Positions 1 through 64,000 of a stretch of DNA of 64,000 bases are shown here, in pieces. The notes under the pieces were generated by a model. It had not been told where the DNA came from. It saw only the letters and a program-made list of their open reading frames with translations, and did not search any database. The DNA lies in NCBI GenBank assembly GCA_038087875.1, contig JAXLNO010005841.1:3844001-3908000 (forward strand). The letters are read 5' to 3'. Made by a program: the position numbers and the translations under genes. The DNA is from Malacoraja senta (lineage: Eukaryota). Every line of letters starts with the position of its first letter. The first letter of the stretch is position 1.

Positions 1-3000
1 CCGAAGCTGGAAGAAGCTAGCTTTTACCACGGGATTGACTTGTTTGACAAATTTCAACGCTGAGTCAAATATCACGCCAAGGTTGTTGACGTGAGATTTG
101 AGTAATGGGGTAAGGCTTACAAGGCTGCCTGCTATCGTTTTGATTGAGTCCGAGGGGCCGAGAAGGATGACCTCAGACCTACTCTCGTTTAAATGGAGGA
201 AGGACTGGGCCATCCAGCACTTTATATCCTCGAGGCAGTGGATAAGATTAGGTAGATTTGATCGGTTGTTGGGCTTCAGGGGGAGTTAGAGTTGTGTATC
301 GCCTGCATAGCTGTGGAAGGACATGCCGTGCCTTTCAGTGACTTGGCTTCCACAGCATTCGTGAATTAGGCCTGTGTCCATGTTGGCTAACTCGATGGAT
401 CGATGCCAAATGCAAAATAGCTCGAAAAGCAGAAATATTTGTATTACAAGACCTATCAGAGCCAGTTTCAAGAACAGGGTGTTTGCTTGCAAACCTGGCG
501 GGGCACAGCTGCACAGGAGGAGTGTATCCAAGAAATGGGCCAAGTGAACAAATGCCTGTTGCAGCGGCGTTCATGACGCACGCACGGATACCAATTGATC
601 AACGTTCAGGACCAAGAGGGAAAGTTTCAAGGATGTTAAAATAAAGGAATATTGGATGGGAACTAATACATTTACCAAAATGGTAACAAAATGAAGGTTT
701 GGCAAGATGAATTCAGACAGGAACTTTGAGGATTGTAAACAAAGTCGGAAATCACTCATGTTGGACGTAAAAAGAGCATAAGGAACGTCGTGAACAGTCA
801 TTACCAAGTCAAAGTAAAGGAAATCCTAAGGCATATTATACACATATTAAGAATCAACTGGGTAACTGGGAAGAGGTTATAATTTCTCCATATTAAAGGT
901 GGGAACATTTGCTCGGAGTCCGAAGATGTAGGCCAGCGACGAAACCACTACTTTGCTTCGACATTCACCAAGGAGAAGGTCAGCGGGATCAAAGGGGGGA
1001 ATATTATTATGTCATGCTAATTGAGATCAAGGAGGAGGTGGAAGTGTACTTCTTGAAGAGCATTAAGTTGGATAAGTCAAATGGGCCTGATCGGACGTAT
1101 CTCGGATAACATGAAAAGGCGGGAGAGAGTAGGTTGCTGGGTCTTGGTCAATAGACATGAAATAGACAGGACGATAGATGACTTTCTGTGGAGTGATTGA
1201 TGAGTGGTAGTTTATTTTAATTTGGTATTGACCGGTATCTAACAGATGTATTGAAAAGTGTTTTGTTGCCTGCTAACCAGTCATCGAAATGCCTATACAT
1301 GATTACAATGAAGCTGTACACAGTGCACAGATACAGGATAAAGAGTTTAGGATTTAATTCAAGTAAAATCCGAATGAAGATAGGCAAAGGTGTCCAATGA
1401 GGTAGATGGGAGGTCAGGAACGCACTATAGCTGGTGAGATGATGGTTCCGTAGATTCATAACACCTGTGAAGAAACTGTCCCTGAATCTGGATGTTTGCG
1501 TTTTCTAACATGTGTACCTCTTGTCTGATGGAAATGAATTGTGTGATACCGGTCCACGATTAAGCTAGTGACCATGCCGATGCAGCGTGAAATGTAGCTG
1601 GAGTCGATTGAAGGGAGTTTGTTTGGCGTGATGGTCAGGGCTACGTCCACAATTCTCTGCAATTCCTAGCAGTCTTGCATGCAGCTGTTCCTCAAACATT
1701 TTGCGATGCACACCGAGCAGTTGCTTTCTACGGCGCATCTGTGTGTGTTTTAGTGGTATGATGGGAACATGCAGAACTTACTAAACCTTCTATAACAAAA
1801 TAGTGGCGATGTTATGATTTATTGGGCATTACTTCACTGTGGCTGGTCCAAGACAAATTGCTGGTAATATTTAATCCTAACAATTTTTATTCTCAATTCA
1901 TTTTAACTTATTGTCAAGTGTGCCACGGTACAGTGAAAATATTGTCTTGCGTGCTATCCCGTCAGCATAAACTCAATACATGATTACATGCGAGTCATTT
2001 AGTTTGTATATACATGATAAGGGGATAATGTTTAGTGCATGGTTAAGCCAGCAAAGCCCGATAAAGAATAGTACGAGGGACACCAAAGAGGTAGGTAGCA
2101 GTTCAGTACTTCTCTCTCTTTGTGGGGGATAATTCAGTTTTCTGAGAACAGCTGGGAAGAACTTGTCCCTGAAACTGTAAATGTGCGTTTGCACACTTCT
2201 TTATGTTTTGCCTCATCAGAATGGCGGACGAGGGAGTGTCCAGAGTGCGACTCGTTCTTGATTATGCTGCTGGTCTTGCCGAGGAAGCGTGGGTATAAAT
2301 GGAGTCAATCGAAGGGAGGTTGGTTTGTGTGATGGTCTGGGCTGCGCCCACAATTTTCTGTATTGTTTTGCGGTCTTGGGTTCCCAAACCGTAGTGATAT
2401 ATCGCGATACAATGATGTCTATGTTGCACATGTAGAAATTGGTGAGACTTGTTGGGGACATGCCGAATTTCCGATGCCTTCTAAGGAATTAGATGCGTTT
2501 GGTGTGCTTTCTTGGTCGTTGCTTCAATATGGGTGATCCAGGAGAATTTGTTGGTGATATTGACTCCTTGGTATTTGAAGTGTTCATTCATCTCTACGTC
2601 GGCACCGACAATGTAATCTGGGGTACTTCTTTACTTCCTGAAGGTCATAATCTCATTTGTCTTGCTGACATTGAGAGAAAGGGTGTTGTCTCGACACCAG
2701 GACGCGAGTTCTCAGTCTCCTTCCTGTACTATGTCGCATCATTATTTGATATCCTGCCCACAATGGTGGTGTCGGCCGCGAAGTTGAAAATTGAGTTAGA
2801 TTAGTACATGGATGCATAATCGTGGGTGTACGAGGAGTAAAGAAGGGGGCTCAGAAACCATCCTTGCGGAGTGCCCGTGTTGATGATTGTCGAAGAGGAT
2901 GATTTCCCCCTGATCTTTACTCATTGGGGTCATTTGGTCAGGAAGTCGAGGGTCCAGTTGCAGAGAACAGGACTGACACCAAAACTTCCGAGTTTGGCGA

Positions 3001-3715
3001 TAGCCTTGGATGGTATAATGGTATTAAAGGCAGAGGCACAGTGTGTGAATACATGTCTGAATTAGGTATCGCTCTTATCCAGGTGTTATAGGGATGAGTG
3101 TCGGGCTAGAGCGGTATTATCGTCCATGGACTTATTGTGGCGGCAGGCGAACTGCAGTGGGTCAAGGCCGCTGGTAAGACTAGATTTAAGGCGTTCCATA
3201 ACTAGCTTCTCAAAACATTTCACTATGATAAATGTCAAGGTGACTGGAGGGTAGTCGTTTAGGGATGAGATTTAGCTTTTCTTCAGCATTGTTATCATGG
3301 TGGTCTTCTTGAAGCAGGTGGGTAGTGAGAACGGTGATGGGAGAGATGAACGATGTCCGCTGGGTGGTTTGCACTGTTACTAAGTACACGGCCAGGAAAT
3401 ACATCTGGGCCAGTTGCTTTTCGTGGGTTTACCCTCAGGAAGGCCGATCGAACGCCTGCTACAATCATTCTGGGGAGGGGCACATTGTAGTCTAACGTGT
3501 CAGGTGATCACTTGGCCTTCTGCTCGAAGCGAGCATAGAAAGCTTAGGATCGCACTATCGCCAATGATGATACCTGGCCTTGCATTGCAGCCAATTATCA
3601 TATTCAGACCTTGCCACATTATCCGTGTGTCCGAGTGATTACACTAGGACTCAGGTTTGTCCCGGTATTGCCTCTTGGCATCCTTGATGGCTACGCGGAG
3701 ATCAAAGCGGGCCTC
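1..3715. repeat. Copy 1 of a near-identical segmental duplication (LINE fragments); left end runs off the window
   Basis: Matches 6913-10627 at a constant offset of 6912; ORF track duplicated (98/7010, 286/7198, 3414/10326); under about 20 substitutions seen by eye. Confidence 0.97.
2040..3715 (-). mobile_element. Rex1/Babar-type LINE RT fragment (copy at about 8950-10627, continuing at 10790-11150)
   Basis: Peptides RVNPRKATGPDVFPGRVL, FRDKFFPAVLRKLN, MIDFRK...VYIYGGEV and FRDSAANLNEYNNAVTDF. Confidence 0.8.
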
Positions 3716-3870
3716 CATGACTACGGGCGCTTGTCTGTATGGAGTTTGTACGTTCTTCCAGAGAACTGCGTGGGCTTTCTCCGGTAGCTCTGGTTTCCAC
3801 CCACACTCCAAAGATTGGTAAGATTGTAAATTGTCCCTTATGTGTGTTGGATATTATCAATGTGCGATTG
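3716..3870 (+). mobile_element. tRNA-derived SINE fragment; related copies at about 11180-11520, 18580-18750, 21590-21830, 34777-35060, 37540-37835, 45660-46180, 49870-50045, 50920-51130, 61860-62000
   Basis: Recurrent core tgtctgtayggagtttgyacgttctcc...gtaaattgtccc and (CTAAA)n tails. Confidence 0.85.
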
Positions 3871-4059
3871 CAGTTAGGGGTCGGTCGGGCTGTTGGCCGG
3901 ACGGCCGACCGACCGGTGGGTGCTGTGAGGGGTCGGTCGGGCCGTCGGCCGGCCGGTGTGTGCAATGAGGGGTCGGTGGGCTGTCGCCCGGCAGGTGGGT
4001 GCAATGAGGCGTCGGTCGAGCTGTCGGCCGGCCTGTGGTTGCTGAGAGGGGTCGGTCGG

Positions 4060-5341
4060 TGTAGATTAACTATATGTAGCAATGTTACAAAATTTTGAGA
4101 TTTAAAAAATAAAGTCTGCAATTTATCCCATCAGATAAAGCATAAAAATAAGTTTAATTTGACACCTAATTCACTTTCATATCTTCAGTATTAAAAAGGT
4201 TATGGCCATTTTCATACTCGGAAATTAGCATCTTGTTCCCTATTGCTTTTCCATTGATTTAACACAAAAGCTGTGATCGAGGACAGTCAAACGCCCATAA
4301 CTTCCTTAAAAATTAAGAGAACTGAAATAAATTTTCCGTTATTATAGATTGAAGCATTCAGAAACAAATATGAAACAATGTTACTTAGATGACATAAAAT
4401 TATAGCATATAATTAGTTAGTTACCTAATTGTAGCTAATTACAAAATTCAATTACTAGATCTAAATATCTATCAATTTCTTAAGAATAGATTAACATTTA
4501 TAAATAGCCTAAGTGTCCAAATAACATTCACACAAGAATTCACAATATAACATAATTTTTAAATTTCATTGTCATGGATTTACAGGCCAAATGGAAGGAA
4601 TTGAATGTTTAATACCTGTAAATTGATGGCCATTTAAATCATTTTACGAGTGAGGTTTTCTGGAACGCGATCATTTGGAACGTTGATTTGCGGTGAATTT
4701 AACCCCATATCGGCATGAAAAATTCTGCCGTTAGTTGGGGGAAAAGAATCACCGTTTCGCATTTAAAAAAAATGAATTAAAGGCTTCTTAAGAAGCACTT
4801 TTATACATTAAAATAAACTACTTTCGTTTACGTGCCCCGTGTGTGAAAATCGTCCTCGTTGTCGGCGTTGTTTCGAAGCTGATTTTAAAATAACTCCAGC
4901 GCTGACATTGTCCATTTAATAAAAATAAAAAATACACAAAACGCCCGTAGGAACGATTTTTCAGCAAACGCTTGTACTCCAACGAAATATAATACAGGAC
5001 AAGGTAGGAGAAACCTGCGTTTTAACCCCTCCCCCCCACCACAAAGGCGCCAACATCGCGCACACGGCCAGTGGCAGAATTGCAGCGCCGCTGAGGGTAA
5101 GTATTGTAACATACCTACTATATGAGCCTACCTTTCCTATATCTATCACCACACGTATTATGCATGCTGCACATTGCATATGTAGACCAGTCCGGATCTT
5201 CATCCCTATCACGGTTCTTCACCATCTCACGGTAAGATTGATGCTGATTACGGAGACGATAGCACGTAATGATTCCTCCGCTTGTGTTACAATAAAGGAC
5301 TATGAGTTGTTACTCCTCTGTATGGGTCTCATTACACAATA
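4060..5341 (+). mobile_element. Solo LTR, interrupted by a DNA transposon
   Basis: Starts TGTAGATTAAC like the Gypsy LTR at 27414; AATAAA near 5290; flanked by GTCGG direct repeats (4055-4059, 5342-5346). Confidence 0.7.
4076..5118. mobile_element. Non-autonomous DNA transposon with about 17-bp imperfect TIRs
   Basis: Left end gtagcaatgttacaaaa vs reverse complement of right end gtaggtatgttacaata; TATAT on both flanks; AT-rich non-coding interior. Confidence 0.75.
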
Positions 5342-5611
5342 GTCGGCCTGTCGGCCGGCCGGTGGGTTCTGTAAGGGATCGGTCGGGCTGTCGGCCGACC
5401 GGTGGTGCAGCGACGAGCGGGCGGACTGATGGAGCTTGCGCTATGGGGGTGCTGAATGCGGCCCTGGACCGAGCTGAGCAGCAGGGCGGAAGAGAGTGTG
5501 TCAGTCAGTCCGTCGGGCAGATAGCCGGCCGGTGGGTGCTGTGTGGGATCCGTCAGGCTGTCGGCCAGCCGGTGGTGCAGCGACCGAGCGGGTGGACTGA
5601 CGGAACCGGCA

Positions 5612-5780
5612 CTATGGGGTGCTGAAGGCGGAGCGGGCGGCGAGCAGGGCAATGCTGCTCCCCACCATCATCACCATGATGATCCAGAAGGGCATTTTGG
5701 CCGAGGTGGACACGCTGAGCAGCCGCACGTACGAAGCCCGCAGCCGGTCCCAAAGCGGCTCCATCTCCAGCCGTGGGCAG
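5612..5780 (-). other. Candidate orphan coding exon ending in a hydrophobic (TM-like) segment; identity unknown
   Basis: CPRLEMEPLWDRLRASYVRLLSVSTSAKMPFWIIMVMMVGSSIALLAARSAFSTP*; strong third-position GC bias; possible ccccccttccaaag acceptor; plus-strand shadow frame cannot be excluded. Confidence 0.35.
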
Positions 5781-6196
5781 CTTTGGAAGGGGGGCGAGTT
5801 TGGTTTCGGTTTAGGCATTTTCCTCTCAGTGGAACATGCCTCAGGCTTCCCCCAGCCTGGCACTGCCCCTGTCCCATAATAGCCGCGGCACCCACTCTGC
5901 ACACTGGTAGTCAGTGGGGTTCAGTAAACGGGGAAACGCACAGGAGCTACCCTCGCCCGTTAAATAGGTGGGTTCAGGACACGGTGAAACCCGGGACCTC
6001 AGCGGCAGTCTCACTCAACATAAACCTCCAGTCGACTCACAATTATATTCCTTATGTTATTTTATATAATATAATATATGTATAATTATATATAACTCCA
6101 GTCATATTCACATATTATATATATAGTATAATAATATATGATTTAAATAGACTGCAGCACGGAATTACGCTCCCCATAAATTAATACGAGCATTGA

Positions 6197-6212
6197 GCAC
6201 TAGATGGCGCTA
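6197..6212 (+). promoter_or_regulatory. CTCF-like motif GCACTAGATGGCGCTA
   Basis: Close match to the CTCF core consensus; motif only, no binding evidence. Confidence 0.4.
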
Positions 6213-6235
6213 CCTTTTTTGATCCAATTTTCTCA

Positions 6236-7480
6236 AGTCGTCAAGTCGTCACTTTTATTTCTATAGCACATTTAATAAACAACTCTCGTTGACCAAAGTG
6301 CTTTACATTGGTGGAGTTACTAACGTTATACAACAGTGGTTCATGGATTTAATACACACATAAATACATACATATAGCCCTCCCTCAGAAGACGTCAAGA
6401 ATGGCTTGAGAGTAAAGATGAGTTTTAAGTCTCGAATTAAAAGAGTCGATGGAGGGGGAAGTTCTGATGGGAAGAGGGATGCTGTTTCATAGTCTAGGAG
6501 CTGCAACTGCAAAGGCGCGGTCGCGCCTGAGCTTAAGCCTAGACCGCGGGATGGTCAGTAACCCCAAGTCGGCCGATCTGAGGGACCTGGAGGTGGTGTG
6601 GTGGGTAAGCAGACTTTTGATGTAGGTTAGGGCAAGCCCGTTAAGGGCTTTGTAAACATAAAGAAGGATCTTGAAATATATTCGGAACCGCAAAGGGAGC
6701 CAGTGGAGAGAGGACAGAATCGAGTGGCGTGGTCCCTTTTTCGGGTTCCCGTCAGGAGTCTCGCTGCGGCGTTTTGGACCAGTTGCAGGCAGGACAGGGA
6801 AGATTGGCTGATGCCAGTGTAAAGGGAGTTGCAGCAATCGAGGCGGGAGGAGATAAATGTGTGGATGATCTTTTCGAGGTCGTCAAATTGGAGGAATTAT
6901 TCTAACTATCGTCCGAAGCTGGAAGAATCTAGCTTTTACCACGGGATTGACTTGTTTGACAAATTTCAACGCTGAGTCAAATATCACGCCAAGGTTGTTG
7001 ACGTGAGATTTGAGTAATGGGGTAAGGCTTACAAGGCTGCCTGCTATCGTTTTGATTGAGTCCGAGGGGCCGAGAAGGATGACCTCAGACCTACTCTCGT
7101 TTAAATGGAGGAAGGACTGGGCCATCCAGCACTTTATATCCTCGAGGCAGTGGATAAGATTAAGTAGATTTGATCGGTTGTTGGGCTTCAGGGGGAGTTA
7201 GAGTTGTGTATCGCCTGCATAGCTGTGGAAGGACATGCCGTGCCTTTCAATGACTTGGCTTCCACAGCATTCGTGAATTAGGCCTGTGTCCATGTTGGCT
7301 AACTCGATGGATCGATGCCAAATGCAAAATAGCTCGAAAAGCAGAAATATTTGTATTACAAGACCTATCAGAGCCAGTTTCAAGAACAGGGTGTTTGCTT
7401 GCAAACCTGGCGGGGCACAGCTGCACAGGAGGAGTGTATCCAAGAAATGGGCCAAGTGAACAAATGCCTGTTGCAGCGGC
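6236..7480 (-). mobile_element. L2-clade LINE, degenerate 3' ORF2 fragment (also partly at 1-570)
   Basis: Minus-strand peptides LHWLPLRFRIYFKILLYVYKALNGLA...DRAFAVAAPRL, NNLGVIFDSALKF and HSYAGDTQL (YADD relic). Confidence 0.9.
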
Positions 7481-10400
7481 GTTCATGACGCACGCACGGA
7501 TACCAATTGATCAACGTTCAGGACCAAGAGGGAAAGTTTCAAGGATGTTAAAATAAAGGAATATTGGATGGGAACTAATACATTTACCAAAATGGTAACA
7601 AAATGAAGGTTTGGCAAGATGAATTCAGACAGGAACTTTGAGGATTGTAAACAAAGTCGGAAATCACTCATGTTGGACGTAAAAAGAGCATAAGGAACGT
7701 CGTGAACAGTCATTACCAAGTCAAAGTAAAGGAAATCCTAAGGCATATTATACACATATTAAGAATCAACTGGGTAACTGGGAAGAGGTTATAATTTCTC
7801 CAGATTAAAGGTGGGAACATTTGCTCGGAGTCCGAAGATGTAGGCCAGCGACGAAACCACTACTTTGCTTCGACATTCACCAAGGAGAAGGTCAGCGGGA
7901 TCAAAGGGGGGAATATTATTATGTCATGCTAATTGAGATCAAGGAGGAGGTGGAAGTGTACTTCTTGAAGAGCATTAAGTTGGATAAGTCAAATGGGCCT
8001 GATCGGACGTATCTCGGATAACATGAAAAGGCGGGAGAGAGTAGGTTGCTGGGTCTTGGTCAATAGACAGGAAATAGACAGGACGATAGATGACTTTCTG
8101 TGGAGTGATTGATGAGTGGTAGTTTATTTTAATTTGGTATTGACCGGTATCTAACAGATGTATTGAAAAGTGTTTTGTTGCCTGCTAACCAGTCATCGAA
8201 ATGCCTATACATGATTACAATGAAGCTGTACACAGTGCACAGATACAGGATAAAGAGTTTAGGATTTAATTCAAGTAAAATCCGAATGAAGATAGGCAAA
8301 GGTGTCCAATGAGGTAGATGGGAGGTCAGGAACGCACTATAGCTGGTGAGATGATGGTTCCGTAGATTCATAACACCTGTGAAGAAACTGTCCCTGAATC
8401 TGGATGTTTGCGTTTTCTAACATGTGTACCTCTTGTCTGATGGAAATGAATTGTGTGATACCGGTCCACGATTAAGCTAGTGACCATGCCGATGCAGCGT
8501 GAAATGTAGCTGGAGTCGATTGAAGGGAGTTTGTTTGGCGTGATGGTCAGGGCTACGTCCACAATTCTCTGCAATTCCTAGCAGTCTTGCATGCAGCTGT
8601 TCCTCAAACATTTTGCGATGCACACCGAGCAGTTGCTTTCTACGGCGCATCTGTGTGTGTTTTAGTGGTATGATGGGAACATGCAGAACTTACTAAACCT
8701 TCTATAACAAAATAGTGGCGATGTTATGATTTATTGGGCATTACTTCACTGTGGCTGGTCCAAGACAAATTGCTGGTAATATTTAATCCTAACAATTTTT
8801 ATTCTCAATTCATTTTAACTTATTGTCAAGTGTGCCACGGTACAGTGAAAATATTGTCTTGCGTGCTATCCCGTCAGCATAAACTCAATACATGATTACA
8901 TGCGAGTCATTTAGTTTGTATATACATGATAAGGGGATAATGTTTAGTGCATGGTTAAGCCAGCAAAGCCCGATAAAGAATAGTACGAGGGACACCAAAG
9001 AGGTAGGTAGCAGTTCAGTACTTCTCTCTCTTTGTGGGGGATAATTCAGTTTTCTGAGAACAGCTGGGAAGAACTTGTCCCTGAAACTGTAAATGTGCGT
9101 TTGCACACTTCTTTATGTTTTGCCTCATCAGAATGGCGGACGAGGGAGTGGCCAGAGTGCGACTCGTTCTTGATTATGCTGCTGGTCTTGCCGAGGAAGC
9201 GTGGGTATAAATGGAGTCAATCGAAGGGAGGTTGGTTTGTGTGATGGTCTGGGCTGCGCCCACAATTTTCTGTATTGTTTTGCGGTCTTGGGTTCCCAAA
9301 CCGTAGTGATATATCGCGATACAATGATGTCTATGTTGCACATGTAGAAATTGGTGAGACTTGTTGGGGACATGCCGAATTTCCGATGCCTTCTAAGGAA
9401 TTAGATGCGTTTGGTGTGCTTTCTTGGTCGTTGCTTCAATATGGGTGATCCAGGAGAATTTGTTGGTGATATTGACTCCTTGGTATTTGAAGTGTTCATT
9501 CATCTCTACGTCGGCACCGACAATGTAATCTGGGGTACTTCTTTACTTCCTGAAGGTCATAATCTCATTTGTCTTGCTGACATTGAGAGAAAGGGTGTGG
9601 TCTCGACACCAGGACGCGAGTTCTCAGTCTCCTTCCTGTACTATGTCGCATCATTATTTGATATCCTGCCCACAATGGTGGTGTCGGCCGCGAAGTTGAA
9701 AATTGAGTTAGATTTGTACATGGATGCATAATCGTGGGTGTACGAGGAGTAAAGAAGGGGGCTCAGAAACCATCCTTGCGGAGTGCCGGTGTTGATGATT
9801 GTCGAAGAGGATGATTTCCCCCTGATCTTTACTCATTGGGGTCTGTTGGTCAGGAAGTCGAGGGTCCAGTTGCAGAGAACAGGACTGACACCAAAACTTC
9901 CGAGTTTGGCGATAGCCTTGGATGGTATAATGGTATTAAAGGCAGAGGCACAGTGTGTGAATACATGTCTGAATTAGGTATCGCTCTTATCCAGGTGTTA
10001 TAGGGATGAGTGTCGGGCTAGAGCGGTGTTATCGTCCATGGACTTATTGTGGCGGCAGGCGAACTGCAGTGGGTCAAGGCCGCTGGTAAGACTAGATTTA
10101 AGGCGTTCCATAACTAGCTTCTCAAAACATTTCACTATGATAAATGTCAAGGTGACTGGAGGGTAGTCGTTTAGGGATGAGATTTAGCTTTTCTTCAGCA
10201 TTGTTATCATGGTGGTCTTCTTGAAGCAGGTGGGTAGTGAGAACGGTGATGGGAGAGATGAAAGATGTCCGCTGGGTGGTTTGCACTGTTACTAAGTACA
10301 CGGCCAGGAAATACATCTGGGCCAGTTGCTTTTCGTGGGTTTACCCTCAGGAAGGCCGATCGAACGCCTGCTACAATCATTCTGGGGAGGGGCACATTGT

Positions 10401-10627
10401 AGTCTAACGTGTCAGGTGATCACTTGGCCTTCTGCTCGAAGCGAGCATAGAAAGCTTAGGGTCGCACTATCGCCAATGATGATACCTGGCCTTGCATTGC
10501 AGCCAATTATCATATTCAGACCTTGCCACATTATCCGTGTGTCCGAGTGATTACACTAGGACTCAGGTTTGTCCCGGTATTGTCTCTTGGCATCGTTGAT
10601 GGCTATGCGGAGATCAAAGCGGGCCTT
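6913..10627. repeat. Copy 2 of the segmental duplication
   Basis: Same alignment as above; similarity stops after gatcaaagcgggcct. Confidence 0.97.
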
Positions 10628-11834
10628 TATGTCCCGCTAGGGATCCTTTGACATTTTCGCAGAAAACCGGACCTTAACCTGTGAATGTACCTCACGATCG
10701 GCACAAGAAGCTGAGGTTACTCAGCGGGTCAGACAGCACCCCTGGGGAAAAGGAATAGGCGACGTTTCATGTCCAGACCTTTCTTCGGAACTCGCGGTTC
10801 ATCCGTGGTTTCCGGATGGGGAAGACTTTTATTTACTTCGACGGCGCACAGCCGCACACGCACTCGCTGGTGAAATCAGTCACGGCATTGTTGTACTCAT
10901 TCAGGTTCGCTGCGGAATCCCTGAATATGAACCTGGGGAACTTAGATGGAGATAGGGTGAACTTTAAATTTTCGATCATATGTACTTCGCCGCCATAAAT
11001 GTATACCGTGCTCGCGGTGTCTGTATTTCTTTGCTTCCTGAAGTCAATCACAATATCCTTTGTCTTTGGTGACGTTGAGTGAGGGGTTGTTGGCTGTGCA
11101 CCAGGTTACGAGGTTCCCAATCTATCTCAGCATGGTTTGATTGCACTCATGTGTGGTCTATTTTAGTATAGTTTAGTTTAAGGATACAGCGCGGATACAG
11201 GCCCTTCGGGCCACCGAGTCGGCACCGATCATAAATCCTCGCACAATAAAACAAGTCTACGCACACGAGGGACAATTCTAAACTCATACCAAGTTTAAAA
11301 AAAAGCAATCAAATTAACCTGCAAACCTGTAAGTCTTTGGAGTGTGTGAGGAAACCGAAGATCTGGGAGAAAACCCTCCAGGTCATGGGAAGAACGTGCA
11401 AACTCCGTACAGACAGCACCCGGAGTCAGGATGGAACCCGGGTCCCTGTCGCTGAAAAAGCTGTAAGGCGGCAACTCTACCGATGCGCCACCGTGCCGCA
11501 ACTCTACAAGGATAGGACGCAAACAAATGTATCTCTGTATCTCGGCACACGCGACAGCAATAGCTAATATGAATGTATTAATACGTTTATTGGCTAAGTA
11601 TTCACATAAAAGGAACTTGCCTTGTTGCTCCGCCCACAAGTGACAACATGACATACAGTGAAAGTTAAGAATGAAACATTAATAATAAAACATTATTGAT
11701 TAAACATGTGAAGTAAATCAAATACCAGAGCGAAAGAAGGCAACAGATTTTTGGTTATTGAGTAGAGCTACTACTCGTGGAAAAAAACTGTTTATATGTC
11801 TGGCTGTGACAGCTTTGATAGTCAGGAGTCGCTC

Positions 11835-12821
11835 CTAAGCCTGGCCGCCCATGCTTGCAGGCGGAATTACTCCATCGTCAGCCAGCAGGGAAGTGTTCCA
11901 TTTGCAACATAATTTGTGTAGCGCATCGCGAAGCTTGCATACACCGAACACGATGACCATGGGATTCAAAACTGCGTAGCAGAAGGCATCGTAAAGATAC
12001 GAAAACTCAAACAACTTCTCCATCATCAATGAACATTGCGATGATTGGGATATGGCACACAACAAAAATATAATTCTCGCAAAGATAAAGGCAAGAAAAA
12101 GCAGATAAAGTGAAACAACCATTGCTATTATGCGCAAGTGATGATCCCCCCTCTTAGGACGTTTAACGTTGGGGGCGAGCTGCTGAGACGATCGCCGATG
12201 TCTCCATAAGACGGAGATGAGGTAAATACAAGAAGTGGACATCCATAGAGAGGGGAGCGCAGTTGCAAGGATTAGGCTCATGTAGATGTTTAATTCTTCA
12301 GTTGCTTCGGGGTTCATTTCCTGCGACCCGTTTGTCCATCCAAAATGATAAGATCCGTTCTGGTAATGGCAGGTTAACGCTGCATTGTCCATGTAGCAAT
12401 CCAACGCTCCCAGAGCGCAGCTGAACAACGCCGTCGCACCGACCCAGAGGAAAACCTTGCCGCTGATCACTTGGGCTAGTTTCCTGGCGTTGGGCCGATG
12501 GACACTAACGATTTTCAGGCAGTAGAAGAAACAGAGGAGAGCGCTGACCCAAAAGCTGAGGGAATGGGAGAGCGCGAGGAAGGACATGGCGACCTTTTGC
12601 TGGATCTCGCAGTAGTTGTGAATGAAGTCCACGACCATTGTGAACACCGCCACGAGGATGGTGGTAACATTGGCGACGGCCAGAGCGCTGACGATGACCT
12701 CCGCGGGAGGCGCGATGACTTGACCCAACCCTCGCCACAAAGTCAGGAGGATGAAGACGTTGGTAATCAATCCGAAAATGCTGAAGAATCCGACAACAGC
12801 TGACTTCACCCACAATTCCAT
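11835..12821 (-). CDS. T2R (bitter taste)-type 7TM receptor, T2R/V1R superfamily, intact single coding exon, 328 aa
   Basis: Seven hydrophobic segments; T2R motifs GLITNVFI (TM1), SLSFWVSALLCFFYCLKI (TM3), LISVLWRH (TM5), IVFGVCKLRDAL (TM7/helix 8); no DRY/NPxxY; acceptor tttatttctacag 4 nt before the ATG. Confidence 0.85.
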   Translation of the reverse strand: MELWVKSAVVGFFSIFGLITNVFILLTLWRGLGQVIAPPAEVIVSALAVANVTTILVAVFTMVVDFIHNYCEIQQKVAMSFLALSHSLSFWVSALLCFFYCLKIVSVHRPNARKLAQVISGKVFLWVGATALFSCALGALDCYMDNAALTCHYQNGSYHFGWTNGSQEMNPEATEELNIYMSLILATALPSLWMSTSCIYLISVLWRHRRSSQQLAPNVKRPKRGDHHLRIIAMVVSLYLLFLAFIFARIIFLLCAISQSSQCSLMMEKLFEFSYLYDAFCYAVLNPMVIVFGVCKLRDALHKLCCKWNTSLLADDGVIPPASMGGQA

Positions 12822-13039
12822 TTTCCTGTAGAAATAAATTTAACCAAGGCTATAATAGATCGTTGCGTGCCCAGAAAATCTCACGTTATTGAAAACCACA
12901 TTGCAAAAACAATTGTGTCTGTTTCAAATATTTGTTAACAGCTCGAAATATTAAGGCTAGCAATATCAAAGTTATAATTCTTGCAGGATTTCGAAATGCG
13001 AAGGACATTTTAATAGCCATAATTTTATGGTTATTACTG

Positions 13040-13500
13040 CGTTCTCACAATGCCTAATGCTAGGTTACATCGTTTAATAGAGTATCGTTGCGCAAATGTC
13101 CCTAAACAAATCCTGTACTCTCAATTGAAGGAAGGTCAGCGAGCCCCCTGCAGGCAAAAGAAACGCTTCAAGGACAACATCAAGAACAGTCTGAAGAAAT
13201 TCCAAACCACATCGAGCAACTGGGAGCACATTGCACTGGACAGGCGCTCCTGTAGGAAATCTGTGCTGGAAGGAGCTGCACGTCATGAAATGGAACTACG
13301 CCGTGTCGCAAAGACAAAGCGACAGCACCGTAAGGACAGAGAGAAGGGGCATCAACGACCACCAACCACCGCCAGTCTCCACTGCCCACGTTGCACCGTG
13401 TGTGGATTGCGGATCGGCCTCTGCAGGCATCTGCAGACCCTCAAGTAGACGACACTATGGAGGGGAGAGGACAGTCATGCTCGTTTAGAATGATCGCCGA
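13040..13500 (+). mobile_element. RTE (BovB-like) LINE 3' end
   Basis: PKQILYSQLKEGQRAPCRQKKRFKDNIKNSLK...W.HIALDRR...CPRCTVCGLRIGLCRH. Confidence 0.88.
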
Positions 13501-15715
13501 TGATGTGCAAGTGTCAATCGAACTGATTGACAATCGCTTTGAAACTGACAACTTTGCTGTAAGGAAACACAGGTGTCAGATTACTGCGCCGCGGTTACAT
13601 GCTGACATTTATCGCAGTGGATTGTTTTTCCTCAAGACAGCTGTTCTTCTGCTTGCCAGTTTCACAAGTAGCTTTTTCGTGGAATTCTCGTTTCCGATCG
13701 AATTCAAGTTTAAACAAATTTAGTCCACAGTATAAAAATAGGAATCTAATTAAAACACAACATGCGGGCTTAAATCAGTGGTTCAGGCTGCAGCTGTGAA
13801 AGTTAAGATTGTAGAAGTGTAAGTAGACAGAAAAGGGAATGGGGGCGGGTGGATTCTGGTAAGGGAGATAGGGACAAAATGCTGGAGTAACTCAGCAGGT
13901 CAGGCAGCAACTTTGGAAATGATAAATATGTGACGTTTGGGGTCGAGATCCTTTTTCATACCCTGGTAAGGGATGTTAATTGGCAGGTGGGTGGAGAAGG
14001 ACAGAGATTAAAATGAGACAAAGGTAGGGAGAGAGGAGGAGCACAATGTGTAGCAGAGAGGGGGGGGTTGGGGACCGTACGTGTGTAATGAGACCGCGTG
14101 GGGGAGGTGGAGGGGTGGGCAGTGGGGGGGGGGTAGGCTTGGGAGGGCAGGATATTTGTAGAATGGTTGCGCATGGGCGACATTGTTCAAACGATTGGGC
14201 TGGAAGAAAACCATGCGCAACCATGCTTTTATCTAGTCTGCGTGTGGCCTCACTCTGGCAATGGAGGTGATCCCTAATTCATCGATAGTGGCGTTACAGA
14301 AATAAGCGTTATAGCATATTCAGGCAGATTTGTACGTGATGGTAGGTCAGAGAGAGTCGTCGAATTTCCCAGAGTCAGCGGGCATAGTTTCAGACTCCTG
14401 CCAAGTCCATCTGGGAAGGCGATTGGGGAGAGATTTAATGACCACGTTTTAATCAGGGGACGTGCATGGTAATATTACCGTTCAGTTTCAGTTCACGTAC
14501 AGTTTAAGTTTAGGGCCATGCGCAGAGAGGTAGAGTAAAAAAGCTTTTCTTGCGTGCTAACCAGTCAGCGGACAGACAATACATGATTACAATCGAGCCT
14601 TTTACAGTGTAAAGATATATAAGAGAATACCATTTAGTGAACGGAAAAGCCAGTGAAGTCCGATCAAAGATAGTCCGAGGGTCAACAACGAAGTAGATAT
14701 AACAGTTCAGGAGTACTCTCCAGTTGCGGTAGGGTGATTCAGTTGCCTGTTAACAGCTGGGAAAAAAACTGTTCCTGAGTCGGGAGGTGTGTGTTTTCAC
14801 GCATCTACACCTTTTGAATTATGGGCGATGGGAGAAGAGGGAGTGACCAGGATGCGACTCGTCCGTGATAATGTTGCCGAGGCAGCGTGAGGTATAGATG
14901 GCGTGAATGTAATGGAGGTTGGTTTGTGCAATGGCCTGGGCTACGTCCAAAATGCTCTGCAATTACCTGCGGTCTTACGTGGAGCTGTTTTTCCCAAGCT
15001 GTAAGGCATCGGGATAAAATGTTTTTTGTTTAATGACACACAAATCTTGGATTTCAGGACATTGAGATCCGGGGACCGTGGTTAAAAATTTGGTACAAGT
15101 ATCAAATATGTTCAAAGGCAGCACAATGTCGCGGCCGGGAGGGCGACTACAACAGAGCGCGGTTCGAACCTGACGCCGGCCACGTTCTTTCCGGAGTTTA
15201 CATGTTCTCCCCGTGACTACGCGGAGATCTTCCGGGTGCTCCTGTTTCCTCCTACATTCCAAAAAGTCCCGCAGTTAATTGGGGTTAATTTGACCTCCAT
15301 AAATTACCACGAGCGTGTGAGCCGAAACGGAATTAGGCCACTCGTCAGAGAAGTTATAGGAAAATGAAGTGGAAGTGATTATTTATATGAGGTTCACTGT
15401 AAGTCACCATGGACACGTTGGACAGAATGGCCTCTTTCCACGTTGTACATTAATATGAATGAAGGGAAGCAAGATGACCACCACATTTTATTTGTTCTTA
15501 TAAAGAAACTAATCGCATCCTTCATGATTGCGTACACTTTTGTAGATCCCCCCTCAGCCTCCGGCGCACCAAATAATAATGTCAAGCCTGCCCAATCTCT
15601 CTCTGTAGCTCAGGCCCGCGGGTCCTGGCAACACTCTCGTAAATCGTCTCTGTAGCCTTTCCAGATTAATACTTAATTGGAATTGATTGTTTTCGCAGAA
15701 CGGCCTTCTGTTTCC

Positions 15716-17395
15716 TATAAAGACTAATAATGGTGATAGACAAAGCAAGCGCCAATAAAATAGATCAATAGATCCATGACGAGATTTCCCATTGTCCCCG
15801 TACGTTCTCCACAACTTCATCCGAACACTTCCACGCGAGCACTCCTTTATTAAAACGTTCAGTTTGACTTCCATGGGATCTAGTTATTTCTCAATTTTCT
15901 GTTTAACTTCCGGACAACGAATGCTGTTCAGTCGAAGTTAATCTATTTCCCCCTACATTTGTGAGACGAACTATCAGCATGACAACATTATTGAAACGAA
16001 AAACGAAGGATTAAGCAGATAATATGAAATGCAATGTTTACCTCAATCTGGAGATTCCCAGTTATTACATTATAAACGATGTGCTTTTCCGCAATCAATC
16101 AATTGAGCCGACTATATTACGGAGGTTAACAGCAGCAGCATTTATATGACGACTTCAAACCTAATACGCACAGTTGCTAAGGAAGCGATAATTTGAATAT
16201 TTCTGGAAGTCGTCATTTGAGCAGTCAAATTATACATGGAGTTGAACCTTGCAGAATATTTGCTTGTTTATGACCGTGATATCGTCTTGTTTACTGAAGC
16301 TGGAATATTTCCTTACACTTCACTGTTGATAGGAAGGGAATGCATTCGTACAATAGTTCCAGGATACATTTTCTTAAACAGGTCTTTATTGATCATCTAT
16401 TTCTTCTTTCGTGTGGCGTGCACAGCCTAAAGTTGTTGGACAACTTGTTCTATTTGATCTTCCGTGTTTGTGCACGTCGAGTTGATTGCATTAGTCGAAA
16501 CAGGGCGGACCACGTGAAGGTTGCAATCTTCCACCCCTTTATTGATCATAAGATCACAGGACATATGAGCGGAATTAGACAATTCGGACCATCGAGTAAA
16601 CTCCGCAATTCGATCATGGCATATCTATTTTTTCCTCGCAACCCCATTCTCAAGCGTTCTCCTCATAATCTTTAATACCCTTACTTTTCAAGAATCTGTC
16701 AAACTCCGTCATAAACATACTGAATTACTTGGCCTCCAGAGCCGTCTGTGGGAAGACATCCCACAGATTCTTCTCCTACTGGCTGAATAAATTCCTCCTC
16801 ATCTCCATTGAAAATATACACAATTTTATTCTGAGGCTGTGGCCTCTAGTCCTCGACTCTCCCGATACTGCAATCATCCTCTCCACGACCACTCTGTCGC
16901 AGCCTTTCTTTATTCGGTACATTTCTATGAGAATCTCCCTCATCCTTCTAAAACTACAGAGAGTTCGGGCACAGAGCCGCCTGTTCGAGTTATCTAGGTA
17001 TTATAGCAATAGACAAATGGAAGCTCAAGATGAAACTGGTAGATTGAATTTAGGTATTCTGGATGGAGGTAAGGCATTTGTAGTTTCAAAAGGCATCGGA
17101 TGAGATTTTAACAACACATTCAATGAAATGACTTACCGTTTCGTTAACTCGCATTCGAATTATCTTTTTTGAAGTTTGGCCATCTGCCCTTCCGTAATGC
17201 TATCATTTGTTTCATATTTCCATTCTATATCGTGCAATAACGAGGCAATTTTTGATGTATACAAATCAATGAGATTGTTCAGACAAATGCTCCTGAATGC
17301 AAGGGATACTTTATGATCCACTTCATCTTTCCTATTACCCTATTGATCTATTTTATTGGCGCTTGCTTTGTCTATCACCATTATTAGTCTTTATA
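15716..17395. mobile_element. 1.68 kb segment bounded by a perfect 56-bp inverted repeat (putative TIR element)
   Basis: 15716-15771 is the exact reverse complement of 17340-17395. Confidence 0.6.
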
Positions 17396-17739
17396 TATAT
17401 AATATTTCCGCCGAAGGTCACATCAGCATTACTGTTTGCTTATTTCAACAGATTAATCTCTTTCCAGTTGTTCATTTGAATTGTTAAGGTGACGTTTACT
17501 CACGACCTTAATTATTTGCATGGGATTGGGCTGTTTATAAAATGTGCTTACTCCGGATATTTGCTCAGAAATTACTGCCAGAATACCAGCAGGTGTGTTT
17601 GAACCATCTGGTTGTCTTCATAAATCTTCATACGGCTGAATTGTCCAAAGTCAGGGATAACCACAACAACTTTGGTTCAATAGTTGAGGGGAGATTCGAG
17701 TCTTGTTAGCTATCGCGTATGGATAAGTTAAGTTAAATC

Positions 17740-18420
17740 TATAAGCCAGCAGGTACCACAGGAAGCGAAGAAAATAAATGGCATGTTGGCCTTCATAGGG
17801 AGAGCATATGAGTATAGGAGCAAGGAGGTTATATTACAGTTGCACAGGGTCCTGGTGCGACCGCACCTGGAGTATTGTGTGCAGTTTTGGTCTCCTCGTT
17901 TGAGGAAGGACATTATTGCTATTGCGGGAGTGCAGCGTACGTTCACCAGGTTAATTCATGGGTGGCGGGACTGACATATGATGAAAGAATGGATGGACAG
18001 AGCTTATATTCACTGGAATTTAGAAGGAGTAGAGAGGATCCTATAGAAACATATAAAATTATTTGGGGATTGAAAGGGCTAGATGCAAGAAAAATGATCG
18101 CGATATTGGGGAAGTCCAGAACCAGGCGTCACAATTTAAGAATAAGGGGAAGGACATTTAGGTCTGAGATGAGGGAAAAAAATTTAGCCAGAGAGTTGTG
18201 AATCTGTGGAAATTCTCCGCCGCAGAAGGCAGAGGAGGCCAATTCAATGGATGTATTCAAGAGAGAGTCGGATATAGCTCTTAGGGCTAACGGAATCAAG
18301 GGATATGGAGAGGAAGCAGGAACGTGGTACTGATTCCTGATGATCAGGCATGGTCATGTTGAATAGCGGAGCTGGCTCGAAGGGACAAATGGCCTATCTC
18401 TGCACCTGTTTTCAATGTTT
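17740..18420 (+). mobile_element. CR1 LINE 3' fragment; similar fragments at about 18970-19990, 24770-25960, 30690-30960, 32330-32930, 33270-33610, 34060-34570(-), 40410-41100, 52540-53150, 54620-55420(-), 60370-61130, 62230-62720
   Basis: LAFIGRAYEYRSKEVILQLHRVLVRPHLEYCVQFWSP motif and the shared gaatggcggtgctggctcgaagggccgaatggcct...(ttctatg) tail. Confidence 0.92.
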
Positions 18421-20869
18421 TTAGCATTAAATATGATAATGTTTAAAAAAAGAATTAAGGGGAAGGGCATTTAGGTCTGAGATGAGGAAAACCTTGAATG
18501 AATCACAAAGAATTAATCAACAGCATCACACTGTTGTTATGTGGCACAGACTGCGTTGCATAAAGTAGCAAGATCAGAAGGCATAGTTTCGGGGGAGTCA
18601 ATGTGCTGCAGCAATTAGAGCTGCTATCTCACAATGTCAGAAACGCTGGTTCGAATCTGATCTTGGTACTGTCTGTGTACAGTTCGAAGTTCTTTCTGTG
18701 ACTGCGTGGTTTTTCTCTGGGTACTGATGGGTGCACGCAAATAAACCTTTTCAATGTACGTCGGTGCACGGATAATAAACTGAACTCAATCTCAAACATC
18801 GCAATTGCAATAATGTAATGACTTAACCTGTTGGTCAAACTGTGAACACCTCTCTATTTTCCATGATGTTCCTTGTATTTCAGCCTGCACCCAACGTTCC
18901 GCACTCTAACCCACGCAGTTCACTTGTTATGCTCATGACAGTTACTGCACTTGAATATAAAATTAGATGTATTGAATGAAGCAGAGGGTGATGGTGGAAA
19001 GTTACCTCTCGGACGGGAGACCTGTAAATAGGTCTGTGTCTCAGGTACAGGTGCTGGGCCCGTTACCGTTAGTCATACATATCAATGATTTAGGGGAGAA
19101 TGTACATGGCAAGATTAGTAAGTTTGCAGGTGGTACAAAAATAGGTGGTATTGCAGCTAGTGGTTTTGATAAACGGCAGCACGATCGATCAGGTGATCAG
19201 GTGGGCCAAGGAAGAGTTGGTGACATTTAATACAGAGCAATGTAAGGTATTGCAAGTCTAACATGAGCAGGGCCGATACAGTGAATAGTAGGGCTGTCGG
19301 GAGTGTTGGAGAATGGAGTGATCTTGGAGTGCAGGTGCATAGTATCTTGAAGGTAGTATCGCAAGGTTTTTCGGCACATTGGCTTTCATCAGTCAAAGTA
19401 TCGAGTATAGATGTTGGGAGATGATGTTGCACTTATATAAGATGTGGGTAATGCCGCATTTACAGTTTATTTTCAGTTCTGGGCACCATGTTATAAGAAA
19501 TGTGCTGTGGAGCTGGAAAGGGTACATAGAAGATTTACGAGAATGATGCCGGGACTCGCGGATCTGAGCTAAAGGGTGAGATTGATTAGGCTGGGCCTCT
19601 ATTCCCTGTAGCGCAGGAGAATGCGGTGTGATATTTCTGAGGTATATAAAATCACGAGAGGACTACTTCGGGTAGATGAACTAACTCTGTTGCCCATAGT
19701 AGGGTAATCGAGGATCAGAGGACAACGGTTTAAGGTGCAGGATGAAAGACTTTGATCGGAATATGGGGGAGCCATTTTCACATAAAGGGTGCCGGGTGCA
19801 TCGATCGAGCTGCCAGATGAGGTAGTTGAGGCAGGGACTATCCCAATGTTTAAGAAACAGCTAGACGGGTACATGGATAAGACAGGTTTAGAGGGATATT
19901 AGCCAAGCGAAGGCAGATGGGATTAGTGTAGCAAGGACATGTTCGCCCGTGTGGGGAAACTAAGACCTAGGGCATGTTTCCACGATGAATGCCTCTATAA
20001 ATCTATGACCTATCTTCTACGTTTGACCCCATCTCCCTAACAAAGCACCAACACTGAATTTCGCACACTCAGCAAAATAGATTTAGCTCCCGCAACCGGG
20101 GACAGTGGAACCCCATGGATCCGCTACTCTTCGTTCAAAACGATGTCCTAAAGAAGTCCAGAGATGGTTATGCAAATGCATCCGACGTGGAATGGAGTTG
20201 ATGTGATTGTTTGATTTGGTTCTTTTCGACAGTCATGAAGTGGAGTTAACGAAACGTTGAGTATTTTCTATTGTAGATGGCGGCTAATAGTTTGGCCATG
20301 CAGAGGTCACGTCACGGGTCCAGTTATTTACGATGATGGATTGACGTGAGTAAACCGAATGTATGAAATCTAACTTCAAAATGTCTAAGTTCTGACGAGA
20401 TCACAAGTTCATAAGGAGGCAAGGGTGTGCGACGATGTAAATATATCTTACTTCAGTCGGCAAAACAACGGGCGGATTACGTGAACTAAGCTGAAGTTAT
20501 CCATTTGTGATGGAAACTACGAAGAGAGAAAGGCTATACTCTCATGCAGTTGATCGCTACAGAAAACATGCCTGGCGTTTGACCTGACTGATTCCCGGAT
20601 GATGAAACTGTCATTCGACGGCACAATCGATTGACGTGCAAATTTGTGGATGCCCAATTGTTTGCAATAAAGAATTTCCTGGCAGTAGGTCACGGAAGTA
20701 TGTGGTTACCCATTCAAGCTTAGAACATTCTTCAGACCATGCCTGTGCAACATCCGAGCAATATCGCCAATTGCTACATTTTATTGGACAAAATCAATGG
20801 TTCAGTGATAGCTTTATTTAGTACCAAGCACACATGTACCTTGTTACAGTGAAATTCCAGAGGTACAGA

Positions 20870-21335
20870 GGATGGAGAAGAAAGGGGAGGGGTGACAGAA
20901 ACTGGGAGAGTGGGTGAAGGTGCCGGAGTTGAAGGGATTACAGAGACGCGGTGATCGGTGTGGGGGGGCTGCGGGGTGGGGGTTACAGAGGCGGGAAGAT
21001 GGGGTGTAGGGGCCGAGGGGAGCGGTGTTACCGAGACGGGGACAGTGGAGTAGGGGCCGGAGGGGAGGAAGTTACAGAGACGGGGGGGGGAGGGGGTGTA
21101 GCGACCGGAGGGGACGGGGTTACCTAGAAGGGGAGAGGGGGTGTAGGGGCCAGAGCGTTGGGGGTTACAGAGACGGGGAGAGGGTGTAGGGGCCGAAGGG
21201 GAGGTGGTTACTGGGACGGTGAGCGGGGGTGTAGGGGAGGGGAGGGCGTTACAGGGACCTGGAGCCGGTGTGACGGGGAGCGGAGGGTGTTACAGAGACG
21301 GGGCGACGGGGTGTAGGAGCCGAAGGGGTGGGGGT
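20870..21335. repeat. G-rich minisatellite (about 35-40 bp, GGGGTTACAGAGACGGGGAGAGGGGGTGTAGGGGCCGGA); also 21840-22020, 26690-27000, 29480-29670, inverted at 27190-27290
   Basis: Repeated gttacagagacgggg and gtgtaggggcc cores. Confidence 0.85.
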
Positions 21336-21433
21336 CACTCTAACTAACTAAATTATACTCATTTTGTTGATAGTTTCCCATTTGTACAGAGAGTGGGAGG
21401 CGGAGACCTGGCGCGGCCGTCGGGGACACGGGC

Positions 21434-21583
21434 TCAGTTTGTCGCGATGGTGCTCTCGATCCAGGAGACGTAGTTGCAGACGCCAGTGTAGACGCCGCGA
21501 TCGCCCCACGCGATACATCCGTAACTCCACGACATCACTGCCTGGAGCACTCTGTTACAAACCTCTGGCCCGCCAGCATTACC
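21434..21583 (-). pseudogene. Trypsinogen-like gene B, last exon (exon 5)
   Basis: cag|[49 protein letters not shown]; 150 bp; GDSGGP altered to GNAGGP. Confidence 0.9.
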
Positions 21584-22144
21584 CTGTCACAAGGGCAGAT
21601 GTGAGTGGAGGTTAATTGGATTCGGTAAAGATTGTAAGTTGTCCCCAGTGTGTGTGTGCGTGTAGGATAGTGCATGTACGAATCGTCTCGACGGCAGCGA
21701 CTCGGTGGGCCGAATGGCCTGTTTCCGCGCTGTATCTCCAAACGAAACCAGTGTGTGAACGGGTGATCGTAGCTCGGCAGCGACTCGGTGGGCCGAATGG
21801 CCCGTTTCCGCGCTCTAGTTGGGGGCGAGGGGGGGGGAGGGAAGGGGAGGTGATGGGAGGTGGTTACAGAGACGGGAGAGAGGGTAAAGGGACCGGAAGG
21901 TAGAGAGTTGAAGAGACGGGCAGCGGCGGTGTAGGGGCCGGAAGGGAGGGGGTTACACATACGGGGAGAGGGGGTGTAGGGGCCGGAGGCGAGCGGTTTA
22001 CATAGACGGTGAAAGGGGTGGGGCGGGAGGGGAGCGCAGGGGACGGGGGGAGAAGAGGGGAGGAGGAGATGTGTGGGGAGGGGAGCGGAGGGGAGGGAGG
22101 GGAGGGGAGGGGAGCGAAGAGGAGGGGGAGCGGGAGGTCTGTAT

Positions 22145-22284
22145 CTGGCAGGGGTGACTGCCTCTGTCGCCGAGGCACAACACTTTGTCAGTAATCCATC
22201 TCTGTCCAGAACCACGACAGTCCGCGTCATTCCGAATCGGAGCGTCAAAGCGCTGACGCTAGTGGCTGCAAAACGATATTCGCC
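22145..22284 (-). pseudogene. Trypsinogen-like gene B, exon 4 (degenerate)
   Basis: FDAPIRNDADCRGSGQRWITDKVLCLGDRGSHPCQ; in-frame TAG upstream; donor is AT rather than GT; 5' boundary uncertain. Confidence 0.8.
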
Positions 22285-23094
22285 CTACTCTCTCTCTCCC
22301 TCTCTCTCACCCCCTCTCTTCCCCTCTATTGTGCCCCTTCCTTCTCTCCCTCTCTCCCTCTTTCCCCCTCTCTCTTCCTCCTCTCTTTCCCTTCTCTATC
22401 CCCTTCTCTCCCGCTTCCATCTCTTCTCCTCACTCCCCTGTTCCACCTCGTCTCTCACCCTCTCTCTCCCCCCCCTCTCCCTCTCCTCGCTCCTTCCTTT
22501 CTACCCACCCACCCCCATCTCTGCCACTCTTCCCCCTCTCATCTTCTCCTTCTACCGCCCTCTCCCAATCGCTCTCTCACTCCCTCCTTCCCACCTCTCG
22601 TCTTCCTCCTGACACTCTCTCTCCCATCCCTATCTCCCTTCCCCTCTCCCCTTTTTTCTGCACTCTCTATCTCTCCACCAACCCCCTCTCCCTCTCGTCC
22701 CTCTCCCTGCCCATCCCTTCATAGCGCTGCGGTGTAAGCTCCCCAGAAAAATATGAGGTGCCGTTCCTCCAATGTGTGCTGGGCCTCACTCTGACAATGG
22801 AGGAGGCCCAGGACAGAAGGTCAAATTGGGAATGAAAGGGGGAGTTGAAGAGCTGAGGGACCGGGAGTCAGGTAGGACTGAGCGGAGGTATTCTTATCGT
22901 ATTAGTTTAATGCTTGAGTTTAGAGTTTGTGTTTTGTTTAAATTAATTTTATTTCATTTGTGTTTCAGTTAAGTTTTGTCTCTGTAATCGCCTCCCCACC
23001 CTATCTTTTCCCCCCTTCCTCCCCTGCCTCCCCAACCTCCCACCACCCTTTCCTCTCCACCCTTCCTCCCTCTCCCCATATTCTCTCGCTAGTC

Positions 23095-23195
23095 ACGCCC
23101 TCCCTCCCTCCCTCCCTCCCTCCGTCCCTCCCTCCCTCCCTCCCTCCCTCCCTCCCTCCCTCCCTCCCTCCGTCCCTCCCAACTTCCCTCCCCGA
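23095..23195. repeat. (CCCT)n microsatellite within long polypyrimidine tracts (22290-23940)
   Basis: Direct reading. Confidence 0.95.
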
Positions 23196-23207
23196 CCTCG
23201 CACAGCG

Positions 23208-23335
23208 GTATACAAGGGCTTGAAAGAGCACAGGTGCGGCCGCTCGCGAAAGGCATCGGCGCCCCGACCCCACACAACCCTTCTGCTCTTCGTCTTCCTC
23301 CGACTCGGACTCCCCCCGGGTTCCAACCTACACCC
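23208..23335 (+). pseudogene. Inverted, decayed copy of trypsinogen promoter/exon 1
   Basis: Aligns to the reverse complement of about 30115-30253 (gtatac..ggct.gaaa.agcac..gtgc.gccgctcgc...gcgccccgacccca); ATG and donor deleted. Confidence 0.8.
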
Positions 23336-24059
23336 TTCACCCCTTTATTTCCCTCCCCGTTTCTCTTCCCCCTTCCTCTGTCTACCCATCCTGTCCCCGG
23401 CCCTCTCCCTCTCCTCCTCTATCACCCTCCTCTCTCTCCCATTCTCTCCCTCCCCTTATCTCCCCCTTCTTTATCTATCCCCACTATTTTTCACCCACTA
23501 TCTCCTCTCCCCCTCTATCTCCCATTGTCTCCCTCTCCCCTTCTCCCTCTACTACCTCCCCTAATCTCTCTACACCTCTTTCTCCCCTCCCCCTCTTTCT
23601 GTCCCCCATCCCTCTCTCCACCTCTTGTCTCAACCCCTCCGCTCCCCCCCTCCTCTCTCACCCTCCCCTCTCCCCTCCTTCTTTCCCCTTTCTCTACCTC
23701 GCTTCTCGCTCTCTTCACCATCCCCGTCTCACCCCCCCCCCCCCGTTGTCAGTGACCTCTTTCCGTCTCTGCAACCCCCTCCTCCCCCGGCCCTTACACT
23801 CCCTCTTCCCGTCTCTGTAATATTCTCCTCTCCCTCTCCTCTCCCCCTCCTCTCACCCTCCTCTCCCCCTCCACTCCCCCTCCCATCCTCTCCTCTCCTC
23901 ACCTCTCCCCTTCCCTCGCCTTCTCCCCCCTCGGTACCCCCTTCAGCGCTGAAACAGGCCTTTCGACCCATCGAGTGGGTATCGAATTTGAGCTCATAGT
24001 TCATAGTTTGAGTTTAGAGTGTGAAGACAAATGTAGGTCCTTCTTCTGTCGTATGTCCT

Positions 24060-24770
24060 TTAGACCTGCAGCCCCGTTGAGGCGAGCCAGGCCAACGTGT
24101 CATCGTCCAAGGCAATCAGAACTCGTTCACCATTCGGTGGCCGGTGTTTGGGGCAACTGGTGACTATGTGCTCCACTGTCTGTGTTGCGTCCCCATACTC
24201 CGCAGGAGAAGCTGTCCAAGAGGCCCCATCTCTTCATCGCTACTCCATAGCGTCCGATGCCTGTCCGCAAGCGGTTGAGGGTTGTCCACTGCTTTCGGGG
24301 CAGGTCCTGGTCAGGGACGTCCATGGGGTCATTGATGTACTGGTGTAGCCTAGATGGTTCGGCTGACTTCCACTGGTCTCTCCATCTCGTCTTGACGCAG
24401 GCGGCCTGAGAAGCGTCAACCCGGTGTTGTGCAGAGCAGCTCTTGGGCTTGCTTGGCAAATGGATGCCGTGACTTGTGGCACAGTCATCGTGGTGTCTCT
24501 GTGACGGTCTGATGAAGGAGGTGGGATTCGTTGGTCTGTGCCTTTCGGCAGAGGGCCAGCGTGGCTGCTTCTTGTCTGATGTTGGCTGGGGCAATGCCAG
24601 CGAGGACGGGCAGTTGGTTTACTGGGTTGGCTAGTAGGCATCCGGAGACAGTCCGCAGTGCGCTGTTGAGGGCAGAATCCAGCTTCTTGCCGTGAGGGTT
24701 ACGGCACCAGACCGGGGCGCAGTACTCGGCGGTTGAGAACACCAGGACCACTGTGGACATGCGCAGTGTA
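24060..24770 (-). mobile_element. RTEX-type LINE 3' fragment
   Basis: STAEYCAPVWCR...LDSALNSALRTVSGCL...LPVLAGIAP and WTTLNRLRTGIGR. Confidence 0.8.
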
Positions 24771-26070
24771 GGTCCCTTACAATAAGACACAGGCGCATTT
24801 ATAATGGGAAACGAAGAAATGGCAGAACAGTTAATCGAGTGCTTCAGTTCTGAAGGGAATCCATATTAGTCAGGAAATGGTGTTTGGTAAAATGTTGGGA
24901 CGGACGGCAGATACATCCCCAGGGCTTGATGGTCTGCATCCCAGAATACTTTATGAGGTGGCCCTAGAATTCGTGGAAGCATTGGTTATCATTTACCAAT
25001 GTTTTGTCGACTCTGGATCAGTTCCTGTGGACTGGAGGGTAGCCAATGTAAACACACATTTTAAGAAAGGAGGGAGAGAGAATTATACACCGGTTAGCCT
25101 TACTTCGGAATTAAAGGGGCCTTTTCAGAATGGCAGGCAGCGACTAGCAGGGTGCCACAAGGCTCATTGCTGGGACCCCAGTTATTTACATTATATATTT
25201 ACGATTTGGACGAGGGAATTAAATGTGGCATCTCCAAGTTTGCGGATGACACAAAGCTGGGTGGCATTGTCAGCTGCGAGGAGGATGCTGTGAGGTTGTA
25301 GGGTGACTTGGATAGGTTGGGTGAATGGGCAGCTGCATGGCAGACGTAGTATAATGTGCATAGATGTGAGGTTATCGAGTTTGACGGCAAGAACAGGATG
25401 GCCGAATATTGTCTGAATGGTGTCAGATTAGAAAACAAGGGGAGTGCAACGAGACCTCACTTGCTATTGAGGGAATGCAGCGTGCGTTCGGCCAGGTTAA
25501 TTCCCCGGCACGGCGAGAGTGACATGTGATGAAAGAATGGGTCAACTGGGCTTGTCTTCACTGGAATCATGAGAGGGGATCATATTGAAACATACAAAAT
25601 TCTTACGGGATTGAACAGGCTAGATGCAGGAAATGTGTTCGCCATGTTGGGGGAGTCCGGAACCAGTGGTCACAGTTATAAAGAATAAGGGGTCGGCAAT
25701 TTAGGACTGAGACGAGAATAAAGTTTATCTGCCAAAGAGTTGTGAATCTGTGAAATTCTCTGACATATGAAGCAGTGGAGGCTAATTCATTGGATGTTCA
25801 CAAGAGAGTTAGATTTAACTCTGTGGGCTAACGGAATCAAGGGATATGGGAAGAATGCAGGAACGGGGTACTGATTCTATATGATCAGCCATGAATGGTG
25901 GTCCTGGTTTGATGGCCCGAAAGGCCTACACCTGCAACTGTTTTTTAATGTATCTATGTTTCTATGACAGTAACATGAACCATTCTTCATTGCAACAATT
26001 GTATTGATATTTTCCCGGTTGTACAGAGAGTGAGAGGCGGAGACCTGGCGCGGCCTCCTTGGACACGGGC

Positions 26071-26219
26071 TCAGTCGCAGCGATGGTGCTGCGGATCCAG
26101 TAGAAGTAATGACAGACGCGAGTGTAGACGCCGGGACGGTCAATGACGTCACACCCGTATCCCCACGATACTATTCACTGGAGCACTCCGTTACACACCA
26201 CTGTCCCGCCAGAATCAGC
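26071..26219 (-). pseudogene. Trypsinogen pseudogene A, exon 5
   Basis: tag|[47 protein letters not shown]; premature TGA at 26175-26177; native stop out of frame. Confidence 0.92.
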
Positions 26220-27034
26220 CTACCACAAGGCAGACCGTGAGAGGAAGTTAATTAGTCATAGAGGGATACCGCGTGGAAAAAGGCCCTTCGGCCCAACGTG
26301 CCCACACCGGGCAACATGCCCCATCTACACTAGTCCCACCTGGCCGCGTTTGGCGCATATCCCTCCAAACCGGCCCTGTCAAGGTACCTGTCTAAATGTA
26401 TCTTAAACGGTGGGATGGTCGCTGCCTCAACTACCTCATCCGGCCAGCTCGTTCCATACACCCAGCACCCTCTGTGTGGAAAAGTTACCCCTCAGGTTCC
26501 TATTAAATCCTCCCCCCTGCACCTTGAACTTATGTCCCCTGGTCCTCGATTCCCGTACTCTGGCAAGAGAATCTGTGCGCCTACCCGATCTAAGCTCTCC
26601 CTATAGCTCACACCCTCTGGTCCTGGCAACACTTTGGTGGGCCGAAGGACCTGTTTCCGCGGTCGGGTGAACGAGAGGGGAGAAAGAAAGGGAAGGGGAG
26701 AGAGTTACAGAGACGGGAGAGGGGGCGTAGGGGCAGGAGGGCTGGTGGTTACAGAGACGGGGGAGGGGGTGTAGGTGCGGAGGTGTGGTGGTTACAGAGA
26801 CGTGGGGGGCGGGTGGTTTGTAGGGGCCGGACAGGGGAGGGGGGTACATAGACGTGGAGAAGCGGTGTGGGGGCCGTAGGGGAGGTGGGTGCAGAGACGT
26901 GGGGAGGGGATATATGGGCCGTAGAGGAGGGGGGTACAGAGACGGGTGGATGGGATATACGGGCCGTAGAGCAGGGGGTTACTGAGACGGGGAGCGGAGG
27001 ATTTGACAGCGACGCGGAGAGAGGGGGGCTGTAC

Positions 27035-27168
27035 CTGGCAGGAGTCGCGCCCTCCCTCCTTGTAGTCGACACACATCATGTTGTAAGTGATCATTCCCGG
27101 GTAGGTGCCATGACAGTCCACTTCACTCATAACCGGGGCGTCCAAACACTGAAGGTCGCCGCGGAACG
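27035..27168 (-). pseudogene. Trypsinogen pseudogene A, exon 4
   Basis: [44 protein letters not shown]|gt; AG/GT boundaries; phases 1 and 0; Asp189 retained. Confidence 0.93.
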
Positions 27169-27413
27169 CTTGTGGGGTAAATGTGAGAGAAACCCTCTCC
27201 CCGTTTCCGTAACCCCCTACCCTACGGTCACTACACCTCCTCTCCCCATCTCTGTAACCCCCTCCCCTACGGTCACTACACCTCCTCTCCCCAATCTTTC
27301 CTTCTTTCTCACCTTCCTTTCCCATTCTCTGTTCCTTCCCTTCCCCTCCCCTCCCTCACTCTTCACTTCCTCTCCTCAAATTCTCTATCTCTCTCCTCTT
27401 CTCGCCTCCACCC

Positions 27414-29411
27414 TGTAGATTAACCCCTATTAATCCATACGATTTATAATCTCCACTACACATATATGCATGGCACCATTTACATGGTATCCTCAGTAAA
27501 CCTATCCACACGGCAGCAGCGCGTTTACAACGCATGATGGACGAACTACAGAGGTATGACATCAGACTAACCTACAAACGCGGTAAGGGCATGCACTTAG
27601 CTGACACCCTCGCACGGGCACCTCGCCCAACCTGCGAAACACACCTGTCTGATGGTGAGCACGAGGGGTACACGGTTATGGCACCCTAGTGGCTAGAATC
27701 GCTGGCCACTGTCATCCGCCGCGGCTCGCTAGACAAACAGCACCACCTGGCGCTGGCTATCCGTCCATTCTACCCTGGCAGCGATGAACTGGTCATTCAA
27801 GACGGCATTATAATGAAAGGACATAAGGCAGTCATCCCGACTTCTCTTCACAGCAAGTACTTTGATATTGTCCATTGGGGCCATCCTACCGCTGAAATAA
27901 CACTCAAACATGCAAAGGGTATGCTTTTCTGGCCTGAAATGGCCGACTACTTTCTTGAGAAGGTTGCTACCTGCCCGATTTGCAATAGCCTGACCCCGCA
28001 CTAGCAGAAAAAGCCGCTTCTCCCGCATCCCACACCGAATTTACCCTGGTCCACAGTAGCAGCCGACATTTTTGAGTGGCACGGAAAACAATACCTGGTT
28101 GTAGTCCATTCCTACTCAGGATGGTTTGAAATCGACCTGCACAGTAGCCCGACCTCAGCCGTGGTCATTCATAAACTCACTCGCCACTTTTCTGACCACG
28201 GAGCACCCCTCAAGCTACTTTCAGACAATGGAACTCAATTCTTCAGTCAGCTCTTCACAGATTTCGCGAAACGCTGGGACTTTCACCACACCACCAGCAG
28301 CCTCGAGTACAGGCAGTCCAACGGCCTGGCCGAGCGCGCGGTAAGGAGTGCAAAATAAATAATGGAACGCTCACACAGGGCCGGCTCCGATGTCTACCTC
28401 GAATTACTCCACCCACGGAACATCGTCCGCGACCCTCTCCTGGGATCTTCGGCCGAACGACTCATGTCACGGCGTACCCGCTCCACCCTGTCTATGGCCA
28501 AGCAACTGTTAGAACCACAAGTTCGTGCACCGTCAGTGATCCAATCCCAGCTCCAACGTGGCCGCGACATACAAAGAAAATACTACGATAAACCCAGTTC
28601 TCCGCTTCAACCGCTCAACAAGGGACAGGTTGTCCGTTTACGGTCACTCCGAGTGTACGACCCCCCTCGGAGACATTCAGGGGTCAACCGCAGATCCACG
28701 CTCGTAACTGGTCAGTATTGAGAACGGCATCTATTGACGCACCCGTCAACACCTCCTGTCGGTTAATGAACCGGCACCTCCACGTCCTTACCCGTACCAG
28801 CCTGTCGGTCTTTCCGCACGTTTCGCGAATGCCACTCCAGCGATTCCTCTACCGGTGCCAGCGCCATCCCTGCCTTCCCCGGTGCCCCCATCTCCACCGG
28901 TGTCCTCTCTGGGTTCACCCGATAAGGGACTCGCTGCCTCAGAGAAGGATGAGGCGCACGAGGGGTATTACCGCACACGTGCAGGTCGTGTCTGCAAGAC
29001 AAAGCTGCTGATTGGAAGATTCACCGGCTAGATTTCAACTGTGCACGACCCGTTTCGTTTTATGTGCTCACATATGCACAAGCATGTACAAGTAAAATGA
29101 GAAATGCCCACTCCATATATAGGTGTTTTACAATATGCCCGACTAACCAATATGCTTCGCTTCCTTAAGAGGAAGGAAGTAGATTAACCCGTATTAATCC
29201 AACAATTTATAATCTCCAGTACACATACATGCATGCCACCATTTACATGGTATTTTGGTACTACATAGCTTTACACTAGCAAGGTCAGGCGGCTCTCACA
29301 AGCCACGCCGAGCTGGAAGTGAATGGCTGGCAGTTTAAATGTTCCTGATTGCTGAAGGAATAAAGATTTATCTTTCACTATGTGTGTCGTTGTGGATCAT
29401 TCACAAACACA
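27414..29411 (+). mobile_element. Internally deleted Gypsy-type LTR retrotransposon: truncated 5' LTR, RNase H end, integrase with stops, PPT, full 3' LTR (29178-29411)
   Basis: ARLQRMMDELQRYDIRLTYKRGKGMHLADTL; HWGH..CPIC zinc finger; AADIF, SDNGTQF, SNGLAERAV; PPT aagaggaagga; about 75-bp LTR match; flanks CACCC/CACCT. Confidence 0.9.
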
Positions 29412-29683
29412 CACCTCCCATTCTCTCTTTCCGTCTTTCGTCCCCTATTTTCCTCTCCCCCCTGTCTCTCCCCCACCAGAAACGGGGAGAGGGACAGGTG
29501 TAAGGGCCGGAGAGGAAGTGGTTACAGAGACAAGGAGAGGGCGTGTAGGGGCCGGAGGGGAGGGCGTTCCAGACATGGTGAGAGGGCGTGAAAGTGCAGG
29601 AGGAATTTATAGAGACGAGGTGTAGAGGCCGGAGGGGAAAGGGTTACAGAGACGGGGAGAGGGGTGTAGACCCCTGTACGTAC

Positions 29684-29840
29684 GAGTGGTGACACTGAGC
29701 TGACGACACCACCTAGCGCGGGTTAATCAGGGCGTCGCTGCGCATATGGTGGCTGACGTTGAGGTACACGATCCAGGGAATGGCGTGTTTACGGCATACG
29801 TAACCATCCACAATCTTGTCGTCGTCTCAGGGCACCGCGA
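29684..29840 (-). pseudogene. Trypsinogen pseudogene A, exon 2
   Basis: AVP*DDDKIVDGYVCRKHAIPWIVYLNVSHHMRSDALINPR*VVSSAQCHH; DDDK|IV activation site; two stops; His57 replaced by Gln. Confidence 0.92.
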
Positions 29841-30142
29841 CTGTGGGGGTGGGGGAGAGAAAGAACTCGGTTACTGCCAGTGGGGAAGGAGGGAGAGCGT
29901 GAGGCAGAGAGAAGGGGAAATAATGAAGGAGGGGAGAGAAGCGGTGACAGAAATGGGAGAGAGAGTGAGACAGGGGTAGAGGGAGAGAGAAATGGGTGAG
30001 AGAAGGGGAGAGGGAGGAGGGGGAGAGAGAGAGGGGGAGAGGGAGGAGGGGAGAGGGAGAGAGAATGTGGAGAGCGAAGATGGGTGTGAGAGAAGGCGGG
30101 AGAGAGGGGATGTAGGTTGGGTCCCGGGGGGGGTATACTTAC

Positions 30143-30182
30143 CGCCGAGTTCGCGGAAGGTGAGAAACAGAAGGGTCTTCAT
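30143..30182 (-). pseudogene. Trypsinogen pseudogene A, exon 1 (signal peptide MKTLLFLTFRELG)
   Basis: 40-bp phase-1 exon with gtaagt donor; TATA-like gtatac about 70 bp upstream at the gap edge. Confidence 0.85.
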
Positions 30183-30253
30183 GTTGAATGGGGTCGGGGC
30201 GCGGATGGCTTTGGCGAGCGGCTGCACGTGTGCTATTTCCAGCCCGTGTATAC

Positions 30254-30399
30254 NNNNNNNNNNNNNNNNNNNNNNNNNNNNNNNNNNNNNNNNNNNNNNN
30301 NNNNNNNNNNNNNNNNNNNNNNNNNNNNNNNNNNNNNNNNNNNNNNNNNNNNNNNNNNNNNNNNNNNNNNNNNNNNNNNNNNNNNNNNNNNNNNNNNNT
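30254..30399. other. Assembly gap; other gaps at 34635-34776, 42470-42600, 44288-44425, 63420-63794
   Basis: Runs of N; true sizes unknown. Confidence 0.99.
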
Positions 30400-33300
30400 A
30401 CGGAGGGAGGGAGGTGGGAAAGAGGGAGAGAGGAGCGAGCGGGGAATGGGGAGAAGAGGAATGGAGCGGAGGGAATTAGAGAAGGGAGGTGAGGGGGACG
30501 TGGAGGGAAGCTTGCAGTGGACGAAGGGGTTGGGAGTGGGAGGGAGGTGGAGGGAGGGAGTGGGCAGATGGGAGGGGAAGGGAGGTGGAGGCATGTGGAG
30601 GGCGGCTGGGGAGAGATGAGAGGGGGAGGGAGGTGGAGGGAGGAACGTAGAGGAGGGGCAGGGAAGGTAGGGCGGAGGTTACAGAGACACAGTTTAAGAA
30701 TAAGGGGTAGGCCATTTAGAACTGAGATGAGGAAAAACATTTTCACCCTGAGAGTTGTGAGTGTGGATTTCTCTGCCACAGAGGGCAGTAGAGGCCAATT
30801 CACTGGACGTTTTCAAGAGGGAGTTAGATTTAGCTCTGAGGGCTTACGGAACCAAGGGATATGGGGAGAAGGCAGGAACGATTTCGGATGACCAGCCATG
30901 ATCAAATTGAATAGCGGTGCTGTCTCGAATGGCCGAATGGTCTACTCCTGTACGTATTTTCCGTGTTGCTATATTTCTATGTGGGACATTTCCACCCGGA
31001 GCAAAATTTTCTGACTACCCAATCTCCACCTCGTCATCTCATACACTTCTATCAAGTCGCCCCCAATATTCCAGAGCAAACACTCCAAGTTCATCCATCC
31101 TTCCATTGTAGCTGAAAAGCTGTAACCCAGGAAGCATACTGGTAACCCTCATCCGCTGCTGTCCGAAAGCATTGGTCCAAATGCAATACTCCACATGCGG
31201 TCTAGCCAAAGTTTCAGAGCGCATAGGTTTAACGTGAAGGGGAATATATTTCTGAGGAAATAAAATGAATCTGAGGGGTATCTTTTTCACACAAAGGGTG
31301 GTATGGGTGTGCAACAAGGTAGTTGAGGCAGGGACTTTCACGTTGAAGAAGCAGTTATACAGGTATATGGATAGAACAGGTTTGGAGGGACATGGGCCAA
31401 AGGCGGGCAGGTGGGATTAATGTAGCTGGGACATGATGGCCGGTCTGGGCAAGTTGGGCCGAAGGGCCAATAACTACGCTGAATCACTCTATGCCTCCAT
31501 GACTATCTGTAAAAATGCTTCTTAAATGTCGATATTATACCTCTCAACCCTTTTCTTTGTCAGCTCGTTCCATATATTCAGTTTCTTCAAACCAATATCC
31601 CTATTAAGGCTTCCCTCTTTCGTGTTTTTGAGGGGAAAAAACACATCTGTGCATTCATCCAATCGATGCCTTTTGCACACCTATACGATTTGCCCCAGTC
31701 TCCTGCGCCCCAAGCAATACAAACCTTACTTGCCCAAGCTCTTGAATAGCGTACTCTTGAAAAACATATTGATGTGTATTCGCCCTATCAACAACTCCCC
31801 TCATGGAGTAATTCACCTGTATATGATCTGGAATTCGAAGTACTTGCAAAACAGAGGATGTACTTTCTGCGGCAGCCGAGGAAGCACAATGATGGGGAAG
31901 GCAATGATGGTCCAATTCTATACGGCCATCGTAGAGTCTTTCTTCACCTTTTCCACCTTTTCTGGTCAATAACGTCAACCTATATCGTCACTTTGAGTGA
32001 ACTGTGTACCTGCAATTCTAGCACCCTCTGCACTGCGGTTCCACCAAGTTGGTTCCTCCATTGTACTTCCCCCTCCCTCACGGTGACCCCCCCCCCTTCC
32101 CCCTACGCCGGGTCCTCTCCTTTGTTCCTCCCCCATCACTCCCACGCGGTCCGTCCTCGTCCGTCAGTCGGCGACCCCCATCGATCGGCGCACCGACCTC
32201 TCCACTATTGCCGCCGGATCCCCTACTGACGCCTCCTTGGCGCCGAACCAGGTCCCAGCCGCGGGTTCCGTCGACTCCCGGGGCACGCATTCGGAATACG
32301 TGCGGCATGTACTAATTGGTCTCTGGCAATAAAGAAAGCTAATGGCGTGCTGGCTTTCAAAGCGAGAGGATTTGAGTTTAGGAGCAAGGACGTCCTAGAG
32401 TATTGTGTGCGGGTTTGGTCTCTTAATTTGAAGAAGGACATTCTTGCTATTGAGGGAGTGCAGCGTAGGTTCACCACGTTCATTCCTGGGATGGCGGGAC
32501 TGAAATATGAGGGAAGTATGGGTCGACTGGTCTTGTATTCACTGGAATTTAGAAGGATGAGAGGAGATCTTATAGAAACATATAAGATTCTTAAGGGATT
32601 GGACTGCAGGAAAAATAATCCCCATGTCAGGGGAGTCCAGAACCAGGGGTCACAGTTTAAGATTAAGGGGTAGGCCATTTACTATAGAGAAGATGAAACC
32701 TTTTCACCCAGAAAGCTGTGAATCTGTGGAATTATCTGCCTCAGAAGGCTGTGGAGGAAATTCACTGGACGTTTTCAAGAGAGAGTTGGATTTAGCTCTC
32801 AGGGCTAACGGAATTTAGGGATATGGGGAAAAAGCAGGAACTGGATGATCAGCAATGATATTATTGAATGGCGGTGCTGGCTCGAAGGGGCGAATGACAT
32901 AATCCTTCAGCTATTTTCTATGTTTCTATGAATTTACCTCTGATGTGTCGGCATCGGATGCGTAAGTAGGGAAAACACTGAACTGCTGTGAACGGCAGAT
33001 CGATGGTCAGCGTGGACTCTCTGTGCGGAAGGGTCTGATGCTAAGCTATATTTCAAACATAAACTAAACCAATTTACCCTGTTACTGCAGTTGGAAGCCA
33101 GTTTAATTCCTGTTGGAGACGACTGTGAACATGGTAGACACAAAATGCTGGAGTAACTCAGCGGGGCAGGCAGCATCGCTGGAGAGAAGGAATGGGTGGC
33201 GTTTCGGGTCGAGACCGGGCTTCAGAAAATGATCTTGGGAATGAGAAGATGAAATAATTACGAGTAATGTGATTTGGGGAGTGCAGAACCAGGGGCCACA

Positions 33301-36300
33301 GTTTAAGAATATGGGGTAAGCATTTAGCGCGGAGATGAGGAAAATCCTTTTCACACAGAGAGTTGTGAGTCTGTGGAATTCTCTGCCTCAGAGGGCGGTG
33401 GAGGCCGCTTGTCTGGATACTCTCAAGAGAGAGCTAGATAGGGGTCTTAAAGATAGCGGAGTCAGGGGATATGGGGAGAATGCAGGAACGGGGTACCGAT
33501 TGGGGATGATCAGCCATGATGACATTGAATGGCGGTGCTGGTTTCAAGGGCCGAATGGCCTACTCCTGCAGCTAATGTCTATTGTCTATTGTTTATTGTC
33601 TATTGTCTAAAAGCAGAATATATTTCAGCACCAGTTTAGTTTAGTGGAGTTGAATTCCGTTTAGTTTAGTTGAGTTTAGATGATTGTCACGTATACCGAG
33701 GCGCAGCGAAAAGCTTTTATGGGGTAACTCAAAGGATGTTAAGAGAGCAGCTTAAAAGCGCGTTGAAATATCCGAACATCACCATTATTTAATTAGGCGA
33801 AATGGATCGGAATAGATGAATACTTCCGATGCAGGTTCCAGAATTAATGTAGAACATAGAACAGCACGCAACAGTCTATTCGGCCCATAATATCAATGCC
33901 AAACACAATGCCAAGACATGCTCTTACCTGTCTGCATATAATTCATATCTGCAAATTTCCGGCCTATCCGTGTGCGTATCATAAATGTCGTCGTACCTGC
34001 CTCCGTCGTCACCTCCAGGCATACCTAACCCTCCGTGTAAAACTTCCCCGGCACATAGATTAATACAGTGTAAAAACAGGCTCTTCGGCCCAACTTGCCC
34101 ACACCGGCTAACATGCCCGCGTTTGGTCCATATCCCTCCATACCTGTCCTATCCATATACCCGTCTAACAGTTTCTTAAATGTTGAGATAGTCCCAGCCT
34201 CAACTACTTTCTCTGGCAGCTCGTTCCATACACCCAACACCTTTTATGTGAAAACGTTACCCCTCAGATTCCTATTATATATTTTCCCCTTCACCTTAAA
34301 CCTATCTCCTCTGGTCCTCGATTCACCTACACTATACAAGAGACTCTGTGCGTCTACCCGATCTATTCCATTCATGGTGTGGTACACCTCGATAAGATCA
34401 CCCCGCACCCTCCTGCGTTCCAGGGAATAGAGTCGCAACCTACTCAACCTCTCCCTATAGTTCAGACCCTCATGTCCTGCCAACATCCTCGTAAATCATC
34501 TCTGTACCCTTTCCACGTTGACACAATACTCTAACTGCGGCCTCACCAACGTGATACAAATGCAACCTCTCCTTTAAAATGTCCCTTCAGAATGTCCTTC
34601 CCTCCCTATCGTTTTCCATAGATTCCTCTGACAGNNNNNNNNNNNNNNNNNNNNNNNNNNNNNNNNNNNNNNNNNNNNNNNNNNNNNNNNNNNNNNNNNN
34701 NNNNNNNNNNNNNNNNNNNNNNNNNNNNNNNNNNNNNNNNNNNNNNNNNNNNNNNNNNNNNNNNNNNNNNNNNNNAGTTACTGGCTCAGCGCCAGAGAAC
34801 CGTGTTCGATCCTTACTAGAGGAGATTATTGGTACGGAGTTCGTGCGTTCTATTCGTGGGTTTACTCCTGGATCGGATTGCATCTACACTCCAAAGACGT
34901 TCAGGTTTGGCGGTTAATTCACTTGGTAAAATTGTAAATTGTCCCCACTGTGTGGAGTTTAGTGTTACTGTGCGGGGATCGCTGGTCTGTACAGACTCGA
35001 TGGACTGAAGGGCCTCTTTTCGCGCAGTATCTTTAAACTAAACTAAACTGGACTAAACTAAAGAAGGACGTGAAGCGGATGAAGGAATCAGAAAAAAATA
35101 TCAAGGCCGAATAGCTCTGGACTGTTTTATGAATCTACAACTCAATGATCTGGATAGTCTGGTGGATATACTGTGAAGGAGGGACATATAGTCAAATAAT
35201 CAAACAGTCAAAATTATAGCCAAAGAGAACGGTGACAGCGAGGTCCTGGCGAGGAAAGTTGACAAGCGGAAACATCCCAGTAAAGAGGAGAATTTAGGCC
35301 AGCCATGCTTGTCGACATGCCACCGATTTGCTGCATTTGGCCCATATCCGAGAGAACGGTGCTTAAACGTCTGACCGAATGTCTTTTAAAAGTCATAATT
35401 TTATCTGCTTCCATACCTTCCTCTGACAGCTACTTGCAGTTCTAGACTGAGTTGTAAAACTAAGTTGCCCAACTCTTTCTTATAGCTCTCTGTTCTCAGC
35501 TTATGCCTATGCCCTCTTGTTTCTTAATCCTCTACACTGGGTAAAAAAGACTGGGGGTATTACTTAATCGAACAAACGCGGGGCTTCATACTTCTTCAGA
35601 CCTCGGGCAGCACGGTTCCGCAGCGGTAGAGTTGCTGCCTGATCTACGGGTGCATGTATGTACGGAGTTCGTACCTTCTCCCCGTGACCGTCTGGGCTTT
35701 CTCCAAGATAATCGGTTTCCTCTCGCACTCCGAAGACGTACGGGTATGTAGGTTGATTGGCTTGGAACATTATTAAAACATGTTACTAGTGCGTGTAGGA
35801 TGGTGTTAATTTACGGGGATCGCTGGTAGGCGCGGTCTCGGTGGGTGGAAGGGCCTTTCCGCGCTGTATCTCTAAAACTAAAAACTAAAATTCTGATAGA
35901 AGTATATGAAATGATGTGGTTCGACAGGATAGGCTATCGCTGATCATGGTCAGCCATTATCACATTGAATGGCGGTGCTGGCTCGAAGGGCCGAATGGCC
36001 TACACTTGCACCTATTGTCCATTGTCTATTGTCTAGTAAACCCATCCCCACCCGTTCTCGCCCCGCCGTCCCCGTGACCCCCCCCCTCCGATGGAAATGA
36101 CAAAGTTGCGGAGGCGAAGATGTGGAGGCATAGATTGTCGGTGAGAGGGACAATATTTGATGCAGACGTATGCGGCAAATATTTTTACATGGAGAATGCT
36201 GGGTACCTGGACCGCGTTTTCGGTGGTGATGATGGAGCCAATACGGCAGTGGCGTTTAAGAGTGTTTCGACTGGCACAAGGATATGCAGGGAATTGATCG

Positions 36301-36482
36301 CAATGGATCATGTGCACCCAAATAAGACTATTTTGTCTGGGCATAAGGTTCGGTGCAAATATTCTGGGCGAATGGGGCTGTCCCTGTGTTATAAAATTCT
36401 ATGTTTTTATGGTAATTCTGGCTATTTCAGGACATCCGCTGTGGATATGTTTTGATACTAACCCCTCGTGTTTCTCTTGCAG

Positions 36483-37396
36483 TTAATTTAGTGGCGATTG
36501 TGATCCTGTCCCGAGGAAACTGCGGCCTGTCCAAATGTATCAGCCGGTATCTCCTGTCTATGGCGGTGACGGATCTTTTGGTCATTCTCACTGCAGTGAT
36601 GCTAAACCGGATACCCGCCATTTATTTTCCGGGTAGCTTCCTCGCCATAACTCCCATATGTAGTTTCAGCATTGCGTTGATTTATGCAGCGAGAGACAGT
36701 TCGGTGTGGCTGACAGTCACGTTCACATTTGATCGATTTGTAGCCATCTGTTGCCAGAAGCTCAAAGCAAGATATTGCACCCACAGAACAGCGGGCATTG
36801 TTGTCTCAACCGTCTGTGCGTTGGGCTGTCTGATCAATGTTCCCTGGTACTTCCTGCACGAACCCATCTATATCATTGACAATGTCCCTTGGTATTGCAA
36901 ACGGAGGGATATCCGTTATTCTTTCCTTTTGTGGACAATATTTGATTGGGTTGATCGCGTTTTAACCCCTTGTCTCCCCTTCATTCTTGTCATCGTGTTC
37001 AATGCACTAACCGTCCGGTACATACTGGTGGCCAGTCGAGCACGGAAGAGACTCCGTTCTTGCTCCACCGGTGAGAAACTGAGCGACCCGGAAATTGAAC
37101 ACCGCAGCAAGTCCATTATCCTCCTTTTTGCCATCTCAGGCTGTTTCATCCTGCTGTGGATGCCGTATGTTATCCAATTCTTTGTAGAAAGGTTTCAAGT
37201 TGGTTATAAAATTAATGGCTACAGTGACCCCAGGTTTATATTGATGGAAAGTGCTAATGTGTTTCAATTGTTGAGCTGCTGCACAAACACGTTCATTTAT
37301 GCAGTTACACAAAATAAATTCAGGGAGCAGGTGAAGGCAATAGTGAAATATCCATTCAACCAATTGCATTCGTTAATTAATTTCCGTAAGTTATAA
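36483..37396 (+). CDS. GPR139-like class A GPCR, main (second) coding exon; first exon not located
   Basis: tttctcttgcag acceptor; NLVAIVILSRGNCGLSKCISRYLLSMAVTDLL, FDRFVAICC, CCTNTFIY; open to TAA; AATAAA at 37455-37460. Confidence 0.88.
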
Positions 37397-39389
37397 GTTC
37401 CATGAATTATTTTGTGTTAAGTGTTCAAAAGTTTAGTATTGTATTTAACTGAAAAATAAAGTCCATGGATTAATCTGAATTGAAAGTATCTTCATTTTAT
37501 CCTGTACATAGATATTTAACGGAAAATAATATATACTAAACGCGTTTTCGCTGGGTGCTCCGGTTTTCTCCCACATGACAAAGACTGCAGCCTCTTTAGG
37601 TTAATTAGCTTCTGAAAATTGTCCCCAGTGTGCTGGAGAGAACTGGTTTCCTGGTGATTTCTGGTCGGCACGGACGATGAGCCGATGGGCATGTTTCCAT
37701 GCTGTATCTCTCAACTAAACTGGACTAAATTAAATTAAACTAATCTAAGCTAAACTAAGCTAAGCTAAACTAAGTACATCTACGCTAATGTAAGCTGAAC
37801 TAAACTAAACTAAACTAAACTGAACCAAACTAAACTATATTAAGGAGGACATGCATTGCGGATTGGATTGAAATCCGATTTGAGAAAACAGCATGGAATG
37901 AGACTCTTCAGCCCACCGAATCCACGCCGTCGATCGATCACCCGTTCAAACGTTCAGTGATAACACGTCTTCACTCACTCCCCACACATTGGGAACGATT
38001 TACAAAGGCCAATTAACATTCAAAACAGCATGACTTTGGAATGTGGGAGGAAAGCGGAACACGTATAGGGTGCTGAGAATATAAAATGAGATACCAGAGA
38101 AAGCGGTTGAGGCAGGTAGTATAACAGAATTGAAGCGAAATTTGGACAGATACATGGATGGGAAAGGTTCAGAGGAATCTCGATCAACTTTTTCTTCAGT
38201 TACGTGCCTCACCTCATTTTTCAAGGCGCGGTCCAGTATTGGGCGCTCTATATCTTGGCGAGGGAAGCTCTCTGGAACATATTTGACTAATTCTATCCCG
38301 TCCAGGTCGTTCCTCGCATCAGAAACTCAATCACTAGTCGGGATAATGAAATGTTCCACTAATTCTAAATTGTTGCGTTGCTTTATCTGCAATCTCCTAT
38401 TTATCTTTTCCTATTATTCCTATTATTTCCCTTGTCAATGCGGAAGCGTATACACTCTCAGTGAAGCGATCATTTCCTCCTTGTTTAAACTTTATGCCCA
38501 TATAGGCTCACTGGACGAATCTCCAATTATATCCTATTTAATATCTCAGTGGGTTGGCCACTAATGGCAGAAAAAAGGAATACGAAACGAGCAATTTCTT
38601 TGATTGTAATTATACTGTAGTCCATCCAATAACTAGCGTATTTGAGAGAACACAGATTCGGGCATTTTGCGAAATGAGTTAAAACAATGAGGTTAATGTT
38701 TAAGAAACCAAGTATTTTAGAGGTTTGAATCAGGGAAAAGCATATGTGGGAGGGAATTTTGTACTTTACTCATACCCTATATCTGACTTTACTCAGATAG
38801 GCACAGCCACAAAATAAAACAGCTCATAGATTAGTGGTGAGTCCATAGCATAAGTCGGTTTCATAAAGGCCTTTGCGTCATACATGGGGAAACAGTGTGA
38901 GCATGCTCAAGCTGCCTCCAAATATTACAGTAACTGTAGGATGTTTACACACTCATGACACAATGGTTACTTGTGGAGTTGAAATAAACCATCATTAAAC
39001 AATGCCTCCCCAAAGTTAACGTTAATCTTGCATTTCCTTTTGTTTAGAAATCTCGCTCCCCTATATCTAACATGTAGATATCATAAATGTCCAGATGCTG
39101 CTCGCCAAATGGAGTCCCCTCGTAAATGGCGCCATTTGTTAACTTTTTGTGTGACTTGCCTTCTAAACACAGTGACCAAAAGCTGGTGTAATGCAAAATT
39201 AAAACAAATAAGAATCTAGGCAGAACTACTAAGGAATATCCTCCCCCTACTGATACCAAAGCCTGTTTCTCAGCAGAATGTTTCAGCTTTAGCTATTTTA
39301 ACTACCTTCTATCTTGGCCATATCCGCACCATGCTCCCAGTATGTGAGCTCCAGCGTCAATCAAACTATAACATACTAATTTTCCTTAT

Positions 39390-40151
39390 CATATACTTAT
39401 TACAAGTCTGACCTTGTTCGTGTGTATATGTGTGTGTAAATGTGTGTGTATGTGTGCGTGTATATGTGGTTGTCTTTACATCTTCTCAAAAACACTACGC
39501 GGTAACAATTACATTTTTACATATTCCGATTGACATTTTTCCCATCGAGGTCGGGATCACCTTATCTGAACATTTTTTGCTTTATTTCTCGACTTATTCT
39601 CGACTCATTATTGATTAAAATTCCTAAAAAGTCAAAACATTTTGAAATTAAAACTACCAGCTTCAACTGATGACATCACAATGGCTCCGCAAGCAGAGAT
39701 TAAAGATTTAATCCTGTATTTGACACGTTATTCGCGATTATAGCTTTAAAAATGCCAACTTTTGCAAGGTTTTTACATATTCTGATTCACATTTTCCCCT
39801 CGACGCAAAGATCACTTTCACTGAACATTTTATGCTTTATTTCTCGACATTGCTGATTAAAGTAAAACTAATCAAAATACCTTGAATTTCAACGACCAGC
39901 TTCGACGGATGACGTCACAAAGGCATATTCAACTGATGACGTCACGATGGATAGACTAGCAGGGGGGGCGAATTGCTATTGCAACACGCAGGGCAAGAGC
40001 AATTGGAATTGTTTTTAATGAGCACTGCTGAGGGAGGAAAGGGGTGCCGTTCGGGAACGGCTTGAGTTGGAGGACTACGCCTCCCGTGCGGGCTACGGTT
40101 GGGGAACCGGTGCATGGGGGAGCAGACCCAACGGTTCTGCACTTGGTCTAG
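39390..40151 (+). mobile_element. Helitron-like non-autonomous element with internal ~260-bp direct repeat
   Basis: 3' hairpin gcagacccaacggttctgc followed by acttggtCTAG|T; no TIR or TSD seen. Confidence 0.6.
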
Positions 40152-42627
40152 TAATAGTTAAAACTCCCGACAACACCATATGTCAGGCGTTAGAAATGTT
40201 AATGAACGAAACTCTTGACGTATACATGGGAATATTGGAGGGAACCGAACAATAAACTGGAATGGCAATGCGGGCTTCGACGTTACATTGACAGGTAGGG
40301 TTGAGGAGAATCACTCAGTTTTCTGTAGAAGTAAGAGTATACATAGAATGAATAGGTCGGAGAAACATAGATAATAGGTGCAGGAGGAGGCCATTTGGCC
40401 CTTGGAGCCAGAACAGCATCAGTCTATGAAAGTAAGCATGCAGGTACACCAGGCAGTGAAGAAAGCGAATGGCATGTTGGCCTTTATAACAAGAGGAATC
40501 GAATATAGTTGCAAAGAGGTCATTCTGCAGTTGTACAGAGCCCTAGTGAGACCACACCTGGAGTATTGTGTGCAGCTTTGGTCCCCTAATGTGAGGAAGG
40601 ACATTCTTGCCATTGAGGGAGTGCGGCGTAGGTTTACAAGGTTAATTCCCGGGATGGCGGTACTGTCATATGCTCAGAGGATGGAGCAGCTGGGCTTGTA
40701 CACTCTGGAGTTTAGAAGGATGAGAGGAGATCTCATTTAAACACATATGATTGTTAAGGGCTTGGACACAGGAGAGGCAGGAAACATGTTCCCGATGTTG
40801 GGGGAAGTTCAGAACCTGGGGCCATCTGTTTAAGAATAAGGAGTAAGCCATTTAGAACGGAGACGAGGAAACACTTTTTCCTCACAGAGAGTGGTGAGTC
40901 TATGGAATTCTCTGCCTCGGAGGGCGGTGGAGGCAGGTGCGCTGGATGCTTTCAAGAGAGATCTAGATAGGGCTCTTAAAAATGGCGGAGTCAGGGGATA
41001 TTGGTAGAAGGCAGGAAGGGGGTACAGATTGTGGATGATCAGCCTTGATCACATTGAATGGCGGTGCTGGCTCGAAGGGCCGAATGGCCTTCTCCTGCAA
41101 CTATTGTCTATTGTCTATTGTCCACCAATTCAGCTTCGTCCCCTCCGTATCGTGGGGCTTTAATCGACCCGTTCGCGGGTCCTGTCATCACCCGGCGCGG
41201 GTTAAAACCGGCCGCGGGCCTTCCATCCTCCGGCGGGGGCTTCAACATCGGGAAGCAGCAATTTTACCGCGAGGTGGTGGAAGATCCCGCGGCCGATTTT
41301 AAGCAGCGCCGCTCCGGGCGATGAAAGGCCCCGCGAACGGGCCGATACAAGCTCCGCTCTATGATCTGTGCTCTACCAGGACGTCTCCCTCCTCCAATCA
41401 CCGCGCTCCATCCTCAGTCCCACCCCCCTACTTCCGCATCTGACCGACACCTATCTCCTCCAATCACCGTACTCTATCCTCATTCCCACCCCCTACTTCC
41501 GCATCCGATCGACACCTCCGTCTTCCAATCATTGCGCTGAATCTTCATGTCCCGCCCCCCCATAGCCTGTAGTCCGACGTCTCTCTCGTCCAATCGCCGC
41601 ACTCGATCATCAGTCCCACTCCCACTGTCTCGCGGAAAGCGGAGATCTTTAATAGTTTTTTTTCACCGAATTTCGAAATCCGGATTACAAAACATGGAAG
41701 GGGGGGGGGGGTGGATTGTCCCCACCTCTCAAAACATGGAGGGGACGTGTGCCTCCGCCCCCCCCCGGGATTTCCGCCCATGCAGGGATGTGCAGACGCG
41801 AGAAGTTCACATGCGGAAACATCCCAGTAAGTAGGAGAATAAAGGCCAGCCATGCTTGTAGACATACCACCGATTGAGCTCAAACAAGTGGACGACCTCG
41901 GCCGGCCTCACATGACACTGGTTAGCATAATTGATACCACCTTCGCCCAGGGGAGAAGTGGAGCATTATGTGATCGCTACCCTCCAAGTGAGTTACTTGT
42001 GAACATTCAGAATTATGGGGGTAGTTAGCAGAAACGATTGAAATTCACCAACTCTACCCCGAAGACCGACGTGTGTTGGTTAAAGCTAAAATCCCAAGGG
42101 ATATGAGTGTCAATATGGCCCAGCGGAAATTCGGGATAATCTCTTGACGACTAGCGAGGATCCTGGCAATGAGGACAGATACCTTTGTATAAAGGAGTTA
42201 GTGTGACAGCGCCCAGGGCGGTGACGGGTAGTGGGAGGGGGATGGGCAGGTAATTGCCCGGAGTTGGGAACTGCTCGTCTCCTTGTCACCGCGTGGGTTT
42301 CCATGTTTGCTCCTGGGGGAAATTGTCGGTAATGTGAAGGAAATAGGCGTAAACGTGAGATAACATATAACTAGCGTGAAAGAACAATTGATGGTCCATT
42401 GAACCTCGGTGGGCTAAAGGGCCTGCTTCCCCGCTGTAGCCATAAACTAAACGGAACAAACTGAACTGANNNNNNNNNNNNNNNNNNNNNNNNNNNNNNN
42501 NNNNNNNNNNNNNNNNNNNNNNNNNNNNNNNNNNNNNNNNNNNNNNNNNNNNNNNNNNNNNNNNNNNNNNNNNNNNNNNNNNNNNNNNNNNNNNNNNNNN
42601 CTAAACTAAATTCATCCCTTCCCGCAG

Positions 42628-43432
42628 TACTCTCTCACGATTCTCCTCGCTTCATATTCTCCAAGCAGGTAACATTATAAATGACCATCTGCACCAGGGA
42701 CACAGTCTGATCGTTCACTGAATTTGCAAGGCGATTCATACAGAAGATTGTATTTGCACTTCTCGTGTGGTTTCCAAATGGTTGTGGTTTATGTCGTCTA
42801 ACTCGAAAGTATCAACTGAAGAGAAATGTCTTAGGTTTAATAGGTTTTCAATCATTCCGGCAACTGTTTCAAATATGGACCCGGAAACACCTTCTACGAG
42901 TTAAAGGAACTGCAGATGCTGGAAAATCGAAGGTACACAAAAATGCCGGAGAAACTCAGCGGGTGCATCAGCATCTATGGAGCGAAGGAAATAGGCAATG
43001 TTTCGGGCCGAAACCCTTCTTCAAACACCTTCTAAGAGGACGTCCAATTGCCGCCTATCTGACGCGGCTAGTAGTCGTCCCACATCCGTTTCCCTTCAAC
43101 TGGCTATGCTGGTACAGAAGCCGATCGATCCGGCTCATTTCGACATTTCAAAATCAACATCGGTTCTGAGGAGAAAAGAGTCCAACGAGTCCAGTGTCAG
43201 GTTTTAACGCTGCTTTATCTGAAATTTACAGGTGCGACGGTTTTCGAACCGAAGTAACCAAACCTGCAGAATCATTACCGATCCTACTGAAAATAACTTC
43301 AGAGCAAGGCTACAGAACAAAACTGCAGAAGCAAACGAACAAACATACAGAAAGAAGACCGAAGACCACTCTATTTACAGTATCATCAGGCGAATCGTAG
43401 GCCAGTTCTTTTCCCGGACCCGTGGTTTCTAA
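42628..43432 (+). other. Two candidate orphan exons (42628-42668, 43232-43432) encoding a hydrophilic tail with an ITIM-like SIYSII
   Basis: cccttcccgcag/gtaaca and aaatttacag boundaries join in frame; TAA overlaps AATAAA (43431-43436); alternatively 5'UTR exons, since a gtaagt donor lies at 43496. Confidence 0.35.
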
Positions 43433-46257
43433 TAAACTGCGCTCCAGCAATTACCTGCAGACTCCGTGCAAGCTGCCACACCGACAGCTTTGAACGTAAG
43501 TAAGACTTTAGCTTCTCTCCAGTTGATCGAATTTGCTCTCTATTCATATGACAAAGAATGGGGGGGGGGTGTTGTGATCTGGTTGTGTGAGCCCGGTTGT
43601 GTGAGAACGCGAAAGAGTGCGTGGGTGATGGGGGGGGGGGGTTACATTTGATTAGTTACATACGCTGCTGTTGTGTGGATCTGTGTGTATGCGCGTACGC
43701 CTTCGAGCTGTGTGTTTATGGAAGGAGTGCATGTGTTTTATGTGCGGGTGCGTGCACGCAGCACGTGTACGACAGGGCCTGTGTGCGTTTATTGAACGAG
43801 TGTGTGTTATGTATATGCTGTGTTTTGTGTGTTCTTACATACAGTATGTGCCATGTGCACATGATGTGGGGACTGTATGTATATGCAAGCTGTGTGAGAC
43901 TGGGTATTCAGTGCATCTGGTGAGCACGGGGTGGGTTGCATGTGCATGCCTGGGGGGGTTTGATTGTGTGTGTTTGTGTTTGTGTGTACGTGTGTATGTG
44001 TGTATGTGTTCAATGATCAGATGATTCAATTATACATTATTGTTCACAAGTGCCTAGGTAGAGCGAAATGCTTTGTTTTGCACAATACCTGGTAAAAACA
44101 TACAGCAGACTTCACCTCGGCAGTCCACAAATGTCGCCACGTTTCTGGCCCTGACGAAGTTACAGAAATTTATCTTCTGCTTGCCGCGGCACGTGGTAGC
44201 AGGCTGAGTCCCTTCCCCCACACCCTTCCCCGCCGGCTCCCCCCTTCAATCTCGGCGCAGCCCCCACCCCTTCGGTCTCGGCGGCAGNNNNNNNNNNNNN
44301 NNNNNNNNNNNNNNNNNNNNNNNNNNNNNNNNNNNNNNNNNNNNNNNNNNNNNNNNNNNNNNNNNNNNNNNNNNNNNNNNNNNNNNNNNNNNNNNNNNNN
44401 NNNNNNNNNNNNNNNNNNNNNNNNNTTAGGTGTGTGTGGGTCTATAAGTGTGTGTGTGTTTGTTTGTGGATTTGTGCTTGTAAGTGTGCGTGTGTTTTCG
44501 AGGTAAATGTTGTGTATGTGTGTGTGTTGGTGCAAGTCTGTATGTATGCTCTGCATTCTTGCCTCCTTGCCAAAATAAAATGTCCACTTGATTTCTCTGA
44601 AATCCATTGTGAAATGTAAACTTTTCGCTCCCATTTTTTGTGAAGTTTAGTAACCTCCGAATGTCAATCTACAAGTACGTGTCATTGTAAAGTCTGCTTT
44701 CGACTTTGTTTCTGGTACAAGTGTTGCAACGTGGCCTCACGCAGTTGTTGCAATACCGTTTTCCAGCCAAATAATTTGGCTACAAATCCCGCAGCAGAAC
44801 TCAAAGGCAAAATCATCACTGCTGAATGTCCCAGGATCATGTGGACGGTGAAGTTCCTGAAGGGAGGGGTAACTAAGGGTTCTGGCCCTGGTCGATTGAG
44901 CCAATTAGTTGGGGATGAGCGTGTTGACAGCCAATAACGCAATTAAATAAAATAAAATAAAATTTTCTTTTGAGCCAAGATCATTGTTTTTTTTTGTCTG
45001 ATTCGGGTATTTTCCTGAACTCACAGACCCAGAACGATGGTTAAAATCGTCGAGTTTTACATGACAAGAACAGACCATTCTGTCCCTCTGGTTCGTGCTG
45101 AACAGGTTACCTAACTGAGCTTGAAGATAGACACAAAGGCTGTAGTAACTGAGCGAGTAAGGCAGCATCTTTGGTGACGTTTCGTGTCGAGACTCTTCTT
45201 CAGGCTGAGAGTAAGGGGAAAGAGAAACGCGACATATACAGTAGCAAGTGATATAGAGAGATAGAAAGCATATGAATGAAACATTTGCAAAATGTGACGA
45301 AGATCAAGGAAATGTGAAGCCCACTGTGGTCCATTGATATTATCTGAAGAAAGTGCAGATTCCAATAGAATCATTGACACATACATCTAGTCCAAACTTA
45401 AAAAGAGAGTGGCGGCGTCTCGAACGCGCTGCCAATGGCAGTAGTGGAAGAGATCGATAGTGGTATTAGGCACTCGGACATGCAGGATATGGAAGATTGT
45501 GCCTCGTGTAGCCGGGGTGAGATTATTTGAACTCAGCATCGCGTTCGGTACAAACATTATAGGTCAAAAAGATTGTTCACGTGCAGTTCTATTTTCTATG
45601 CTCTTCTATTTCCCGATCTCAGAACCTTATCTTCCATGCATCTTTCCTCTTCATATAACTATACGGTGGCACGGTGGCGCAGCGGTGGATTTGCTGCTTT
45701 ACCCGGGTTCGATCCCGACTATACGGAATATGCACTTTCTCGAAGTTAACTGCGTGGACTTTCTCCGGGATCTCCTGCGGTCTGTTGGTTTAGCGATTAT
45801 GTATGAATATTTGTCGTTCGGATTTCTGTGGCGCAAAACCACTAAGCGAGAATATATCTCTAAATAATTAGTTTAGGTTAATTTATAGATACAGCGCGGA
45901 AACATGCCCTTCGGCCTGCGGAGTCCGCGCCGACCAACGATTCATGCACACGAACATCATCCTACACACACTAGATACAATTTAAAATGTTATCGATGCA
46001 AAATAACCAACAAATCACTACGTCTTTGAGTGTGGGAGGAAAGCGCTGCTCCAGCCGTAAACCCATGCAGGTTATGTGGAGAACGTACAAACTCCGGACA
46101 GACAGTACCGGGAGGCAGGATGGAACCCAGGTCTCTGACACTCTAAGGCAGCAACTCTATACGCTGTTCCACCGTGACGCCTATAGTAATATTATTTGAT
46201 TTTTCTTTTTTCAGATCCGATAACCGTAAACAGACGATATATTTCAAGAAAACACAA

Positions 46258-46297
46258 ATGATCTGGCAATATTGCTTCCCTCTGTTACTTCTCCAAG
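46258..46297 (+). CDS. Siglec/MAG-like gene, leader exon (MIWQYCFPLLLLQ)
   Basis: Hydrophobic 40-nt phase-1 coding segment with gtaaaa donor; acceptor ttttttcag at 46214 implies an upstream UTR exon. Confidence 0.75.
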
Positions 46298-46899
46298 GTA
46301 AAATCGGCAACGTTTCGCATGGATTGCTTACATCCCTGGCAAATTATAAAAGTGATACGATGGGCTAATGTCAACATGGACGCAGTGTGGTAACGCACAC
46401 GAGTCGTCCATCACCGTTGAGGCCACGGAGTCAATTAGTTCAACATCTCAATTGTCGGAATCATCGTCTTCTCATCCATCCTTCGCCAACCGCAGTTGCA
46501 CTGGACACGTTTTGTGTACAGAGAAGGGCGGGTGCCTGGAATGCACAGCTGGAGTAGTGTGGAGGGAGATACGATAGTTGCAATTAAAATTATTTTTGAA
46601 TAGGTCCACAGGTATATGCAGCGAATGGTGTGATATGATTTATGAGTAGGGCGAGGAGATTGATGTGGCATCAGGTTCGGCATCGTTGGGGCAGCGATCT
46701 CGGATATTTGCAGGGGAGAATGTTGTGGATAAGAAACAATCTTCTGGATTTCCCAGCGGATCAGGCAACCATTGTGCAGAGAAATGACCAAACGACGTTC
46801 CGGGTCGAGGCCCTTCACGCGTCGAGTGAGTGGAAGGGAGATAAGAAGTATAAGATGTAGGCGAGATATGATTGATTGATTGATTGATTCATAGATTCA

Positions 46900-48030
46900 T
46901 TGTTGATGAGGGAGGAGTTGGCCAAAGTTGACTGGAAAGATACTGTAGCAGGGATGACAGTGGAACAACAATGGAGGTATTTCGAGGAATAATACAGAAG
47001 GTGCAGGATCAGTTCATTCCAAAGAGGAAGAAAGATTCCAAGGGGAGTAAGGGGCGACCGTGGCTGACAAGGGACGTCAGGGACAGTACAAATATATAAG
47101 AGAAGAAGTACAATGTAGCAAAGATGAGCGGGAAGCAAGAGGATTGGGTAATGTTTTAAGAGCAACAGAAGATAACTGAAAAGACAATACGGGAGAAAAG
47201 ATGAGGTACGTAGGTAAGCTAGCCAAGAATATAAAGGAGGATAGTAAAAGCTTCTTTAGGTATCTTCTTTAGGTATGTGAAAAGGAAAAACATAGTTAAG
47301 ACCAAAGTTGGACGATTGAAGACTGAAAAGGGTGAATTTATTATGGGGCATAAGGAAATGGCAGATTAGTCGAACAGGTACTTTGGATCCCTCTTCACTA
47401 AGGAGGACACAAACAATCTTCCTGAAGTACTAGTGTCCAGAGGATCGGGGGTGATAGAGGATCTGAAGGACATCCACATTAGGCTGGAAATGGTGTTGAG
47501 TGGACTGATGGGACTGAAGGCTGATAAATCCCCAGGGCCTGATGGTCTGCATCCCAGGGTACTTAAGGATGTGACTCCATAAATCGTGGATGCATTGGTG
47601 ATAATTTTCCAATGTTCTAAAGATTCAGGATCCGTTCCTGTGGATTGGGATGGTAGAAAACAGGGAATTATAGACCAGTTCGCCTGACATCGGTGGTGGG
47701 GAAGATGCTGCAGTCAATTATTAAAGATGAAATAGCGGCACATTTGGATAGCAGTAACAGGCTCGGTATGAGTCAGCATGGATTTACGAATGGGAAATCA
47801 TGCTTGACTAATCTTCTGGAATTTTTTGAGGATGTGACTAGGGAAATGGACAAGGGAGAGCCAGTGGATGAGGTGTACCTGGACTTTCAGAAAGCATTTG
47901 ATACGGTCCTATATAGGGGATTAGTGAGCAGAATTAGGGCACATTTTATTGGGGTAGAGTGCTGACATGCATAGACAATTGGTTGGCTGTCAGGAAACAA
48001 AGTACAGGGATTATCGGGTCTCTGCTTTGT
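46900..48030 (+). mobile_element. CR1 LINE ORF2 fragment in intron 1
   Basis: KSPGPDGLHP relic and QHGFTNGKSCLTNLLEFFEDVT...VYLDFQKAFD. Confidence 0.9.
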
Positions 48031-49760
48031 AGGCAGTGACTAGTGTGGTACTACTCCAGAATCTAAGGAGTTTTGAAAAATTATCAAATGCATCCACTAT
48101 TTCTGGGGCGACTTCCGTAAGTACTCTGGGATGCAGCCTATCTGGCCCTGGGGATTTATCGGAATTTAATCCATTCAATTTACCTAACACCACTTCCCGG
48201 CTAACCTGGATTTCACTCAGTTCCTCTATCTCATTTGGCCCGCGGTCCCCTGCTATTTCTGGCAGATTATTTATGTCTTCCTCAGTGAAGACAGAACCAA
48301 AGCAGTTCTTAAATTGGTCTGCCATGTCCTTGTTCCCCATGATCAATTCACCTGTTTCTGACTGCAAGCGATCTACATTTGTTTTAACTAATCCTTTTCT
48401 CTTCACATATCTATAAAAACCTTTGCAGTCAATTTTTATGTTCCCTGCCAGTTTTCTTTCATAATCCATTTTCCCTTTCCTAATTAAGCCCTTTGTCCTC
48501 CTCTGCTGGACTCTGAATTTCTCCCAGTCCTCTGGTAGGCTGCTTTTTCGGGCTAATTTGTACGCTTCATCTTTTGTTTTGATACCATCCCTGATTTCCC
48601 TTGTTATCCACGGATGCACTACCTTCCCTGATTTATTCTTTTGTCAAACTGGGATGAACAATTGTTGTAGTTCATCCATGCAATCTTTAAATGCCTTCCA
48701 TTGCATATCCACCGTCAACCCTCTAAGAATCAATTGCCAGTCTATCTTGGCCAATTCACGTCTCATACCCTCAAAGTTACCTTTGTTTAAGTTCAGAACC
48801 CTTGTTTCAGAATTAGCAATGTCACTCTCCATCCTAATTAAGAACTCAACAATATTATGGTCACTCTTGCCCAAGGAGCCACGCACAACAAGACTGCTAA
48901 CTAACCCTTCCTCATTTCACAATACCCAGTCTAGAATAGCCTGCTCTCTCGTTGGTTCCTCTGCATGTTGGTATAGAAAACTATCCCGCATACATTCCAA
49001 GAAATCCTCTTCCTCAGCACCCCTGCCAATTTGATTCACCCTATCTATATGTAGATTGAAGTCACCCATTATAACTGTTTTACCTTTGTTGCACGCATTT
49101 CTAATTTCCTGTTTGATGACATCCCCAACTCCTGTTAGGTGGCCTGTACACAACACCCACTAGCGTTTTCTGCCCCTTAGTGTTTCGCAGCTCTACCAAT
49201 ATCGATTCCACATCCCCCAAGCTAATGTCTTTCCTTTCCATTGCGTTAATCTCCTCTCTAACCAGCAACGCTACCCCACCTCCTTTTCCTTTCTGTCTAT
49301 CCCTCCTGAATATTGAATATCCCTGGATGTTCAGCTCCCAGCCTTGGTCACCCTGGAGCCATGTCTCCGTGATCCCAACTATATCATACTCATTAATAGC
49401 TATCTGCACATTCAACTCATCCACCTTATTACGAATGCTCCTTGTATTGAGACACAAAGCCTCCAGGCTTGTTTTTACAACGCTCTTACCCCTTATACAA
49501 TTACGTTGAAAAGTAGCCCTTTTTGATTTTTGCCCTGGATTTGTCTGCCTGCACTTTTACTTTTCACCTTGCTACCTATTGCTTCTACCCTCATTTTACA
49601 CCCCTCTGTTTCTCTGCTCACACATTTACGAAACCCACCAACTCTTATTCTCTGTTTATTATTTTGTTCTTCTTTCACCCCTACATGTTGGGTCTGAGTG
49701 CTTCCCTTCTCTGCCTCGTGCCTCACACACTGTCTACTAGCTTTCTCTATTTGAGTCCCT
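48031..49760 (-). mobile_element. CR1 LINE 5' ORF2 (APE endonuclease) fragment, opposite orientation
   Basis: CLNTRSIRNKVDEL...GITETWL, IMGDFNLH, SDHN, DKSPGPDRLHPRVL. Confidence 0.92.
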
Positions 49761-50328
49761 CCCCCCAACCGTTCTAGTTTAAACTCTCCCCAGTAGCCTT
49801 TGCAAATCTCCCCACCAGAATAATAGTTTATGCGACGTTGTATAGTCCCTGCGTAGCCTACTTCCTCTGTCGTTTCGGACACCCACCACGCCAAAGAAGT
49901 ATTGGTTAATTGCCTTCTGTAAAATTGGAAATTGTCCCTACTGTGTAGGATACTGTTAGTGTGCGGGAATCGTTGGTCGGAGCGGATAGAGACGGCCTAA
50001 GGGCCTTTTTCCGCTCTGTATCTAAACTAAACTAAACTAAACGAAACATTTTTGGGGGAAAAGGCACCCCTAGGATTCATATTAAATGTTCCCCCTTCAC
50101 CTTCAACCTATGAAAGTAGAAATGTGATTTACTGATTTTTTTTAAAAATTAAGCCATGTTGTAGCTATGTAATTGTATAAAATGTGCAGCAGGTCAGAAT
50201 TTTATTTTTTCTGTTGGCGGTAGCAATGACTTACCTGGAATCATTCCAGTAGATTGCCTTTTGCTGTTTTAGTGGTTCCTGCCGCACCATTTAACACTGT
50301 CGTCAACTTATCTGCTCCACCATTGCAG

Positions 50329-50685
50329 GCGTCCAGCCGGGAGAGTGGACCATGCAGGCGCTGCCCCACCGTGCCATCAGGAAGTCTTGCGTGGTGATAC
50401 CCTGTACGTTCGACTTCCCTTCGCGTCCTTACGCCGCCATCCACGGAGCGTGGTTCAAGTACTGGGACCACTGGAAGTACACGGTGTCTTACTCCAGAGA
50501 TCCCAACTACGGGATGGCCGGATTCAAGGGGCGGGCTGAAATCGTTGGTAACCTGGAAGAGAAAGACTGCTCGCTGAGGATCAATCACCTCAGATCCGAA
50601 GACTCTGATGTGTATTACTTCTACGTGGAACTGGACGGCTTTGATACTTACACCTACAAACCCCCCGTCCATCTGCACGTTCTGG
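50329..50685 (+). CDS. Siglec/MAG-like gene, V-set Ig exon
   Basis: cattgcag/gtgag; GEWT...SCVVIPCTFDFP...WFK...DCSLRINHLRSEDSDVYYFYVE...TYTY; Siglec-type cysteine pattern. Confidence 0.93.

Positions 50686-64000: not shown

What the first reader, a model, noticed from the sequence alone, without database searches (positions are those of the whole stretch)
11835..12821. Intact bitter-taste-type receptor with a mosaic of T2R and V1R motifs
Seen: TM3 (SFWVSALLCFFYCLKI), TM5 (LISVLWRH) and helix 8 (FGVCKLRDAL) are T2R-like, while TM2 (ALAVAN) and TM7 (CYAVLNPMVIV) look more like V1R/ORA. Established: T2R and V1R are sister families, and cartilaginous fishes were only recently reported to have T2R, as roughly one gene per genome. 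Inference: this is either that T2R1 ortholog or a separate deep-branching lineage near the T2R/V1R split, which would be new.
Basis: partly seen in the sequence, partly recalled or inferred. Interest (0 to 1): 0.72.

Follow-up and report, generated by a model that had tools for sequence, protein, structure and literature searches.

The report
Intact skate bitter-taste receptor T2R1 gene
This is an intact gene for T2R1, the one ancient bitter-taste receptor type already known from sharks and a sawfish; the kind is ordinary, but it sits in a skate, where the gene was reported dead, and it may be one of three copies.

Summary
The ORF is real: 328 codons on the minus strand (11835-12821), single exon, good start context, in-frame stop 7 codons upstream. 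It matches Pfam TAS2R over its full length (E 2e-17) and gives no V1R hit. It is 65-67% identical to the published sawfish T2R1 and 47% to the functionally characterised catshark T2R1. Everything else found among 1.84 billion representatives is a bony-vertebrate T2R at 24-29%.

ML trees place it in a fully supported chondrichthyan T2R1 clade. The "V1R-like" TM2 and TM7 motifs are shared with sawfish and catshark T2R1 and occur in lungfish, coelacanth and gar T2Rs. So there is no mosaic and no new deep lineage.

dN/dS against sawfish is 0.21, with no rate acceleration, so the gene looks functional.

The twist is the host. Repeats match little-skate DNA at 89-97%, so the genome is a skate. Published surveys report T2R1 as a pseudogene or absent in skates and as never duplicated in cartilaginous fish.

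The scan found this before on other DNA of the same scaffold: two more intact 987-nt T2R-like ORFs lie about 87 and 289 kb away, and another agent has confirmed the nearer one. I could not fetch them, so the copy number is untested here.

The parts
11835..12821 (-). Complete single-exon coding sequence of T2R1 (328 codons plus a TAG stop at 11835-11837)
   Evidence: ORF list; Pfam TAS2R E 2.2e-17 over the full length; 65% identity to Pristis pectinata T2R1 and 47% to Scyliorhinus canicula T2R1; AlphaFold2 model with 7 TM helices plus helix 8, pLDDT 83.6, pTM 0.83
12816..12842 (-). Start context: ATG at 12819-12821 within gaaaATGG (A at -3, G at +4), an in-frame TAA 7 codons upstream (12840-12842), and a polypyrimidine-cag just upstream that looks like a splice acceptor for a 5'UTR intron (the acceptor is inferred only)
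   Evidence: Sequence read directly
12510..12557 (-). TM3 / start of ICL2 with the family-wide W91, L96, C97, F99-Y100-C101-x-K103-I104 block, which stands where class A receptors have DRY
   Evidence: Invariant or at least 90% conserved columns across 22 T2Rs; alignment columns
12351..12359 (-). N155-G-S sequon in the ECL2 beta-hairpin, a candidate N-glycosylation site
   Evidence: N155 is at least 90% conserved across the 22 T2Rs; hairpin strands at residues 149-154 and 157-162 in the model
12198..12221 (-). TM5 cytoplasmic end, LISVLWRH, carrying the family-wide L205 and H208
11919..11981 (-). TM7 (CYAVLNPMVIV, with N286-P287 in the columns where this alignment's majority consensus has no fixed residue, just before the conserved I-L-I-x-G-N-x-K-L stretch) and helix 8 (FGVCKLRDAL, with the conserved K-L-R)
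   Evidence: Shared with Pristis (YAVLNPVIIV) and, as N-A, with Scyliorhinus; Pro or Asn at the same columns in several bony T2Rs
11586..11591 (-). First canonical AATAAA downstream of the stop codon (244 nt away); a candidate polyadenylation signal (inferred)
   Evidence: Pattern search; sequence

Best explanation
Window 11835-12821 (minus strand) encodes an intact member of the chondrichthyan T2R1 clade, the single ancient bitter-taste receptor lineage of sharks and rays, in a skate genome. It is most likely a working class T (TAS2R) G-protein-coupled receptor. It has seven helices and a short extracellular N-terminus, with a ligand pocket formed by the extracellular halves of the helices and capped by an ECL2 beta-hairpin. 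By analogy with the tested catshark and bamboo-shark orthologues, it would be expressed in oral taste cells, bind xenobiotic bitter compounds and bile acids or steroids, and signal through a gustducin-type G protein. What is shown here: family membership, clade membership, intactness and long-term purifying selection. What is inferred: expression, ligands, G-protein coupling, and whether it is a 1:1 orthologue or one of several skate co-orthologues.
For: The ORF is intact with a good start context and an upstream in-frame stop. Pfam TAS2R scores 63.6 bits over the full length, with no V1R hit. The best hits are the published Pristis T2R1 (XP_051864870, 65%) and S. canicula T2R1 (XP_038632475, 47%). 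In an exhaustive phmmer search of 1.84e9 representatives, all other significant hits are TAS2R-family proteins at 24-29% identity, apart from one low-complexity artefact, and the named ones come from lungfish, coelacanth, gar, bowfin, a caecilian and chicken. The ML tree gives a 100/100 clade with Pristis and Scyliorhinus. With a class-A root, that clade scores 98/100 inside a 100/100 T2R clade. All 13 invariant or near-invariant T2R columns are retained. dN/dS against Pristis is 0.21 at dS 1.13. The Tajima relative-rate test gives 23 versus 20 unique changes, p 0.65, so the skate lineage shows no relaxation. A neutral ORF of this size has only a 1.6% chance of avoiding a stop after 0.1 substitutions per site. 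The AF2 model is confident (pLDDT 83.6), and its best structural matches are TAS2R14, TAS2R4 and TAS2R46; 26 of the top 30 AFDB Swiss-Prot matches are T2Rs. Ligands and taste-tissue expression of the shark orthologues are from PMC10691231.
Against: There is no expression or ligand data for this gene. Published surveys report T2R1 as a pseudogene in two skates (PMC10691231) and zero complete T2Rs in Amblyraja radiata (PMC10869828 supplement), so a very recent loss of function, for example regulatory, cannot be excluded. Branching order inside the clade is unresolved: the free tree weakly (87/86) puts Pristis with Scyliorhinus, and the AU test does not reject window+Pristis (p 0.23). Synteny with the Pristis locus could not be shown, because only the CDS aligns. 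A transposon-derived ORF lies only about 230 bp upstream of the start codon, so the promoter is not obvious.
Confidence: 0.85

Rival explanations
1. It represents a separate, deep-branching receptor lineage near the T2R/V1R split, or a V1R/ORA-type receptor, as the motif 'mosaic' suggested.
For: N286-P287 in TM7 recalls the class A/V1R-type NP. Four V1Rs appear among the top 30 AFDB Swiss-Prot structural matches.
Against: It is 65-67% identical to a published T2R1 and lies in a 100/100 clade with two published T2R1s. Pfam V1R gives no hit at E<=10. No V1R/ORA appears among the significant hits in 1.84e9 representatives. The NP and LAVAN motifs are shared with T2R1 orthologues and occur in bony T2Rs.
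Confidence: 0.02
2. It is a T2R1 gene that has recently lost function (silenced, or relaxed very recently) and keeps an open frame only by chance, in line with the reported pseudogenisation of T2R1 in skates.
For: Two skates are reported with pseudogenes (PMC10691231) and Amblyraja has 0 complete T2Rs. No T2R protein is annotated in Leucoraja, Amblyraja or Rhinoraja in the protein collection. A TE fragment lies directly upstream.
Against: The protein evolved at the same rate as the intact sawfish gene (23 vs 20 unique changes). All family-wide conserved residues are kept. dN/dS is 0.21. The chance of staying open falls to 13% at 0.05 and 1.6% at 0.1 neutral substitutions per site. A second copy about 87 kb away is also reported intact, which is unlikely for decaying genes.
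Confidence: 0.1
3. It is not the 1:1 orthologue of sawfish T2R1 but a paralogue from a duplication, either skate-specific or older, in a small T2R1 cluster.
For: Scan notes report two more intact 987-nt T2R-like ORFs on the same scaffold, and another agent confirmed one of them as T2R1. The free ML tree places the window copy outside Pristis+Scyliorhinus, though weakly (87/86). There is a 99.5% identical 3.7-kb duplication 1.2 kb from the gene, so the region does duplicate.
Against: Pairwise identities (67, 47 and 48%) and equal rates fit the species tree with plain orthology. The AU test does not reject window+Pristis. The other copies could not be read here, and false duplication in the assembly is possible. 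All published surveys find 0-1 copy.
Confidence: 0.5

Closest known systems
Chondrichthyan T2R1 (Behrens, Lang & Korsching 2023, PMC10691231): Pristis pectinata XP_051864870 and Scyliorhinus canicula XP_038632475 (scT2R1)
   Same: It has the same length class (328 vs 332 and 345 aa) and a single exon. 130 positions are identical in all three proteins. The three share the TM2 LA[VL]AN and TM3 SFW..LCFFYCLKIVSVHRP blocks, the ECL2 Cys and NG[ST]YHF hairpin, and the TM7/H8 G[VI]CKLRD block. The clade has 100/100 support.
   Different: The host is a skate, a group in which the gene was reported as a pseudogene. It is possibly one of three copies, whereas T2R1 was described as singular and never duplicated. 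The C-terminal tail differs. It keeps H208, where the sawfish has N.
Bony-vertebrate TAS2R / class T GPCRs (Pfam PF05296; solved structures TAS2R46 7xp6, TAS2R14 8xql, TAS2R4 9m8l)
   Same: The Pfam model matches over its full length. The conserved TM3 FYCxKI, TM5 LxxxLxxH, ECL2 Asn and H8 KL(R/K) are present. The fold's best matches are TAS2R structures.
   Different: Identity is only 19-24% in the alignment (24-29% by phmmer). It has N-P in the TM7 columns where most bony T2Rs carry other residues. It also has a clade-specific set of extracellular cysteines (C142, C151, C263) found in 0-1 of 19 bony T2Rs.
V1R / ORA olfactory receptors (Pfam PF03402)
   Same: They are the sister family of T2Rs, have a similar size and fold, and are intronless. 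A few V1Rs appear among the structural matches.
   Different: There is no Pfam V1R hit and no V1R/ORA among the significant sequence hits. The protein is not a member.

Membership tests
TAS2R / class T GPCR | Matches the curated family profile (Pfam PF05296) above its gathering score over most of its length | tested here: met
   63.6 bits vs cut-off 22.2; residues 9-306 on profile positions 12-300 of 303
TAS2R / class T GPCR | About 300-aa intronless CDS encoding seven TM helices plus helix 8, with a very short N-terminus | tested here: met
   Single ORF of 328 codons; AF2 helices at 2-32, 39-67, 72-106, 110-146, 171-214, 225-257 and 261-293, with H8 at 295-313
TAS2R / class T GPCR | Family-wide conserved residues (TM3 W..L..FYCxKI in place of DRY, TM5 L...H, TM6 L, H8 KL) and the ECL2 Asn sequon | tested here: met
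   W91, L96, C97, F99, Y100, C101, I104, N155, P190, L205, H208, L238 and L297 are all present
TAS2R / class T GPCR | Monophyletic with known T2Rs in a phylogenetic tree | tested here: met
   100/100 T2R clade against class A GPCRs. ORA/V1R outgroup sequences could not be obtained, so that particular outgroup was not used.
TAS2R / class T GPCR | Activated by bitter compounds; expressed in taste receptor cells | not testable with these tools
   Shown only for the catshark and bamboo-shark orthologues (PMC10691231)
Chondrichthyan T2R1 clade | Groups with published chondrichthyan T2R1 sequences to the exclusion of all bony-vertebrate T2Rs | tested here: met
   100/100 and 98/100; 67% and 47% identity vs at most 29% to any other protein
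Chondrichthyan T2R1 clade | Gene tree follows the species tree (a batoid copy should be sister to the sawfish copy) | tested here: inconclusive
   The free tree gives Pristis+Scyliorhinus at 87/86. The AU test does not reject window+Pristis (p 0.23). Pairwise identities and equal rates fit the species tree.
Chondrichthyan T2R1 clade | Single copy per genome ('singular', never duplicated) | not testable with these tools
   There is no second copy within the 64-kb window. Scan notes report two more intact copies 75,282 and 276,719 nt before the window start, one confirmed by another agent. Their sequences could not be fetched.
Chondrichthyan T2R1 clade | Conserved synteny with the sawfish or shark locus | tested here: inconclusive
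   Only the CDS (75% nt identity) and dispersed repeats align with the 21-kb Pristis locus, and no neighbouring genes are called there.
V1R / ORA | Matches the V1R profile (Pfam PF03402) or has V1R/ORA proteins as its nearest relatives | tested here: not met
   No V1R hit at E<=10; none of the 21 significant representatives is a V1R

The most novel reading that the evidence does not exclude
Skates, far from losing T2R1, carry a small tandem cluster of two or three intact T2R1 genes spread over about 290 kb. This would be the first duplication of the bitter receptor reported in any cartilaginous fish. It would overturn both 'singular, never duplicated' and 'pseudogenising in skates', and it would offer a natural experiment on the first step of T2R family expansion.
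Probability: 0.5. Interest if true: 0.55.

Novelty: new member of a known kind. Interest (0 to 1): 0.4.

Why it matters
T2R1 of cartilaginous fish is treated as the closest living proxy for the ancestral vertebrate bitter receptor, because it is thought to be single-copy and never duplicated. Skates are cited as a lineage that is losing it. An intact, constrained T2R1 in a skate adds a batoid data point and suggests the earlier pseudogene calls reflect other species, other copies or older assemblies. If the two further copies on the same scaffold are real and diverged, the 'singular receptor' picture needs revising. Skates would then show the earliest stage of the birth-and-death expansion seen in bony vertebrates. 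The gene itself is otherwise an ordinary member of a described family.

Tried and rejected
(1) The protein collection holds no further chondrichthyan T2R1 proteins. A single-sequence search and a profile search both returned only Pristis and Scyliorhinus.

(2) An exact look-up of the window protein found nothing on record, so the species could not be read off.

(3) I could not obtain ORA/V1R outgroup sequences. None appeared in any search, the ESM Atlas with TAS2R excluded returned only generic class A and odorant receptor clusters at weak scores, and I did not type sequences from memory. Class A GPR139-like proteins served as the distant root instead.

(4) Catshark and manta DNA could not be fetched because the files were too large. 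This ruled out a three-taxon codon analysis, so I used a protein relative-rate test.

(5) I tried to reach a little-skate T2R1 locus by walking the GPR139-like cluster on CM054021.1. Four loci totalling about 97 kb contain no T2R sequence.

(6) The supplement of Behrens et al. and the paper by Itoigawa et al. 2024 are not held. The names of the two skates with pseudogenes, and the nature of the lesions, could not be checked.

(7) A direct PDB sequence search found nothing; only the fold search links the protein to the TAS2R structures.

(8) The weak Pfam Trypsin hit at 26795-27325 is rejected as a translated minisatellite.

(9) The notes tool would not accept coordinates outside the window.

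Full report
**1. The observation**

The window carries an uninterrupted 328-codon ORF at 11835-12821 on the minus strand. It is the longest ORF in the 64 kb.
- The ATG sits in a good context (gaaaATGG). An in-frame TAA lies seven codons upstream, and no earlier start codon is possible.
- The ORF ends in TAG, and the first AATAAA lies 244 nt downstream.

So the sequence-level observation is correct.

**2. Family assignment**

- Pfam TAS2R (PF05296) matches residues 9-306 against profile positions 12-300 of 303. The score is 63.6 bits against a gathering score of 22.2. The V1R model gives no hit even at E<=10.
- The word-index search of 5.8 billion proteins returns two relatives. One is "taste receptor type 2 member 143" of Pristis pectinata (65% identity, E 7e-129). 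The other is "taste receptor type 2 member 13-like" of Scyliorhinus canicula (47%).
- The supplement of Policarpo et al. 2024 (PMC10869828) identifies these as XP_051864870 and XP_038632475, the T2R genes that study mined from the two species. The catshark gene is the scT2R1 deorphanised by Behrens et al. 2023 (PMC10691231).
- An exhaustive phmmer search of 1.84 billion cluster representatives finds only 21 proteins at E<=1e-3. These are the sawfish cluster, one low-complexity artefact (P0003), and 19 proteins at 24-29% identity.
- All 19 are TAS2R by Pfam. Those with names come from lungfish, coelacanth, gar, bowfin, a caecilian and chicken.
- No V1R or ORA protein appears.

**3. Phylogeny**

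- An ML tree (LG+C20+F+G4, IQ-TREE) of the ORF, the two chondrichthyan T2R1 proteins and 19 bony T2Rs gives a chondrichthyan clade with 100/100 support on a 2.5-substitution branch.
- With five class A GPCRs as a distant root, the T2Rs form a 100/100 clade. The chondrichthyan clade, window ORF included, scores 98/100.
- Inside the clade the order is unresolved. The free tree weakly (87/86) joins Pristis with Scyliorhinus, and the AU test does not reject window+Pristis (p 0.23).
- Pairwise identities are 67% window-Pristis, 47% window-Scyliorhinus and 48% Pristis-Scyliorhinus. These are what the species tree predicts for a batoid gene.
- I could not obtain ORA/V1R sequences from any tool, so that outgroup was not used. 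The two reference proteins were already placed against ORAs by Behrens et al., so the placement carries over.

**4. The "mosaic"**

- Aligning the three chondrichthyan proteins shows that the supposedly V1R-like motifs belong to the T2R1 clade. TM2 reads LAVAN, LALAN and LAVAN. TM7 reads YAVLNP, YAVLNP and YAIGNA.
- In the 22-protein alignment, the TM2 Asn is common in bony T2Rs (for example LAVSN in lungfish and ITLAN in gar).
- The TM7 Pro occurs in lungfish and coelacanth T2Rs, and the TM7 Asn occurs in two other bony-vertebrate T2Rs (P0008 and P0015).
- The clade does have features of its own. These include the N-P pair and a conserved set of extracellular cysteines (C142, C151, C263) that are nearly absent from bony T2Rs. 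They are T2R1 traits, not evidence of a chimeric or intermediate lineage.

**5. Structure**

- AlphaFold2, run with the 22-sequence alignment, gives a confident model (pLDDT 83.6, pTM 0.83). It has seven helices, helix 8 and a beta-hairpin in ECL2 that carries the conserved N155-G-S sequon.
- Foldseek against the PDB ranks TAS2R14, TAS2R4 and TAS2R46 at or near the top, only marginally ahead of class A receptors.
- Against AFDB Swiss-Prot, 26 of the top 30 matches are T2Rs and 4 are V1Rs. That is expected for sister families.

**6. Is it functional?**

- A codon alignment with the sawfish gene (locus L001) gives dN 0.23, dS 1.13 and dN/dS 0.21. Identity by codon position is 78%, 81% and 55%.
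- With the catshark as reference, the skate and sawfish proteins have 23 and 20 unique changes (p 0.65). The skate lineage is therefore not evolving faster than the lineage of the intact sawfish gene.
- About 4.2% of point substitutions in this ORF would create a stop. The chance of staying open is 13% after 0.05 neutral substitutions per site and 1.6% after 0.1.
- All invariant or near-invariant T2R columns are retained.
- These results show long-term constraint and rule out all but a very recent loss of function. Expression and ligands remain inferred from the shark orthologues.

**7. Whose genome?**

- Other agents' notes call the genome a skate. I tested this.
- Four loci of the little skate Leucoraja erinacea were fetched through paralogues of a neighbouring GPCR. 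They share interspersed repeats with the window at 88-97% identity: 64 blastn matches for the first locus and 58 megablast matches overall.
- The 21-kb sawfish locus gives only eight matches at 66-82%, one of which is the T2R CDS itself at 75%.
- The genome is therefore a skate, or a very close relative of skates.
- The exact protein is not on record in the gene-position collection. The two homologue searches returned no T2R-like protein from Leucoraja, Amblyraja or Rhinoraja. So the gene is unannotated.

**8. Why that matters**

- Behrens et al. report T2R1 as intact in nine sharks and the sawfish but as a pseudogene in both skates examined. [quoted passage not shown]
- Policarpo et al. list 0 complete T2Rs for Amblyraja and at most 1 for any chondrichthyan.
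- A 2024 review gives the range as zero to one (PMC11641376).
- I found no later paper on T2R in skates or rays.
- An intact, constrained copy in a skate therefore adds to the published picture and partly corrects it.

**9. Copy number**

- Within the window there is no second T2R-like sequence.
- The scan's notes list two more intact 987-nt T2R-like ORFs on the same scaffold. They start 75,282 and 276,719 nt before the window start, that is about 87 and 289 kb from this gene.
- I could not read either sequence. I therefore cannot say whether they are diverged paralogues, very recent copies or false duplications in the assembly.
- The region does contain a 99.5% identical 3.7-kb direct duplication with a period of 6,912 nt. 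It ends 1.2 kb from the 3' end of the gene. This shows that recent duplication, or assembly redundancy, occurs here.

**10. Verdict**

The ORF is a genuine, intact and apparently functional member of the known chondrichthyan T2R1 clade. It is not a T2R/V1R mosaic and not a new deep lineage. As a kind it is already described. Its interest lies in the host, a skate, and in the possible two or three copies, which is a cheap and decisive check for whoever holds the whole scaffold.

Noticed in passing
window 1-3714 and 6913-10626: Direct duplication at 99.5% identity over 3,714 nt, with a period of 6,912 nt. It ends 1.2 kb downstream of the T2R stop codon. The first copy runs off the window start, so it may be a complete 6.9-kb tandem duplication, either a recent segmental duplication or assembly redundancy.
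   Followed up: partly
window 36452-37396 (+): Second chemoreceptor-like single-exon ORF (314 aa, Pfam 7tm_1 E 2e-19), 24 kb from the T2R. It belongs to the 'probable GPR139'-like class A family, which has more than 2,500 members in elasmobranch proteomes. It aligns from residue 20 of the Mobula hypostoma protein at 85% identity (95% positives), while the best annotated skate protein is only 74%. There is no ATG before TM1, so a short upstream first exon is expected, as in its homologues. I did not locate that exon.
   Followed up: partly
Leucoraja erinacea CM054021.1, about 44.0-45.1 Mb (loci L002-L005): The little-skate GPR139-like genes retrieved all lie within about 1 Mb near the end of one 46-Mb chromosome, often two or more per 20-30 kb. 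In Amblyraja, Rhinoraja and Hemitrygon, most or all of the listed hits likewise share a single contig. This is a large tandem receptor cluster for which I saw no description.
   Followed up: no
window 20883-22136, 26704-27293 (G-rich) and 22283-23932 (C-rich): Arrays of a roughly 45-nt G-rich minisatellite (consensus contains GTTACAGAGACGGGGAGAGGGGGTGTAGGGGC) and its C-rich counterpart. They cause the extreme GC skew swing (+0.30 to -0.49) at 20-24 kb. The weak Pfam Trypsin hit at 26795-27325 is a translation artefact of one array.
   Followed up: yes
window 13050-13448 (+): A 132-aa basic ORF that looks transposon-derived lies only about 230 bp upstream of the T2R start codon on the opposite strand. 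The T2R promoter and 5'UTR are therefore probably further away, across an intron; an acceptor-like tttctacag precedes the ATG.
   Followed up: no
window 57850-59360, 40420-41120, 60370-61135, 48046-48916: Copies of a LINE family (RVT_1 fragment at 58297-58881) match little-skate loci at 88-95% identity but the sawfish locus at only 66-68%. This is useful as a quick marker that the genome is a skate.
   Followed up: yes
T2R1 protein residues C71, C142, C151, C263 (window CDS 11835-12821): Four extracellular cysteines are invariant in skate, sawfish and catshark T2R1. C142, C151 and C263 are found in 0-1 of 19 bony T2Rs, while C71 (top of TM3) is shared with 6 basal bony-fish T2Rs. This suggests T2R1-specific disulfides, possibly including a class-A-like TM3-ECL2 bridge. 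I did not measure distances in the model.
   Followed up: partly
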